From Bacteroidales bacterium (lineage in GTDB: Bacteria > Bacteroidota > Bacteroidia > Bacteroidales > WCHB1-69): DNA of 64,000 nucleotides. The notes under the pieces are model-generated. The model worked only from the letters and a program-made list of their open reading frames with translations, searched no databases and was not told where the DNA came from. Positions 1 through 64,000 of this stretch are shown in pieces (the stretch's first letter is position 1; each line of letters begins with the position of its first letter). The position numbers were made by a program, and so were the translations under genes. The stretch covers positions 2,221-66,220 of the forward strand of contig JAFZXM010000018.1 of the NCBI GenBank assembly GCA_017616775.1, written 5' to 3'.

Positions 1-372
1 GGATTTTCCAATATATCCGTTGCCAAATTTTCATGCTGTTTTCTCTTATATTTGTTATCATTTTATTTGCCTTTATATTCAATGTAAAAAATACATTGAA
101 TTTTTCGGCTGCAAAAATATAAACAAATTTTCAATAATCGGTGTCCTATTTCCAAGAAAAATTGGAACGCAAGCTATTTTTTTAATCCTCACACACTTAT
201 TATTGGAATTTGTCCTTATAAAAACAAAAGGGCAATTATTGTTGCCCTCCGCATTCTTTTATAAAAAACATCCTCTGAAAGATGCTTCCTTCAAGGGATG
301 TAAGCAACGCTTTTTTACCTTTTAGCGTTGGTTTTGCTGCGATGATGACTTCGGTTTTTATTGCTTATTTTT

Positions 373-582
373 TCAATTGTTTTTTTCTTGCGAACTTTTC
401 TTTCTTTGCACAAGATAGATCAACAAAATAATAAATGAAGTGACTATTATATCATATATGACAAATAGTATAATGGTATCAACAGCATCATGCAAGAACA
501 GTCTTTCTATAAGTACAGCTATCAAAGATGGTGTCGCCATACAGATCCACAACTTCCAATAGTCTTTCTTTTCTAACTTCAT
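373..582 (-). CDS. hypothetical small membrane protein (69 aa)
   Basis: Only long ORF in an AT-rich stretch. It has two hydrophobic segments (WKLWICMATPSLIAVLI, IVTSFIILLIYLV) and a basic tail. No family or promoter box recognised. Confidence 0.3.
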   Translation of the reverse strand: MKLEKKDYWKLWICMATPSLIAVLIERLFLHDAVDTIILFVIYDIIVTSFIILLIYLVQRKKSSQEKNN

Positions 583-834
583 GATTTATCTGTTTTTCAT
601 ATTAATATAAGGTGACCTCTAATTTTTACTAATTTTCCTTTCATCGCAGTTTTTGACAGCAGATGCTGCATTAGAACTATCCAAACCACAACAAAAGTTT
701 TTTTTTTAACGCAAAGTTAATCAAAATTTCTGTAAGTTACGTTATTTTTTGTTTTTTTTCAAAAAATTTTTCCGCAACGGCACAGGGGAAACACAAAATA
801 TCCGTCCGTCCGCCGAACATATAATTTTTTTGTA

Positions 835-842
835 TAATTTTG
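835..842 (+). promoter_or_regulatory. Bacteroidota -7 promoter box TAATTTTG (TAnnTTTG)
   Basis: Matches the TAnnTTTG consensus 20 nt upstream of the ATG at 862. Confidence 0.5.
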
Positions 843-861
843 CAAATTCATACAGCAGCAC

Positions 862-1302
862 ATGAAACACAGGCATACATTTATTATATATCTGTACGTG
901 ATGACGGTTAGTTTGGCCCTAAACGCATGTTCATCGGCAAGAAACGCTTCTGCCGCCTATACGCCTCCGGCTGCCGCTTCTGCCGCCACCCGGATATTTT
1001 TGCAACAGTTGCAGGCGGACATGCAACAGCAAAAGGTGCGTCCGGCACAATATATTCCTTCACCGGAACTGATGCGGCAATATGCCATTCAAAAAACAGA
1101 GGAAGCATATTATGTACAAGGCTTTCTCACTCTTCAAGAAGGATATGCCGCTTCGGACATCCAAGATGCCTGCTGTAAAATCAATACCGCCATGGGCACT
1201 ATGCTCACCGTCCAAATCAATATATTGCAATTGGACCGTTTTTTACACGATGCCAAAATAAAATATTTTGAAATAGCCACACCCGTTCAACCTAATTTTT
1301 AA
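862..1302 (+). CDS. lipoprotein, stand-alone paralogue of the N-terminal region of the downstream S8 peptidase
   Basis: Lipobox LALNAC|SS after a hydrophobic signal. The C-terminal 80 aa align without gaps to aa 64-145 of the adjacent protease. The stop lies 2 nt before the protease ATG. Confidence 0.7.
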   Translation: MKHRHTFIIYLYVMTVSLALNACSSARNASAAYTPPAAASAATRIFLQQLQADMQQQKVRPAQYIPSPELMRQYAIQKTEEAYYVQGFLTLQEGYAASDIQDACCKINTAMGTMLTVQINILQLDRFLHDAKIKYFEIATPVQPNF

Positions 1303-1304
1303 AC

Positions 1305-4300
1305 ATGATGAAAAGAATTTATTCATTGATAGTGATTTTTGTATTGGGAGCCCGGCTCTACGGTCAAGCTCCGGCGGAAAACAGCCATGCAAGCGATATG
1401 TCCCGCAAAGGGGAAACAGTCCATAACGCCAAGTTGTCGTCACACACCGCGATATTGCTGCGGGAAACGGCGGAAAAAACCTTGGAGGAAATTATCAGCG
1501 ACCGCTCACTTCAAGAAAGGTATCCGTTTTTCAACAAAAACGGTGTTCTTTATACACAGGCATTCATCATGTTGCAAGCCGGCAGGCAAATGCCCGAATG
1601 GGAGGCTTGGGGCGTACAGGTCAACACGCAGACCGGCACCTGTCTCACTGCCGACATACCTGTCAGGCAGATAACTGCATTGGCGGAATGTCCTGACATA
1701 GAATACATCCACGTGGGAGAGCGGGCTAATATACTCATGGACAGTGCCCGCAACAAAACTCATGTAAACGAGGTTTACAACGGATTGTCATTACCGCAGG
1801 CCTATAGGGGCAAGGATGTGGTGGTGGGCATCATAGACATAGGCTTTGACTACACGCATCCTAATTTTTATGATACAGCCGGTCAGGCATTACGCATAAA
1901 AAGAGTATGGGACCAAAACAATTCCGGCACCGCCCCCAACGGTTACAACTATGGCAGGGAGTTCACTACTGACAGTGCCATGCTTGCCGCAAAATACAGT
2001 CACTACAGTGAATCACACGGCAGCCATGTGGCCGGCATTGCCGCCGGAAGCGGCAGCAAAGACACCACTCCCTATAGAGGAGTTGCCCCCATGAGCGACA
2101 TAGTCATGGTTGGTACTAACATGTACACCACAGGCATTTTTGACGGAATATGCTATATCCGCAATTATGCCCAGTCGGTAGGCAAACCCTGTGTTATCAA
2201 TATGAGCATCGGCAGTCATGTGGGTCCGCACGACGGCACCTCTACCTTTGACCGCTATTGCGATGCACTCTTACAAACACCTTCCGCCTATGCGTGCATT
2301 TTGGTCGGCGCCGCCGGCAACGAAGGCGATGACAGTCTGCACCTCTGTGTCAACAGTGCCACCACCGCCTGCACTTTTTTGGATTATGGAAATATCGGCA
2401 GCAGAGGGTCAGGATATATAGATATATGGGGTGATACCAATGCGTCTTACAGCGTGATGTTATGCGTTTACAACAAAAACACCTCTTCCATTGTGGATTC
2501 CACATTATGGATAAGCCCTGGCAATACAAGTGCCAGCTGGAGATATGCACTCTATGACAACGATGCCACAAACAGGGATTCCGCTGTCATCACCATCAGC
2601 AGCGAAATAGACGCCTATAATCACAAGCCGCATGTGGAAATGTATGTAAACAACAGCAAACAGGACGACAGCATACAATTGCTCATGCTGAAAATTATCT
2701 CCAACAATTCGGCAAAAATACACGCATGGACCAATAGAGGAATGTTTACAAACAAAGGACTCGGGACACCTTTTGTTGCCGGCAACACCGACTATACCAC
2801 CGGAGAAATAGGCGGCAGCGGCAACAGCATACTGACAGTGGGAGCCTATACATCCAAACGCAATTGGGTGACCATCAACAACAAAAGCTATTATTATCCG
2901 AATGCCACGGTGAACGATATAGCCACATTTTCCAGCCACGGTCCCTCTGCCGACGGCAGGCACAAACCTGATGTCACCGCACCCGGACAAACATTGGTGT
3001 CGTCGGTCAATCACTTCCATAGTTCCTACCAGTCATCTTCATCGTATGTGGTAAAAGCCGTCAGCAACAATACCACCACATGGTATTATGCCACCATGCA
3101 GGGCACTTCCATGGCCACTCCCGCCACCACCGGCATCATCGCATTGTGGCTGGAAGCCTATCCGTATTTGACATTGGACCAGATAAAAATCATATTGCAG
3201 CATACAGCCGTCAGGGACAGCTATTACACCAATGCCGACACATGGGGAGTCGGCAAGATAGATGCTTATGCTGGATTGAACTATATTCTCAGTCAAACCT
3301 CCAAGCCGATGATTACCGCCTCCGATACCGTGCGTTGCGCAGGCGACACCATCACCTTGTCCACACGCACAGGATTTGCTTCCTATCAGTGGTCCACAGG
3401 AGATACTACATCTTATATTTCTGTAACAAATACGGGATTGTATGCGGTGAGAGTCGTTACAAGCGATGGTTTCATCAGTCAGTGGAGTGACACCATCGCC
3501 GTTTATTTTACCTCTGCACCTCTAACTCCTACCATTGCAAGACAAGATTCCACACTTACCTCCAGTGCCAATAATGGCAATCAGTGGTATTATAACAACA
3601 ATCCTATCAACGGAGCGACCGGCAAAACCTATACGGCTACCCAACCCGGCACCTACGGAGTGGTGGTCACCAACAACACAGGTTGTTCGTCCGCTATGGC
3701 AAGCATAGTAGTGGATTCGTCCGTGTTTGCGCCGCAAAAGCCGTCTATTACGCCCATAGGGGATGTTTATACATGTCAAGGCAACACCGTAACTTTAACG
3801 GCTCCGTCGGGATACAACTGCTATTTGTGGTCAACGGGACAAACCACCCGTCAAATCACCGTCAGCGACACCGGAGACTATTCCGTGAAAGTCGCCGACA
3901 AAGCCGGCTATTACAGTCCGTGGAGCGATACCGCCCGCGTGCATTTTTATGCAGCACCGCCTACACCTGTTATCACTGCCGATAAAAACATACTCACCTC
4001 CAATGTCAGCACCGGCAACCAATGGTATTACAATTCCCAGCCCATCAGCGGCGCCACCTCGCAAACCTATACTGCCACCGCTCCCGGCTTATATGGTGTA
4101 ATGGTCACCAATAGTCACGGCTGTGTGTCCGCTATGGCTGAAATCACGCTTGACAGCAGTGCCTTTGTTCCGGACAAGCCTAATGTCAGTCCTAACGGAG
4201 ACTTGTATGTTTGCCCCGGCGATTTCGTTACATTAACAGCCCCGGCAGGATATGATGCTTATGTATGGTCATCCGGACAGACAACGCCTTCTATTACCGT

Positions 4301-4865
4301 CAGCGATACAGGGGCCTATCAGGTAAAAGTGATGCGTGCGGGCTATTATAGTCCTTGGAGCGATGCCGTACAGGTTTACCATTATGCAAAACCGGAAAAG
4401 CCGGTAATTTCCGCCGATAAAACTGTTTTGTCCTCCAACTATGCCGACGGAAATCAATGGTACTTTGAACATGCGATAATAGCTGGTGCCACCGAACAGA
4501 CCTATACCGCCAATCGTACAGGTTGGTATGAATTGTTGGTTACCAATCAGCAAGGATGCACCTCCGATAGTGCGGAAATATTTGTAGATGTAACTATCGG
4601 TATTGACGAAACATCGCTTGCCGGCTGCATCAAAATTTACCCCAACCCTGCACAAAATATGATACATATAGAAGGCGAAGCCATACAGCCCGATACCCGC
4701 ATACAATTGTATGACATTGTCGGCAGACTTGTCAACACGACGGAAATATACCGTCAAGACCATCATGTCAGCATTTGCCCCGACAAGCTGTCAAACGGTA
4801 TGTATATATTGAAAATATCCGCTTCAGACAGGAATTATACCTATAGAATTACCATTGCTCAATAG
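1305..4865 (+). CDS. S8 family (subtilisin-like) serine peptidase, T9SS cargo, 1186 aa
   Basis: Catalytic motifs occur in D-H-S order: VVVGIIDIGFD, HGSHVAGIAAG, GTSMATPATTGIIALW. It has an N-terminal signal peptide, three tandem 145-aa repeats and a C-terminal YPNP-type sorting domain. Confidence 0.93.
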   Translation: MMKRIYSLIVIFVLGARLYGQAPAENSHASDMSRKGETVHNAKLSSHTAILLRETAEKTLEEIISDRSLQERYPFFNKNGVLYTQAFIMLQAGRQMPEWEAWGVQVNTQTGTCLTADIPVRQITALAECPDIEYIHVGERANILMDSARNKTHVNEVYNGLSLPQAYRGKDVVVGIIDIGFDYTHPNFYDTAGQALRIKRVWDQNNSGTAPNGYNYGREFTTDSAMLAAKYSHYSESHGSHVAGIAAGSGSKDTTPYRGVAPMSDIVMVGTNMYTTGIFDGICYIRNYAQSVGKPCVINMSIGSHVGPHDGTSTFDRYCDALLQTPSAYACILVGAAGNEGDDSLHLCVNSATTACTFLDYGNIGSRGSGYIDIWGDTNASYSVMLCVYNKNTSSIVDSTLWISPGNTSASWRYALYDNDATNRDSAVITISSEIDAYNHKPHVEMYVNNSKQDDSIQLLMLKIISNNSAKIHAWTNRGMFTNKGLGTPFVAGNTDYTTGEIGGSGNSILTVGAYTSKRNWVTINNKSYYYPNATVNDIATFSSHGPSADGRHKPDVTAPGQTLVSSVNHFHSSYQSSSSYVVKAVSNNTTTWYYATMQGTSMATPATTGIIALWLEAYPYLTLDQIKIILQHTAVRDSYYTNADTWGVGKIDAYAGLNYILSQTSKPMITASDTVRCAGDTITLSTRTGFASYQWSTGDTTSYISVTNTGLYAVRVVTSDGFISQWSDTIAVYFTSAPLTPTIARQDSTLTSSANNGNQWYYNNNPINGATGKTYTATQPGTYGVVVTNNTGCSSAMASIVVDSSVFAPQKPSITPIGDVYTCQGNTVTLTAPSGYNCYLWSTGQTTRQITVSDTGDYSVKVADKAGYYSPWSDTARVHFYAAPPTPVITADKNILTSNVSTGNQWYYNSQPISGATSQTYTATAPGLYGVMVTNSHGCVSAMAEITLDSSAFVPDKPNVSPNGDLYVCPGDFVTLTAPAGYDAYVWSSGQTTPSITVSDTGAYQVKVMRAGYYSPWSDAVQVYHYAKPEKPVISADKTVLSSNYADGNQWYFEHAIIAGATEQTYTANRTGWYELLVTNQQGCTSDSAEIFVDVTIGIDETSLAGCIKIYPNPAQNMIHIEGEAIQPDTRIQLYDIVGRLVNTTEIYRQDHHVSICPDKLSNGMYILKISASDRNYTYRITIAQ
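3303..4600 (+). repeat. three tandem ~435-nt (145-aa) coding repeats inside the S8 peptidase
   Basis: Units start at 3303, 3738 and 4176 (each begins KP..). Shared signature: C.GD.VTLTAP.GY..Y.WS.GQTT..ITV...G.Y.VKV...GYYSPWSD ... GNQWY......GAT.QTYTA...G.Y...VTN..GC.S. Confidence 0.85.
4623..4862 (+). other. canonical C-terminal T9SS sorting domain (CTD) of the S8 peptidase
   Basis: IKIYPNPAQNMIHIEG...IQLYDIVGRLV...LSNGMYILKI...YRITIAQ at the extreme C-terminus. Confidence 0.8.
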
Positions 4866-4884
4866 AACAGAAACATATAAACAA

Positions 4885-4926
4885 TAAAAAAACAGCATAT
4901 GACATTTTTTTGTCATATGCTGTTTT
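4885..4926. terminator. bidirectional rho-independent terminator
   Basis: Perfect 14-bp stem aacagcatatgaca (4891-4904) / tgtcatatgctgtt (4911-4924) with a T6 loop. An A-run lies upstream and a T-run downstream. It sits between convergent genes. Confidence 0.8.
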
Positions 4927-4946
4927 CATTTCAGGCGACGCCTCTG

Positions 4947-5531
4947 TTAATAATTTTCGGCCAACACTTGAAAATACGATTGAGGGTGATTGCATACAGG
5001 GCACTCTTCCGGTGCATTTTTTCCCACTACTATATGCCCGCAGTTGGAGCATTGCCATATACAATCCCCATCTTTTGAAAACACCGTTTTATCGTTGATA
5101 TTTTTCAGCAACTTTCTATAGCGTTCTTCATGATGTTTTTCTATGGCAGCCACCATTTCAAATTTTTCCGCTATTTCCGTAAAACCTTCTTCACGGGCTT
5201 CGCGTGCCATGCGTGCATACATGTCTGTCCATTCCAAATTTTCGCCATCGGCAGCATCCGTCAAATTATCAACAGTTGAGCCTACAGCACCTCCGTGCAG
5301 GTATTTATACCATATTTTGGCATGTTCTTTCTCGTTTAACGCAGTTTCTTCAAACAAAGCCGCTATTTGTACATAGCCGTCTTTTTTGGCTTTGGAGGCA
5401 AAATAAGTATATTTATTGCGCGCCATTGATTCACCGGCAAAGGCCTCTTCCAAATTTTTCTCTGTTTTGGTGCCTTTCAAAGATTTTTCTGCATTGGCAC
5501 TTCCCGACACATTTTTGATATTCTTGTCCAT
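4947..5531 (-). CDS. rbr: rubrerythrin
   Basis: N-terminal ferritin-like diiron domain ([44 protein letters not shown]) plus a C-terminal rubredoxin-like CSNCG...CPVC. Confidence 0.93.
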
Positions 5532-5556
5532 AATGATTATTTTTTAATTTACCATG

Positions 5557-5564
5557 CAAATATA
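5557..5564 (-). promoter_or_regulatory. -7 box TATATTTG (minus strand)
   Basis: Plus-strand CAAATATA lies 26 nt upstream of the rbr start. Confidence 0.5.
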
Positions 5565-5765
5565 GCATTTATTTTTGATATTTCAAATAATATGTCCTTT
5601 TCCGCTATATTCTGCAACACTGCCGAAAAAAGTCTTTTGCTGTTTTACCGGTTGATTTCCACACTTTTTTTTTGCCTAAAAGCAAACAGCAAAAAGAAAA
5701 ACGGAGAAAGCAGACAGTTTTCGACGCTAACGGTGCCGGGGATTGACATCAAGGCTATCTTCCGC

Positions 5766-6494
5766 TCAACGAACAGGTACCTCCTCTACTATCTGATTCA
5801 TCATGGCGCTCCAATTTTCGGTGAGGGTAGGCACTTGCAAAGCTTTTTGCAACAAAGGGAAGAAGTCTTCCCTTGAGACAGCAGTGCCGCCCCATTTCAG
5901 AAAATGGGGTGTTTCCTGTTGGCAATCTATAAAATCCAGATTCAGCTTTTTCACCGCTTGCACCAGATAGTAAAAAGCTATTTTTGACATATCGTTCTTA
6001 AAATGGAACATGGATTCCCCCACAAACATATTGCCCAAACACAAGCCGTACAGACCGCCTGCCAGTTCATTATGTTGATACACTTCCACGCTGTGGGCAT
6101 AACACAAGCGGTGTAAACGGGTATATGCAGATATGATTTCGGGGGTAATCCATCCGCCGCTGCGATTCATGGTTTGACAAGCGGTGATGACAGCCTTAAA
6201 ATCGGTGTCTGCCTTTACTTCATAATCATGTTTGCGTATTCGCTGCAACCAGCTTTTAGAAAATTTTACTTTATCGGGAAACATCAGCAATCGTGTAGGG
6301 AACGACCACCATGCCAACACAGAATGATTGTCCTCGTATAAATAAGGCATAGGAAACACACCCTGGCTATAGGCTGTCAAAATACGTGATACAGTTAAAT
6401 CGCCACCTATGGCAATAAGCCCGTCGGGCTCAATTTCCATTTTAGTGATATCGGGAAATACGGTTGACGGCGTTCCCTCTATATCGTATATCAT
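5766..6494 (-). CDS. aat: leucyl/phenylalanyl-tRNA--protein transferase
   Basis: Family motifs IAIGGDL, GVFPM, AWWSFPTR, AHSVEVY, GGLYGLCLGNMFVGESMF and IDCQ are present. Confidence 0.85.
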   Translation of the reverse strand: MIYDIEGTPSTVFPDITKMEIEPDGLIAIGGDLTVSRILTAYSQGVFPMPYLYEDNHSVLAWWSFPTRLLMFPDKVKFSKSWLQRIRKHDYEVKADTDFKAVITACQTMNRSGGWITPEIISAYTRLHRLCYAHSVEVYQHNELAGGLYGLCLGNMFVGESMFHFKNDMSKIAFYYLVQAVKKLNLDFIDCQQETPHFLKWGGTAVSREDFFPLLQKALQVPTLTENWSAMMNQIVEEVPVR

Positions 6495-6497
6495 GTA

Positions 6498-7556
6498 TTA
6501 TTTAATATTCAATATCTCTTTTACTTTGTCTTCCAGCTCTTGTCCTCTGAGGCCGCGGGCGACGATATTGCCTTTTTCATCTATTATCACCGTATGCGGT
6601 ATGCTTTTTACTCCGTAATCTTTAGCGGCTTCGGAATCCCAATATTTCAAATCGCTCACATGATGCCATGCAAGCCCGTCTGATTTGATGGCGGATGTCC
6701 ACTGGGAGTGCGTTCTGTCTAACGACACCCCCAATATTTCCAATCCATAGCGATGATAGGTGTTGTATATGCGCACCATGTTAGGATTTTCCCTGCGGCA
6801 GGGACCGCACCATGAAGCCCAAAAATCCACTATAACCACATGACCTTTTAAGGATGATAATCTGAAAATTTTTCCGTTAGTATCAGCCAAAGCTATCTCC
6901 GGTGCGGGCTGTCCGATAGCAGCCTGTTTTACGGTACGCCAATGTGCATATTTGGCTTTTACATATGCATTGTGAGGATATGTTTTTATCAAACCTTCCA
7001 TCAATGTATCTATCAAGGCCGTATTGGTTTCGGGATTCAGATAATCCACCAATACGCCTGTGGCATAATTACCGATATTCTCCATACACAGGCGTTGACG
7101 CTGTACCATTAAATTCACCTCTATGTTTTCAGCACTTTGGGATTGGTCTCCTTTATTCAATGCCTGCATTTGCCGCTCCGCTTGCACCGACAACATTTGA
7201 TATTGCCTCAACAAGTCGTTTTCGGGAGAATCCGCCGCTTGGGAAATCACCCCTGTTTTGGCATCGAAATTCAAAGTAACGGTTTGATCGGGGGACAACA
7301 CCACCAGCACATTTTTACCTGTGGATACCGACAAATAATAAAATCCCGTCTCCTGAGGATTATACGTAAATTGATAGGCACCTTTTTTGCTAAAATGCAC
7401 TACTTCCATTACTCCGTTTTGTTGCATAAAGGGATTGACAAGCGCCACACTGTCGTCAGCCGTAACATTTTCAGCCACTCCTTTGATGGATATATGCGCA
7501 TGTACTGAAATCTGTATCAATAATATAACGGCCAATATTAAACCTGTTCTTTTCAT
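6498..7556 (-). CDS. TlpA/AhpC-TSA family thiol-disulfide oxidoreductase, secreted
   Basis: Signal peptide. C-terminal thioredoxin fold with VVIVDFWASWCGPCRRENP (CxxC). Confidence 0.85.
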   Translation of the reverse strand: MKRTGLILAVILLIQISVHAHISIKGVAENVTADDSVALVNPFMQQNGVMEVVHFSKKGAYQFTYNPQETGFYYLSVSTGKNVLVVLSPDQTVTLNFDAKTGVISQAADSPENDLLRQYQMLSVQAERQMQALNKGDQSQSAENIEVNLMVQRQRLCMENIGNYATGVLVDYLNPETNTALIDTLMEGLIKTYPHNAYVKAKYAHWRTVKQAAIGQPAPEIALADTNGKIFRLSSLKGHVVIVDFWASWCGPCRRENPNMVRIYNTYHRYGLEILGVSLDRTHSQWTSAIKSDGLAWHHVSDLKYWDSEAAKDYGVKSIPHTVIIDEKGNIVARGLRGQELEDKVKEILNIK

Positions 7557-7593
7557 ATTCCTTGTCTGTTTTGTATTACTAATTCTTATTTTG

Positions 7594-7601
7594 CAAATAT
7601 A
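7594..7601 (-). promoter_or_regulatory. -7 box TATATTTG (minus strand)
   Basis: Plus-strand CAAATATA lies 38 nt upstream of the start at 7556. Confidence 0.45.
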
Positions 7602-7648
7602 CTACTTTTATTATTAATCAAATAATGAGCCAAATTTATCCTTTGGGA

Positions 7649-8803
7649 TTATTTTATAGACATAAAATCATGCATATTGATATTCAACACGGCGTCCAGT
7701 TCCTGCAGATGTGCAGCATCGGTGCGTGTAAAGGCGGTGGCTGCCACCCCCACATCTGCTTCCACCTTACGCAATTCCAACACGTGCATCAAGCTGTTTG
7801 TAAACTTTTCACTGTCAAAAACACTGCCGGCAGGAACATCCGCCGGACGCTCCAAAACCATAAAACTATACACATCGTTTTCTTTACCTTTCCACATTTG
7901 TTCTTTGGTAATGTGCATATTGTTCAAATAAGCCCACACGGGATGTATGCCGCTGATATGCGTCTGCAATTCGTTGAGACAAAATCCTGCAAAACGCAAA
8001 GGATTAATCTCTATGGGTATGGCCCTTGTTCCATCATACCGGAATTCTATATGCATAGGAAAATTTTTCAACTGCAATACACGATTGGTCTCTGCCAAAA
8101 AACCGACAAACACTTTTTCGTATGTATTATACAAGGCCAAAGAAGAACAATACAGATGGTCGCTGGTATCTGTTTCGGAAGCAAAACGATGATGGAATAT
8201 ATTGAGTATCACAGGAGCGCCCTGCTCATCAAAATAGGCATCTACAGCATATTCTTCACCCCGTATATATTGCTCTATCAAAAATTTATGCGTGTTTACC
8301 ACAAACTCGGGAAACTGTTTGCTCTCATTTTCAAAATTTTGCCGTATATCTTCAACTATTGCCTTCCATTCCCGCTCATTGTTCACCACATGAACGCCTG
8401 CACTTAAAAAACCTACCGAAGGCTTGATGACCAAAGGAAATGTCAGCTTTGACGCATTGATGCCGGACAGCGCTTCCGTTTGGACTTCACAAAAGAAAAA
8501 ATCGGGATACAGGCTGCTGCATATCTGACGGAATGTGGCCTTGTTTTTCAAAAGTTCTATCTTTTGCAATAAGGTTTTGTCCGGCAAATGAGCCGCTATC
8601 CAACCTAACGCATTTTCCGACATGGTATATATTCTGCCTCTTTTAAAATATTCGGCAATGAATGCCTGTTCATTGTAAATTTGAAGAGGATATCCCTGCC
8701 GACACAAATGCTCCGACATTTCATTGTCCAGCACGGGTATATGCTGTTCCACGGCTAATTGTATGAATTTATCCGAAACGTATGGCTGCTCTAAAATTAT
8801 CAT
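7649..8803 (-). CDS. ATP-grasp domain protein
   Basis: Central ATP-grasp signature: FPLVIKPSVGFLSAGVHVV, LIEQYIRGEEYAVDAYF, FPMHIEFR...IEINPLRF. Confidence 0.7.
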   Translation of the reverse strand: MIILEQPYVSDKFIQLAVEQHIPVLDNEMSEHLCRQGYPLQIYNEQAFIAEYFKRGRIYTMSENALGWIAAHLPDKTLLQKIELLKNKATFRQICSSLYPDFFFCEVQTEALSGINASKLTFPLVIKPSVGFLSAGVHVVNNEREWKAIVEDIRQNFENESKQFPEFVVNTHKFLIEQYIRGEEYAVDAYFDEQGAPVILNIFHHRFASETDTSDHLYCSSLALYNTYEKVFVGFLAETNRVLQLKNFPMHIEFRYDGTRAIPIEINPLRFAGFCLNELQTHISGIHPVWAYLNNMHITKEQMWKGKENDVYSFMVLERPADVPAGSVFDSEKFTNSLMHVLELRKVEADVGVAATAFTRTDAAHLQELDAVLNINMHDFMSIK

Positions 8804-8931
8804 TATAAAATATTTATATATTATCTTACTATATCATTACTTATGTGCGAAAATAATATTTTTTTTGCCTTAGTATTGATATCCGTCCACATAGTTTTTC
8901 ACAATGGAATGTTATATATTAAAAAAAATGA

Positions 8932-8939
8932 TACTTTTG
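8932..8939 (+). promoter_or_regulatory. -7 box TACTTTTG
   Basis: The box lies inside the ORF-track ORF 8904..9284, which forces the downstream ATG at 8961 as the start. Confidence 0.5.
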
Positions 8940-8960
8940 TACTTAACAAAATCAAAACAT

Positions 8961-9284
8961 ATGGAAGACTTTTTTCAACATCAGGAAGGCAGCATCACCA
9001 TTTGTGATAAAGAAGGTAAAATTGTATATATGAATGAGAAGTCCATTGCCACTTTTGGCAATTTGCTCCATCAAAACATCTTTGCATGCCACCCTCCCCA
9101 CGCGCAAGAAAAAATCCGTTTGCTTCTCACAGAAGGAATTCCCAACACATACACCATAGAGAAAAAAGGGCTGAAAAAGCTCATCTATCAAACGCCATGG
9201 CGTAACAGTCAAGGTGAAATCATGGGGTTGATAGAATATTCCTTTGTCATTCCTTTTGACATGCCACACTATGTACGACAATAA
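8961..9284 (+). CDS. single PAS-domain protein (107 aa)
   Basis: PAS-like N-terminus EGSITICDKEGKIVYMNEKSIATFG. Start moved to 8961 because of the -7 box at 8932. Lies 18 nt upstream of the peroxidase gene. Confidence 0.55.
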   Translation: MEDFFQHQEGSITICDKEGKIVYMNEKSIATFGNLLHQNIFACHPPHAQEKIRLLLTEGIPNTYTIEKKGLKKLIYQTPWRNSQGEIMGLIEYSFVIPFDMPHYVRQ

Positions 9285-9302
9285 TCTTTAAAACACCCTG
9301 CT

Positions 9303-10436
9303 ATGAAAAAAATTATCGGATATTGTCTGTTGCTATGCTGCATACTCACGGCATGTCCCCGCCCCCAACCCGATATATTTAAGCCCACACCTTATCCTTT
9401 TTCCATTCCGCCCATGTTTCCCACCGTGGTGAACATCCCCGAAGACAATCCCCTGACTATAGAAGGGGTGCGCTTGGGCAGATATTTGTTTTATGACAGC
9501 CGGTTACGGGGTTATACAGGCAACAATCCCGATTCCATGATGTGCTGTGCCACCTGCCATGTGCAGTCCAACGCTTTTGTCTGCGGCATGAATAATCCGA
9601 AATTCCCGGGCGGCATTCCAAGAGGCATTAACGGACAACCCACTCACCACAATATGTTGCCGCTATGCAATTTGGCATTCAACACCAACGGATATGATTG
9701 GAACGGAGCCATTTACCCTCAAAACCCTCATCCGCACCTTAGAAATATAGAAGACATAGTGCTGATAAGTATTTTGGCTGAAAACGAACTTTTTTCTTCT
9801 CCGGAAAGATGTATTAACACACTCAAAAATATCAGCATCTACCCTCCTATGTTCAAAGCTGCCTTCGGGAGCGAAGATATTACAGCAGAACGTATCGCCA
9901 AGGCGATAGCCCAATTTGTGCGCACCCTGCTATCCTTCAATTCCCGTTTTGACCAATATATGCGCGGGGAAACCATGCTTTCCGAAGACGAATTGGCAGG
10001 TTGGGTGCTCTTCACCACCGAAGAAGGTGCCGATTGTTTTCATTGTCACGGCAGCAACGGTAATTTATTAATGACTACCAATATGTTTTACAACAACGGC
10101 TTGGACAGCACTTTTTCCGACCCCATGGACCGTTATGCCGTTACCGGCAACGAATACGACAAAGGCAGCTACCGCGCCCCTTCATTAAGGAATATAGCCC
10201 TTACCGCACCTTATATGCACGACGGACGCTTTGCCACTTTGGATGAAGTCATCGATTTTTACAGCGAAGGCCTGCAAGCCTCCCCTTACGTTCACCCGCT
10301 TATGCATCAAATCAACAACGGAGGCGTAATGCTTACACCAAAAGAAAAACGACAACTAAAAGCTTTTCTGCTCACACTTACTGACTATCAATTTATTCAA
10401 GACACCGCTTACGGCAAACCCGCGGATTTGCCATAA
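9303..10436 (+). CDS. di-haem cytochrome c peroxidase / MauG family lipoprotein
   Basis: Lipobox LTAC. Two CxxCH haem motifs (CATCH, CFHCH). PSLRNIALTAPYMHDGRFATL is typical of the family. Confidence 0.85.
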   Translation: MKKIIGYCLLLCCILTACPRPQPDIFKPTPYPFSIPPMFPTVVNIPEDNPLTIEGVRLGRYLFYDSRLRGYTGNNPDSMMCCATCHVQSNAFVCGMNNPKFPGGIPRGINGQPTHHNMLPLCNLAFNTNGYDWNGAIYPQNPHPHLRNIEDIVLISILAENELFSSPERCINTLKNISIYPPMFKAAFGSEDITAERIAKAIAQFVRTLLSFNSRFDQYMRGETMLSEDELAGWVLFTTEEGADCFHCHGSNGNLLMTTNMFYNNGLDSTFSDPMDRYAVTGNEYDKGSYRAPSLRNIALTAPYMHDGRFATLDEVIDFYSEGLQASPYVHPLMHQINNGGVMLTPKEKRQLKAFLLTLTDYQFIQDTAYGKPADLP

Positions 10437-10516
10437 AACAAAACACCGGGCTGCCGGCACTTTGCCTTTCATAGAAAAAATTGACTGCTATTGCTTTCCG
10501 GCATTTTTCCTTTCAA

Positions 10517-11830
10517 CTAAAATTTCAATAAATAAATACCTATGGCACATTTTTTACAGCGTTTTTTTCTGCAATAATATTCGTACAATTCCAACATGGC
10601 TTGTGAATGTAACGCATTGAACAAACGGATGTTCAAATGCCTGTATTTGCGGACTACGGTATTGTTTTCCAAAGGCATGCATTCATAAAAATGCACCACC
10701 TTGTTTTTCAAAGCCAAATCCTCATTCCATACAGCGTAAGCATATACAAACGGCAATATGGTATTGATAATAATGGAATGTACCGATTGTTTTCCCAAAT
10801 TTTTAACACTGTTGTCTTGCGCCTGCACATCAAACTTATAATGGGTATTCCAGTAGGGGGATGCCGATACGGAAAACATTTGTTCCAAATCGCCTATATC
10901 TTCCGCTTTCAACACTTTTGACAACAAGGACGAAGACCGGTGCACCAATGCTGCCAACTGTGACAAACGAATAGTGGGAAATCCTGTGGGATACATTTTG
11001 GCATATTTCCATATTGCACGGGTGCTGACGGGTGTTAAATTGAACTTTTTGCACAAAAAGGCATATTCTTTTTGCAGCGCCTGCGGATAAGCGTCACTGA
11101 AAGGACCGTTTAACATACCCGCTTGACCGTAAAACAGGGCTTCTGTCTGCAGCAGGTCGTTTTTTTGTTTTGCCAATACCGACAATGGCAACGATTGCGC
11201 AACAAGGTACATAGGCAAGGCATTCACCTTGAAACCAAACGATTTGGCGACCAAATGATAAAACACCTCCTCTTTATGCGAGGCACACTGCGAAAGCCGG
11301 TTTTCTATATCCGACACCCTTCTTTCCAAACGTTCTATCAACAGCATATCCATCCAGGAATACAATTGCAAGGGCTCCACCTGTTGCACGCTATGCGCGC
11401 ACACTATTTCTCCGGCATGATGCATATAGTTCTTATATTGCCTGCAAACATGTTCGTCTATGACGGACTTCCACTCTATAGTGCTAATATACTGACCTTT
11501 GCTATTATACACATCTTCATCGTTTTCATATACCACATGCAATATTACATTATCATAAGCCATATCGGTATGATGACCGTGACGCACCCAATCCGATGCT
11601 TTGACATGCAATTCAACGCAACCCGCCCATATTGTATTTCCTATTTGTATTTTGGCATTGAAAAAATCCGGACCGCTATGCCTGTTTTCTTCTCCGGATG
11701 AAAGCACCGTCACCTTTTCTCCTTTTGCAGAAACATATTGCATGGAAGCAAAGGCACGAATTTTCCAAATATATTGCAACAATTTCTCGTCCACACATCC
11801 GCAGACGTCTGCCGATTCTTCTTTTTTCAT
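10517..11830 (-). CDS. DUF2851 family protein
   Basis: LLQYIWKIRAF, GPDFFNAKIQIG..WAGCVELHVKASDWVRHGHHTD..YDNVILHVV matches my memory of the DUF2851 signature. Confidence 0.7.
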   Translation of the reverse strand: MKKEESADVCGCVDEKLLQYIWKIRAFASMQYVSAKGEKVTVLSSGEENRHSGPDFFNAKIQIGNTIWAGCVELHVKASDWVRHGHHTDMAYDNVILHVVYENDEDVYNSKGQYISTIEWKSVIDEHVCRQYKNYMHHAGEIVCAHSVQQVEPLQLYSWMDMLLIERLERRVSDIENRLSQCASHKEEVFYHLVAKSFGFKVNALPMYLVAQSLPLSVLAKQKNDLLQTEALFYGQAGMLNGPFSDAYPQALQKEYAFLCKKFNLTPVSTRAIWKYAKMYPTGFPTIRLSQLAALVHRSSSLLSKVLKAEDIGDLEQMFSVSASPYWNTHYKFDVQAQDNSVKNLGKQSVHSIIINTILPFVYAYAVWNEDLALKNKVVHFYECMPLENNTVVRKYRHLNIRLFNALHSQAMLELYEYYCRKKRCKKCAIGIYLLKF

Positions 11831-11858
11831 AATAACAGTTTGTTAAAAAATTATTTTA

Positions 11859-11866
11859 CAAAAATA
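11859..11866 (-). promoter_or_regulatory. -7 box TATTTTTG (minus strand)
   Basis: Plus-strand CAAAAATA lies 29 nt upstream of the start at 11830. Confidence 0.4.
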
Positions 11867-12014
11867 GCAATATATTGTTTACGAAAATATATTATGCCCG
11901 TTTTTTTTTATTAATGGTCAAAAAAAAAATAGTTAAAGAAACTGTCTTTAACTATTTGCAATCATCATTTTACGCTGTTGGCGGATAAGGGAGGACCATA
12001 TCCGCCACAAGCAT

Positions 12015-12767
12015 TTATTTTTTATAGAAATTGGTGGCATTGGCCTGAGACAAGCATGTGATCACCAAATCATTAATACACACGTGCTTGGGCAAAGAAA
12101 CCAAATAAGCCACCACATCGGCAATATCTTCTGCCACCAATGGCTGATATCCCTGATATACCTTATCGGCGGCTTCTTTATTATTTTTGTAGCGTACGAG
12201 TGAAAATTCCGTTTCTGCAGCGCCGGGGCATATTTGACTCACTTTCACGCCATAGGGCAACATATCCACTCTCATTGCCTTTGTAATGGCGTCCACAGCA
12301 TGTTTGGTGGCGCAATATACATTGCCATTGGGATATACTTCTTTTCCCGCTACCGATCCCAAATTGATGATATGTCCGCTTTTGCGGGCAACCATCAGAG
12401 GCATTATTTGATGGCTCACATACAACAGCCCTTTGATGTTAGTATCTATCATGCGATTCCAATCATCCAATTCTCCGTTTTGAATACCCACAGCACCTAC
12501 TGCCAAGCCTGCGTTATTGACCAATACATCTATGTTTTTCCATTCCTGAGGCAATGACACTATCGCTTTTTCCACGGCATCGTTATCCCGAACGTCATAA
12601 CAAGACACCCTCACTTTCACGGAATATTGTCGCGTTAATTCATCGGCTAATGTTTCCAAACGTTCTTTTCTTCTGCCGGTTATAATCATATCATAACCTT
12701 TTTGAGCCAATTTTTGAGCAATGGCTTTTCCAAAACCGCTGGTTGCTCCTGTAATATATGCTATCAT
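12015..12767 (-). CDS. SDR family NAD(P)-dependent oxidoreductase (YdfG-like)
   Basis: ITGATSGFGKAIA cofactor motif, NNAG, and catalytic YCATKHA. Confidence 0.9.
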   Translation of the reverse strand: MIAYITGATSGFGKAIAQKLAQKGYDMIITGRRKERLETLADELTRQYSVKVRVSCYDVRDNDAVEKAIVSLPQEWKNIDVLVNNAGLAVGAVGIQNGELDDWNRMIDTNIKGLLYVSHQIMPLMVARKSGHIINLGSVAGKEVYPNGNVYCATKHAVDAITKAMRVDMLPYGVKVSQICPGAAETEFSLVRYKNNKEAADKVYQGYQPLVAEDIADVVAYLVSLPKHVCINDLVITCLSQANATNFYKK

Positions 12768-12810
12768 GCTATTTATAATTATCGTTTTATATTTGTTCTG
12801 TTAAAAAAAA

Positions 12811-13929
12811 TTAATCCGCCCTGTTTTTATAGCACACTATGGTGACGGCGTTGGACAACACCGCGAACAAAGACATGCCCAACAAATAATAACGCATATC
12901 CACCAACGAGCTGCCTTTCAAAACTATGCTGCGCAATATTTCCATAAAATGGGCTATAGGATTCACCAAATTCATAATTTGCGCCCATTGCGGCATACTT
13001 TCTATGGGCGTAAACAATCCGCTCAGCAATATAAATACTATAAAAAAGAATATCATCACAAACATGGATTGCACTTGATTTTCTGCAAAAATGCTCACCA
13101 TAAACCCCATGCCCAGCATGGCCAGCAGGAATATGGCTGTCATCAGCAGCAATGCCGACAACGAACCCTGTATATGTATTCCGAAAACAAAAAACATGAT
13201 ACCCAGACCCGCCAGGAATTCAAGCATGCCTATGGCCCAAAACGGAAATACTTTACCTATAAAAAATTGCATTTTGGTGATGGGGGTGATGTTAATTTGC
13301 TCTATAGTGCCCAATTCTTTTTCCCGCACTATATTCAATGTGGAAAGCATAGCTCCTATCATGCTGACCAGCACGGCCAAAATACCGGGAACAAATATAT
13401 TTTTATAGTCCATCTTATGATTAAACCAACGGGATACCGAAATACGGGTACGGAAATAATCATTCTTTTGCATGCCTGCGGCATTTTGCAATGTTCTTTC
13501 AAAATAGCCGGTTAAAAACTGCTGCAAATAGGCTGCGCCTATGGCGGCTTTCATGCTATTGACGGCATTGGATGTAACGCCGAGCACAGGCTGCTGCCGG
13601 CGATAAATATTCACCTGAAAATCGGGCGGTATTTCTATAATGATATCCACCTTGTTACGTTTCATTGCCACCTCGCCTTCCGTATAGGAATGTATTCCTT
13701 TGACGGTGCGAAAATATTTGGTGGCATTCAGGGTATTCTGCAAATCGCGGGACATGGAAGAGCAATCGTAATCGATTACCGCTACATTCAAGCGCTTGAT
13801 TTCCATATCCGCGGCAAAAGGAAATATCAATAATTGGGCAATGGGCAAAAAAATGACCAACTTCCACAACACCGGATTGCGAAAAATCTGCAAGAATTCC
13901 TTTTTAATAAGTATCAGTATGGTTCGCAT
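12811..13929 (-). CDS. ABC-2 type transporter permease
   Basis: N-terminal TM helix, large loop, then five C-terminal TM helices. ABC-2 style sequence (FFIGKVFPFW..., LSGLFTPIESMPQWAQ). No cognate ATPase is adjacent. Confidence 0.75.
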   Translation of the reverse strand: MRTILILIKKEFLQIFRNPVLWKLVIFLPIAQLLIFPFAADMEIKRLNVAVIDYDCSSMSRDLQNTLNATKYFRTVKGIHSYTEGEVAMKRNKVDIIIEIPPDFQVNIYRRQQPVLGVTSNAVNSMKAAIGAAYLQQFLTGYFERTLQNAAGMQKNDYFRTRISVSRWFNHKMDYKNIFVPGILAVLVSMIGAMLSTLNIVREKELGTIEQINITPITKMQFFIGKVFPFWAIGMLEFLAGLGIMFFVFGIHIQGSLSALLLMTAIFLLAMLGMGFMVSIFAENQVQSMFVMIFFFIVFILLSGLFTPIESMPQWAQIMNLVNPIAHFMEILRSIVLKGSSLVDMRYYLLGMSLFAVLSNAVTIVCYKNRAD

Positions 13930-13932
13930 TAT

Positions 13933-13964
13933 GAAAAAAAGAGTTCGGGTTGAAACACCCGAAC
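13933..13964 (-). terminator. rho-independent terminator of buk
   Basis: 8-bp stem gttcgggt (13943-50) / acccgaac (13957-64). The A7 run on the plus strand gives a U-tract on the minus strand. Confidence 0.65.
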
Positions 13965-13992
13965 CCGTTAGCGCATGGTTTTATCTTTTTTT

Positions 13993-15099
13993 TTATTTAT
14001 ATTCTTTCGGTTGCACACCATTGATCACTTCGTTGGCACACATTGCCAAAGCGAGCATTTCATTTTCTCCTTTATACACTTTTACAGGGGCAATCCATGA
14101 TATACGCTCTTGAATTTGAGCCATCCACGGTTTGCTGTAAGCTATGCCGCCGGTAAGAAGTATGGCATCCACCTTTCCGTTGACCACTGCAGCCAATCTG
14201 CTTATTTCCAAAGACACCTGATAGCAAAAAGCATCTACCAACAGTTTGCATTTTTCATCACCTGCCATTGCTTTTTGTTCCACTTCATAAGCATCGTTGG
14301 TGCCCAAATAAGCCACAAAACCGCCTTCGGCCGTAATCATCTTTTTGATTTTTTCTTTTGTATAGTCACCGCTGAAGCAAACATCTATCAATTTGCTTGC
14401 ATTGATAGAACCTGAACGGGTGGGAGAAAAGGCTCCCAAACCGCACAATGCCCTGTTCACCTCCACCACACGGCCGTGAACATGTATGCCTACCGACACT
14501 CCGCCACCGAGGTGAGCCACTATCAAATTCAAATCTTCATAATGCTTGCCCAATTCGCGGGCATACAATTTGGCTGTCATCTTTTGATTCAAACAATGCC
14601 AAATAACGCCTTCGCGACGGGGATCCATATCAAAAACAGGATGACCCGTTATTTTGGCAAAGTCCGGACGTTCGTCCACTATGCCCGGATCGGCAATATA
14701 GGCCGTTTCCAAGCCTATTTCTTTGGCTATGCTATCCGAAATCAACGCACCTAAATTACAGGCGTGCTTTCCCTGAATACCGTCATGGCATTCTTGTTTC
14801 ATCAATTCATTCACCTTGTACACTCCCGATTCACAGGGACGGGTAAGACCTCCGCGACCGATCACTATGGCTATATTTTCATTAGCGACTCCGTGTTTTT
14901 TCAACATATCCATAATTGCATTCTTACGATAGTCAAACTGATCGGCTACTTCATGAAATTGCTGGATTTCTTCCAAGGGATGCTTTATATTTTCGGTAAA
15001 CACCTCTTGCTCACCTTCATAAACAGATACTTTGGTTGACGTTGCTCCCGGGTTAATGGCTAAAGTAAACTTTTGTTCTGGTTTTATAACTTCTGACAT
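13993..15099 (-). CDS. buk: butyrate kinase
   Basis: FTLAINPGATSTKVSVYEG, VIGRGG, AHLGGGVSV, LTGGIAYS. Start moved from 15231 to the ATG at 15099 (MSEVIK) because a -7 box at 15168-75 lies inside the longer ORF. Confidence 0.9.
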   Translation of the reverse strand: MSEVIKPEQKFTLAINPGATSTKVSVYEGEQEVFTENIKHPLEEIQQFHEVADQFDYRKNAIMDMLKKHGVANENIAIVIGRGGLTRPCESGVYKVNELMKQECHDGIQGKHACNLGALISDSIAKEIGLETAYIADPGIVDERPDFAKITGHPVFDMDPRREGVIWHCLNQKMTAKLYARELGKHYEDLNLIVAHLGGGVSVGIHVHGRVVEVNRALCGLGAFSPTRSGSINASKLIDVCFSGDYTKEKIKKMITAEGGFVAYLGTNDAYEVEQKAMAGDEKCKLLVDAFCYQVSLEISRLAAVVNGKVDAILLTGGIAYSKPWMAQIQERISWIAPVKVYKGENEMLALAMCANEVINGVQPKEYK

Positions 15100-15167
15100 T
15101 GTATTTAATTGTATTTTAATGCTATTTTGGTTCGAGTAGGATTGCCTATGCAACCGACTCCAATTTG

Positions 15168-15175
15168 CAAATATA
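15168..15175 (-). promoter_or_regulatory. -7 box TATATTTG (minus strand)
   Basis: Plus-strand CAAATATA lies 69 nt upstream of the corrected buk start. Confidence 0.45.
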
Positions 15176-15344
15176 CGAAAAAAAATCAAATAAGCGGTTA
15201 ATTTTAATTTTTTTTTATCAAAAAATGCCAAGCAAACACCTTCTCCCCGAAAAATATACTAACACGTTGTATTTGAACGTATTTTAAAGTTAGCGACTGC
15301 CTTTGCGGCTATGTTTTCAACAATTAAAATATCCGGGCGGGTGT

Positions 15345-17162
15345 TTAAACAAAAGATTGCATATCCACCATATGTTTATACAAGCCGTTTTTTGCCACCA
15401 GTTCGCTGTGCGAACCTTGTTCCGCAACCCTGCCGTGGTTGATTACTATAATATTATCGGCAGACACTATGGTAGCCAAACGATGCGCTATCACTATGCT
15501 GGTTCGTCCGCTAAGCATGCTGTCTATGGCTTGTTGCACCGATAGTTCCAGATGGGCATCCAAGGCGGAGGTGGCTTCATCCAACACCAATATTTCCGGC
15601 TGGCGCAAAAGTGCCCTGGCTATGCTTATCCTCTGCTTTTGTCCGCCCGACAAATTAGCCCCCCTGTCCCCTACATTGGTGTGGATACCCTCTTCCAACT
15701 GAGGCAAAAAATTGGTGACATTCGCCATGCGGGCCGCCTGCATCACGGCTTCTTCGGAGCTATCATAACCTAATGTAATGTTATTATATACGGTATCGTT
15801 AAAAAGTATACTCTCCTGCGAAACCACGCCGAATATTTTAAGCAGGCTGCTCAGGGTGATACAACGGATGTCAACACCATCAATCAAAATTTCGCCTGAC
15901 TGTATATCATAAAAACGCAACAATAGGTCAACTATGGTGGTTTTACCCGAACCCGACATGCCGCAGATAGCCGTTTTTTGCCCTTTGACAATTTCAAAAT
16001 TCAAATCCGACAGCACTTCCTTGTCACCATAAGAAAAACATACGTTTTTAAATACTATCTTATCTTTAAATTCATTCAAATCCACACAATTGTCACTCTG
16101 CTCCGCTGTTTCGTCACTTTCCAGCAAGGCATTGATACGCTCTATGGATGCCATGCCTTTTTTGAGATTTGCCACCGCTTCGGACAAGGACTTCATGGGA
16201 TTAATCACCTGTATGAATATCATAATATAGGTAATGAACAGCTCGGCTGTAAACGCATTATCCTGCGACAACACCTGCACACTGCCGTAAAGCAGAATCA
16301 CCACCACTATCAACACCCCCGAAAATTCTCCCAAAGGAGAAGACAAATCCCTTCGGCGCGATATTTTGATAAATATATCGGTATATTTTGCATTGATACG
16401 GTTAAAATAATCGCTCATCCTGCCTATGCCGTTAAAAGCCTTTATTACACGCAATGCATAAATACCCTCTTCTATGGTGGTGGTCATCTCCGACTGATAT
16501 TCCTTGGCTTGTTTGGAATTCGATTTCAATTTTCTTTGCAATTTATTGATAAGCAAACCTGCCAAGGGCAAAAGCACCAATACCAACAAGCTTAACTTAT
16601 AATTGATTAAAAACAAAGCCGATAAATATATCACCACTTCCAAAGGAAAACGCAAAAAAGACTGCAAAGAATCCAATATGGAAGTGTCTATCTCTTGAAT
16701 ATCATTAATAACCAATGATATGATATCACCTTTTTTATGTTTGGAAAAATAAGAAACGGGTAAATGAAGCATTTTTTGATAAGCATTGTGCCTGAACATT
16801 TTAACCACCGCCGTGCGGATAGGAATAAGTATGCACACCGCCGAATAGGCCAATACCTTGCTCAACAAAAAGGAGACAAACACCACGCACAACAATATCA
16901 ACAAGGCCAACAAGGCTCCGTGCCCTGTAATAATTACAGACAGATAATACTGGGCATAAGCCAGAAGCGTATCGGAAGTAAAGGAAAAGGAAGGCGGAGT
17001 CATATCCGCTTTCACCTGATTGAATACCAATGATAATAAGGGGGCCAGAATAGCGACGGAACACAAGGAAAAAAATGCCGACAACAAATTCACTACCGAA
17101 ACGGACAACAAGCGATAACGGTAAGGGAACAATATACGGCCTATTTTTTTATAATCGTTCAT
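15345..17162 (-). CDS. ABC transporter permease/ATP-binding fusion (MsbA-like exporter)
   Basis: N-terminal six-helix TMD. Walker A GMSGSGKTT, signature LSGGQKQRISIARA, Walker B ILVLDEATSALD. Confidence 0.92.
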   Translation of the reverse strand: MNDYKKIGRILFPYRYRLLSVSVVNLLSAFFSLCSVAILAPLLSLVFNQVKADMTPPSFSFTSDTLLAYAQYYLSVIITGHGALLALLILLCVVFVSFLLSKVLAYSAVCILIPIRTAVVKMFRHNAYQKMLHLPVSYFSKHKKGDIISLVINDIQEIDTSILDSLQSFLRFPLEVVIYLSALFLINYKLSLLVLVLLPLAGLLINKLQRKLKSNSKQAKEYQSEMTTTIEEGIYALRVIKAFNGIGRMSDYFNRINAKYTDIFIKISRRRDLSSPLGEFSGVLIVVVILLYGSVQVLSQDNAFTAELFITYIMIFIQVINPMKSLSEAVANLKKGMASIERINALLESDETAEQSDNCVDLNEFKDKIVFKNVCFSYGDKEVLSDLNFEIVKGQKTAICGMSGSGKTTIVDLLLRFYDIQSGEILIDGVDIRCITLSSLLKIFGVVSQESILFNDTVYNNITLGYDSSEEAVMQAARMANVTNFLPQLEEGIHTNVGDRGANLSGGQKQRISIARALLRQPEILVLDEATSALDAHLELSVQQAIDSMLSGRTSIVIAHRLATIVSADNIIVINHGRVAEQGSHSELVAKNGLYKHMVDMQSFV

Positions 17163-18064
17163 TAGTCTTGTTTGAGTTCAAAACACTGACCGTTGAATAC
17201 ATAAGTTACTATATGTATTTCGTCTGTCGCATTTTTAATTTTATACACCAATTGCTGCGACTTGTAATTATAGTTGCACACTATGGATTCGTCTTGCATA
17301 TAAGTGTACATGCACACTTCGGAATGCGGGGCGAAGCCTTTGTAATCAAACATCAGGCTGTCGCCTTGCTGCTGCAGCACTATGGCGCCTTTGAAATTTT
17401 CATTTCCGCTTACACAGCCTTCCACATTCATCAAATACAGGCTGGTATTTTCTTCTGCAGCGTTTAACTTATACACCGATACCGGCTTGCCGACGGCTAT
17501 TTCGCAGTTGGCGGCTTCGTAATTCTGGGTATTCACACAGGCATGCATATTGCGGTTGGCATCCGCATATTGATACACATTCAAATATGTATTATAGTCC
17601 AAGCCTATATTTTCATTCCATGTATATATTCTCAACATTCTGTCCGCCGACACCGCCGTGGTTAACATTTTATGTTTTAAAGGAGCATTTACGCTTTTTT
17701 TATCCTGCAAAATATTCAGCATATAGTGCACGGCCATATAGTTAAGCGAATCCACCACGGAATATACGTCTTCTTCTTCATAATGACAAAACGAGTACAA
17801 GGTATCCAATATACGATACAATGTTGCCTTTTTTTCTTCATAGGTCTGCTCGGGAATGGGGTATTGCTCTATCTGCTTGCGCACCCATAGCGGATTATTT
17901 CCCGAAAGGGACACCACATCTATTCCCGATGTATCTTCTTTTATTATGGAATAGATTGCCGTAGGGTCTGTCAAGGCGTTATCCTCCGCATTTCCGCATG
18001 CAGACATTACTATTATCATCCCTGTGAAGCAAAGTAACGGTACAAGATATTTCATATACGTCAT
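17162..18064 (-). CDS. hypothetical lipoprotein (300 aa)
   Basis: Signal plus lipobox IVMSAC|GN. Its stop overlaps the exporter start by 1 nt (TAATG on the minus strand). Confidence 0.65.
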   Translation of the reverse strand: MTYMKYLVPLLCFTGMIIVMSACGNAEDNALTDPTAIYSIIKEDTSGIDVVSLSGNNPLWVRKQIEQYPIPEQTYEEKKATLYRILDTLYSFCHYEEEDVYSVVDSLNYMAVHYMLNILQDKKSVNAPLKHKMLTTAVSADRMLRIYTWNENIGLDYNTYLNVYQYADANRNMHACVNTQNYEAANCEIAVGKPVSVYKLNAAEENTSLYLMNVEGCVSGNENFKGAIVLQQQGDSLMFDYKGFAPHSEVCMYTYMQDESIVCNYNYKSQQLVYKIKNATDEIHIVTYVFNGQCFELKQD

Positions 18065-18084
18065 ATTTTATATATTGATGATGG

Positions 18085-18092
18085 CAAAAATA
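18085..18092 (-). promoter_or_regulatory. -7 box TATTTTTG (minus strand)
   Basis: Plus-strand CAAAAATA lies 21 nt upstream of the start at 18064. Confidence 0.45.
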
Positions 18093-18187
18093 TCATTTTT
18101 TCCCCATATTTAACATCCTCTGCAAAAAAATAGTGGAACAGAAGTCTATATTCAATTCCACTAATCATTCTTTCACCCTGTTTGTTT

Positions 18188-18874
18188 TTATTTTTTGGCG
18201 GCTATTGCCAATATCAAGCCCAACACCACTCCCAAAAACGCCGCAAAAAGCACTTGAAACGCCATGGGCAGGATAAATGTAATGGTGTGTGCCGGTATCC
18301 AAAACAGCGGTATGGTCTTTTTAAATACAAAATTCCACTGTGTGTTCCAATTGGTGCGGCTAAGCAAATCGGCCATCCGCACGGGCTTGGCCAAACATTT
18401 GACACTGCCATGATATTGAGCTATGTGCATATCACACATTTTATGTATGGTCATGAATACGGGAGCAAAGCTGGTGTTCATAATGACACTTATACAAAAG
18501 GCGCCCGCTAATTTCATCACGGAGAATTCACCTTGCATGGCATCAACCAAGCCGTTGGCGGCAAACAATTTTTCCATCACCGCAGGCACGCCTGCGGCAA
18601 ACACTTTCATGGCTAAAGCTATCCACATGCCCAACAAGCCCCAAACGATCATCTTCGGGCACAAGCCGAATTCCGTATCATAATATTTTCCCGTTCTTAT
18701 GCGTGAGGCCAACATTTCACCGAAGGTGCCCAATATGGCGAATTTTACAAATGCCAGCAAATAAGGGTTAGAATTATTCCATTTCAAATAAGTGTCATAC
18801 ACTGCATCAAAGGCAAAAAAAGGCGCCAGCACCAACAATACGGTCAATATCACCAAAAAATCCTGTTTTTTCAT
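18188..18874 (-). CDS. integral membrane protein (possibly Mpv17/PMP22-like)
   Basis: Multiple TM helices. LFWIPAHTITFILP resembles the Mpv17/PMP22 motif (weak match). Start moved to MKKQDF at 18874 so that it no longer overlaps glmS. Confidence 0.6.
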   Translation of the reverse strand: MKKQDFLVILTVLLVLAPFFAFDAVYDTYLKWNNSNPYLLAFVKFAILGTFGEMLASRIRTGKYYDTEFGLCPKMIVWGLLGMWIALAMKVFAAGVPAVMEKLFAANGLVDAMQGEFSVMKLAGAFCISVIMNTSFAPVFMTIHKMCDMHIAQYHGSVKCLAKPVRMADLLSRTNWNTQWNFVFKKTIPLFWIPAHTITFILPMAFQVLFAAFLGVVLGLILAIAAKK

Positions 18875-18900
18875 TTTCTTTACCTGTTTGTCAATATACT

Positions 18901-20742
18901 TTATTCTACTGTTACCGATTTGGCCAAATTTCGCGGACGGTCCACATCCCTTCCGCACATTACGGCTACATGATAGGCCAACAATTGCAATGGAACGCTT
19001 GCCAATATCGGCACATACATCTCTTCCGTTTCTGGTATTTCTATCACATAATCCGATAGTTTTTTCACATCCACATCGCCTTCGGAAACAATAGAGATAA
19101 TTTTTCCTTTCCGTGCTTTTACCTCTTGAATATTGCTCACCACCTTTTCATAAGAGCCTTTGTTGGTGGCTATCACCACCACAGGCATATCTTCGTCTAT
19201 TAAAGCAATGGGGCCGTGCTTCATTTCGGCTGCAGGATACCCTTCGGCATGAATATATGATATCTCCTTCAATTTCAACGCGCCCTCCAAGGCTACGGGA
19301 TAATTGTAATTACGTCCCAAATACAATGCATTGGAGAAATCTTTCATATAATTGGCTATCTGCTTTATGCTCTCATTGTCTTTGAGTATGGTTTCCACTT
19401 TGGAAGGTATGGATTCCAACTCTTCCACCAATTTTTTATATCGTTTTTGCGGTATCTTTCCTTTACGGTTGGCCAAACACAAAGCCATCAAAGCCAACAC
19501 CGTTACCTGTGCGGTGAACGCTTTGGTGGAAGCCACACCTATTTCCGGACCGGCATGGGTGTATGAGCCCGCATCGGTGGCACGGGCTATGGACGAACCC
19601 ACCACATTGCATATTCCCAATACCGTAGCCCCTTTCTTTTTGGCCAGTTCTATTGCCGCCAAGGTATCGGCGGTTTCTCCCGACTGAGATATGGCAATCA
19701 CTACATCATCTTCATATATGATAGGATTACGATATCTGAATTCAGAAGCGTATTCCACTTCCACAGGTATCCGTATCAAATCTTCAAACAAATGCTCGCC
19801 CACCAAACCGGCATGATACGAAGTGCCGCAGGCTACTATTATAATACGGCGTGCCGACAGCAGCCTGTCTTCGTATTCCACTATTCCGCCCAAAGACACC
19901 ACGTCTTTTTTCACATTCAACCGGCCGCGCATACTGTCGGCAATGGAACGCGGCTGCTCGTATATCTCTTTGAGCATAAAATGCTCGTAGCCGCCCTTTT
20001 CCAATTGGTCCAAACTGATTTGTATCTGCTGTATATAATGCGAAACCCTTTTGTTCTTGACCGTTTTGACTGTCAAATCGTTTCCCGGTGTCAATACGGC
20101 AATCTCCTCATCATTGAGATAGACTACCTTTTTAGTATATTCCACCAAAGCCGAACCGTCGGAGGCTACATAATATTCGTCTTTTCCGAAACCGATAATA
20201 ACAGGACTTCCTTTGCGGGCTGTTATCAAAGTATGCGGATCGTCTATGGACACCACGATAATGGCATAGGTGCCTTGCACTTGACTTAAAGCCAAACGGA
20301 CGGCCTCCGGCAAATCCACATTTTCATTTTTATTGATATCTTCTATCAAATGTATCAACACCTCCGAATCGGTATCACTGGTAAACTCATATCCTTGCTT
20401 TATCAAAGCATCTCTCAATACCAAATGATTCTCTATAATACCGTTGTGTATTAAAGCAATTTTCCTGTCTGATGAAAAATGAGGGTGTGCATTTTGATTA
20501 CTCGGCTCTCCATGGGTAGCCCAACGGGTGTGGGCTATTCCACAATTGCCGGATATGTCTTTCCCTTCACAAAATGTTTCCAAATCTTTGACCCTGCCCT
20601 GGCATTTATACACCTCCACCTTATCGGAATGCACCAATGCGACACCCGCACTGTCATAACCGCGATATTCCATACGATACAAGCCCTTGACAAGGATAGG
20701 ATATGCATCCTTATTACCAACGTAACCAACTATTCCACACAT
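18901..20742 (-). CDS. glmS: glutamine--fructose-6-phosphate aminotransferase (isomerizing)
   Basis: MCGIVGYVG N-terminal nucleophile, two SIS domains, C-terminal LAKSVTVE. Confidence 0.97.
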   Translation of the reverse strand: MCGIVGYVGNKDAYPILVKGLYRMEYRGYDSAGVALVHSDKVEVYKCQGRVKDLETFCEGKDISGNCGIAHTRWATHGEPSNQNAHPHFSSDRKIALIHNGIIENHLVLRDALIKQGYEFTSDTDSEVLIHLIEDINKNENVDLPEAVRLALSQVQGTYAIIVVSIDDPHTLITARKGSPVIIGFGKDEYYVASDGSALVEYTKKVVYLNDEEIAVLTPGNDLTVKTVKNKRVSHYIQQIQISLDQLEKGGYEHFMLKEIYEQPRSIADSMRGRLNVKKDVVSLGGIVEYEDRLLSARRIIIVACGTSYHAGLVGEHLFEDLIRIPVEVEYASEFRYRNPIIYEDDVVIAISQSGETADTLAAIELAKKKGATVLGICNVVGSSIARATDAGSYTHAGPEIGVASTKAFTAQVTVLALMALCLANRKGKIPQKRYKKLVEELESIPSKVETILKDNESIKQIANYMKDFSNALYLGRNYNYPVALEGALKLKEISYIHAEGYPAAEMKHGPIALIDEDMPVVVIATNKGSYEKVVSNIQEVKARKGKIISIVSEGDVDVKKLSDYVIEIPETEEMYVPILASVPLQLLAYHVAVMCGRDVDRPRNLAKSVTVE

Positions 20743-20749
20743 TATATTA

Positions 20750-22090
20750 TTATTTTTTATCTTGCAACAATGAATAATGTACTTCCAGACGAAAACGCTT
20801 GTCTTCGCCGGCTGACGGCTGCGTTCCGTATATTACCATACGAGACATGCGGGTGGCTGCAGCCGTGATAAACATATTCAACTCCTCAGCATTCACCCCT
20901 CCGTCTAACATATATTGCAATTGTTTGGTAATACGTATTCTATACTCATCGGTTTTCTTATTATATACCCCTCCGAAATAATCACTTCCCAAAGTATAGT
21001 CCGGAACCGTAACCAGATATTTTTTTACCGTGTCATAATAATTTACCAACAAAGAAGACGGCACTTTGTATTTATTGGTGTCCGAATCATCCATACGGGT
21101 TGCCACCAATTCGGCTCTGTGTATGATCACCCGCTTGTTTTTAAACATTTCCTGAATATAAGGGAATCGTACTATGGTTTTGACTCCCAAGCCTGTTTGG
21201 AAAAACAAGCGTTCCGTTGCAGAAGCGGTGTTGCCTTGTAATTGCGACTGCAAATCCGCATCCGCATCCTGATAGTCAAAATGATTGACATATCCCACTC
21301 TTACGGATGAATCACTGATAACAAAACGATAGGTCTTTTGGGCACTTTCGTTATTGTGATAATACATGGTCAACAATGAATTATCATTAGTAAGATTTAC
21401 CGATATTATATTACCGTCTCCCTGACAATAATCGGCAATCACATACAAGCCTTTAAAATAATTCACAAACGCCGCCGTGGATTGGAATTCCACACTGTTG
21501 GATTTGGAAATAAATTTACTGTCGGCAAACGATGTTTTGAGCGGAATATGCAACACCACGGCACCGAGAGCGGTATCTTTTACTCCGGGAGTGGGATATA
21601 CCCATGTCAACAGGCTTTCGTCCACCAAATTTTCCGCATCATATTGTAAAGAAGTGTTGGCATAATATTTTTTTCCTCTCACCAAATCTTCTTGCAATTC
21701 ATACACCCTGACCCTGAAAGGGCTTAAAGTATCCCCATAGGGCTGGTTATATACCAATGTCAATATCAAAGAATCACTGACAGCACCTTCTCCGAACTGC
21801 GCACCGAACGACGCCAACCGGCATTGCACATAAAATCCGGCTTGCACTTTACCGAAAACAGGATCGTTCATATATCCCAACATATTGGACGAAACCCCAT
21901 TGGTAACTATGCTGTCGTCATGCCACACAGAATAGGCTTCCACGGTGGCCGTATCAAAAAACAAGGTATTAAGCAATTCATCCTGAGGCTGTATTTTCAT
22001 ACCCACCTCGCCGTTTTCTTCTTTACAGGAAACTACTGTGAACAATAAAGGGATTAGTATATATCCTAATTTGAACAATTGTTTTTTCAA
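20750..22090 (-). CDS. DUF4270-like lipoprotein
   Basis: Lipobox FTVVSC|KE. Its position between the glycogen-synthase-like gene and glmS matches the conserved Bacteroidales arrangement as I remember it. Confidence 0.55.
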   Translation of the reverse strand: MKKQLFKLGYILIPLLFTVVSCKEENGEVGMKIQPQDELLNTLFFDTATVEAYSVWHDDSIVTNGVSSNMLGYMNDPVFGKVQAGFYVQCRLASFGAQFGEGAVSDSLILTLVYNQPYGDTLSPFRVRVYELQEDLVRGKKYYANTSLQYDAENLVDESLLTWVYPTPGVKDTALGAVVLHIPLKTSFADSKFISKSNSVEFQSTAAFVNYFKGLYVIADYCQGDGNIISVNLTNDNSLLTMYYHNNESAQKTYRFVISDSSVRVGYVNHFDYQDADADLQSQLQGNTASATERLFFQTGLGVKTIVRFPYIQEMFKNKRVIIHRAELVATRMDDSDTNKYKVPSSLLVNYYDTVKKYLVTVPDYTLGSDYFGGVYNKKTDEYRIRITKQLQYMLDGGVNAEELNMFITAAATRMSRMVIYGTQPSAGEDKRFRLEVHYSLLQDKK

Positions 22091-22111
22091 AACGATATTT
22101 TTTTTAGATAT

Positions 22112-22918
22112 TTACTTTTGTATGATTTGATTGTACAAAGCCAAATAATCATCAGCATATTGCTCTTGCTTGTGCTCAAAAGTAGGCGTATGCAAATCTG
22201 CTGCCAATTTCCGGTACGATTCATCCACATCCTCATGCGATATAACAGTGGCATCCGCATATTGCATTGCCAAACGGGTGGTAATATCATAGTTGGCCGA
22301 TTTATAGTTGGCCGCATCTTTGGCCGGCACACCGCAAGCTTTTAATTTTGCCGCCATTGAACGGTTGAGCGCTTTATCAAAAGCATCGTTATATACAGAA
22401 TATACGATTTTAGCATTGGAAAACAAAGGATTATCCATATACACCGTTTTGACAAACAAGGGCACCAAACAAGATATCCAGCCGTGGCAATGGATAATAT
22501 CTGGACTCCATCCCAAATTCTTCACCGTTTCAATAACACCTCTGGCATAAAAAACAGCTCTTTCATCATTATCGGCAAATGCTTTGCCCGCTTTATCCAC
22601 CAATATTTCCTTGCGATGGAAATACTCCTCACTGTCTATGAAATACGTCTGCATTCTGATAGACTGGATAGAAGCCACTTTTACCACCAAAGCATGGTCA
22701 TTATCGTTAATAACTATATTTTGCCCTGACAGCCGGATAACTTCATGCAATTGATTCCTCCGTTCGTTAATCATACCATACCTGGGCATAAAGGTTCTGA
22801 TTTCTATACCTTGTTCCTGAATGCTCTGAGGCAGATAACGTCCTATAATGGACATGTACGAAGCTTCTAAATACGGCGTAATCTCCTGATTAACAAACAA
22901 AATCCTTTCTACTGACAT
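22112..22918 (-). CDS. glycogen/starch synthase-like protein (short GT5 form)
   Basis: ILFVNQEITPY..., IIHCHGW. Start moved to MSVERILF at 22918 because a -7 box at 22943-50 lies inside the longer ORF. Confidence 0.75.
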   Translation of the reverse strand: MSVERILFVNQEITPYLEASYMSIIGRYLPQSIQEQGIEIRTFMPRYGMINERRNQLHEVIRLSGQNIVINDNDHALVVKVASIQSIRMQTYFIDSEEYFHRKEILVDKAGKAFADNDERAVFYARGVIETVKNLGWSPDIIHCHGWISCLVPLFVKTVYMDNPLFSNAKIVYSVYNDAFDKALNRSMAAKLKACGVPAKDAANYKSANYDITTRLAMQYADATVISHEDVDESYRKLAADLHTPTFEHKQEQYADDYLALYNQIIQK

Positions 22919-22942
22919 AATACAATTCTTCTGATTATCTTG

Positions 22943-22950
22943 CAAAGATA
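22943..22950 (-). promoter_or_regulatory. -7 box TATCTTTG (minus strand)
   Basis: Plus-strand CAAAGATA lies 25 nt upstream of the corrected start at 22918. Confidence 0.55.
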
Positions 22951-23067
22951 CAATTTTTTTTTCAAATATCACCCTGTTTTCGCTTATTTTTTGCATCATT
23001 CCTCTGCAATTCCATATTTTATTTGAAAGTTTTTCTTATTTATATCTTTGAACTGATATTTTTTTTA

Positions 23068-23075
23068 TACTTTTG
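23068..23075 (+). promoter_or_regulatory. -7 box TACTTTTG
   Basis: Lies 35 nt upstream of the ATG at 23110. A second candidate, TATCTTTG, is at 23043-50. Confidence 0.45.
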
Positions 23076-23109
23076 CACCTGCAAATATTGAATAAAAAAT
23101 TAGTGTGTC

Positions 23110-23559
23110 ATGAAAAGAAGTGTTATTTTGATTGCATGCTGCTTATTGATATTGACAGCATGCCAGCGCCAACAAGAAAACTACAATGCCTATTTAGAAT
23201 ATCATTTTGCCGAACAAACTGATGAAATAAGCGTTAAAGCCATAATGGGAACCATCAAATTACTGTGGGTGGGAGATTTTTATTACAAAGGCGAACAACA
23301 AAAAAATTGCGATATAAAAGCACACCTTAAATACAGAGAATCTGTTGCTGCCATTATATTGCACGCCAATGATTTAAAGCCGTATTTTAACGACACCGCC
23401 GATTCTTTCACCTATACTCTCAAACGTACCACCGACGGAGAAAACTACATTATGGAATCAGTGATATTTACCGTTAATGAAGACGGAATTTTTGAAACCG
23501 AGGATGTTTTTTCCGATTACCAACCTAACGAAGAGGACAATGACTCCGGCTTGGAATAA
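23110..23559 (+). CDS. hypothetical lipoprotein (149 aa)
   Basis: Lipobox LILTAC|QR. No family recognised. Confidence 0.6.
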   Translation: MKRSVILIACCLLILTACQRQQENYNAYLEYHFAEQTDEISVKAIMGTIKLLWVGDFYYKGEQQKNCDIKAHLKYRESVAAIILHANDLKPYFNDTADSFTYTLKRTTDGENYIMESVIFTVNEDGIFETEDVFSDYQPNEEDNDSGLE

Positions 23560-23610
23560 AGGTCTTTTGAATAATTGTCATTTTTAATCATTTAACACAA
23601 AAGAAACGCC

Positions 23611-24057
23611 ATGAGTTTAGAACAAACCATTAACAACGACATAAAAACCGCCATGTTGGCAAAAGACAAAAAAAGTCTGGACGCTTTGCGTGCCATAAAA
23701 TCCGCCATTTTATTGCTCAAAACCGATAAAAGTATCGGGGAAATCACCCCTGAGATAGAAATATCCACTTTACAGAAAATGGCCAAACAGCGCAAAGAAT
23801 CGGCTGAAATGTATAAGGCTCAAGGAAGAGACGACCTTTACAAAGAAGAGCTTGACCAACTTGATATCATATCCAAATATTTACCCGAACAACTGAATGC
23901 GGATGAAATCAAAACGCAACTGCAAGCCTTAATATCCCAACATGGAATTACAAGTATTAAGGATATGGGCCGATTAATGGGTATTGCAAGCAAATATTTT
24001 TCAGGAAAAGCCGACAACAAAACCATAGCGGAAATTGTCAAATCCCTGCTTAAATAA
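23611..24057 (+). CDS. GatB/YqeY domain protein
   Basis: INNDIKTAMLAKDKKSLDALRAIKSAILL and the typical C-terminal KDMGRLMG..GKADNK..IVKSLL. Confidence 0.85.
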   Translation: MSLEQTINNDIKTAMLAKDKKSLDALRAIKSAILLLKTDKSIGEITPEIEISTLQKMAKQRKESAEMYKAQGRDDLYKEELDQLDIISKYLPEQLNADEIKTQLQALISQHGITSIKDMGRLMGIASKYFSGKADNKTIAEIVKSLLK

Positions 24058-24124
24058 ATCATCAATTATCCAACAAAAAAAATAATTCCGTTGCGATATC
24101 TTGCGACAGTACGGAGCGGAATAG

Positions 24125-24610
24125 TTGAATTTTATGAAAAAATATATCAAAAACGTTTTTGCGGACGAAGATTACAATTGTTTTGCATGTGGGCCGCACA
24201 ACCCCATCGGCTTGCGCCTACAATTTTACGAAGAAGACGAATATGTAAAAACCGAATGGGAACCCTCAAAAAATTTTGAAGGCTATCCCACTTGTGTTCA
24301 CGGAGGCATACAAGCCGTATTATTAGACGAAATAGCTGCATGGACATTATACATCAAAGGGCAACGCGCCGGTGTTACAAGCCGCATGTCTGTTCGCTAT
24401 TGCAAAAAATTGGACAGCGATCAAGGAACCATCACCGCCGAAGGAAAAATCAAAAAAATCCTTTACGATTTTTGTTATATCGATGCCTGTCTGTACAATG
24501 CAAAACACGAACTCTGCGCCAAAGCCGAAGTAATATATTATATGTTTTCCAAAGAAGAAAGCATGGAAAAATACCGTTTTCCTGTCCGACAAGAAGATTT
24601 CTATTTGTAA
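24125..24610 (+). CDS. PaaI-family hotdog-fold thioesterase
   Basis: CFACGPHNPIGLRLQF followed by VHGGIQAVLLDE. Confidence 0.7.
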   Translation: MNFMKKYIKNVFADEDYNCFACGPHNPIGLRLQFYEEDEYVKTEWEPSKNFEGYPTCVHGGIQAVLLDEIAAWTLYIKGQRAGVTSRMSVRYCKKLDSDQGTITAEGKIKKILYDFCYIDACLYNAKHELCAKAEVIYYMFSKEESMEKYRFPVRQEDFYL

Positions 24611-24613
24611 ACC

Positions 24614-25093
24614 ATGTGTGCGGCTAAAAAAATCATCACCACCAAGCAAGCCATACAAAAAATAAAACGCTATTGCGCCCATGCCGAACATTGCCAATCG
24701 GAAGTGAGAGCAAAACTTTCGGAATACGGAATGGATGCAGCAACAACAGAATCGGTGATTTGTGATTTGATAAGCGAAGGCTATATCAACGAATACCGAT
24801 ATACCAACGCTTATATCCGGGGCAAATTCAATATCAAGGGATGGGGAAAAAACAAAATCATCGCCGCCTTAAAAGCCAAACACATCAGCACCCCATGCAT
24901 ATTGTCGGCATTACAAAACATAGACGACACCTCTTATCGGGAAAAACTGCAACATTTGATACAAAAATGGCGTCATTCCCACCCCGGGGACCTCACCTAT
25001 GCCCAACGGGCCAAACTGATGCGGTTTTTATTGTCCAAAGGATACAGCATGGAAGAGATTAACACCACCCTTACCTTTAATGATGATATATGA
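24614..25093 (+). CDS. recX: regulatory protein RecX
   Basis: RecX-like repeated helical units (YCAHAEHCQSEVRAKL..., EGYINEYRYTNAYIRGK, GWGKNKIIAALKAK). Confidence 0.75.
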   Translation: MCAAKKIITTKQAIQKIKRYCAHAEHCQSEVRAKLSEYGMDAATTESVICDLISEGYINEYRYTNAYIRGKFNIKGWGKNKIIAALKAKHISTPCILSALQNIDDTSYREKLQHLIQKWRHSHPGDLTYAQRAKLMRFLLSKGYSMEEINTTLTFNDDI

Positions 25094-25114
25094 ATTTTAT
25101 CCGAAAAAAAATTT

Positions 25115-25122
25115 TATCTTTG
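25115..25122 (+). promoter_or_regulatory. -7 box TATCTTTG for prfB
   Basis: Lies 18 nt upstream of the ATG at 25140. Confidence 0.55.
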
Positions 25123-25139
25123 CAGAAAATATTTGATTA

Positions 25140-26229
25140 ATGAATGATTTTGAACTAAAAAACATGTTACAAAGGTCCTCCGAATTAAGGAGGTGTCTTT
25201 GACATAGACAAAAAACTGCAAATAATAGCGGAAAAAGAAGCCGAAAGTCATGCTCCGGATTTTTGGGGCAATGCTCAAGAAGCCGAAAAAACATTAAAGC
25301 ACATCAATGAACTGAAAGTTTGGACCGACGCCTATGCCGACATGGAAAGCATGGTGACGGAATTTCAATTGGCATTGGAATTTTTCGCCTCCGGCGATAT
25401 TTCCGAAGAAGAATTGCAGTCCAACTACCAAAAAGCCATCAAAGCCATCAACGACATGGAATTCAAGCGCATGCTGTCGGGTGAAGAAGACAGCCTCGGC
25501 GCTACCATCTCCATCAATTCCGGAGCCGGCGGCACCGAAAGTCAGGATTGGGCGGAAATGCTATTGCGCATGTATAGCCGTTGGGCGGAAGACCATCATT
25601 TTAAAATTAAAGAAATAGATAGGCTGGAAGGCGATGTTGCCGGAATAAAATCGGTAACCGTAGAATTGGAAGGCGCCTATGCCTACGGCAATCTAAAAGG
25701 CGAAAGCGGCGTACATCGTCTGGTAAGACTATCTCCTTTTGACGCCGCCAACCGCCGGCACACTTCCTTTGCCTCGGTATTTGTATGTCCTATGATCAAC
25801 GATGATATCAACATTGACATCAACCCCAATGAAATAGAATGGGACACTTTCCGCAGCAGCGGTCCCGGCGGACAAAATGTCAATAAGGTGGAAACAGCAG
25901 TAAGACTGCATCACATCCCCACCGATATTGTAATTGAATGTCAAATCACACGCTTCCAATCCCAAAATAAAGAAAAAGCCCTGCAAATGCTCAAATCCAG
26001 ACTCTATGAAATTGAATTGCAAAAAAAACATGCAAAAATAGATGAGATGGAAAACAATAAAAAGAAAATTGAATGGGGCTCCCAAATCCGCAACTATGTG
26101 CTTCACCCTTACAAATTGGTGAAAGACAACCGCACCGGATACGAAACCGGCAACGCCCAAGCTGTCCTTGACGGCGACTTGGACGGCTTTATCAAAGCTT
26201 ATCTGATGGAATTCGGAAACAAAGGGTAA
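25140..26229 (+). CDS. prfB: peptide chain release factor 2, with programmed +1 frameshift at 25197-25203
   Basis: Frame 0 runs 25140-25199 ([20 protein letters not shown]) and ends at an in-frame TGA at 25200. The +1 frame from 25201 (DIDKKLQ...) runs into the ORF-track ORF 25342..26229. SPF (LSPFD) and GGQ ([19 protein letters not shown]) motifs are present. Confidence 0.95.
25188..25203 (+). promoter_or_regulatory. prfB +1 frameshift cassette: SD-like AGGAGG, 3-nt spacer, CTT TGA C
   Basis: The sequence AGG AGG TGT CTT TGA C is read directly. It is the same slippery architecture as the E. coli prfB autoregulatory site. Confidence 0.9.
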
Positions 26230-26243
26230 ATCATATAATATAT

Positions 26244-26672
26244 ATGTCAAGAAAAACAAAAATATCGCTTTCCCGCCTCGAATCCTTTTTGAAGGCCCAG
26301 TGCGTCCGCCCGCGCACCAGCATGGATGCCGCTGAATATAAGAACTATATCATCGCTTTACTCTTTCTGAAACGCATCAACGACCAGTTTGAAATTGACA
26401 GATTGGCGTTGAAGTAGGATTTGAAAAAGCAGTATCCTAATGCAGATGAGGCGACTATTAACGAAGAACTGGATATTCCCGAAAAGTATAACTGTTATGT
26501 GCCGGCTTTAGCCCGATGGAAATATTTGCTTCACCCATTGAATGATGATGGCGAGGAACTCAGTTACGGCGATGCCATCACCACCGCATTGGCCGAAGAT
26601 GGGATTACTACCCCGCAAGGTGCAAATAAAAACAGAACATATTGTGTTGTAATTAAGGATGCCGACCGATGA
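26244..26672 (+). pseudogene. hsdM: type I R-M methyltransferase HsdM, N-terminal remnant with an in-frame TAG
   Basis: MSRKTKISLSRLESFL...MDAAEYKNYIIALLFLKRINDQF is the HsdM N-terminal-domain signature. A TAG sits at 26415-17. The same frame continues with YVPALARWKYLL and ends at 26672. The catalytic methyltransferase domain is absent. Confidence 0.75.
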
Positions 26673-26764
26673 AGAATGTACAATGGAAGACGGTGAAGCC
26701 GGAGGACTTGCGCTTACACTTTGCCCATAGAATTTTCAAACAACCAATAAAAAAGTTTTTATAA
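26669..26764 (+). pseudogene. possible HsdS start stub (31 codons)
   Basis: ATGA overlap with the hsdM remnant stop. MKNVQWKTVKPEDL resembles HsdS N-termini (..WK.VKLGD.). It runs into AT-rich DNA after about 20 codons. Confidence 0.25.
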
Positions 26765-26790
26765 AATCGTTTTCGTATTATTTTTTTTAA

Positions 26791-26798
26791 TATCTTTG
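26791..26798 (+). promoter_or_regulatory. -7 box TATCTTTG at the left edge of the AT-rich cassette
   Basis: Perfect common variant of the box. It would give a leader of about 300 nt before the ATG at 27110. Confidence 0.4.
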
Positions 26799-27109
26799 CA
26801 GAATAAATAAACTTAATTAAAACAATTTTAAACTGAAAAAATATATAAAACCAAATTTAAGAGAAAATAGAATAAACTATATTAAACGTATAAAAGAATA
26901 GGTTTCTCACTTGCCCAAAAAACATCTGCCTCACATTCCAGAGCAGCGTCGCTTAGCTAATATATTATCGCGATAGACAGTAAGATAGAAATGGAGGAAA
27001 ATGTTTTGGAGAAATATAAGAAAATGAAGAATGGGTTGACGGAGAGGTCGTTGAACGAAAAATAAGAAATGAATATAACTGATTTTAAACTATAAAAACA
27101 ACTTGAAAG

Positions 27110-28090
27110 ATGTTTCCAATCCACACATTAAACTCAAATATCACAAATATTTTACAAAAGATTTTGAGTGCTAATATTTTAGGCAATATACAAAATGGAC
27201 TTCAACCTGAAATCAAATTCATAGATGAATGTTCTCATATTTCTAATGTGGCTGAGATTAAAGGGAATAGCCATAACGCACAAGTGTATTTATCATCGGC
27301 TTATTGTCAGTTTTTATGGCTGCTGGATGACATAGCATTAAAACTGATTGATTTTAGCATAATACAAGATGAATGCATAAAGAATAATATTGAGGTTGTA
27401 ACATACAAAAAAAGTACTGAATACCTTATACAAAATCCTGAAATATTGAATGTATTAGCAAATAGATATGGCATTGATTTTAATCAGTATTTTGAATATT
27501 TAAGAAGAACTGTTCAATTGTTGGAAAGAGATGAGTTCGAGCGAAACATTAAAAAGGAATGGGCTCTTGCTGAATCTTTAATAAACTCTAGCAGAACCAT
27601 TTGTATTAATGATTTTAATGAGATTGATTTCAATGGGCTCTATGAACAATTAGTGAATTCAGTTTATTGCTTTGGAGTTTCATTTATCTTGTTACACGAA
27701 CTAACTCATTTTGCAATGGGTCATCTTGAGAAAGAAGAAGAGATGCAAGATGAAGAAAACGCTGATTTTTCAGCTTTTTGGAACTTGTATAATGATTTAA
27801 AAGATAGAGAGTTGTTTTCTGCAAATATTGGAATACTTTGTGCCTTATTTTCTTTGCTAATGTTAAATCCCAATATGGAGGAAGATGAAATTCACCCCAA
27901 AGAGAGTGATAGAATTTTTTATATTTTCGACCAGATTAGTGAAGATAATCCAAAATATTCAGTATTAATCATTAAATTATTTGCAATGTGGGCGGAAAAA
28001 TTCAATATTCAGGAATTTCCAGACATTAATGGTTATGCTAGTGAATCATTGAAATTAATTCGCGATTTTATGAATAATTATAAATTCTGA
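27110..28090 (+). CDS. cytoplasmic HExxH protein (putative zinc metalloprotease; candidate abortive-infection/defence effector), 326 aa
   Basis: SFILLHELTHFAMGHLEKEEEMQDEENADFSAF contains HExxH plus acidic residues 15-20 aa downstream (gluzincin-like spacing). No signal peptide or TM helix. Strongly AT-rich relative to neighbours. Embedded in a decayed type I R-M locus. Confidence 0.7.
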   Translation: MFPIHTLNSNITNILQKILSANILGNIQNGLQPEIKFIDECSHISNVAEIKGNSHNAQVYLSSAYCQFLWLLDDIALKLIDFSIIQDECIKNNIEVVTYKKSTEYLIQNPEILNVLANRYGIDFNQYFEYLRRTVQLLERDEFERNIKKEWALAESLINSSRTICINDFNEIDFNGLYEQLVNSVYCFGVSFILLHELTHFAMGHLEKEEEMQDEENADFSAFWNLYNDLKDRELFSANIGILCALFSLLMLNPNMEEDEIHPKESDRIFYIFDQISEDNPKYSVLIIKLFAMWAEKFNIQEFPDINGYASESLKLIRDFMNNYKF

Positions 28091-28096
28091 ATTCCC

Positions 28097-28174
28097 ATGT
28101 CCGAATACCTCAACGTAGAGCACCCTTTTCTCGAAAAAATCATTTCATCTGAAAAGTGTAATTTTACAAACTAA
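28097..28174 (+). pseudogene. hsdR: HsdR 5-prime stub A (first 13 codons conserved, then unrelated)
   Basis: MSEYLNVEHPFLEK matches the typical HsdR N-terminus and the second copy at 29319. The ORF is only 25 aa. Confidence 0.4.
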
Positions 28175-28203
28175 AAAGAAGGGAATAAAATGTAAATCAG
28201 AAA

Positions 28204-29277
28204 ATGAACCCCTTAGATTCAGATAATAAAATTGTGCCACCGCTGTTGTCATACTCTTTGGTAGAAGATTTGCGGCAGATTATAGAGCAGGCACGTGGGC
28301 GAGTGGCCGCAACGGTCAACAGCGAACTAACTATGATGTACTGGCACATTGGCGAGCGCATCAACCGCGAAGTGCTTGGCAACCAACGAGCTGAGTACGG
28401 AAAGCAGATTGTCGCGACAGTGTCTCGACAATTGCAAGAAGAATATGGAAAGAAAGGATTTGAAGAGAGAACAATCCGCCGAATGATGCAGTTTGCGGAA
28501 ATCTTCCCCGACTTTCAAATTGTGTCAACACTGTTGTCAAAATTGTCGTGGTCTCATTTCTTAACAGTTATGACAATCAAAGACGAATTGCAACGTGAAT
28601 TTTATATTACGATGGCAGCATCGGAAAAATGGAGCGTGAGAACGCTTCAGGAGAAAATCGACGGTATGCTCTACGAGCGTACAGCCATCAGCAGCAAGCC
28701 CAATGCACTTATCAAGCAAGAACTTTCGCAACTGCGCGATGAAAATGTACTCTCGCCCGATTTGGTGTTCAAAAGCCCTTACTTCCTTGAATTCACAGGC
28801 TTGATAAGGAATGTACAGCGAGAAGAGTCTGGAAGACAGCCTTGTGGCTCATCTGGAGCAGTTCATCATTGAGTTGGGCAATGGCTTCAGTTTTGTCCCC
28901 GTCAGAAACGGATGATTATCGACGGGGAAGACTTTTATCTCGATTTGTTGTTCTATCATCGTCGTCTGCACCGACTCATTGCCATCGACTTGAAACTTGG
29001 CAGATTCAAGGCCAAATACAAGGGTCAGATGGAGCTTTACCTGCGTTGGCTGGAGCAAAACGAGATGGAGCCAGGCGAGGAAACACCGCTCGGCCTGTTG
29101 CTCTGCACTGAAGGCGGCGAAGAACAGATTGAACTGCTGCAACTTGACAAGTCTGGCATCAAGGTCGCCCAGTATATGACCGAACTGCCGCCAAGAGAGG
29201 TTCTGCTGCGTCAGATTCAAAAATCATTGGAATCAGCCAAACTTCGGATTGAAAATAAAATCAATGCCGAAGAATAA
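28204..29277 (+). pseudogene. DUF1016/YhcG-family PDDEXK nuclease gene with two compensating frameshifts
   Basis: The N-terminal part (TMMYWHIGERINREVLGNQRAEYGKQIVATVSRQL, SWSHF) and C-terminal part (IIDGEDFYLDLLFYHRRLHRLIAIDLKLGRFKAKYKGQMELYLRWL) are in the same frame. The stretch from about 28811 to 28899 (MYSEKSLEDSLVAHLEQFIIELGNGFSFVP) is readable only in the +1 frame. Confidence 0.85.
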
Positions 29278-29318
29278 TATTAATTGTTCATTGTAAATTG
29301 TTAATTGTTAAATTGCTT

Positions 29319-29517
29319 ATGTCCGAATACCAACGTTGAGCATCCCTTTCCCGAAAAGCTCCGAAAAATGGCTGGCAAGTGACAGACAAGGGCGGCGGCA
29401 TACTGCAGGATGCTGCCGAAAACCCGAGAAACCTTTATCAAATTAATAAAAACAAGAACTGCCACAGCCTCATTTATAACCGTGGCGTAACATTGAGTCT
29501 GGAATAAAAACAAACCG
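29319..29517 (+). pseudogene. hsdR: HsdR 5-prime stub B (about 65 codons, multiply frameshifted)
   Basis: ATGTCCGAATACC..AACGTTGAGCATCCCTTT repeats 28097-28137 with a 2-nt deletion. A shifted frame reads NGWQVTDKGGGILQDAAENPRNL, typical of HsdR N-terminal domains. Confidence 0.5.
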
Positions 29518-29551
29518 TTTTTTTATAACCGGCTCTAATGCCGCTTAAGCA

Positions 29552-30142
29552 TTACCTGCCTTGATACCTCTCCTCTATCACCTGCCAATCTATAATCTGC
29601 CAAAGGGCATTGAGATAATCGGGACGGCGGTTTTGCCAATCGAGATAATATGCATGTTCCCAAACGTCGAAGGTGAGCAGCGGTGTCAACCCTTTTTGAA
29701 CGGGATTGGCGGCATTGGCATATTGGGAAATATACAATTTGCCATCTGCACCGGCTTCCAGCCACACCCAACCGGAACCGAACAAGGCGGCTCCCGCCTG
29801 CACAAATTCCTTTTGGAAATTTTCAAAAGAACCGAACTGTCTGTCAATGGCTGCCGCCAAATCTCCCACAGGACGGGCATCGGAAGACGGTGCGGCAAAC
29901 TGCAGAAAATAGAGATTGTGATTCAAAATCTGCCCTGCATTGTTCTGCATGCCGCCGTCAGACTGGCGGACTATGTCTTCCAAATTCATGGATTCAAACG
30001 GAGTGCCTTCTGCCAATTTGTTCAAATTATTGACATATCCCTGCAAATGTCTGCCGTGATGATAGGCAATGGTTTGTTCGGAAATAACAGGTTCCAGAGC
30101 TTTTGCTCCGTAAGGTAATGTAAGTAATTCAAATTTTGCCAT
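29552..30142 (-). CDS. sodB: Fe/Mn superoxide dismutase
   Basis: MAKFELLTLPY, HHGRHL, DVWEHAYYLDWQNRRPDY. Start moved to 30142 because a -7 box at 30173-80 lies inside the longer ORF. Confidence 0.95.
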   Translation of the reverse strand: MAKFELLTLPYGAKALEPVISEQTIAYHHGRHLQGYVNNLNKLAEGTPFESMNLEDIVRQSDGGMQNNAGQILNHNLYFLQFAAPSSDARPVGDLAAAIDRQFGSFENFQKEFVQAGAALFGSGWVWLEAGADGKLYISQYANAANPVQKGLTPLLTFDVWEHAYYLDWQNRRPDYLNALWQIIDWQVIEERYQGR

Positions 30143-30172
30143 GGTAAAAAAAATTACATTCAACAATTGTAT

Positions 30173-30180
30173 CAAATATA
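30173..30180 (-). promoter_or_regulatory. -7 box TATATTTG (minus strand)
   Basis: Plus-strand CAAATATA lies 31 nt upstream of the corrected sod start. Confidence 0.5.
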
Positions 30181-30326
30181 ACGTTTTCATCCGCAGATTA
30201 TTGTGCTTTTATTAAAAAAATCCTTCTTTTGTCCATATCGCCCCGTTTTTTTTTGATGATCTGCTCCGATGATGCAATATATTTCACCAAAACACGTTTT
30301 ATAACATGTTTTAAACATCCGACACC

Positions 30327-31562
30327 ATGAACCGATTATTAGAGCGATTTTTACGATATATAAGTATGGACACACAGTCGTGTGAAACATCCGGCACCGT
30401 TCCGAGCACCAAGGCGCAGACGGCGTTTGCCGCCATGCTGGCAGAAGAATTGCAACAGGCAGGTCTGCAACAAATACACCTGTCTCCATATGGAATATTG
30501 ACGGCTACCCTGCCTGCCAACACGAACCGTCCGATTCCCCCCATAGGCTTCATTGCCCACATGGACACCTCCCCCGACTTTAGCGGAGCTGACGTACAAG
30601 CTCAAATACACCCCGATTACCGGGGTACCGACCTCGTATTGGGGAATCACATTGTGCTCAGCACCACTATGTTTCCGCAATTAAAACAATACACCGGCTA
30701 CACCATTATCACCACCGACGGCACTACGCTTCTGGGTGCTGACGATAAAGCCGGTATCGCAGAAATAATATACGCCATGGAATATTTAACGGCTCATCCT
30801 GAAATAGAACATGGAGACATACACATTGCCTTTACTCCTGATGAAGAAATAGGCAGGGGCGTTGACCATTTTGACCTTCCGGCCTTTAAAGCCCGCTACG
30901 CCTACACCGTTGATGGAGGTGGAGAAGGTGAATTTGAATATGAAAATTTCAATGCAGCACAGGCAGAAATAATGATACGGGGATGCAATGTGCACCCGGG
31001 GTCGGCAAAAGGCATTATGCTCAACTCACAGCTGATAGCCATGGAGCTGCAACAAATGCTTCCATCCCGACAGCGGCCCGAATTAACTGAGGACAGAGAA
31101 GGTTTTTTTCATCTGTGTCATATTAACGGCACCGTGGAATTATCCACCCTCTCGTATATTATCCGCGACCATGACAAAAACGAATTTGAACACAAAAAAC
31201 TATTGCTTCAACAATGCGTATATCAGCTTAATCAAAAATACGGGCAATGTATATCCTGCCAAATAAGCGACCAATATTACAACATGAAAGAGATAATAGA
31301 AAAAGTCCCTTTTATGGTGGATTTAGCCAAGCTATCCATCACGCAGGCAGGTGCCGTACCGCACATATTGCCCATTCGGGGAGGCACCGACGGCGCCCGC
31401 TTATCGTTTATGGGTCTGCCCTGCCCCAACCTGTTTACCGGCGGGCATAATTTCCATGGAAAATATGAATTTACAGTCTTGGAAAGCATGTACAAAGCAA
31501 GCATGACCATAGTCAATCTTGCCCGTAATTATGCTCTGGCGGATATTCCGGACCATATATGA
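30327..31562 (+). CDS. pepT: peptidase T (tripeptide aminopeptidase, M20B)
   Basis: LLERFLRYISMDTQS, FIAHMDTSPD, LGADDKAGIAEI, IRGGTDGA. Confidence 0.95.
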   Translation: MNRLLERFLRYISMDTQSCETSGTVPSTKAQTAFAAMLAEELQQAGLQQIHLSPYGILTATLPANTNRPIPPIGFIAHMDTSPDFSGADVQAQIHPDYRGTDLVLGNHIVLSTTMFPQLKQYTGYTIITTDGTTLLGADDKAGIAEIIYAMEYLTAHPEIEHGDIHIAFTPDEEIGRGVDHFDLPAFKARYAYTVDGGGEGEFEYENFNAAQAEIMIRGCNVHPGSAKGIMLNSQLIAMELQQMLPSRQRPELTEDREGFFHLCHINGTVELSTLSYIIRDHDKNEFEHKKLLLQQCVYQLNQKYGQCISCQISDQYYNMKEIIEKVPFMVDLAKLSITQAGAVPHILPIRGGTDGARLSFMGLPCPNLFTGGHNFHGKYEFTVLESMYKASMTIVNLARNYALADIPDHI

Positions 31563-31570
31563 GCCGATAC

Positions 31571-31597
31571 AAAAAAAGGGGTAGCAATAACTACCCC
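31571..31597 (-). terminator. rho-independent terminator (U-tract on the minus strand)
   Basis: 7-bp stem ggggtag (31578-84) / ctacccc (31591-97). The A7 run at 31571-77 gives a U-tract for the minus-strand gene ending at 31635. The hairpin also follows pepT. Confidence 0.6.
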
Positions 31598-31634
31598 AAG
31601 CATTTAAAATTTTGTTCTATGAAAAAAAACGTAT

Positions 31635-32324
31635 TTACTTCTTTATTACTTTTCTGGTAATGATTTTGTTTCCTTCCGCAATTCTAAGCATATATATTCC
31701 GGCAGGAAGTGCACTCATATCTATATTGTTATCTGTGGTTTCAGCTATAATGCAATTACCCAATATATCATATAACGAAGCTTTGGATTGAGCCGTTAAA
31801 CCTCCAATGTACAATTTGTTCATCACAGGATTGGGATATACACTTATATTCTTCATTTGCGATTCGGCTATGCCGACCGTGGTGCGATAGGCCAATACTA
31901 TGGATACAGCGTCGTCGGCATCGTTGGCATTGCTGAAAGTATAGCGCACATAAGAGGTGCCTCTGCCTGAATTCAACAGATATTCAGCTTGAAAATCCAA
32001 AGACTCGTTGGCAGACATTTCCCTTGGATCACTAACATATACCGAAGAACTGACGCATTCTCCCCAACAAAAATAAACATTCGAACCGGGAACGGTATCC
32101 AAAATGGTTTTGGTAACTATTACATCTATTGATTCTTCTGTGGTGTTTTCCACATATAACCAATAAGAATGATCTATTCCATATGTAGTATAGTCTATTG
32201 TAATGGTATCTGCATTCACTTCTCCTGCTTTTACATAATTTTCGGAAAAATACAATTTCACCGATTGAGCAGACAACACACTGTTAATTAACAATAATGC
32301 AATAAATAAAGATATTTTTCTCAT
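31635..32324 (-). CDS. secreted protein with canonical C-terminal T9SS sorting domain (229 aa)
   Basis: Signal peptide MRKISLFIALLLINSVLSAQS. C-terminus ISVYPNPVMNKLYIGG...ASLYDILGNCI...LPAGIYMLRI...RKVIKK. Start moved to 32324 because a -7 box at 32353-60 lies inside the longer ORF. Confidence 0.75.
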   Translation of the reverse strand: MRKISLFIALLLINSVLSAQSVKLYFSENYVKAGEVNADTITIDYTTYGIDHSYWLYVENTTEESIDVIVTKTILDTVPGSNVYFCWGECVSSSVYVSDPREMSANESLDFQAEYLLNSGRGTSYVRYTFSNANDADDAVSIVLAYRTTVGIAESQMKNISVYPNPVMNKLYIGGLTAQSKASLYDILGNCIIAETTDNNIDMSALPAGIYMLRIAEGNKIITRKVIKK

Positions 32325-32352
32325 CTTGCTTTTATTTATAATGATTTTTTTG

Positions 32353-32360
32353 CAAAGATA
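32353..32360 (-). promoter_or_regulatory. -7 box TATCTTTG (minus strand)
   Basis: Plus-strand CAAAGATA lies 29 nt upstream of the corrected start. Confidence 0.55.
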
Positions 32361-32503
32361 ATAAATATTTGTAAATACAAACATTATATAAGCAAAAAAT
32401 TTACAACAAATATTTTCAAAATTTAGCAACATGCTTATTTTCAATTATATACATACAATTATTGCAAATACCGGCATTGTACGGCAAGTATAAAAAAAAA
32501 TGC

Positions 32504-32511
32504 TACCTTTG
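32504..32511 (+). promoter_or_regulatory. -7 box TACCTTTG for the nusB operon
   Basis: Lies 21 nt upstream of the ATG at 32532. Confidence 0.55.
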
Positions 32512-32531
32512 CACACAATAATTCATACACC

Positions 32532-33497
32532 ATGATAGGAAGAAATTTCGTTAGAGTAAAAGTATTGCAAGCCATATATGCATACGAAGCGTCCGGTTGC
32601 CAAAAGCAATCGCTTGCTTTGAAGAATTTACTCAAAGAATTTGATGAAAATTATGAATTATACATTCTGCTTTTGTCCATGTTCGGTAATCTCACCGCCA
32701 TGGCACAAGAGATTATTGACAATAAAAAACGGAAATTTATTCCTACCCAAGATGATTTAAAGCCCAATTCAAAATTTGTAAACAATCAATTCATCCAATT
32801 GCTGGATGCCAATCCGAGTCTGCAGCAACACCTTGCAGACATCAATAATCCGTGGGCAAACGATGTGGCTCAAGTGTTCATCCGAAAAATATACGATATG
32901 CTGAGCAACCATGATATTTATATCAATTATATGCAATCGGATGAATCTTCTTTTAAAGAAGACAAACAATTTGTGCTCAACATTGTAGAGCATTTCATAT
33001 TGGACAATGACACTTTGATGCACTATTTCGGGGATATCAAATTACATTGGTTTCACGATTTCAACGATATTGTATTGTTGGTTTACAAAACATTAAGCAG
33101 CTTCACTAAAGAACATGCTACCGATTTTACTTTACCGCCCATGTTTAAGATAGACCTTGACGGGCAAAGTGAAGACAAACAATTTTTGATTGACCTTTTT
33201 AACAAGACCATACTTCACAAAGAAGAGCACCTTCGCATCATATCCGACAATATCCGCAATTGGGAGATGGAACGTATTGCCGCCATAGACCTTATTCTTT
33301 TGGAAATGGCCATATGTGAATTCTGCGAATTTCCGTCTATTCCATTGCGCGTTACGCTCAATGAATACATAGAATTGGCTAAATATTACAGCACCCCGAA
33401 AAGCAAAAATTTCATCAACGGTTTATTGGACAATATTCTCGGCATACTTAAAGCAGAGGGTAAAATTCACAAACAAGGTCGTGGTTTAATGGGATAG
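32532..33497 (+). CDS. nusB: transcription antitermination factor NusB (long Bacteroidota form)
   Basis: RVKVLQAIYAYE at the N-terminus. C-terminal ERIAAIDLILLEMAICEF..IP..VTLNEYIELAKYYSTPKSKNFINGLLD. Confidence 0.85.
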   Translation: MIGRNFVRVKVLQAIYAYEASGCQKQSLALKNLLKEFDENYELYILLLSMFGNLTAMAQEIIDNKKRKFIPTQDDLKPNSKFVNNQFIQLLDANPSLQQHLADINNPWANDVAQVFIRKIYDMLSNHDIYINYMQSDESSFKEDKQFVLNIVEHFILDNDTLMHYFGDIKLHWFHDFNDIVLLVYKTLSSFTKEHATDFTLPPMFKIDLDGQSEDKQFLIDLFNKTILHKEEHLRIISDNIRNWEMERIAAIDLILLEMAICEFCEFPSIPLRVTLNEYIELAKYYSTPKSKNFINGLLDNILGILKAEGKIHKQGRGLMG

Positions 33498-33504
33498 CAT
33501 TACT

Positions 33505-34833
33505 ATGACCAAGCATTGTTGTTCTCTATTACTTTTAACGGTTTTGTGCCTGTTTCCGCATATCGGCAATGCGCAATCCAATTCCGTTGCAGACAGTTTG
33601 TTTTCCAAACAACTCAAAAACATTTCATCCGGCATTCCTCTTACCTACCATTCCGCTCTTAACGCTTATATTTATGCCTACACTAACGATAAAAAAGGGT
33701 CTTCCTGCACATTAGGCGCATTTTTTTTCTATGCCCCTTTTATCGATTCTCTTCTCAACAGCAAAAATTTACCTGCAGAATTCAAATATTTACCATTAGC
33801 CTTGAGCCGTATGGATGCATGGCATTGCGGGGATTGGAATCGAAAAGGATATTGGAGCCTGCCTTATTTGACAGCCATACGTTACGGGCTGACTGTTAAC
33901 GACAGCATAGACGAACGCCACGACATACGAAAATCCTCCATTGCCGCCATACGCTGCTTGCAACACATGTATGAATCGGACAACAACATATGGAATGTCA
34001 TCATTGCCTATGCCAACAGTTGGCAACAATTGCATCAGGCCCGTGCCATCACCTCCGACAGCGCTCAAATATGGGATATCTACTCCTCCTCCGCATTGGA
34101 CAACAAAGCAATTATTCCTCAATGGATAGCTGCAGTGTATATCTCACATTATTACAGTTTTCATAATATTTTCCCTCTTTCTCCATTACATCCCTGCGAA
34201 GAAACGGTACCGCTAAAATATCCGTGTTCCCGATCGCATTTTTGCGAATGCTTGGGCCTCAGCCCCGCTCAATTCCGCACACTCAACCCCTGTATGGTGA
34301 ATGATTACATTCCCACCTGTTATCCTTTGCACCTGTCATGCGACAAAGCGGACTTATTTTATGCCAAAGGCGACAGCATATATTTACTTTCCGGCGATAC
34401 TATGTTATTGTCCGATACCGCTATGATATCGGATACTTCCAAAGTAGAAAATGCTCTTGCCGATAATACTACTACCATTAAACCCGTCAACAATTCCAAA
34501 AATTCCACCCCTATCCAAGCTCAAAGTTTTACCTATACCATTCAATCGGGGGATGTATTGGGTACTATTGCAAAAAAATACAATACTACCGTATCCAATA
34601 TTAAAAATTGGAACCATTTGAAAAACGACAAGATATATGCCGGACAGAAATTGACTATCTATCTCAATGCCAAAAGCGACAGTCATCACGCAACCCATAC
34701 TTACACCGTAAAAAAAGGAGATACGCTCACTTCCATTGCCCGAAAACACAATACTACGGTTGAAAAACTCAAACAGCTTAACCGGCTCACCGGCGACCGT
34801 ATTGATATAGGTCAGAAATTACTCATCCAATAA
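33505..34833 (+). CDS. secreted LysM-domain protein (MltD-like)
   Basis: Signal peptide. Two C-terminal LysM repeats: YTIQSGDVLGTIAKKYNTTVSNIKNWNHL...GQKLTI and YTVKKGDTLTSIARKHNTTVEKLKQLNRL...GQKLLI. Confidence 0.8.
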   Translation: MTKHCCSLLLLTVLCLFPHIGNAQSNSVADSLFSKQLKNISSGIPLTYHSALNAYIYAYTNDKKGSSCTLGAFFFYAPFIDSLLNSKNLPAEFKYLPLALSRMDAWHCGDWNRKGYWSLPYLTAIRYGLTVNDSIDERHDIRKSSIAAIRCLQHMYESDNNIWNVIIAYANSWQQLHQARAITSDSAQIWDIYSSSALDNKAIIPQWIAAVYISHYYSFHNIFPLSPLHPCEETVPLKYPCSRSHFCECLGLSPAQFRTLNPCMVNDYIPTCYPLHLSCDKADLFYAKGDSIYLLSGDTMLLSDTAMISDTSKVENALADNTTTIKPVNNSKNSTPIQAQSFTYTIQSGDVLGTIAKKYNTTVSNIKNWNHLKNDKIYAGQKLTIYLNAKSDSHHATHTYTVKKGDTLTSIARKHNTTVEKLKQLNRLTGDRIDIGQKLLIQ

Positions 34834-34840
34834 TATTATT

Positions 34841-35422
34841 ATGCGTACCATATTCAAACCCGGAACCATGCTCTACCCTATTCCCGCCGTGATGGTATCG
34901 TGCGGCAATGCCACAGACGGTTACAATATCATCACCATAGCATGGACGGGCACCATATGTTCCGACCCCGCCATGTGTTATATTTCGGTGAGGCCGAATC
35001 GTTATTCCCATGATATCATCAAGCAAAACGGAGATTTTTTTATCAACCTTGTCAATCGCGACTTGGCACAAGCCGCCGACTGGTGCGGAGTAAAGTCCGG
35101 CCGGGATGTCAATAAATTTCAAGCCATGCATCTCACCCCTGTCCATTTTGACGGTATGAATGCCCCCTATATCAAAGAATCTCCTCTGAGTATCGCCTGC
35201 AAAGTGCAGCAAATTATAGAATTGGGCAGTCACGACATGTTCATTGCACAGGTAACTCATGTTTTGGCCGACAATCAATATATGGACCCCCGCACCGATA
35301 AATTCCGCCTTGAAGATGCCGATCTGATTGCCTATAACCACGGAAGTTATTGCTTGTTAGGCAAAAAAATAGGCAAATTCGGTTGGAGCGTGGAAAAGAA
35401 AAAGAAAGCAAAAAAAAGTTAA
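34841..35422 (+). CDS. flavin reductase-like (FMN-binding split-barrel) protein
   Basis: PIPAVMVSCG......NIITIAWTG and GVKSGRDVNKF are typical of the flavin reductase domain. Confidence 0.75.
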   Translation: MRTIFKPGTMLYPIPAVMVSCGNATDGYNIITIAWTGTICSDPAMCYISVRPNRYSHDIIKQNGDFFINLVNRDLAQAADWCGVKSGRDVNKFQAMHLTPVHFDGMNAPYIKESPLSIACKVQQIIELGSHDMFIAQVTHVLADNQYMDPRTDKFRLEDADLIAYNHGSYCLLGKKIGKFGWSVEKKKKAKKS

Positions 35423-35480
35423 GACACCCATGATGTGAATCTTTGGTGGGCATAGTGTAAAATCTTTAGAAAAAAAGTGT

Positions 35481-35488
35481 TATCTTTG
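35481..35488 (+). promoter_or_regulatory. -7 box TATCTTTG
   Basis: Lies 16 nt upstream of the ATG at 35504. Confidence 0.55.
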
Positions 35489-35503
35489 TAAAAATTATAA
35501 GTT

Positions 35504-36595
35504 ATGAGAAAAATATTTCAAATAAAAACATTATCATTAGTAGCAGTTACAATAGGATTATTACTATTAAATTCTTGTAAAAAAGAGTTTGTCATTACCG
35601 TACAAAGTAACAATGAATCATGGGGAATTGTAAAAGGCGGCGGCACCTATGCCAAAGGAACGATAATTTCCATTGAAGCAATAGCCAATACCGGTTATAA
35701 ATTTGTATCATGGCAGGACGGCAATACTGACAATCCGCGTACTATTACGGTGAAAACTAATGAGACATACACAGCAACTTTTGCAGGTGAAGGCGGCGGT
35801 GCAGCGGTTTTCTCTGTTTCTGCAAAGCAGAAAGTATTTTTCTCTCCCGGCAATTTGGAATACAGTACCATGGGGAGTCATGCTGTGGCAGGGGGAGGTA
35901 CAGCAACAGGCACATGGCGTTTTGCTCCCAACCAGTGGGAAATAATCGGAGTTGATAATAAACATATATCATCTACTTATACCGGTTGGATAGATTTGTT
36001 CGGTTGGGGCACCAGCGGGTATGATAATAAATATCCTTATATGACCAGCACAACACATTCAGATTATGGCAATGGAGAGAATGATATAGCAGGGACTAAT
36101 TACGATTGGGGAGTTTATAATGCTATTTTTAATCCTCAAACTAATACTACTGACGCACCGGGAACATGGCGTACGTTGACCGTAGAAGAATGGGTATATT
36201 TGTTGGAAACGCGAGAAACTTCATCCGGAATACGTTATGCAAAATCGCAAGTGAATGGTGTGAACGGTGTGATTATTGTTCCTGACAACTGGAATAGTTC
36301 TATATATGTTTTGGATAGTATCAACACAACTACTGCAACATGGATGTCAAATGTTATCAATGCCGGCAATTGGGCAAAGATAGAGGCTACAGGTTGTGTC
36401 TTCCTTCCTGCTGCCGGCTTCCGCGATGGGACTTCGGTTGAAGATGTAGGTTCTTACGGCGGCTATTGGTCGACTGCGTTTAACAATAGCTACTACCCAT
36501 ACTACTTGCGCTTTGATTTGAGCAGTTTTTACCCCTCGTACTACTGTGGACGCTTCTATGGTCAATCTGTCCGCTTGGTTCGCTCCGCTGAATAG
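35504..36595 (+). CDS. lipoprotein: Listeria-Bacteroides-repeat-like domain plus one FISUMP/DUF1566-like lectin-type domain (fourth member of the 53.7-63.4 kb family)
   Basis: Lipobox LLLNSC|KK. aa 30-93 read ITVQSNN..GIVKGGGTY..GT.ISIEA.ANTGYKFVSWQDG. aa 101-363 (35804-36592) are collinear with the X domains of the giant genes (VFSVSA..FSPGNL, TGWIDLFGWGTSGY, NYDWGVYNAI, PGTWRTLT.EEW.YLL, CVFLPAAG, GGYWS, SVRLVRS). Confidence 0.8.
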   Translation: MRKIFQIKTLSLVAVTIGLLLLNSCKKEFVITVQSNNESWGIVKGGGTYAKGTIISIEAIANTGYKFVSWQDGNTDNPRTITVKTNETYTATFAGEGGGAAVFSVSAKQKVFFSPGNLEYSTMGSHAVAGGGTATGTWRFAPNQWEIIGVDNKHISSTYTGWIDLFGWGTSGYDNKYPYMTSTTHSDYGNGENDIAGTNYDWGVYNAIFNPQTNTTDAPGTWRTLTVEEWVYLLETRETSSGIRYAKSQVNGVNGVIIVPDNWNSSIYVLDSINTTTATWMSNVINAGNWAKIEATGCVFLPAAGFRDGTSVEDVGSYGGYWSTAFNNSYYPYYLRFDLSSFYPSYYCGRFYGQSVRLVRSAE

Positions 36596-36618
36596 TTCAT
36601 CCCTTTGGCAGAAAGTGG

Positions 36619-36685
36619 CGGAATGTCAGGCGATGAGGGCAAACCGCTGTGAGCGGCACGCCCGATACAACAGACATTCCGTGCC
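36619..36685. other. GC-rich structured intergenic element (nested inverted repeats)
   Basis: cggaatgtc (36619-27) pairs with gacattccg (36673-81). Inner stem is ccgct/agcgg (36644-56). An alternative pairing is ggcac (36655-59) / gtgcc (36681-85). No coding frame. Sits in otherwise AT-rich intergenic DNA. Confidence 0.25.
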
Positions 36686-36736
36686 GAAAGATGCCGGCCT
36701 TATTGTGTAGGAAACAACAAAATAGCATATATTTAT

Positions 36737-36766
36737 AAACAAGGCATTATTGCCTTGTTTTTTTTG
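36737..36766. terminator. rho-independent terminator between convergent genes
   Basis: Stem acaaggca (36739-46) / tgccttgt (36751-58), loop ttat, then a T8 run. Confidence 0.75.
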
Positions 36767-36801
36767 TAAATTGTCTTATCAAACACTTGTTGATAAGAGT
36801 T

Positions 36802-37347
36802 TTATTCATAGTATTCAATAGTACGCGAGGCGGAGCCTCTGCCGTATTCATAACCCCGGCTGCTTCTTTTTGTCCAGTTTCCGTATTTGTCCAAACCGGA
36901 ATAGGAGAGCGTTTCGTACGATATTTCACCATCCACTGTGTGTTTTATCTTTTCCACAAATCCCTGTTCGCCGTAGGTATAGGATTCCAATATTGTCATT
37001 CCTTCGGCTGCAGCCTCACTCCCTGTGGGTCTTTGGGAATCCCACAGATAAGTGACATGATTTTCATATCCTTCCATACGGACTATCCGACCTTGAGGGT
37101 CTCGGGAAAACTTAAACTCTCCACTATGTTTGGTCAGCTTTCCGTTTTGGTCAAATTCATATACCATATAGTCCTCCTGTACCTTCTTCACTGGTCCGTG
37201 AAGTTCAAAGAAGGCTAGGTCGGGAGATACTGCAGGCGATTCCGCCGCCTCTTCGTTTTCTGTTGCAATTTCTTTTGGGGAATCAGTACACGAAGTGTAA
37301 ACAAAGCACATTGTCAGTGCCGTCATAAAAAATATAATTTTCTTCAT
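36802..37347 (-). CDS. hypothetical lipoprotein (181 aa)
   Basis: Lipobox VYTSC|TD. No family recognised. Confidence 0.6.
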   Translation of the reverse strand: MKKIIFFMTALTMCFVYTSCTDSPKEIATENEEAAESPAVSPDLAFFELHGPVKKVQEDYMVYEFDQNGKLTKHSGEFKFSRDPQGRIVRMEGYENHVTYLWDSQRPTGSEAAAEGMTILESYTYGEQGFVEKIKHTVDGEISYETLSYSGLDKYGNWTKRSSRGYEYGRGSASRTIEYYE

Positions 37348-37364
37348 TTGAATACTTTATTTTA

Positions 37365-37372
37365 CAAATATA
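37365..37372 (-). promoter_or_regulatory. -7 box TATATTTG (minus strand)
   Basis: Plus-strand CAAATATA lies 18 nt upstream of the start at 37347. Confidence 0.5.
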
Positions 37373-37394
37373 AAAAACGACAATCATCTGCCGT

Positions 37395-37898
37395 TTACGG
37401 CAAATATTGCTTTAGCTGTTTCACCACTTCATCGGCATTCACGTTCAATCCGTTTACTTTTATTATCGCCGATTCATAATACGGAGCGCGTTCAGCAAGC
37501 GTTTGTTCTATATATTGAAGCAAATCGGTTTCTTGTGATAACAGCGGGCGCCGGTCTTTGGCATTTTGCAAACGGGAGAACAAGGCTTTTGCATTCATTT
37601 CCAAATACAAAGTGATGCCATGAGTGTTCATCCACTGCATATTCCGGTAAAAACAGGGAGTGCCTCCGCCTGTGGCTATCACTGCATTATCCCACTGCAG
37701 GGTTTCTTGCAACAACAAATGCTCTTGTTCCCGAAATGAAGCCTGACCGTATTGGGCAAAATAATCTCTTACAGACATGGAAAATTTTTGTTCCAACAAT
37801 TGATCCATATCCAATCCCTGATAATGCAAACGTTTGGCCAAATGCTTGAGCAAAGTGGTTTTGCCGCTGCCGGGAAAACCCACGATATAAATTCTCAT
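37395..37898 (-). CDS. aroK: shikimate kinase
   Basis: MRIYIVGFPGSGKTTLLKHLAKRL (P-loop), ATGGG, length 167 aa. Confidence 0.9.
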   Translation of the reverse strand: MRIYIVGFPGSGKTTLLKHLAKRLHYQGLDMDQLLEQKFSMSVRDYFAQYGQASFREQEHLLLQETLQWDNAVIATGGGTPCFYRNMQWMNTHGITLYLEMNAKALFSRLQNAKDRRPLLSQETDLLQYIEQTLAERAPYYESAIIKVNGLNVNADEVVKQLKQYLP

Positions 37899-39038
37899 CT
37901 ACAATGAAAACATTTGTACAGCCCGCAACAGATGTGAACTGATATATTGCAATTGCTCTTCATCCAATTCGGTATGCATGGGCAAAGAGATTACTTCGTT
38001 ACACAATTGTTCACTCACAGGGAAATCGCCTTGCCTGTAACGTTCATCCCGATAAGCCTTTTGCATATGCAACGGCACGGGATAATAAATCATAACAGGT
38101 ATTTGCTGCTGAGCCATATATTCAACCAATTTTTGCCTGTCTGTCTGTTGCAGACGCATGGTATATTGATGGAACACATGTGTGGTATTTTTACCTTTGG
38201 CAGGAATTATCAAATGCGGGTTTTCACCGAAGGCCTCGTCGTAATAGGCTGCAGCCTTTTGTCTGCTCTGAATATATTGATTCAAATATTTCAGTTTCAC
38301 ATCCAACACCGCTGCTTGCAAACTGTCCAAGCGGGAATTGACGCCCACCATGTCGTGGTAATAACGAACGAACATGCCATGATTCACTATTCCCCGCAAT
38401 TTGGCAGCCATAGCGTCATCATTGGTAAATATGGCTCCTCCGTCGCCATAGCAGCCTAAATTTTTGGAAGGGAAGAAAGAGGTGCATCCCATTATACCCA
38501 TCGTACCTGCCATTTTAGTTGCGCCATCAGCAAAAGTATATTGAGCGCCAATAGCCTGACAAGCATCTTCCACTACGTGCAGATGGTGCTTCTCCGCCAA
38601 TTGCAGCAAAGGCTCCATATCGGCACATTGACCGAACAAATGCACCGGCACCACGGCTTTTGTTTTGGCGGTAATAGCCTTTTCTACAGCCTGAATGTCT
38701 ATATTATACGTATCCGGATTCACATCCACCAATACCGGAGTCAACCTCAACAGGGCTATCACCTCTGCCGTGGCTATGAATGTGAAAGTGGTGGTGATCA
38801 CTTCATCACCCGGCTGCAAGTCCAAAGCCATTAAAGCCACTTGTATGGCTTCGGTACCGTTACCGCAAGGAATTACGTGTTTGACATGCAAATATTGCTC
38901 TAAATCGGATTGAAATTGCTTTACTGCAGGGCCGTTGATAAATGCACAACTTTCCATGATATTTTGCCATGCGGCATCAATTTCGGGTTTGATACGTTGA
39001 TATTGCGATTGCAAATCCACCATTTGAATTTTTCTCAT
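37899..39038 (-). CDS. DegT/DnrJ/EryC1/StrS family PLP-dependent sugar aminotransferase
   Basis: Family pattern FINGP.V..FE..L, GDEVITT.FTFIAT, FFPSKNLG.YGDGG. Abuts aroK with no gap. Confidence 0.9.
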   Translation of the reverse strand: MRKIQMVDLQSQYQRIKPEIDAAWQNIMESCAFINGPAVKQFQSDLEQYLHVKHVIPCGNGTEAIQVALMALDLQPGDEVITTTFTFIATAEVIALLRLTPVLVDVNPDTYNIDIQAVEKAITAKTKAVVPVHLFGQCADMEPLLQLAEKHHLHVVEDACQAIGAQYTFADGATKMAGTMGIMGCTSFFPSKNLGCYGDGGAIFTNDDAMAAKLRGIVNHGMFVRYYHDMVGVNSRLDSLQAAVLDVKLKYLNQYIQSRQKAAAYYDEAFGENPHLIIPAKGKNTTHVFHQYTMRLQQTDRQKLVEYMAQQQIPVMIYYPVPLHMQKAYRDERYRQGDFPVSEQLCNEVISLPMHTELDEEQLQYISSHLLRAVQMFSL

Positions 39039-39042
39039 ACTG

Positions 39043-39480
39043 CTATTCTTTATTTTCTAACGGTAATTTATTTGATTGTTTTTCTCCTGTGATAATAGTA
39101 TCCGGAAGAACAGTTTTTATCACTTGCTTGGAAATTTGGGCCTGTTTTTGCAGCAAACGGTTGGTGACGGCCGTTTGCATCGCTTTGGCTTGTGCCGCAT
39201 CCGAATAATAATAGTTGATATTTTCTTTTACTACGGCATAATTCACATCATGGGCGGCAAATAGTGAATTCATGGTTTCATTTACCCATCTTCTCACCGT
39301 AGTGGAAGGGTATTCCATATACAATAACCGGGCTTCCCCTTCTATAACATATATTTGATACACCACTTCCTCCACTTCGGCTTTGCTCATCAAATGAGAA
39401 GGCTTTTTAACCTTGGAATGCGAACAAGAAATGCCCGAACTTATTAACAACAGAAATAATATGACTGTATAACGGTTCAT
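39043..39480 (-). CDS. DUF4296-like lipoprotein
   Basis: Lipobox GISC|SH. MSKAEVEEVVYQIYVIEGEARL resembles DUF4296. Its start overlaps the upstream stop by 1 nt. Confidence 0.6.
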   Translation of the reverse strand: MNRYTVILFLLLISSGISCSHSKVKKPSHLMSKAEVEEVVYQIYVIEGEARLLYMEYPSTTVRRWVNETMNSLFAAHDVNYAVVKENINYYYSDAAQAKAMQTAVTNRLLQKQAQISKQVIKTVLPDTIITGEKQSNKLPLENKE

Positions 39481-40844
39481 TATCGATTAAATTTCAATTC
39501 CATGGCAAGCGAATTATCCGCAAATTGCCCTTTATCATACACTTTCACCCCGTTGACAAATGTGGCTGTTACGCTTGCCGGAAACGATTTTCCTTCCAAC
39601 GGAGACCATTTGCATTTATAATATATATTGTTTTTGTTCACTTCCACGGCAGCGTCCATATCCACCAATATCATATCCGCATAGTAACCTTCCCTGATAT
39701 AGCCTCGCTTATCCACATGATAAATGTCGGCAGGATGATGAGCCGTAAGAGCTGCCAATTGCTCTATTGAAAGAATCCCTTGCTTAACCATTTTTAACAA
39801 TATCAACATGCTGTGCTGCACCATAGGCATGCCCGAAGGGCATGAGAAATAGGGCTGCTGTTTTTCTGCCCACAGATGCGGAGCATGATCCGACCCGACA
39901 GTACTCACCGCACCCATGGCCGCTGCTTGTATCAGGGATAGTTTGTCTCCGGCTGTTTTTATAGCAGGATTGCATTTGATTTTACTGCCAAATTCCTGAT
40001 AATCCTCATCACAAAAATACAGATATGAAGGGCACACTTCAAAGGTGATGTTGTCGCATGCCGCCTTTTGCAGCAGCTGCAATTCATTTGCGGTGCTCAC
40101 ATGCAATATATGCATCTGTGAATGATATTTGCGGGCTTTGTCTATCATTTTGGACGTAGCCGCCACACAAGCCTCCCGGCTGCGAATGACACTGTGACAT
40201 TGAATGGGCACATTCTCCCCGTAACGGATTTTATATGCCTGCATGTTGGATTGTATCATGGATTCGTCTTCGGCATGAACAGCCAAAGGAAGCCCTTCCG
40301 TTGACAACACCTGTTCCAATACAGTATCGTTGCTGATAAGCAAATTACCGGTGGACGACCCGATAAACAATTTCACGCCGCACACGCGGCTTTTATCTAT
40401 TTTTTGTATTTCGGAAATATTCCCGTCGGTGGCAGCCAAATAAAAGGAATAATTGCACTGCATATTGCGATGCCCCATTTCAAACCGCTCTTCCAACAAG
40501 GCATTGGTAACGGTGGGCGGATTTACATTAGGCATATCCATAACAGAAGTAACTCCACCGGCTAACGCTGCTCTGCTTTCGGAATACATATCGGCTTTAT
40601 GCGTGGCGCCGGGTTGCCTGAAATGCACATGTGCATCTATCATTCCCGGCATAAGATATTGTCCGTGAGCATCTATTACCGGCACTTGTGACAGAATAGG
40701 CAAGCTATCCAAAGACTCTGAGGCTGCATATATGCCTTCTATCATTCCGTTATGCACATATACATGACATTGACTTACACAGCCCTCATTAACTACTTTT
40801 GCATTGCAAATAATATAATTATTATTCAACAAACTAACGCTCAT
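39480..40844 (-). CDS. pyrC: dihydroorotase (cyclic amidohydrolase family)
   Basis: PGMIDAHVHFRQPG metal-binding HxH, VKLF carbamylated-Lys context, and VGSDHAPH near the C-terminus. Confidence 0.8.
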   Translation of the reverse strand: MSVSLLNNNYIICNAKVVNEGCVSQCHVYVHNGMIEGIYAASESLDSLPILSQVPVIDAHGQYLMPGMIDAHVHFRQPGATHKADMYSESRAALAGGVTSVMDMPNVNPPTVTNALLEERFEMGHRNMQCNYSFYLAATDGNISEIQKIDKSRVCGVKLFIGSSTGNLLISNDTVLEQVLSTEGLPLAVHAEDESMIQSNMQAYKIRYGENVPIQCHSVIRSREACVAATSKMIDKARKYHSQMHILHVSTANELQLLQKAACDNITFEVCPSYLYFCDEDYQEFGSKIKCNPAIKTAGDKLSLIQAAAMGAVSTVGSDHAPHLWAEKQQPYFSCPSGMPMVQHSMLILLKMVKQGILSIEQLAALTAHHPADIYHVDKRGYIREGYYADMILVDMDAAVEVNKNNIYYKCKWSPLEGKSFPASVTATFVNGVKVYDKGQFADNSLAMELKFNR

Positions 40845-40861
40845 ATTATTCGTTTAAAAAG

Positions 40862-40869
40862 CAAAAGTA
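40862..40869 (-). promoter_or_regulatory. -7 box TACTTTTG (minus strand)
   Basis: Plus-strand CAAAAGTA lies 18 nt upstream of the start at 40844. It heads the pyrC-DUF4296-degT-aroK operon. Confidence 0.5.
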
Positions 40870-40941
40870 GCACTTTTTTCAACAACAGATATTAAATTAT
40901 AATTAAAATATGCTCAAAAAAATACTTTAAATAAAAAATGC

Positions 40942-40949
40942 TACCTTTG
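40942..40949 (+). promoter_or_regulatory. -7 box TACCTTTG for mazG
   Basis: Lies 29 nt upstream of the ATG at 40978. Confidence 0.55.
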
Positions 40950-40977
40950 CGAATTAAAGCAATATTTAGTTTATACA

Positions 40978-41766
40978 ATGGATACTTCGGAAAACAAAAA
41001 TCACCAAGCCATAGACCGTTTATTGAATATCATGTCGGAGCTGAGGCTGAAATGTCCTTGGGATAAAAAACAGACTATGGAATCTTTGCGATGCAATACC
41101 ATAGAGGAAGTGTATGAACTTGCCGACGCTGTAATGGACGGCAATATGGATGAAATTCGCAAAGAATTGGGAGACATACTATTACATGTTGTTTTTTATT
41201 GCAAAATAGGAGAAGAACAAGGAAAATTCAACTTTGCTGATGTGGCCAACGGCTTATGCGAAAAACTTATTGTCCGTCACCCACATGTATTTGGCAATGT
41301 GAATGCCGAAACAGATGAAGATGTGAAGGTGAATTGGGAAAAAATCAAGCTCCAGTCAAAAGAAGGACGCAAAAGCGTATTGGAAGGAGTGCCTGATTCT
41401 TTACCGGCCATGATAAAAGCCTATCGCATTCAAGATAAAGTGCACGGAGTGAATTTCGACTGGCAAAATCCACAAGATGTATTGAACAAAGTAAAAGAAG
41501 AGATAGCGGAATTTGAACACGAGCAGCAGGAGCAAAACCAAGAAAAAATGGAAAACGAATTGGGCGATGTGCTGTTTTCCGTTATCAACTACGCCCGTTT
41601 TATGCACATCAATCCTGAAAATGCCTTAGAAAAAACCAACCGCAAATTCATCCGCCGTTTTCAACGCATGGAACAAGCCATTGCCAAGGATAACAAAGAC
41701 ATTACCGACATGCAACTGAACGAAATGGATATCTATTGGAATCAAATAAAAGAAGATGAAAAATAA
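40978..41766 (+). CDS. mazG: nucleoside triphosphate pyrophosphohydrolase MazG
   Basis: CPWDKKQT..SL...IEEVYELADA, ELGDILLHVVFY, and a second EExxE/D repeat ELGDVLFSVINYARF. Confidence 0.92.
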   Translation: MDTSENKNHQAIDRLLNIMSELRLKCPWDKKQTMESLRCNTIEEVYELADAVMDGNMDEIRKELGDILLHVVFYCKIGEEQGKFNFADVANGLCEKLIVRHPHVFGNVNAETDEDVKVNWEKIKLQSKEGRKSVLEGVPDSLPAMIKAYRIQDKVHGVNFDWQNPQDVLNKVKEEIAEFEHEQQEQNQEKMENELGDVLFSVINYARFMHINPENALEKTNRKFIRRFQRMEQAIAKDNKDITDMQLNEMDIYWNQIKEDEK

Positions 41767-43657
41767 AATAATACGAAAATTCATTCCCAATCAACCCGTA
41801 TCTGCAGGGTGGGTGCTTATGCTGGACATCATAATAGTCTTTATTGCGACATTCATCGCTTTGCTTTCCCGCATGAATTTTCGCAATCCCGCCACTTTTT
41901 ACACCTCTCAGATGATTACCATATTTGCCACCGTTCTGTCGGTGAGGGTGATATTGTTTTTCACATTCCGCACTTACACCAGTCTGCTGCGATATACCAG
42001 CACCAAAGATGTTTTGAAACTCTTCTATGTCAATCTTTTGGGAACTGTCATTATCGCTATTGCCAACATTATTTGCTCTATTTGTATCCACCGGTATATT
42101 GTTCCTTTTTCCATAGTCGGATTAGAATTCATTATCACCACGTTTTTGCAAATTTTTTATCGTTTGTTCGTTCAAGCCATTTACAGCGATAAAAACAAAC
42201 AGCTCAAAATACGAAAAAATATACTCATCTACGGTGCCGGCGAATTGGGTTTAATTACATTAAACTCTCTGAACAGAGACAATACCCACAAATATTCCGT
42301 AACAGGCTTTGTGGATGACGACCCCAAAAAGATAGGGAAAACCATGGAGCAGCTGCCCATATACTCCGTTGAAACGCTTAATGAAATATTCGACAGCAAA
42401 AACATTGCCTTCATGGTGATAGCCATTGAAAAACTCAGCAGTGCCAAACGCGCTGTGATGGCAGACTTATGTATGGAGCACAATGTCAAGATATTGATGG
42501 TTCCACCCATAGAACGGTGGATAAACGGTGAATTAAGTTTCAAACAAATAAAAAAAATACGTATAGAAGATTTATTGGGCAGAGATCCTATACAAATGAG
42601 CAACAGCCATGTACAAAAAGATTTGATAGACAAAACCATACTCATCACCGGCGCTGCAGGCAGCATAGGCAGTGAAATTGTACGTCAAATCATCAAATAC
42701 AATGTAAAACAATTGGTGTTGGTGGATAATGCCGAATCTCCCATGTATTTTTTGGAATTGGAACTGCTCAACTCCCATACCGACAACCCTTATATCACTT
42801 ATATAGGCGATATATGCCAAAAAAATTATATGGAACATATTTTCAGCACCTATCACCCCGATATAGTTTATCATGCTGCCGCCTCTAAACATGTTCCGCT
42901 GATGGAAAAAAACCCTTACCAGGCCGTCAAAGTCAATATTGCAGGCACCAAAAATTTGGCCGACCTCAGTATTAAATACCATGTACAGAAATTTATCATG
43001 ATATCCACCGACAAAGCCGTTAACCCCACCAGTGTGATGGGGGCGTCCAAACGTATAGCCGAAATTTATGTGCAATCATTGGGCAAAGCTCACCCCCAAT
43101 GCAAATTTATCACCACACGATTCGGCAATGTGCTGGGATCCAACGGATCGCTTATCCCTATATTAAAACAACAAATAGAACAGGGAGGCCCTGTCACCAT
43201 TACCCACCCGGAAGTCACCCGTTTTTTTATGACCATACCGGAAGCGTGTGAATTGGTATTGCAAGCGGGATGCATGGGTGATGGCGGAGAAATTTATATT
43301 TTCGACATGGGCAAAAGCATTAAAATATATGATTTGGCCAAAAAGATGATATCCTTGTCCGGTTTGGAACTCGGTAAAGACATACAAATTGTGTTCACAG
43401 GCTTGCGCCCGGGCGAAAAATTATACGAAGAGCTGCTCGCCAACGAGGAAAATACCACCTCCACACAATACGATAAAATCAGAATAGCCAAAGTCCGCAC
43501 CTATGATTTTGACACTATCTGTCAAAAAACAGACCTGCTGATTGCTTCATTGGACCATGCCGATGACATGGAATTGGTAAAACAAATGAAACAATTAGTA
43601 CCCGAATTCAAAAGCCAAAATTCAAAATACATGTGTATAGATGAAGAAAATCAATAA
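41756..43657 (+). CDS. polysaccharide biosynthesis protein, membrane-anchored NDP-sugar 4,6-dehydratase/epimerase (CapD/WbpM/PglF family)
   Basis: Four N-terminal TM helices. Rossmann motif ITGAAGSIGSE. YHAAASKHVPLME, STDKAVNPTSVMGASKR. Overlaps mazG by 11 nt. Confidence 0.9.
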   Translation: MKNKIIRKFIPNQPVSAGWVLMLDIIIVFIATFIALLSRMNFRNPATFYTSQMITIFATVLSVRVILFFTFRTYTSLLRYTSTKDVLKLFYVNLLGTVIIAIANIICSICIHRYIVPFSIVGLEFIITTFLQIFYRLFVQAIYSDKNKQLKIRKNILIYGAGELGLITLNSLNRDNTHKYSVTGFVDDDPKKIGKTMEQLPIYSVETLNEIFDSKNIAFMVIAIEKLSSAKRAVMADLCMEHNVKILMVPPIERWINGELSFKQIKKIRIEDLLGRDPIQMSNSHVQKDLIDKTILITGAAGSIGSEIVRQIIKYNVKQLVLVDNAESPMYFLELELLNSHTDNPYITYIGDICQKNYMEHIFSTYHPDIVYHAAASKHVPLMEKNPYQAVKVNIAGTKNLADLSIKYHVQKFIMISTDKAVNPTSVMGASKRIAEIYVQSLGKAHPQCKFITTRFGNVLGSNGSLIPILKQQIEQGGPVTITHPEVTRFFMTIPEACELVLQAGCMGDGGEIYIFDMGKSIKIYDLAKKMISLSGLELGKDIQIVFTGLRPGEKLYEELLANEENTTSTQYDKIRIAKVRTYDFDTICQKTDLLIASLDHADDMELVKQMKQLVPEFKSQNSKYMCIDEENQ

Positions 43658-43712
43658 TTTTTATTTCATCATATCCTCATATAAAACATGGACATCATAA
43701 CAAAAAAAATGT

Positions 43713-43720
43713 TATCTTTG
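43713..43720 (+). promoter_or_regulatory. -7 box TATCTTTG for ftsX-DUF3098-uppP
   Basis: Lies 24 nt upstream of the ATG at 43744. Confidence 0.55.
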
Positions 43721-43743
43721 CACTTATATAAATATAATGGAAT

Positions 43744-44622
43744 ATGGCTGTTCAGCTTGACAAAATCACAAAATACAGATTAGCATCATCCAAAGTATCA
43801 ACGGTTTTCAGCATTGCCTTGGTGCTTATAATGATAGGCTTGTTAGGAATAGTGCTCATCAATGCCAAACAAATTTCGGATAAAGTACGTGAAAACATAG
43901 GGTTTGAAGTAATGCTCACTTCCGACATCACAGAAGGTCAGATAACCAAACTTCAACAACAAATAGAGAAAAAGCCCTACGTCAAATCGGTGATATTTGT
44001 ATCCAAAGAGGCATCAACACAAGAAATGATAGACATGCTCGGTCATGATTTCCGGGACATTGTGGGTGATATTATTCCTCCTTCGTTTCAACTAAAAATC
44101 AATGCGGACTACACCGGCATAGACAGTTTGCTGATGATAGAGAAAGAGTTGAACTTATTGGAAAATGTCAGCGATGTAAACTATCAAAAAAGTTATGTAA
44201 ACAATATCAATGAGAATTTAAACAGCATCAGTCTTATTTTGCTCATTATCAGCGGAGTGCTGCTTATTATTGCCATTGCGCTCATTGGCAACACCATTCG
44301 TTTGGCCATTTATTCCAAACGATTTATCATCAAAAGCATGCTTTTGGTGGGTGCCAAACGCAGCACCATATACAGTCCTTTTATTTTCAGCGGCATTATG
44401 CAGGGATTGTGGGGGGCCATTTTGGCCATCATCACCCTGTCGGGATTGTTGTATCTTGCATACACCCGCTCCGGCATGGAAATCATCAGCTTTGACAATC
44501 CGAATTATTACGCCATATTGTTTGGAATATTGCTCTGCGCAGGTATATTCATCACATGGATGGCTACATGGGTATCGGTACACAAATACATTAAAATGAA
44601 AATAGACAAATTATACATATAA
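43744..44622 (+). CDS. ftsX: cell division protein FtsX-like permease
   Basis: N-terminal TM helix, periplasmic domain, three C-terminal TM helices. Conserved synteny with DUF3098 and uppP. Confidence 0.8.
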   Translation: MAVQLDKITKYRLASSKVSTVFSIALVLIMIGLLGIVLINAKQISDKVRENIGFEVMLTSDITEGQITKLQQQIEKKPYVKSVIFVSKEASTQEMIDMLGHDFRDIVGDIIPPSFQLKINADYTGIDSLLMIEKELNLLENVSDVNYQKSYVNNINENLNSISLILLIISGVLLIIAIALIGNTIRLAIYSKRFIIKSMLLVGAKRSTIYSPFIFSGIMQGLWGAILAIITLSGLLYLAYTRSGMEIISFDNPNYYAILFGILLCAGIFITWMATWVSVHKYIKMKIDKLYI

Positions 44623-44630
44623 TCATTATT

Positions 44631-44930
44631 ATGGCAAAAACAAACACAAGCATTCCCAAAAAGAACAATACAAAAAAAGAAATAGAATGGGCTCCCGGCA
44701 TGCCTTTCGGCAAAATTAACTACATATTGATGCTGACAGGTATTGTCGTGCTTTTGATCGGATACATTTTATTATCCGGCGGCGGCACTGATGACCCTTC
44801 CCAATTCAGCCCTGCCATTTTTGACACCCGCCGCCTAGTGATAGCGCCCATCACTTTGGTAGTCGGATTTGCAATAGAATTCATTGCTATCATGCTGAAA
44901 TTCAACTGTCATTCCCGCACCGACGAATAA
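44631..44930 (+). CDS. DUF3098 family membrane protein
   Basis: FGKINYILMLTGIVVLLIGYILLSGGG...FDTRRLVIAP pattern. Conserved position between ftsX and uppP. Confidence 0.7.
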   Translation: MAKTNTSIPKKNNTKKEIEWAPGMPFGKINYILMLTGIVVLLIGYILLSGGGTDDPSQFSPAIFDTRRLVIAPITLVVGFAIEFIAIMLKFNCHSRTDE

Positions 44931-44933
44931 GCC

Positions 44934-45728
44934 ATGTCGTACTTACAAGCCATCATTCTCGGCATTATTCAAGGATTGACAGAATTCCTTCCTGTGAGCA
45001 GTAGCGGACATTTGGCTATTGCCAATTATTTGTTTGACATGCACGACGGTGCTGAAAATTTAAGTTTTACCGTTGTGCTGCATATAGCCACCATATTAAG
45101 CACTTTGCTGGCTTTGCGAACAGAAGTGTTCAATTTATGCAAAGGGATATGCCGATTTCAATGGAATGAAGAAATGAAATACGCATGTAAGATAGGTATT
45201 TCCATGATTCCTATTTTTATAGTGGGCATGTTTTTCAAAGAGCAGGTGGAAAATATATTCGGAAGCGGCCTGCTTATTGTAGGTATTTGCCTGTATATCA
45301 CCGCCGCTTTATTATTTTTTGCCTACACGGCCAAGCCCCGCAACAAAGAAACCATAGGTTGGGCGGATGCCTTCATTATAGGAATAGCACAAGCCATAGC
45401 CGTGTTGCCGGGGCTGTCCCGTTCCGGCTCCACCATTGCCACAGGATTAATATTAGGCAATAAAAAAGAATCCGTAGCCAAATTTTCATTCTTAATGGTC
45501 ATTATCCCCATATTGGGAGAAGCCTTATTGGACAGTAAAGACCTTTTGACTTTAAACGGCAGCGGCACCCATTGGAGCGTGCTGACTACAGGATTCTTCA
45601 CCGCCTTTATTGTAGGCTATTTAGCATGTAAATGGATGATAGACATAGTAAAAAAAGGAAAACTCATTTATTTTGCCGTCTATTGTACATTAGCCGCCAC
45701 TTTGTCAATTCTGCTTTTTTGCCTATAG
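44934..45728 (+). CDS. uppP: undecaprenyl-diphosphate phosphatase
   Basis: [21 protein letters not shown] and [14 protein letters not shown] signature motifs. Confidence 0.95.
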
Positions 45729-45758
45729 GTGATTTTGCCGTCCGAAGCGGCAGAAGAG

Positions 45759-47057
45759 TTATTCCGCAATTCTATGCCTGATATAAGTGCGTGCTCTGAG
45801 AGCATAGAATAAAATCATCAGCACATTGACTATTATTGTCACTGCCGCCACGCCATAATAGCCGTAATATATCACCGCATATCTGTTGAGTATCACACCG
45901 GCTACACCACTGACGGTAGCCACTGCCAAATTGATATATGTTTTTTCAAAATACACCATATAATATTGATACAACAGCATTAACGAAGCCGCTATTTGAC
46001 CTGCACATGCCAAAGGCAACACATACAGCATATTTTTATATTCCATAGGAATAATATTGATCCTGACAAATATCCACACCATGACAAATATACATAAGGA
46101 AAGTGCCGTAAATGCCAAGGATATCACTTTTGCCACCCTGTTGGTTTTACGCCTCAACACTGTCAAATCCTTTTCTTTCATCATCAGCGGCAGCCATATG
46201 TTTTGAAACGAGTTAAACACCACCGGCAAGATGGTGGCAAATTGTACTGCTTTGAAATACACGGCAAATTCTTTCATGCCGCAATATTGCTGCACAAAAT
46301 ATTTGTCGGCAAAGTTAATCAACAGGCAGGCGATGGCCGTCAGCATGATGGGCATACCTATTTTGACAGCTCTCCACATCATGTCAAACGAAAAAACACA
46401 TTTGATTTCTCTCCAATAGTAACGAAAAAAATACAAAGTGACCAGCATTTCGCTCACATAAGTAAACGCCAGACGCAATTCCACTTTATCTCCCTTAAGG
46501 AACAACAATGCGGCAAATACACATATATTCACCAACAGACACCGGCCTATATTATAGCGTTGTATTTTGGATATTTTTTCCGAAGTGACAAAAAACATGG
46601 TCAGCAAAGTGTTATATATCATTGATATCATTGCCAATAGGATATAAAATCTATATCTGTCGTAAGCAATGGGCTCGTTGACCAAAAAATCAAAAAGATG
46701 ATAATCCCACTTAAAGCCATATATCACACCGAACACCAACAATAAAAACGACACCAATGTGGTGTGTATGGTAAACAAGAGCTTGCCTTTTTCTTCTATT
46801 TCGGAATACGAATGATACATTTTTGTAAGGCTGACATACAGACCCAAATTCAATGTAGGCGCCACGGCAAAAGCAAAAGCATATAAATAATCGTAGGTTC
46901 CCACCTCTTCCCTTGTCATGATATGCAGGAAAACGGGAATGAGCAAAAAATTGACACCGCGAACCACCACATCCACCGAGAACACTTTGGCAAAGCGTTC
47001 CACCATCAGATTGTTCTTGATATACCTATTATATAATTCGCGCAAACGTGTGTTCAA
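45759..47057 (-). CDS. polysaccharide/oligosaccharide flippase-like membrane protein (MOP/Wzx-like)
   Basis: About 12 predicted TM helices, size 432 aa. The annotated start is TTG at 47057; the first ATG is 17 codons downstream at 47006. Confidence 0.55.
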   Translation of the reverse strand: MNTRLRELYNRYIKNNLMVERFAKVFSVDVVVRGVNFLLIPVFLHIMTREEVGTYDYLYAFAFAVAPTLNLGLYVSLTKMYHSYSEIEEKGKLLFTIHTTLVSFLLLVFGVIYGFKWDYHLFDFLVNEPIAYDRYRFYILLAMISMIYNTLLTMFFVTSEKISKIQRYNIGRCLLVNICVFAALLFLKGDKVELRLAFTYVSEMLVTLYFFRYYWREIKCVFSFDMMWRAVKIGMPIMLTAIACLLINFADKYFVQQYCGMKEFAVYFKAVQFATILPVVFNSFQNIWLPLMMKEKDLTVLRRKTNRVAKVISLAFTALSLCIFVMVWIFVRINIIPMEYKNMLYVLPLACAGQIAASLMLLYQYYMVYFEKTYINLAVATVSGVAGVILNRYAVIYYGYYGVAAVTIIVNVLMILFYALRARTYIRHRIAE

Positions 47058-47089
47058 TGTAATCCGTAAAATTGATTGTACTCAAATTG

Positions 47090-47097
47090 CAAAGATA
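47090..47097 (-). promoter_or_regulatory. -7 box TATCTTTG (minus strand)
   Basis: Plus-strand CAAAGATA lies 33 nt upstream of 47057. Confidence 0.5.
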
Positions 47098-47128
47098 GTT
47101 ATTTTATAGATAGCAAAACGGACAGCAC

Positions 47129-47162
47129 AAAAAAAAAGCGTGCGGATTCGCACGCTTTTTTT
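47129..47162 (-). terminator. rho-independent terminator of the POT transporter gene
   Basis: 8-bp stem agcgtgcg (47137-44) / cgcacgct (47149-56), loop gatt, flanked by an A9 run and a T7 run. Confidence 0.8.
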
Positions 47163-47175
47163 AATCTCTTTACTG

Positions 47176-48858
47176 CTATTGGGTAACTTTCTCCAGCCAT
47201 TTTACCATACCGAGCATTACACCCATGGATACAAGGCATATTATCAAGAACACCATCCAGCAATATTGTATAGGCCATGCATTGTACATCACAGGCCCTA
47301 TCCATATCAGCAGGTTACCTATTGCGGTGGCACCTAACCACAAGCCCTGGCACAAGCCTACCATGTGACGCGGAGCCACTTTGGATACAAATGACAATCC
47401 CAGCGGCGAAATAAATAATTCTGCCACAGTGAGGAAGAAATAAGTAACTATCAACACCCATGGTGCAGCTTTGGCTAAGCCTGCCGTTGTCATTTGCACC
47501 AAATCCATTGCACGGAACTCTTCTCCTGAGGGATAATTATTCATTATGGATATAAGCATTAAAAACAAATAGGCACATCCTGCAATACCCATACCTATCG
47601 CAATTTTACGAGGAGTGGATATACCTTTTCCCCTGCGTGCCAAAGCGGCAAACACTATCATTACTATTGGCGTGAGGAATATTACAAAGAAAGGATTTAA
47701 AGCCTGCCATATTTCAGGAGCAATAGAATCGGTTTGCACAAAATCCCGTGCAAACACCGACAAAGACTGTCCGTTTTGATGGAAAGACAACCAGAAGAAA
47801 ATAGCTATACCCAATACTGCGAACAAAGCATATAATCTTTGTTTGATTTCTTTGGCCATTGTTAATTTTTCTTCTTCTGTGTATTCCACCACTTCTGCCT
47901 TTTCTTTCTTGGCAGGTTGCGGGAATTTCTTTTTGGTGGTGAAGAATATCACCAAAGAGGTAAGCATTGCTATAACAGATGCTATAAATGCGAAATGAAT
48001 ACCTTCGTTGAACACGGTGATATAATCAGAACAGAAAGTGGCATTATCTACAAATTGATAACCGCTTGTAACAGCTTGACTCATGGTTTCTTCAAATTTG
48101 CTGGTTACTGCACCGTCTGCTAAATATTGGTGACACAAAGACGCCATATCGGCATTATATACAAAATGATGTGCTTTCAACCACCATTCTCTCAACAACG
48201 GAGCCACAAACGGAGCTAACACACCGCCAATATTAATAAATACGTAGAATATTTGGAATCCGGAATCACGTCTGTCCCGTGCTATTTTGAGGGCTTCTTC
48301 TCCTTGTTTTGCAGCTTCGGCTTCGTATTCATCATACATTTTTCCCACTATAGCCTGCAAATTGCCTTTAAACAAGCCATTACCAAAAGCTATGCACAAC
48401 AAAGCTATACAAGTGTATATCAATATTGCCCACCATTGACCGTTACCGTCTGTAACTACACCACCGACTTTACTAAACAATGGTATTGCCAATGCAACAT
48501 ATCCTAACGACATGATCACCAACCCCCATTGGATGGTTTTATTATAATTCTGCGTTTTGTCGGCTATTATACCGCCTACCAAACTCAGCACATAAATGCC
48601 GAAATAGAATACAGAATAAATAACTCCCGCCGTTCCGTCGGGCAAGCCGAATTTGGATACCAAAAAGAGCAATAAAATGGCGTTCATGATATAATATCCG
48701 AAACGCTCACCCATATTACTCAATGCAGCGGCAATAAGACCTTTAGGATGCTCTCTTTTTGCGATAGTGACGTAGTAAATTATAAAAGGCACAATCACTA
48801 CGATAATCGCCAACAACATCGCAATAGTACGATGCCCGGTAAAAAATTGTTGTAACAT
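47176..48858 (-). CDS. POT/PTR2 family proton-dependent oligopeptide transporter
   Basis: ERFGYYIMNAILLLFL and LVGGIIADKTQNYNKTI (PTR2 motifs). About 14 TM helices, 560 aa. Confidence 0.9.
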   Translation of the reverse strand: MLQQFFTGHRTIAMLLAIIVVIVPFIIYYVTIAKREHPKGLIAAALSNMGERFGYYIMNAILLLFLVSKFGLPDGTAGVIYSVFYFGIYVLSLVGGIIADKTQNYNKTIQWGLVIMSLGYVALAIPLFSKVGGVVTDGNGQWWAILIYTCIALLCIAFGNGLFKGNLQAIVGKMYDEYEAEAAKQGEEALKIARDRRDSGFQIFYVFINIGGVLAPFVAPLLREWWLKAHHFVYNADMASLCHQYLADGAVTSKFEETMSQAVTSGYQFVDNATFCSDYITVFNEGIHFAFIASVIAMLTSLVIFFTTKKKFPQPAKKEKAEVVEYTEEEKLTMAKEIKQRLYALFAVLGIAIFFWLSFHQNGQSLSVFARDFVQTDSIAPEIWQALNPFFVIFLTPIVMIVFAALARRGKGISTPRKIAIGMGIAGCAYLFLMLISIMNNYPSGEEFRAMDLVQMTTAGLAKAAPWVLIVTYFFLTVAELFISPLGLSFVSKVAPRHMVGLCQGLWLGATAIGNLLIWIGPVMYNAWPIQYCWMVFLIICLVSMGVMLGMVKWLEKVTQ

Positions 48859-48914
48859 ACTTTTTTATTTTTTAGTTATTAATAAAATGATTTCTGTTGT
48901 TTATTTACAATTTG

Positions 48915-48922
48915 CAAAGATA
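48915..48922 (-). promoter_or_regulatory. -7 box TATCTTTG (minus strand)
   Basis: Plus-strand CAAAGATA lies 57 nt upstream of the start at 48858. Confidence 0.5.
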
Positions 48923-49009
48923 TCAAAAAAAAACACACCAACAAAAACTATGTAAAAAAAAACAGGCATTTTTTTTAATAAATATATAAGATAATAAAAA
49001 AATAAGATG

Positions 49010-49017
49010 TACTTTTG
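49010..49017 (+). promoter_or_regulatory. -7 box TACTTTTG
   Basis: The ORF-track TTG start at 49015 lies inside this box, so the real start is the ATG at 49078. Confidence 0.5.
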
Positions 49018-49077
49018 CAAAAAATATTAAAAGCATTCCAAAACAAAAAACTTTCTCATAAACATACAATAATAAGC

Positions 49078-49824
49078 ATGGATAAAAAAATAGTGATTAT
49101 ACCCACCTACAACGAAAAGGAAAATATTGAGAAGATTATCCGCTATGTTTTCAATCTGCACCAGGATTTTGACATTTTGGTGATAGACGACGGCAGTCCC
49201 GACGGCACGGCACAAATTGTCAAAAATATGATTCCTGAATACGAAGGTCACCTGTTTATCAAAGAAAGAAGCGGCAAACTCGGTTTGGGAACAGCCTATA
49301 TTTTAGGCTTCAATTGGTGCATAGAAAACCAATATGACTACATTTTTGAAATGGATGCCGATTTTTCCCACAATCCCAACGATTTAATTCGTTTATATGA
49401 ATGTGCATCCCAAGAAAACAAAGATTTGGTCATCGGGTCCAGATATTGCAACGGCGTCAATGTGGTCAATTGGCCGATGTCAAGGGTGTTGATGTCATAT
49501 TACGGGTCGGCCTATGTACGCACCATATTGCGGATTCCCATTCACGACACCACCGCCGGATTTGTATGTTATAAACGAAAGGTTTTGGAAAGCATCAATT
49601 TCGACAATATCAAACACATCGGCTACGGCTTTCAGATAGAAATGAAATATATCACATGGAAATTAGGCTTCCGTTTGGCGGAAGTGCCCATCATTTTCAC
49701 CGACAGAACCGAAGGCACCTCCAAAATGAGTAAGGGAATATTCAAAGAAGCCATTTTCGGTGTTATCAAACTGCGTTGGACCATGCTCTTTCACGGCATT
49801 GAAAAATACAGAAAAAAAGATTAA
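49078..49824 (+). CDS. polyprenol monophosphomannose synthase (GT2, dolichyl-phosphate mannosyltransferase-like)
   Basis: IVIIPTYNEKENI, ILVIDDGSPDGT, MDADFSHNP, VIGSRY. Confidence 0.9.
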   Translation: MDKKIVIIPTYNEKENIEKIIRYVFNLHQDFDILVIDDGSPDGTAQIVKNMIPEYEGHLFIKERSGKLGLGTAYILGFNWCIENQYDYIFEMDADFSHNPNDLIRLYECASQENKDLVIGSRYCNGVNVVNWPMSRVLMSYYGSAYVRTILRIPIHDTTAGFVCYKRKVLESINFDNIKHIGYGFQIEMKYITWKLGFRLAEVPIIFTDRTEGTSKMSKGIFKEAIFGVIKLRWTMLFHGIEKYRKKD

Positions 49825-49857
49825 AAAAAAAGACAACCTTTTGGTTGTCTTTTTTTA
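49823..49857. terminator. bidirectional rho-independent terminator
   Basis: Stem agacaacc (49831-38) / ggttgtct (49843-50), loop tttt, with an A8 run before and a T7 run after. Sits between convergent genes. Confidence 0.8.
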
Positions 49858-49859
49858 TT

Positions 49860-52142
49860 TTATCGCATGTGTTTTTCTTTTATATAGTTATCTATCGACC
49901 GTGCGGCCACCCTGCCTGCTCCCATGGCAAGAATAACGGTAGCCGAGCCGCTCACGGCATCACCGCCGGCAAAAATTCCTTCCCGTGACGTCTGCCCGGA
50001 TTCGTCTGCCACTATTTCACCATATTTGCCTTGGGCAAGATTTTCGGTGGTGCTTACTATCAAAGGATTGGGAGAGGTTCCGATGGAAACTATCACCAAA
50101 TCGGCTTCCACTTCAAAATAATCGTTCTCGATTGGCACCGGCTTTCTTCTACCGGAAGCATCCGGCTGTCCCAACTGCATACGTTGCACTTTCATTTTTT
50201 TCACCCAGCCTTGTTCATTGCCGATGATTTCCACAGGATTGCACAAAAGTTGGAATTGTATGCCTTCTTCTTTGGCGTGATGCACCTCTTCTGCCCTTGC
50301 CGGCAGTTCCTCCAAGGAACGGCGATAAATGATGGTCACCTCAGAGCCCAAACGCAAAGCCGTTCTTGCGGCATCCATGGCGACATTTCCTCCTCCTACC
50401 ACCACGGTTTTTTTGCCGATAAAATTAGGCGTATCGTATTGTTGGTCATACGATTTCATCAAATTGTTTCTTGTCAGGAATTCGTTGGCGGAAACCACTC
50501 CGTTCAAGTTTTCGCCTTTTATATTCATAAAATTAGGCGAACCGGCTCCGCTGCCGACAAAAATTGCCTCAAAACCATGTTCGTGCAGCAAAGCATCTAT
50601 GGTGATAGTTCTTCCTATTACAACGTCGGTTTCTATGTTTACACCCAATTTTCTTACATTTTCCACCTCATAATCCACCACTTCTTTCTTGGGCAATCTG
50701 AATTCGGGAATGCCATACCGCAATACGCCGCCGGTATCGTGCAGGGCTTCAAAAATGGTAACGGAATAGCCCATTTTTGCCAATCCGGCAGCACATGTCA
50801 ATCCGGCAGGACCACTGCCGACAACAGCCACTTTATGACCATTGCTGAGGGTCGGGACTTCTATGGCTAATTGATTTTTTCTTGCCCAATCGGCAACAAA
50901 ACGCTCCAATTTGCCGATAGCCACCGCATCGCCTTTTTTGCCCAACACACATTTGCCCTCACATTGTGTTTCTTGCGGGCACACACGACCACACACTGCC
51001 GGCAGGGAAGAATTTTCCGCTATAGTATTGGCAGCCTTGTCGAACTGACCTGCCGCCACTTGCGAAATAAATGTCGGTATCGCAATGGCTACCGGACATC
51101 CGCTTACGCATTGCGGATTTTTGCATTGCAGACAGCGTTTTGCCTCTGCAACAGCTTCTTCTTCGGTGTAACCCAAGCAAACTTCCTTGAAAGTTTTGGC
51201 TCTTTCTTTGGCATCTCTTTCTCTTATCGGCACCCTTTTCATTCTATCGGGTTGCTCGTTGGAAACGCCGCCTATATAACAAATGTGTTCTTCTTGCTGT
51301 TCCTGCTGCTCCAACAAAGTACGTTGATTGACATTGGCATACATGGCTTGACGGCACATTGCCTCGTCAAAATTGACATCAAAAGCATTAAATTCCGGTC
51401 CATCCACACAGGTGAATTTTGTTTGTCCGCCGATGCTGACACGGCAAGCTCCGCACATGCCGGTGCCGTCCACCATCAAGGAATTCAAACTTACTATGGT
51501 CGGTATGCCATACGATTGTGTGAGACGGGCAACATTTTTCATCATTATCATCGGCCCGATAGCCACCACACGCGTATAGTGCTTGTGTTGCACCTCCACC
51601 AGATCTTTTATCACATCGGTGACAAAACCCTGATGTCCGCAACTGCCGTCATCGGTTGACACATAGACATGACCGGCTACTTTTTGCATTTCGTCCACAT
51701 ATATCAACTGCTCCTTGTTTTTTGCACCTATAATCACGTCTGCCTGAATGTGTCTGGCATGCAAATATTTCACTTGCGGATACACGGGAGCCGTACCGAC
51801 ACCGCCTGCCACAAACAAAATACGCTCTTTTTGCAATTCTTCGTCGCTCATCTCCGCCAAATCGGAACATCTCCCCAAAGGCCCCACCACATCCATATAT
51901 GAATCACCAACGTTGTAAGTTGCCATTTTCCTTGTTGACAGGCCGACAATTTGATAAACAATTACAACCAGACCTTTTTCTACATCTACATCACAAACTG
52001 TCAGCGGAATGCGTTCGCCTTTTTGATGCATTTTCACTATCAAAAACTGACCCGGCAAAGCAGATTTGGCCAACTGCTTCGCTTCCAAACTCATTTCCAC
52101 TATGTTGTTTGTGAGAACCCTTTTTGATACAATTTTATACAT
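49860..52142 (-). CDS. fusion protein: PyrK-like ferredoxin-NAD(P) reductase domain plus GltD-like NADPH-dependent glutamate synthase small-subunit domain (760 aa)
   Basis: N-terminal FNR-like module with the 2Fe-2S motif MCGACRVSIGG...FTCVDGPEF. The C-terminal part has two Cys clusters (CLQCKNPQCVSGCPV, CGRVCPQETQCEGKC) and dinucleotide folds (VAVVGSGPAGLTCA, VVVGGGNVAMDAA). Confidence 0.88.
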   Translation of the reverse strand: MYKIVSKRVLTNNIVEMSLEAKQLAKSALPGQFLIVKMHQKGERIPLTVCDVDVEKGLVVIVYQIVGLSTRKMATYNVGDSYMDVVGPLGRCSDLAEMSDEELQKERILFVAGGVGTAPVYPQVKYLHARHIQADVIIGAKNKEQLIYVDEMQKVAGHVYVSTDDGSCGHQGFVTDVIKDLVEVQHKHYTRVVAIGPMIMMKNVARLTQSYGIPTIVSLNSLMVDGTGMCGACRVSIGGQTKFTCVDGPEFNAFDVNFDEAMCRQAMYANVNQRTLLEQQEQQEEHICYIGGVSNEQPDRMKRVPIRERDAKERAKTFKEVCLGYTEEEAVAEAKRCLQCKNPQCVSGCPVAIAIPTFISQVAAGQFDKAANTIAENSSLPAVCGRVCPQETQCEGKCVLGKKGDAVAIGKLERFVADWARKNQLAIEVPTLSNGHKVAVVGSGPAGLTCAAGLAKMGYSVTIFEALHDTGGVLRYGIPEFRLPKKEVVDYEVENVRKLGVNIETDVVIGRTITIDALLHEHGFEAIFVGSGAGSPNFMNIKGENLNGVVSANEFLTRNNLMKSYDQQYDTPNFIGKKTVVVGGGNVAMDAARTALRLGSEVTIIYRRSLEELPARAEEVHHAKEEGIQFQLLCNPVEIIGNEQGWVKKMKVQRMQLGQPDASGRRKPVPIENDYFEVEADLVIVSIGTSPNPLIVSTTENLAQGKYGEIVADESGQTSREGIFAGGDAVSGSATVILAMGAGRVAARSIDNYIKEKHMR

Positions 52143-52160
52143 GAACTTTATTTAATTTTG

Positions 52161-52168
52161 CAAAGATA
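52161..52168 (-). promoter_or_regulatory. -7 box TATCTTTG (minus strand)
   Basis: Plus-strand CAAAGATA lies 19 nt upstream of the start at 52142. Confidence 0.55.
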
Positions 52169-52297
52169 TAAAAAAAAAATGAAAAAAATCACTATAAAAT
52201 ACAAGTTGACTTGTAACTGATATTTTTTTATAACCTGCCATTTGACTTTCATTGAAAATTTATTCTTTGCAAAGGCTCATATTTCATTTTTATTTAG

Positions 52298-52305
52298 TAC
52301 TTTTG
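52298..52305 (+). promoter_or_regulatory. -7 box TACTTTTG
   Basis: Lies 28 nt upstream of the ATG at 52333. Confidence 0.55.
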
Positions 52306-52332
52306 CATTTTTAAAACAAGTAACAACAACAG

Positions 52333-53628
52333 ATGAGCATATATCAAGATTTATTAGACAAAAAAACATGTCTATCGGTTATCGGCTTGGGTTATGTGGG
52401 TTTGCCCATTGCCTTGGCATTCGCAAAAAAAATAAAAGTAATCGGTTTTGACATCAAGCCCGACAGGGTGGCCTTGATGAACCGACATATAGACCCGAGC
52501 AACGAACTGGATGCTTCCGCTTTTGAAGGTTGCGATATCACTTTCACCTCCCATCCGGAAGATTTGAAACAGGCGTCCTTTCACATAGTGGCAGTCCCCA
52601 CCCCTATCGACAAACACTGTTTGCCGGATTTGACACCACTGTTGGCTGCCACCCGCTCAGTAGGAAAGATTCTCAAAAAAGGCGACTATGTAGTGTATGA
52701 ATCCACCGTTTATCCGGGCTGCACCGAAGAAGATTGTATTCCTATTCTGGAAGAATTGTCAGGACTGAAATTCAATGAGGATTTCAAAGTGGGATTCAGT
52801 CCCGAACGTATCAATCCGGGAGACAAAGAGCACACCCTGCAAAGCATCAAAAAGATTGTTTCCGGTTCTTGTCCGGAATCTTTGGAAAACATTGCCAAAG
52901 TTTACCAATTGGTAGTGCTGGCAGGTGTTCACAAAGCATCTTGTATCAAAGTGGCGGAAGCCGCAAAAATCATAGAAAACACGCAACGTGATGTCAATAT
53001 TGCCCTCATGAATGAGTTGTCGCAAATTTTCAACAAGATGGGCATCAACACTTTTGAAGTGTTGGAAGCTGCCGGCACCAAATGGAATTTCTTGAAATTC
53101 TTCCCCGGCTTGGTAGGCGGACACTGCATAGGGGTAGATCCTTATTATCTTACCTTCAAAGCAAAAGAATACCGACATCACCCGCAAATTATAGAATCGG
53201 GTCGCAGCATCAACGACCACATGGGATTTTATGTCGCCGAAATGACTATCAAACGTTTGGTGTCGCTTGGCAAAGCTATTAAAGGAAGCCATATTCTTGT
53301 TATGGGTGCCACCTTTAAAGAAAATGTAAGCGACATACGTAATTCAAAAGTAGCCGACATCATCCACGAATTGCAATCTTATAGCGTCAACGTGGATGTG
53401 ATAGACCCCTACGCCGACAGCGATGCTTTGAACAAGGAATACGGATTTAAGTTGACCCAGAACATACGCAATGACTACGATGCCGTTATCGTAGCCGTCA
53501 ACCATAAGGAATATGCCGATTTGGATGAATCGTATTTTACATCCATCACCCATTCCCCTGCCGTTTTCTACGACGTGAAAGGCATCTATAGAAACAAAAT
53601 CAAAGCATTGTCTTATATGAGTCTGTAA
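52333..53628 (+). CDS. nucleotide-sugar dehydrogenase (UDP-GlcNAc/GalNAc 6-dehydrogenase type, TviB/WbpO/CapL-like)
   Basis: LSVIGLGYVGLPIALAFA Rossmann motif. Catalytic region FFPGLVGGHCIGVDPYYL. C-terminal UDP-binding domain VMGATFKENVSDIRNSK. Confidence 0.9.
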   Translation: MSIYQDLLDKKTCLSVIGLGYVGLPIALAFAKKIKVIGFDIKPDRVALMNRHIDPSNELDASAFEGCDITFTSHPEDLKQASFHIVAVPTPIDKHCLPDLTPLLAATRSVGKILKKGDYVVYESTVYPGCTEEDCIPILEELSGLKFNEDFKVGFSPERINPGDKEHTLQSIKKIVSGSCPESLENIAKVYQLVVLAGVHKASCIKVAEAAKIIENTQRDVNIALMNELSQIFNKMGINTFEVLEAAGTKWNFLKFFPGLVGGHCIGVDPYYLTFKAKEYRHHPQIIESGRSINDHMGFYVAEMTIKRLVSLGKAIKGSHILVMGATFKENVSDIRNSKVADIIHELQSYSVNVDVIDPYADSDALNKEYGFKLTQNIRNDYDAVIVAVNHKEYADLDESYFTSITHSPAVFYDVKGIYRNKIKALSYMSL

Positions 53629-53653
53629 CGGACCTGTCGTTGATAACATAAAA

Positions 53654-53682
53654 ACAGCACTACATAGTAGTGCTGTTTTTTT
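53654..53682. terminator. bidirectional rho-independent terminator
   Basis: Perfect 10-bp stem acagcactac (53654-63) / gtagtgctgt (53667-76), loop ata, then a T7 run. An AAAA run lies upstream. Sits between convergent genes. Confidence 0.85.
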
Positions 53683-53706
53683 ATATCCTCTCTCCCGCTA
53701 TTCCCT

Positions 53707-56700
53707 CTATTGCGCATCCCTTACCAAACGGACAGATAGACCATGTCTAGGTAAGCTGTAAGACGAAGTGAAGGTTGTACCCGGACCGAAATACACACTA
53801 CTCCCCCCCCCACTGTTATTATAGAAGCCTTCATAGAACGTTGTTGACCAATAGATTCCGTAAAAATGGACATAGTATACATAAGATCCTTCACGCTTGC
53901 CAGCAGCTGGGAGGAAGACACACCCAGCATTTTCCATCTTCGCCCAATCGGCAGAATCAATAATGTTGGACGTATCTGCCGCGCTTGAATTATTGGTATT
54001 ATTTAATGAATAAACGGATACATTCCAATTATCCGGAACTATAATTAAACCCGTAACACCATTTACAATAGCGTGTGCACAACGTATGCCTGAAGAAGTT
54101 TGACGAGTAATCACTAAATACTCCCATTCATCTATGGTCAATGTACGCCAAGTTCCGGGAGCATCGGTGGTATTGGTCTTGGGATTGTAAATGGCATTAT
54201 ATACGCCCCAATCATAATTGGTATTTGAAATATTACTATTTCCATTACCATAAAGTGAATCTATAGTAGCAGTCATATAAGGATATTTATTATTATAACC
54301 GCTGGTACCCCAACCGAACAAATCTATCCATCCGGTATAAGTGGATGAAATATTGCTATTGTTAAAACCAATGGTATCCCATTGATTGGGGGAAAAACGC
54401 CATGTTCCTGCCGCCGTGCCGTTGCCTGCCACGACATGGGTGGTAGGTATGGAACCACCATTGGTAGCACTCCATTGCAAATTACCCGGGGAAAATATTA
54501 CCCTTTTGCTATTGGAAATAGTAAATAAAGCATTGTTCGGTATATCCAAAGTAGTAAATGTGTCTTGGTTACCATAGGCGGTACCTACCACATTGGTGGC
54601 ATAAGCCCGCACATAATATTTAGTGCCCGGTTTCAATCCGGTGATATTGCTTGTAAAACTACCCGTACCGCTACCATTGACGGTATAACTTTTGCTAATG
54701 GTAGGATAAGGAAGAGTATCCCAACAAACACCGCGTACGCTTATATAAGCACCGCCACCATTGGTTACATTGCCTCCGCATACAGCAGAACTAGCGGTGA
54801 TATTGCTTACGGATGTGGTGGTAAGTGTAGGAAGTGCATGAGTGGTCAATGTAAGTTCGTTGCCGTACGCTGTACCTGCTGCATTGGTGGCGTATGCCCG
54901 CACATAATATTTAGTACCCGATTCCAATCCGGTGATATTGCTTGTAAAACTACCCAAACCGCTACCATTGGCGGTATGGTTCTTGCTAATGGTAGGATAA
55001 GGAAGAGTATCCCAACAAACACCGCGAGCAATAACAGTGGAACCTCCGTCATAGGTTACATTGCCTCCGCAAACAGCAGATTTATCTGTAATACTTCCCA
55101 CTGTTGTGGTAATAACTATAGGAAAATCGGGGGCAGATATTTCTAAAGAGCGAACCAAGCGGACAGACTCACCGAATAAGCGTTCTTCGTCGAGATAGGG
55201 ATAGAGATTACTCGATTTGACGAGCAAACCATACGTATAGTCTCTATCGTAGCGAGTAGACGACCAATACCAGCCCTCGGCACCGACACGGATGACCGAA
55301 GTTCCACCGCGGGCTCCGGCAGCAGGAAGGAAGACGCAACCTGCAACCTCCATGTTCGGCCAATTGGCAGCACTGATAATATTAGAATTATATGTTGCAG
55401 TTGCTGTATTTACACTATCTAAGGTATATATAGATGTATTCCAATCATCCGGAACTATAATTAATCCGGATATTCCCATTACTGTTCCTTTAGCATAACG
55501 AATCCCCGATGTTGTTGTCCGTGTATTCAACAAATACGCCCATTCGTTTTTGGTCAATGTACGCCATGTACCGGGAACATCGGTATGATTGGTTTGGGGA
55601 TTGTAAATGGCATTATAAACACCCCAATCATAATTGGTGCCTGATATATTGTTATTTCCATTGCCATAATCAGAAGAATTTGTGCTGGTCATATAGGGAT
55701 ATTTATTATTATATCCGCTTGTACCCCAACCGAACAAGTCTATCCAACCGGTATAAGTAGAGGAAATATTACTATTGCCTGCACCGATGGTATCCCACTG
55801 GTTGGGAGCAAAACGCCATGTGCCTGCCGCCGTGCCGTTGCCGGCCACGGTATGGGTGGTGGCGGTATTGCCTCCATTGGTGGCACTCCATTGCAAATTA
55901 CCCGGAGAAAATACCACAGAATCAGTAGCACTCACAGAAAATACTGCAATACGTTTAGTAGTAAACGAAACTTCGTTGCCGTAGGCGGTACCTGCCGCAT
56001 TGGTGGCGTATGCCCGCACATAATAGGTGGTATTCTGTTTCAATCCTGAAATATTGCTTGTAAAACTGCCTGTACCGGAACTATCCGCAGTATTATTGCC
56101 GTCAATAGTCGGATTGTGAGACTCGCTCCAAACAACACCGCGTGTGATAATAGCAGCACCGCCGTCATCAATGATGGTGCCGCCGCATACAGCAGAACTA
56201 CCGGTAACATGGCTGACAGATGCCGTGGTTAATGTCGGAAGATATTGCAGGGAGAACACCAAATTAAAATGCTCGCTTTCTCTTTGCGGCTGCAAAATTT
56301 CATTGCCGGAAGCCACCTGTCCATAATGGGTGGTATAACCTGTTATTCTTAAAACATCTCCGGCTTGAAAAGGCTTTGAAGAAAGCAATTTTTGTGTTTT
56401 TGTCAAGATTGTCCCTTGGTTTCCAATATAGGCAATGCTGTTGTCACCGGAATGGCCTGTGTTGATCAATTTCTGCACCAACCTGCCATGAGCAGTTTGG
56501 GCTACCAAAAAGTACACCTGCGGATGATGGAGACTGACTTCAAAACAGTTTTCTCCCGCTTCCGCCTGCAGATGCTTTTCCATGATAAGTTGTCCCGCCA
56601 AATTATATACCCTTAATGAGAGCTGTTCGTCTTGCGGAAAAGTAAGCACTATGCGGCTCGTTCCGTTGAAGGGATTGGGATACGAGATACAACTTGAAGC

Positions 56701-56931
56701 ATTGCTTTCCGCTTCGTTGACACCCGTTTCATCAGTAAGCGTCAGCACCGTATCGGGATAAACCAATGTTTCCGTCCAACTGCGGCTGATATTCTCAACC
56801 CTTACGGAATCCAACTGCACATATTTTCCGGCGACATCGGCACCCGTAAATGTCAACTCAATGTTTTGTGCAAAAACTGTCTGCGCCATCATGAGGCAGA
56901 CCAGTACCCATATTTGTAAACAATTTTTCAT
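53707..56931 (-). CDS. modular secreted repeat protein C (1074 aa): signal peptide, N-terminal module with T9SS-CTD-like domain, 3 FN3/Ig-like modules, 2 FISUMP/DUF1566-like lectin-type (X) domains
   Basis: Start moved to MKNCLQIWVLVCLMMAQTVFA|Q at 56931, homologous to the start of the upstream paralogue. Modules: N 56248-56931, Y 55948-56247, X 55147-55947, YY 54547-55146, X 53710-54531. Confidence 0.85.
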   Translation of the reverse strand: MKNCLQIWVLVCLMMAQTVFAQNIELTFTGADVAGKYVQLDSVRVENISRSWTETLVYPDTVLTLTDETGVNEAESNASSCISYPNPFNGTSRIVLTFPQDEQLSLRVYNLAGQLIMEKHLQAEAGENCFEVSLHHPQVYFLVAQTAHGRLVQKLINTGHSGDNSIAYIGNQGTILTKTQKLLSSKPFQAGDVLRITGYTTHYGQVASGNEILQPQRESEHFNLVFSLQYLPTLTTASVSHVTGSSAVCGGTIIDDGGAAIITRGVVWSESHNPTIDGNNTADSSGTGSFTSNISGLKQNTTYYVRAYATNAAGTAYGNEVSFTTKRIAVFSVSATDSVVFSPGNLQWSATNGGNTATTHTVAGNGTAAGTWRFAPNQWDTIGAGNSNISSTYTGWIDLFGWGTSGYNNKYPYMTSTNSSDYGNGNNNISGTNYDWGVYNAIYNPQTNHTDVPGTWRTLTKNEWAYLLNTRTTTSGIRYAKGTVMGISGLIIVPDDWNTSIYTLDSVNTATATYNSNIISAANWPNMEVAGCVFLPAAGARGGTSVIRVGAEGWYWSSTRYDRDYTYGLLVKSSNLYPYLDEERLFGESVRLVRSLEISAPDFPIVITTTVGSITDKSAVCGGNVTYDGGSTVIARGVCWDTLPYPTISKNHTANGSGLGSFTSNITGLESGTKYYVRAYATNAAGTAYGNELTLTTHALPTLTTTSVSNITASSAVCGGNVTNGGGAYISVRGVCWDTLPYPTISKSYTVNGSGTGSFTSNITGLKPGTKYYVRAYATNVVGTAYGNQDTFTTLDIPNNALFTISNSKRVIFSPGNLQWSATNGGSIPTTHVVAGNGTAAGTWRFSPNQWDTIGFNNSNISSTYTGWIDLFGWGTSGYNNKYPYMTATIDSLYGNGNSNISNTNYDWGVYNAIYNPKTNTTDAPGTWRTLTIDEWEYLVITRQTSSGIRCAHAIVNGVTGLIIVPDNWNVSVYSLNNTNNSSAADTSNIIDSADWAKMENAGCVFLPAAGKREGSYVYYVHFYGIYWSTTFYEGFYNNSGGGSSVYFGPGTTFTSSYSLPRHGLSVRLVRDAQ
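56455..56685 (-). other. internal (N-proximal) T9SS-CTD-like domain, protein C aa 83-159
   Basis: SYPNPFNGTSRIVLTFPQDEQLSLRVYNLAGQLIMEKHL...VYFLVAQTAHGRLVQKLINTG. Confidence 0.6.
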
Positions 56932-56989
56932 ATTGATTAATTTTATTGATTTTCTATAAAAAACACTTAAACTACTATTTTTTCTTTTT

Positions 56990-58486
56990 TTATTGCACAT
57001 CCTTTACCAATCGGACAGAGCAAGCGAGATTACGGCTGCCACTGGCCGAGGGATCGAGACTGCTCGAATTGAAGCACAAGACGTACGCGTCGTATTTACC
57101 CATGCTCGTAGCCGACCAATAGTAACCACCGGAACCGATATTGCGGACACTAGCCCCACTGCGGTTGCCGGCAGCAGGAAGGAAGACACAGCCTGCAGCC
57201 TCTATCTCCGCCCAATTGTCTGCATTGATAATATTAGACGTCCATGTCGCTGTTTTTGTATTGGTACTGTCCAAAGCATATACTGCATTGCTCCAATTGT
57301 CCGGAACTATAATTAATCCGGATACTCCCATTACTGTTCCTTTAGCATAACGTATCCTTGATGTGGTTACTCTGGTATTCAACAAATAAGTCCATTCGTC
57401 TTTGGTTAGTGTACGCCATGTACCGGGAACATCGGTGGTATTTGTTTTCGGATTATAAATGGCATTATACACTCCCCAATCATAATTGGTACCTGAAATA
57501 TTGTTATCTTCATTGCCATAATCCGTAGGGTTTGTACTGGTCATATAGGGATATTTATTGTTATAACCGCTGGTACCCCAACCGAACAAGTCTATCCAAC
57601 CGGTATAAGAAGAATCTATATTGCTATTGCCTGCACCGATGGTATCCCACTGGTTGGGAGCAAAACGCCATGTACCTGCCGCTGTACTGCTATCTGCAAC
57701 TGCATGGGTGGTGGCGGTATTGCCGCCATTGGTGGCACTCCATTGCAGGTTGCCGGGAGAAAACACTACTTGTGTAGTGGCGGAAACAGAAAATACAGGC
57801 AATGCGAAAACCATGGTCAACATCTCACTCTCTGTTTGTGACTGTTGTATTGCTTCGCTGACAACACTTCTATTGTCATAGGTTGTATATCCCGTCATTT
57901 TCAATACATCGCCCTTTTGAAAAGGCTTGGAAGAAAGCAATTTCTGTGTTTTCACCAATATTGTTCCCGAATTAGTGCCTCTATAGACAATGCCATTAGT
58001 GCCGGAATGACCGGTGTTGATCAATTTCTGCACCAACCTGCCATGGGTGGTTTGGGCTACCAAAAAATACACCTGCGGATGGTTGAGACTGACTTCAAAA
58101 TGGCTTTCCCCTGCCTCCACCGGCAGATGCTTTTCCATGACAAGCTGCCCGGCTAAATTATATACCCTTAATGAGAGCTGTTCGTCTTGCGGCAAAGTAA
58201 GCACTATGCGGCTCGTTCCGTTGAAGGGATTGGGATACGAGATACAACTTGAAGTATTGCCTTCCACTTCGTTGACACCTGTTTCATCGGTGAGCGTCAG
58301 CACCGTATCGGGATAAACCAATGTTTCCGTCCAACTGCGGCTGATATTCTCAACCCTTACGGAATCCAACTGCACATATTTTCCGGCGACATCGGCACCT
58401 GTAAATGTCAACTCAATGTTTTGTGCAAAAGCTGTCTGTGCCATCATGAGGCAGACAAGTACCCATATTTGTAAACAATTTTTCAT
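56990..58486 (-). CDS. modular secreted repeat protein B (498 aa): signal peptide, N-terminal module with T9SS-CTD-like domain, 1 X domain
   Basis: The first 160 aa are 148/160 identical to protein C (hand count). X domain at 56993-57799. Confidence 0.85.
   Translation of the reverse strand: MKNCLQIWVLVCLMMAQTAFAQNIELTFTGADVAGKYVQLDSVRVENISRSWTETLVYPDTVLTLTDETGVNEVEGNTSSCISYPNPFNGTSRIVLTLPQDEQLSLRVYNLAGQLVMEKHLPVEAGESHFEVSLNHPQVYFLVAQTTHGRLVQKLINTGHSGTNGIVYRGTNSGTILVKTQKLLSSKPFQKGDVLKMTGYTTYDNRSVVSEAIQQSQTESEMLTMVFALPVFSVSATTQVVFSPGNLQWSATNGGNTATTHAVADSSTAAGTWRFAPNQWDTIGAGNSNIDSSYTGWIDLFGWGTSGYNNKYPYMTSTNPTDYGNEDNNISGTNYDWGVYNAIYNPKTNTTDVPGTWRTLTKDEWTYLLNTRVTTSRIRYAKGTVMGVSGLIIVPDNWSNAVYALDSTNTKTATWTSNIINADNWAEIEAAGCVFLPAAGNRSGASVRNIGSGGYYWSATSMGKYDAYVLCFNSSSLDPSASGSRNLACSVRLVKDVQ
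58010..58240 (-). other. internal (N-proximal) T9SS-CTD-like domain, protein B aa 83-159
   Basis: SYPNPFNGTSRIVLTLPQDEQLSLRVYNLAGQLVMEKHL...VYFLVAQTTHGRLVQKLINTG. Confidence 0.6.
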
Positions 58487-58544
58487 ATTGACTAATTTTA
58501 TTGATTTTCTTTATAAAACACTTAGAATACTGCCTCTGCTATTT

Positions 58545-61500
58545 TTATTTTACATCCTTTACAAGTCTCACGGACTTTGCGGTAAATCTGTTACCACCAC
58601 TACCCCAACACTGTACATTTGTGCGTATCACGACTATACTATATGCACTATGATCATCATAACAAGTAACCGACCAATAATAACCTCTGTCACTAGTAAG
58701 GGTATACGTACCAAGACGGTCACCCGCAGCGGGAAGAAATATTGCACCCGCCTTCTCTAAAACGGTCCATTTTGCTGCTGAAATAACATTGGAAGTAAAC
58801 GCGACAGAACCCATATTGGTACTGTCCAATGCGTATGTGGATGCATTCCAATTGTCAGGGACAACAATAAGTCCTGTCACCCCGTTCACTGTCGCTTTTG
58901 CATAGCGTATTCCGGAAGCTGTATTGCGGTTACACAAAAGATAGTTCCATTCGTTGCTGGTAGGGGTACGCCATGTACCCGGAGCATCGGTGGTATTGGT
59001 TTTGGGATTGTAAATGGCATTGTAAACGCCCCAGTCGGAATTGGCATATATTCCTGTAAGTGAATAGGAATATATGCTTCCGTCAGTAGGTCCGTAACCG
59101 TTTCCTACGGCATTGGTGTAGGGTGCAGAAGTACTACTTGAAGTACTATATGGTTGATAGAAATAATTGCCGTTGTTCCATCCGCTGGTACCCCATCCGA
59201 ATAAATCTATCCAGCCTGTATATGAAGATGATATATTATTGTTGTTTGCACCTATAGTATCCCATTGGTTAGGGGAAAAGCGCCATGTGCCTGCCGCTGT
59301 GCCGTTGCCTGCCACCACATGGGTGGTGGGAGTATTGCCGCCGTTGGTGGCACTCCATTGCAAGTTGCCGGGAGAAAATTCTACAGAATCGGTAGCACTC
59401 ACGGAAAAAACTGCACGTTTTATATTAGAGATAGTAGTAAACGAAACTTCGTTACCGTAGGCCGTACCCACACTATTGGTAGCATAGGCACGCACATAAT
59501 AGGTGGTTCCGGGTTTCAAACCTGAAATATTACTCGTAAAACTGCCCGTACCACTACCATTGACGGTATTGTTCTTGTTAATGGTAGGATATGGAATAGT
59601 ATCCCAACATATACCGCGTACGTTGACAGGAACACCTCCGTCATTAATTACATTTCCACCGCCGACAGCTGTGGTGTCCGTGAGATTGCTTATGGTATCG
59701 GTAATCACTATGGGAAGACCGGGAGCAGGTGTACTCACAGAGCGAACAAGTCGTACTGACCGTCCGGTATATCTGTTACCGCCATTATACCCGTGTACAT
59801 TAGAACTAATTACGACCATAGCGTTTGCGCCATTGCTTGCCAGACACGTAACCGACCAGTAATAACCCCTATCTGCGGTATTGGCATACGTACCGAGACG
59901 GCTACCCGCAGCTGGAAGAAATATTGCACCCGCATTCTCTAAAGTGGTCCAATTTGCTGCTAAAATAATATTAGAAGTAAATGCAACAGTACCCATATTG
60001 GTACTATTCAATGCATATGTTGATGCATTCCAATTATCAGGAACGATAATGAGACCTGTTACCCCGTTCACTGTCGCTTTTGCATAACGTATTCCGGAAG
60101 CTGTATTGCGGTTGAACAAAAGATAGTTCCATTCGTTGCTGGTAGGAGTACGCCATGTACCCGGGGCATCGGTAGAATTCGTTCTGGGATTGTAAATGGC
60201 ATTGTAAACACCCCAGTCGGAATTGGCATATGCTCCTGTAAGTGAATAGGAATATATGCTTCCGTCGGTAGGTCCGTAACCATTTCCTATAGTACTGGTA
60301 TAGGGCGCAGAAGTACTACTTGAAGTACTATATGGTTGATAAAAATAATTGCCGTTGTTCCATCCGCTGGTTCCCCATCCGAACAAGTCTATCCAACCGG
60401 TATAAGTAGAGGAAACATTACTGTTGTTTGCACCTATGGTATCCCATTGGTTGGGGGCAAAACGCCATGTACCTGCCGCTGTGCCGTTGCCTGCCACCAC
60501 ATGGGTGGTGGGAGTATTGCCGCCGTTGGTGGCACTCCATTGCAAGTTGCCGGGAGAAAATTCCACAGAATCGGTAGCACTCACGGAAAATACTGCACGT
60601 TTTATATTAGAGATAGTAGTAAACGAAACTTCGTTGCCATAAGCCGTACCGAATTTATTGGTAGCATAAGCACGCACGTAATAAGTGGTACCGGGTTTTA
60701 ATCCGGTGATATTGCTTGTAAACCTGCCCAATCCGCTGCCATTGACAATATGTTTGCCGCTGACGGTAGGGGCAGGTAATGTATCCCAACATATACCGCG
60801 GGCGGTAACAGGATCACCTCCATCATTCAATACATTTCCTCCGCCAACAGCAGTAGTATCCGTGATATTGCCCACTGTATCAGTAATAATGGTGGGAAGC
60901 CCTGCTTTAGTAGCAAATATTATTAGGTTGCCATAGGCCGTTCCCACACTATTGGTTGCATAGGCACGCACATAATAGGTGGTATTCGGTTTCAATCCTG
61001 TGATATTGCTTGTAAACCTTCCCATACCTCTGCCATTGATAGTGTGTCTGCCACTTATGGTAGGGTTAGAAATGGTATCCCAACATATACCGCGGACGGT
61101 AATAGGAGCACCTCCATCATTCGTTACATTTCCTCCGCCAACAGCAGTAGTATCTGTAATATTGCTCACCGTATCAGTAATAATGGTGGGAAGCACGGCT
61201 TTAGTAGTAAATGTTATTTGATTGCCATAGGCCGTACCCACACTATTGGTAGCATAGGCACGTACGTAATAGGTGGTACTATAAGTCAGGCCTGTCATAT
61301 TACTTGTAAACTTTCCTACACCGCCACCATTGACAGTATGTTTGCCGCTGATGGTAGGATTGGGAATGGTATCCCAACATATACCGCGTGCGGTAACGGC
61401 AACACCGCCTTCGTTAATTACATTTCCTCCACAAACAGCGGTAGTATCCGTGATATTGCTTACGGTATCGGTAATCACTATGGGAAGTTCAGGTGCCGGT

Positions 61501-63386
61501 GTGCCTAAAGAGCGAACCAGTCGCACAGAGTGTCCATAATAGCGGGCATTACCATGGAAATACTGAAACCGACAGACTGTTTCTTGGAAATTGATATTAT
61601 GTCCGGTGTTACATCCAAAACCTGTGGATGCCCAATATACACCGATGGTAGACACATTGAAAACTGATGAACCGGAACGGCTCCCTGCTGCGGGAAGGAA
61701 TACACAACCGGCATTCTCCAATACCGACACCCACTGTGCAGCTGTTATCACATTGGTGGCAAATGAAACAGTTCCGGTATTGACACTGTCGAGCGTATAG
61801 ACAGCTTGACTCCAATTGTCCGGAACGATGATTATGCCTGCCACCCCGTTCACCGTTGCTTTGGCAAAACGCACTCCGGAAGCTGTGCTGCGTGTCTCTA
61901 AAAGATAAGACCACTCCAATTGTGTGAGTGTCCGCCATGTGCCGGGAGCATCGGTAGAGTTCGTTCTGGGATTATACACGGCATTGTAAACACCCCAGTC
62001 ATAATTGGCACTTGTGCCTATAAGATGGGTATCCTGCATATTCAAGGAAGGACCGTAACCATAATAATTGAATATAGTATCTATAACCGGAGTATAGTAA
62101 CCCCTACTATACGGCTGGTAATACACGTTGTTAGTATCAAGAGAATAGTGATAACCGCTTGTGCCCCAACCGAACAAGTCTATCCACCCTGTATAGGTGG
62201 AGGATATTTTTCTATTGCCTATACCGATAGTATCCCATTGGTTAGGGGCAAAGCGCCATGTACCTGCCGCTCTTCCGTTGCCTGCAACGGTATGGGTGGT
62301 GGGAGCGGCACCTCCGTTGGTGGCACTCCACTGCAGATTGCCGGGAGAAAATTCAACAGAATCGGTGGCACTCACGGAAAATATCACATGGATAATCTTA
62401 GTGGCAGTAGTAAAGGTTACTTCGTTGCCGTAAGCCGTGCCTTCACTATTGGTAGCATAGGCACGTACGTAATAGGTGGTTCCGGGAGTCAATCCCGTCA
62501 TATTACTGATAAACACGCCCAAACCGCTGCCATTGACAGTATGCTTGCCGCTGATGGTAGGGGCGGGTAATGTATCCCAACATATACCGCGGGCAGTCAC
62601 CGGAGCTTTGCCGTCGTTAATAACATTTCCTCCGCCGACAGCAGAACTATCCATGATGCTGGTCACCGTATCGGTGACAACTACCGGAATATCTTTATCT
62701 TGCAATATAAAATACAAAGTATAGCTTTCGTCTACCCATTGTTCCTGTATCATATCATCGTTGACTATCACCTCGCCGTCAAAAGTGACATAGCCGTTTA
62801 CCTTCAAAATATCGCCTCTTTGGAAGGGCTTTGAGGAATGCAACTTGCGTGTTTTTGACGGCATATGGTTTTGAGTACCCATGTAAACAATACTGTTGCC
62901 TCCTGCATGACCGGTATTAATCAGTTTTTGCACTAACTTACCATGAACAGTATGGACTATCAAAAAATATACCTGCGGATGATCCAGACTGATTTCAAAA
63001 TCACTCTCCCCTGCTTCCACTTGTACGCACTTTTCCATCACCTGCTGCCCTTGCATGTTATAAACAAACAATGTCACTTGCCCGCTTTGCGGCAGAGTAA
63101 GCACCACACGACTTGTGCCATGAAAAGGATTGGGATACGAAATGCACTTTGCTACATCTCCCGTCACTTCACTGACACTTGTTTGATCGTCAAGTATCAA
63201 CACCGTATCGGGATAAATAAGCTTTTCCGTCCAATTGCGGGTAAGATTCTCCACCCTTACAGAATCCAGCTGCACATATTCCCTATGGTTGGTACATCCT
63301 GTAAAGGATAGTGTGATTGTTTGTGAAAAAGCTGTTTGCACCATCAACAGGCACACCGCTACAAAAACTTGTAAACTACTCTTCAT
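58545..63386 (-). CDS. modular secreted repeat protein A (1613 aa): signal peptide, N-terminal module with T9SS-CTD-like domain, 5 FN3/Ig-like modules, 3 X domains
   Basis: Module map by hand count: N 62691-63386, Y 62388-62690, X1 61509-62387, Y-Y-Y 60597-61508, X2 59739-60596, Y 59415-59738, X3 58548-59414. Confidence 0.85.
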   Translation of the reverse strand: MKSSLQVFVAVCLLMVQTAFSQTITLSFTGCTNHREYVQLDSVRVENLTRNWTEKLIYPDTVLILDDQTSVSEVTGDVAKCISYPNPFHGTSRVVLTLPQSGQVTLFVYNMQGQQVMEKCVQVEAGESDFEISLDHPQVYFLIVHTVHGKLVQKLINTGHAGGNSIVYMGTQNHMPSKTRKLHSSKPFQRGDILKVNGYVTFDGEVIVNDDMIQEQWVDESYTLYFILQDKDIPVVVTDTVTSIMDSSAVGGGNVINDGKAPVTARGICWDTLPAPTISGKHTVNGSGLGVFISNMTGLTPGTTYYVRAYATNSEGTAYGNEVTFTTATKIIHVIFSVSATDSVEFSPGNLQWSATNGGAAPTTHTVAGNGRAAGTWRFAPNQWDTIGIGNRKISSTYTGWIDLFGWGTSGYHYSLDTNNVYYQPYSRGYYTPVIDTIFNYYGYGPSLNMQDTHLIGTSANYDWGVYNAVYNPRTNSTDAPGTWRTLTQLEWSYLLETRSTASGVRFAKATVNGVAGIIIVPDNWSQAVYTLDSVNTGTVSFATNVITAAQWVSVLENAGCVFLPAAGSRSGSSVFNVSTIGVYWASTGFGCNTGHNINFQETVCRFQYFHGNARYYGHSVRLVRSLGTPAPELPIVITDTVSNITDTTAVCGGNVINEGGVAVTARGICWDTIPNPTISGKHTVNGGGVGKFTSNMTGLTYSTTYYVRAYATNSVGTAYGNQITFTTKAVLPTIITDTVSNITDTTAVGGGNVTNDGGAPITVRGICWDTISNPTISGRHTINGRGMGRFTSNITGLKPNTTYYVRAYATNSVGTAYGNLIIFATKAGLPTIITDTVGNITDTTAVGGGNVLNDGGDPVTARGICWDTLPAPTVSGKHIVNGSGLGRFTSNITGLKPGTTYYVRAYATNKFGTAYGNEVSFTTISNIKRAVFSVSATDSVEFSPGNLQWSATNGGNTPTTHVVAGNGTAAGTWRFAPNQWDTIGANNSNVSSTYTGWIDLFGWGTSGWNNGNYFYQPYSTSSSTSAPYTSTIGNGYGPTDGSIYSYSLTGAYANSDWGVYNAIYNPRTNSTDAPGTWRTPTSNEWNYLLFNRNTASGIRYAKATVNGVTGLIIVPDNWNASTYALNSTNMGTVAFTSNIILAANWTTLENAGAIFLPAAGSRLGTYANTADRGYYWSVTCLASNGANAMVVISSNVHGYNGGNRYTGRSVRLVRSVSTPAPGLPIVITDTISNLTDTTAVGGGNVINDGGVPVNVRGICWDTIPYPTINKNNTVNGSGTGSFTSNISGLKPGTTYYVRAYATNSVGTAYGNEVSFTTISNIKRAVFSVSATDSVEFSPGNLQWSATNGGNTPTTHVVAGNGTAAGTWRFSPNQWDTIGANNNNISSSYTGWIDLFGWGTSGWNNGNYFYQPYSTSSSTSAPYTNAVGNGYGPTDGSIYSYSLTGIYANSDWGVYNAIYNPKTNTTDAPGTWRTPTSNEWNYLLCNRNTASGIRYAKATVNGVTGLIVVPDNWNASTYALDSTNMGSVAFTSNVISAAKWTVLEKAGAIFLPAAGDRLGTYTLTSDRGYYWSVTCYDDHSAYSIVVIRTNVQCWGSGGNRFTAKSVRLVKDVK
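58548..60905 (-). repeat. two tandem ~1.17-1.19-kb coding units (FN3-like plus X domain) in gene A
   Basis: Unit 2 is 59739-60905 and unit 3 is 58548-59738. The X domains are 227/250 identical over their first 250 aa (hand count). Antisense shadow ORFs recur at matching offsets (59167.., 60424.., 62197..). Confidence 0.85.
60597..61508 (-). repeat. three consecutive FN3/Ig-like ~100-aa modules in gene A
   Basis: Boundaries are 61200-61508, 60906-61199 and 60597-60905. Signature: LP.I.TDTV.NITDTTAV.GGNV.N.GG..V..RGICWDT...PT.SG.H..NG.G.G.FTSN.TGL...TTYYVRAYATN..GTAYGN. Confidence 0.85.
62910..63140 (-). other. internal (N-proximal) T9SS-CTD-like domain, protein A aa 83-159
   Basis: SYPNPFHGTSRVVLTLPQSGQVTLFVYNMQGQQVMEKCV...VYFLIVHTVHGKLVQKLINTG. 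Confidence 0.6.
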
Positions 63387-63458
63387 ACATGATTTTTATT
63401 TGGATATAACTATAAATTCCCATTTGCCCCATACCGACAAAACTACTATAATAAAATG

Positions 63459-63466
63459 CAAATATA
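63459..63466 (-). promoter_or_regulatory. candidate -7 box TATATTTG for the three-gene operon
   Basis: Plus-strand CAAATATA lies 73 nt upstream of the ATG at 63386. No comparable box occurs in the 58-nt A-B and B-C spacers. Confidence 0.35.
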
Positions 63467-63661
63467 ACACTTTTTTTAAAAATATTTTCGGGGACAAACA
63501 AAAACGAAATGTCCTGCAAAAAAGGGCTTGCCGCGCCAAAAAAAGCTGACACATTATAGAACAGCAAAACAAGGGGATGCACATAATATCACAGCCTTTT
63601 GCAAGCCCGGATTTACGGATACGCTTTCCGTTGCTGAATTGTTAAATTTCCCGCTTCGGGT

Positions 63662-64000
63662 TCATTCCCTGCTTAATGCCATCATTTGTTCTGACAATTG
63701 TTCCCACTCTGCCATGGCTGCATCGAGTTGCTGTTGGGCTGTCTGATAGTCTTGATACAATGTTCCGGAAGCTATTTCCCGGGCATATTGCTCATGATTG
63801 GACAATTTGGCAGACACTTGTTTGATTGTTTCTTCTTTATCGGCTATGGTGAGTTCCAATTCTTCTATTTTTTTGGCGAGCTTGCGTATTTTGCTGTCTT
63901 TTTGCTTTTGCTCTTCCCAAGATATTTTCACCTGTGTTTTTTCCGGTGCGGCATTTACAGGTGCTGGCATGTTGCCGGCTGCTGCACTTGGGCTCCATTG
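63662..64000 (-). CDS. C-terminal part of an ABC-F type ATPase (partial; continues beyond the window)
   Basis: The frame is open to the window edge. The Lys/Glu-rich coiled-coil tail (KIRKLAKKIEELELTIADKEETIKQ...QQQLDAAMAEWEQLSEQ) is typical of ABC-F C-terminal domains. No ATPase motifs are visible in the window. Confidence 0.45.
   Translation of the reverse strand, partial: QWSPSAAAGNMPAPVNAAPEKTQVKISWEEQKQKDSKIRKLAKKIEELELTIADKEETIKQVSAKLSNHEQYAREIASGTLYQDYQTAQQQLDAAMAEWEQLSEQMMALSRE

Follow-up and report, generated by a model that had tools for sequence, protein, structure and literature searches.

Results

Remnants of a type I restriction-modification operon between prfB and sod

The window analysed here is a stretch of 64,000 nucleotides from an uncultured rumen-type Bacteroidales, in which positions 26244–29507, between prfB and sod, form the skeleton of an hsdM-hsdS-[cargo]-hsdR-ygjP operon. 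The remnants and cargo genes of this interval all lie on the + strand, as does prfB. Both flanks are intact core genes, as the first-pass annotation of this DNA had stated. The left flank, prfB (release factor 2; 25140–26229), matched the PCRF and RF-1 domains and has the normal programmed +1 frameshift, read from the sequence as CTT TGA C at 25197–25203 with AGGAGG 5′ of the site. The right flank, the Fe/Mn superoxide dismutase gene sod (29552–30190, − strand), matched Sod_Fe_N and Sod_Fe_C. No working type I restriction-modification (R-M) system was found within the 64-kb window, and Rfam gave no match within 24000–31000.

The first remnant is the 5′ end of hsdM (26244–26597, codons 1–118), which retains part of the N-terminal domain only. 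The open reading frame containing it (26244–26672) matched Pfam HsdM_N (E 2e-12, profile positions 1–83 of 135) and PADLOC MTase_I (E 5e-15), and the stub aligned with residues 30–147 of the intact 887-aa HsdM of comparator locus L003 at 94% amino acid and 89.5% nucleotide identity. The first-pass annotation had described an HsdM N-terminal domain spanning 26244–26672 and interrupted by a TAG; the domain and the in-frame TAG (26415–26417) are there, but homology to HsdM stops at 26597. The tail of this reading frame (26598–26672) may derive from the 3′ end of hsdM or from that of a cargo gene since lost, and its stop codon TGA shares bases with the ATG that follows (ATGA). This overlap at 26669, noted earlier as a possible hsdS start, does open a frame matching the HsdS N-termini of L003 and L088–90. 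About 14 codons of this hsdS 5′ stub (26669–26764) are recognisable (MKNVQWKTVKPEDL, resembling NEQWKTVRLGDL at the HsdS N-terminus of L088–90; 95% over 21 nt to the L003 hsdS start, E 4e-4), after which the 31-codon frame runs on into unrelated sequence. Neither 26598–26668 nor 26711–26928 matched anything among the fetched loci.

An AT-rich spacer (26765–26928) separates this stub from the 3′ end of hsdS. By pattern count it holds the only + strand Bacteroidetes-type −7 motif in the interval, TATCTTTG at 26791–26798, a candidate promoter for the downstream gene; the same TATCTTTGCAGAA motif also occurs 5′ of prfB, at 25116. The hsdS 3′ stub (26929–27065) comprises the last 44 codons with the original TAA (27063–27065), aligned by tblastn with residues 373–416 of L003 HsdS (70% amino acid identity, E 4e-9), matched five hsdS 3′ ends at 84–93% nucleotide identity, and contains a frameshift near 26970. 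A shufflon or phase-variable hsdS was ruled out, there being neither inverted repeats of hsdS segments nor a recombinase.

The hsdR 5′ end occurs twice, as had been proposed, and both copies matched hsdR starts of other loci; the pair was found by alignment, since an indel hides it from a repeat search. Copy one (28097–28140; codons 1–14, encoding MSEYLNVEHPFLEK) is 100% identical to the L003 hsdR start over 41 nt and forms a scar 3′ of the intact cargo gene. Copy two (29319–29399, codons 1–27) matched the hsdR starts of L003, L085, L086 and L088 at 83–88% over 65–84 nt and has a 2-nt deletion after 29328; the L002 lineage is in frame here. Two pieces of ygjP follow. An internal fragment (29407–29451) corresponds to residues 110–124 of the 229-aa protein (10 of 15 amino acids identical; about 91% over 32–33 nt to the ygjP genes of L003, L086 and L088). 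The last 16 codons and stop (29454–29507, ending GVTLSLE) correspond to residues 213–228 of the 229-residue L003 YgjP and end at its stop; this assignment, the weakest among the stubs (E 0.14 when searched alone), is supported by position. Neither the hsdS 3′ end nor the ygjP fragments had been listed in the first-pass annotation.

Profile searches recovered HsdM_N and DUF1016_N/YhcG_C and no Hsd catalytic domain: a three-frame Pfam scan of the + strand gave no N6_Mtase, Methylase_S, HSDR_N or ResIII. HsdM requires its N6_Mtase catalytic domain, and only HsdM_N positions 1–83 are left; HsdS requires two target-recognition domains, and about 14 N-terminal and 44 C-terminal codons are left, without Methylase_S; HsdR requires HSDR_N and a ResIII/helicase motor, and only two 5′ ends of 14 and 27 codons are left. 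With the catalytic domains absent, the locus can neither methylate nor restrict. The remnant order (hsdM′, hsdS′, Lit-like, hsdR′, DUF1016, hsdR′, ygjP′) agrees with the intact operons of L085 and L003, bearing out the earlier view of three Hsd genes reduced to stubs in operon order.

The source is a metagenome-assembled genome (MAG), and several contigs end at 28131–28137, 28543, 29054 and 29176, where other genomes share sequence; the stubs could on this account be chance similarities, or the whole a chimeric assembly. We consider this hardly credible. The HMM and BLAST E-values of the stubs are far past chance, and independent assemblies from different samples give the identical arrangement. 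All 16 same-species contigs carry the wreck, and ENA, Logan and NCBI data from separate samples have the same structure, with contigs of 86.9, 46.6 and 32.1 kb covering the full interval. Contigs of no fewer than five independent assemblies repeat the arrangement, which rules out an artefact of assembly.

The one intact gene encodes a predicted Lit-like metalloprotease

The only intact gene in the interval (27110–28090) encodes a predicted Lit-like HExxH metalloprotease of 326 aa from the peptidase U49 superfamily. It had been noted earlier as intact and AT-rich, and both hold (GC 0.30 versus 0.42 for the window and 0.42–0.45 for its neighbours). Its identity as a Lit-like protease was absent from the first-pass annotation. 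The protein matched PADLOC Lit (E 1e-15) and NCBIfam Lit PRK09672 (E 9e-12; 44.8 bits versus an equivalog cut-off of 274), and scored 16.4 bits against Pfam PF10463.15 versus a gathering score of 23.9, while PF10463.16 is precomputed on 56 of its 56 homologues. Alignment with E. coli K-12 Lit by hhalign gave E 3e-5, a probability of 72% and about 24% identity. These scores place it, as judged from sequence, as a probable member of the Lit superfamily and not an orthologue. The HExxH motif (H196-E197-L-T-H200) together with H205 and E215 is invariant in 34 homologues, and the AF2 model has a pLDDT of 94.7, with no solved structural relative.

The Lit protease of E. coli K-12 (b1139; peptidase family U49), which is encoded in the e14 prophage, cleaves EF-Tu once the T4 Gol peptide triggers it, and acts without any R-M system. 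Its HEISHVVLQH...EEREAD...HP aligns with HELTHFAMGH...DEENAD...HP of the window protein, the two are of similar size (297 and 326 aa), and both genes stand in single-gene, defence-linked contexts. They differ in phylum and in the N-terminal half of the protein, and the window gene, unlike its E. coli counterpart, is not in a prophage. The kinship is distant, and therefore the substrate could differ.

The family has a dN/dS of 0.11–0.24, and the gene has stayed intact throughout the sampled strains as well as in the hsd-less array L045. Between two strain lineages it shows 0 differences in 981 nt, where the neighbouring pseudogenes differ by 1.2–12%; this zero divergence could reflect a recent import by recombination instead of selection. 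Low GC accompanies the gene in nearly all contexts examined, including the L085 operon (0.28, with hsdM at 0.49), the exception being L049 (0.41). No homologue was found in the phage collection, plasmids gave only two weak partial matches (one annotated as Lit family), and only weak or unannotated PHROGs families were matched.

A DUF1016/YhcG pseudogene lies between the two hsdR 5′ ends

Downstream of the first hsdR scar, a leader (28141–28203; 92% over 65 nt to L045 9434–9497) precedes a DUF1016/YhcG PD-(D/E)xK nuclease pseudogene (28204–29277; PADLOC candidate PDC-S02, E 1e-77). A −7-like motif in the leader, TAATTTTA at 28159–28166, reads TAATTTTG in L002 and L045. The gene had been called frameshifted, and rightly so: DUF1016_N (E 2e-49) and YhcG_C (E 5e-24), which a functional member carries in a single frame, lie in different frames. 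Alignment with L002 and L043 located one T inserted at 28805 and one G lost after 28897, and the +1 and −1 indels bracket a premature TGA at 28870–28872. Repair of the frame gives a product of 357 aa; it shares about 97% identity with the intact gene of L045 (96.5–97.5% by segment), and dN/dS between the two is 0.09. The sister lineage L002 carries two nonsense codons instead, in place of S115 and E173, and the frame is open in L043 and L045. Purifying selection acted on the gene up to a very recent time, after which it was inactivated independently in two strain lineages.

Intact operons carry the Lit-like gene in the same slot

Intact versions of this operon exist in other Bacteroidales contigs. 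In L003, a protein identical to that of the window is encoded between hsdS and hsdR; in L085 (hsdM-hsdS-Lit-...-hsdR-ygjP) the slot holds a homologue of 69% identity; L086 and L088 belong to the same R-M family and carry other cargo. The family's HsdM falls in a 90% cluster with 99 members, and its HsdR in a cluster with 41. The intact L003 operon also holds a DUF1016 gene, 25% identical to that of the window, and the window allele (97% identical) sits between two hsdR 5′ scars in L045. Scars of hsdR 5′ and hsdS 3′ ends are present where a slot holds two or more cargo genes (L003, L085, L045) and absent where it holds one (L086, L088), and their recurrence suggests shuffling of cargo via conserved gene ends. 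The 421/422-aa co-cargo protein matched no Pfam family. L003 was also considered as a second locus of the window's own genome; since its ETF-alpha is identical to MBR3578445, from a different NCBI MAG series than MBO45812xx, it likely comes from a different organism.

Window positions 27007–28137 are 99.56% identical to L003 9898–11028, and of the five differences four fall in the hsdS scar and one is a synonymous change in the Lit-like gene. This high identity, set against only 89.5% in the hsdM stub, is one reason to think that the R-M genes were lost first and that the AT-rich gene arrived later, as replacement cargo at a defence-island integration hotspot, which was the reading of the first-pass annotation. 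The GC contrast with the neighbours points the same way, and between prfB and sod the sister species UBA1205 (L010) carries other genes, namely a DUF4846 gene together with a weak match to an IS200-like Y1 transposase. We nevertheless regard replacement as unlikely. In the intact operons of L003 and L085 the gene likewise lies between hsdS and hsdR; its copy in the window is still contiguous with the hsdS 3′ end upstream and the hsdR 5′ end downstream; its low GC travels with it inside living operons, and a DUF1016 gene likewise resides in intact L003; and the prfB-sod interval contains no integrase, att site or transposase. No new insertion is needed to account for the high identity if alleles were replaced through homologous recombination, and the 99.6% versus 89.5% identities indicate that the present allele was exchanged with another genome later than the hsdM alleles diverged. 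On this sequence evidence, cargo replacement is not supported, and the AT-rich gene appears to be native cargo of the operon family.

The hotspot claim itself draws a little support from the different genes of UBA1205, which is the only other species found to keep prfB beside sod. Comparison of this interval across relatives, proposed earlier as a way to find the intact system or alternative cargo, was fruitful in part: intact operons turned up elsewhere, and neither an intact system nor an empty prfB-sod site was found among same-species contigs.

Most members of the protease family lie away from hsd genes

The gene order resembles that of the E. coli prr locus (hsdM-hsdS-prrC-hsdR), with the cargo in the hsdS-hsdR slot and oriented as the operon; the cargo there is an anticodon nuclease and here a Lit-like protease. 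An overview of PrrC biology is given in PMC12707154. The position of the Lit-like gene in L003 and L085 would fit a PrrC-type ‘guardian’ that needs the R-M complex for silencing or as a trigger, and would therefore be inert or decaying in the wreck; the neighbouring DUF1016 cargo did decay soon after the R-M collapse. Several observations make such dependence improbable. All sampled strains keep an intact gene, as does L045, which has no hsd genes; E. coli Lit works without an R-M system; and most family members are not beside any hsd gene. Only the closest relatives (69–100% identity) lie in or adjoin hsd genes, and homologues at 50% identity or less sit outside R-M loci, for example on a CTnDOT-like element or at a polysaccharide locus. 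No hsd gene was found within 7–8 kb at more than 30 more distant loci, and among 33 metagenome loci hsd sequence lay near the homologue in two, L052 (an L003/L004-type copy) and L053 (an hsdS 3′ end 5′ of a homologue of 70% identity). The family thus lacks the near-exclusive embedding in type I R-M systems of PrrC-like cargo. By analogy with E. coli Lit, the protein would work alone as an abortive-infection protease.

Discussion

We interpret the prfB-sod interval, with a probability of about 0.8, as the collapsed remnant of an hsdM-hsdS-[cargo]-hsdR-ygjP operon, of which two cargo genes of the hsdS-hsdR slot, Lit-like and DUF1016, outlived the rest. The operon would have been brought down by four or more internal deletions together with a nonsense codon and some small indels, changes that removed the methyltransferase catalytic domain, both HsdS target-recognition domains, HsdR past codon 27 and nearly all of YgjP. 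The Lit-like cargo would have survived intact, its protein identical to that of a living operon, and the DUF1016 cargo would have survived the collapse to be lost afterwards in two strain lineages. Transcription of the Lit-like gene may start at the promoter-like TATCTTTG motif at 26791 or come from prfB read-through. If it behaves as E. coli Lit does, the protein would be inactive at first, and the appearance of a phage product would set it to cleaving a translation factor of the host.

Bacterial genomes commonly contain R-M systems that have decayed or been orphaned. As in those, deletions and nonsense mutations have here abolished the R, M and S functions and left the flanking core genes untouched. 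The locus differs in an unusually complete skeleton, with both ends of several genes recognisable; because of this, and because intact reference operons exist, each breakpoint can be mapped. The decay is an ordinary process, and the example is unusually legible. It differs also from prr-type embedded systems, in that the host operon is dead and cargo alone survives, and in that hsdR 5′ and hsdS 3′ scars separate the cargo genes. ‘Embedded’ type I R-M systems have been catalogued by Payne et al., with DUF1016 among the candidates (bioRxiv 10.1101/2024.01.29.577857).

The duplicated hsdR 5′ ends are probably junction scars that arose as cargo genes of different operons became linked in tandem, and probably not two decayed hsdR genes. 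A broader proposal, which we put forward tentatively and hold to be less probable than its opposite, is that in these rumen Bacteroidales the type I operon serves as a platform for exchangeable defence cassettes, with the short, conserved hsdS 3′ and hsdR 5′ ends as homology anchors. Cargo would move with a piece of the hsdS 3′ end, the hsdR 5′ end or both; these ends would anchor one-sided (homology-facilitated illegitimate) recombination or circle integration; and anchored joining would stack cassettes in tandem and leave the hsdR 5′/hsdS 3′ scars. Since the anchors outlive the R-M genes, a dead operon might keep exchanging cargo. The 99.6% identical Lit-like allele common to another genome, the DUF1016 mosaic in L043 and a 12% divergent patch at 28091–28203 are consistent with such continued exchange. 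Homology-facilitated illegitimate recombination, with its one-sided anchors, is known from natural transformation. A one-sided anchor at the hsdR start with an illegitimate left join would yield the order hsdR5′-leader-cargo-hsdR5′ that the scars show here.

R-M decay is itself routine. The locus amounts to a natural experiment on how far passengers depend on their host system. The Lit-like gene has been kept in all sampled strains and DUF1016 has been lost twice, which suggests, without proving it, that the protease is autonomous, and that DUF1016 may either require a functioning R-M system beside it or be costly in its absence. The locus also reveals, within the Lit protease superfamily, a divergent Bacteroidales branch that occupies the operon slot of PrrC, and its mapped scars lead to a concrete, testable model of how defence genes become embedded and stacked in type I operons.

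Remains of a type I R-M operon between prfB and sod

The interval between prfB (25140-26229, + strand) and the Fe/Mn sod gene (29552-30190, - strand) holds the decayed hsdM, hsdS and hsdR elements that the first-pass annotation had placed there. The hsdM N-terminal stub, an ORF pair at 26244-26672 (+) interrupted by a TAG at 26415-26417, matches HsdM_N of Pfam (E 2e-12, covering 1-83 of 135 profile positions) and PADLOC models for type I methyltransferases (E 5e-15 at best). It aligns with HsdM residues 30-147 of the intact operon L003 at 94% amino acid and 89.5% nucleotide identity, the homology ending at 26597. The suggested hsdS start, an ATG overlapping the stub's TGA at 26669, opens MKNVQWKTVKPEDL; its translation matches HsdS N-termini, and it is 95% identical to L003 hsdS over 21 nt (E 4e-4). 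Both copies of the hsdR 5' end are real by alignment to hsdR genes: 28097-28137 (+) agrees 100% with the opening 41 nt of L003 hsdR, and 29319-29399 (+) shares 83-88% identity with the opening 65-84 nt of four different hsdR genes. They differ from each other at third codon positions and are, as judged from sequence, diverged alleles rather than a fresh duplication.

Further remnants were added to that list. The last 44 residues of HsdS persist at 26929-27065 (+; PHIPEQRRLANILS / IDSKIEMEENVLEKYKKMKNGLTERSLNEK, then a stop), with one frameshift and 70% identity to L003 HsdS 373-416. An internal ygjP fragment (29407-29451, +) is about 91% identical to three ygjP genes over 32-33 nt, and for a ygjP C-terminus with stop (29454-29507, +) position is the main support. 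Pfam, run over the three + strand frames of the interval, matched HsdM_N, DUF1016_N and YhcG_C only, with no match to N6_Mtase, Methylase_S, HSDR_N or ResIII and hence no catalytic Hsd domain. The alignments imply at least four putative deletion junctions (26597/8, ~26711-26928, ~29400-29406 and 29451-29454); comparison with the reference loci found no origin for 26598-26668 and 26711-26928.

The same wreck occurs in all same-species contigs. These stem from several assemblies in ENA, Logan and NCBI, and those of 86.9, 46.6 and 32.1 kb span the whole interval. This shared arrangement rules out an assembly artefact, and by sequence comparison the collapse is older than the sampled diversity. 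Between two strain lineages, the window and contig L002, divergence is 0.2-0.5% in core genes, 1.2% in the hsdM stub, 1.6% in DUF1016, 2.6% in 29278-29551 and 12% in 28091-28203, and the Lit-like gene differs at 0/981 nt. The L002 lineage lacks a 2-nt deletion, and its hsdR 5' stub runs into the ygjP C-terminal fragment (window 29319-29507; L002 12210-12400) as a 63-codon chimeric ORF (MSEYTNVEHPFPEKLRKMGWQV...GVTLSLE and stop), open in that strain and presumably meaningless.

The Lit-like gene is native to the hsdS-hsdR slot

A search for exact copies of the 326-aa Lit-like protein (27110-28090) recovered its own population and L003, whose order is hsdM(887)-DUF1016(362)-hsdS(416)-unknown(422)-Lit-like (100% identical)-hsdR(1086)-AAA_14/DUF4143-ygjP. 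A second intact operon, L085, reads hsdM-hsdS-Lit-like (69% homologue)-unknown(421)-SLFN_AlbA_2-hsdR-ygjP. The window order, hsdM', hsdS', Lit-like, hsdR', DUF1016, hsdR', ygjP', is that of this family, as the first reading of the stubs had it. In operons whose HsdR reaches at least 90% identity, the same two slots hold other cargo (L086, L088), for example a TIR-nSTAND protein, an S1-domain protein or an AlbA_2 protein. In L088 (7029-9560), L089 and L090, an 843-aa TIR-nSTAND NTPase occupies the hsdS-hsdR slot, and a 440-nt gap rich in small ORFs precedes hsdR.

L003 is probably from another organism: its ETF-alpha protein is that of a different MAG, and the window, from an uncultured Bacteroidales MAG, has proteins that match MBO4581256-60. 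The whole 13-kb intact R-M and cargo island of L003 is flanked by two direct RNase_T-family gene copies (2606-3100 and 16355-16849; 82% identical over 496 nt), pointing to an insertion or duplication event there. In three of the four contexts compared, the Lit-like gene is joined by the 421/422-aa protein (L003 8497-9765, L045 8121-9386, L085 10201-11466), which the window lacks. Like the Lit-like gene this protein's gene is AT-rich; the protein is 79% identical between L003 and L045 and without a Pfam family match, and is perhaps a functional partner, perhaps only frequent co-cargo.

These comparisons argue against the proposal that the AT-rich gene arrived as replacement cargo. L003 and L085 both have it as a native gene between hsdS and hsdR, the window copy still adjoins an hsdS 3' end on one side and an hsdR 5' end on the other, and its low GC (0.30) marks the gene inside living operons too (L085, 0.28 versus 0.49 for hsdM). 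What does speak for an arrival from outside is that 27007-28137 is 99.56% identical to L003, against just 89.5% for the hsdM stub; of the five differences, one is synonymous and the other four fall within the hsdS scar. Selection cannot account for this contrast, because synonymous sites would also have diverged. The present allele of a native gene was thus acquired in a fairly recent recombinational exchange with another genome.

Two lineages lost a working DUF1016 independently

The adjacent nuclease gene is frameshifted, as first described, its domains lying in different frames: DUF1016_N at 28204-28872 (+; Pfam E 2e-49) and YhcG_C at 28912-29277 (+; E 5e-24), both halves matching PADLOC candidate PDC-S02. 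Two indels, an added T at 28805 and the loss of a G after 28897, disrupt it in the window lineage; in the L002 lineage the lesions are instead S115* and E173*, so that the gene is independently inactivated in the two. The repaired window frame (357 aa) is ~97% identical to the intact gene of the L045 array (GCA_045534635.1) with dN/dS 0.09, so the gene was functional until recently. In strain contig L043 the frame is open, its 5' part 20% diverged, with a recombination breakpoint near 29055. L043 1222-2162 (window 28660-29600) is a mosaic, 100% identical to the window past ~29055 and ~80% upstream; several metagenome contigs end exactly at such points (28131-28137, 29054, 29176).

A divergent Lit-like protease, favoured as autonomous

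The Lit-like protein matches the PADLOC Lit model (E 1e-15) and NCBIfam 'phage exclusion protein Lit' (E 9e-12), though at 44.8 bits, far under the 274-bit equivalog cut-off. Its Pfam Peptidase_U49 match is weak, and PF10463.16 is precomputed on 56/56 homologues found. The family profile aligns with the catalytic core of E. coli K-12 Lit (b1139; hhalign E 3e-5, probability 72%), pairing HEISHVVLQH...QEEREAD...HP of Lit with HELTHFAMGH...QDEENAD...HP; BLASTP identity is 24%. H196, E197, H200, H205 and E215 are invariant among 34 homologues, and AlphaFold models the protein with high confidence (pLDDT 94.7). We file the protein as a putative divergent Lit/U49 superfamily member, not a Lit orthologue.

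Dependence on R-M, in the fashion of PrrC (PMC12707154), is the less favoured reading. Most family members are not adjacent to hsd genes: homologues of at most 50% identity lie in a polysaccharide locus or, with SIR2_2, DUF87 and helicase genes as neighbours, in a CTnDOT-like conjugative element. Only 2/33 metagenome loci have hsd sequence: L052, a copy of the L003/L004 type, and L053, where an hsdS 3' end lies upstream of a 70% homologue. The hsd-less L045 array, hsdS3' scar-Lit-unknown(421)-hsdR5' scar-DUF1016-hsdR5' scar, keeps an intact 70% homologue. E. coli Lit itself works as a stand-alone system. Given these points and a family dN/dS of 0.11-0.24, indicative of purifying selection, we favour an autonomous protease. 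Its possible promoter, by motif match, is the interval's only + strand TAnnTTTG motif, TATCTTTG at 26791; prfB has the same TATCTTTGCAGAA upstream of it.

In L046-L048 (7001-14100) a 46% homologue adjoins Tra genes of a CTnDOT-like conjugative element; the genes that come next encode a SIR2_2-domain protein, a DUF87 ATPase and an AAA_11/AAA_12 helicase. The arrangement looks like a defence cluster on a mobile element.

Variation of the interval and a model of cargo exchange

Outside the window species, prfB-sod adjacency is retained only in UBA1205 (L010), the nearest species representative (prfB 96% identical). The 1.47 kb between the two genes there carry no R-M genes, only a DUF4846 gene and one for a 187-aa protein; content thus varies between species. 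The first-pass observation and its dead R-M operon stand and cargo replacement is not supported; the integration hotspot is weakly supported, by one comparison containing neither an empty nor an intact allele. Within L010 10909-12281, the DUF4846 match has E 1e-56; the 187-aa gene (- strand) encodes the HUH-like motif HVHAII, resembles IS200-like Y1 transposases weakly and below threshold (E 0.003), and is possibly a REP-associated tyrosine transposase. prfB itself has a normal programmed +1 frameshift, the reason that the ORF list gives only its 295 downstream codons; the site, CTT TGA C (25197-25203), is of the classical type, with an AGGAGG Shine-Dalgarno-like stimulator ahead. Such sequences are generally little used in Bacteroidales.

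Wherever at least two cargo genes occupy the slot, hsdR 5' or hsdS 3' fragments separate them: in L003 ahead of the Lit-like gene (hsdR5' 9782-9850, hsdS3' 9879-9956), in L085 (hsdR5' 9996-10067) and in L045 (two hsdR5' scars). No scars were found beside single cargo genes (L086, L088). The hsdR5'(14 codons)-leader-DUF1016-hsdR5' module is 92% identical over 1286 nt between the window and L045, at unrelated chromosomal sites. Cargo from different operons may have been stacked through conserved gene ends, either by one-sided homology with an illegitimate join or by circle integration.

R-M decay is commonplace. Defence genes embedded in type I operons have already been described, and DUF1016 as a candidate defence gene stems from the same work (bioRxiv 10.1101/2024.01.29.577857). 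What the locus newly offers is limited: one more case, seen in good resolution, a divergent Lit-like family occupying the slot of prrC, and a model of cargo exchange that is built on the scars and can be tested.
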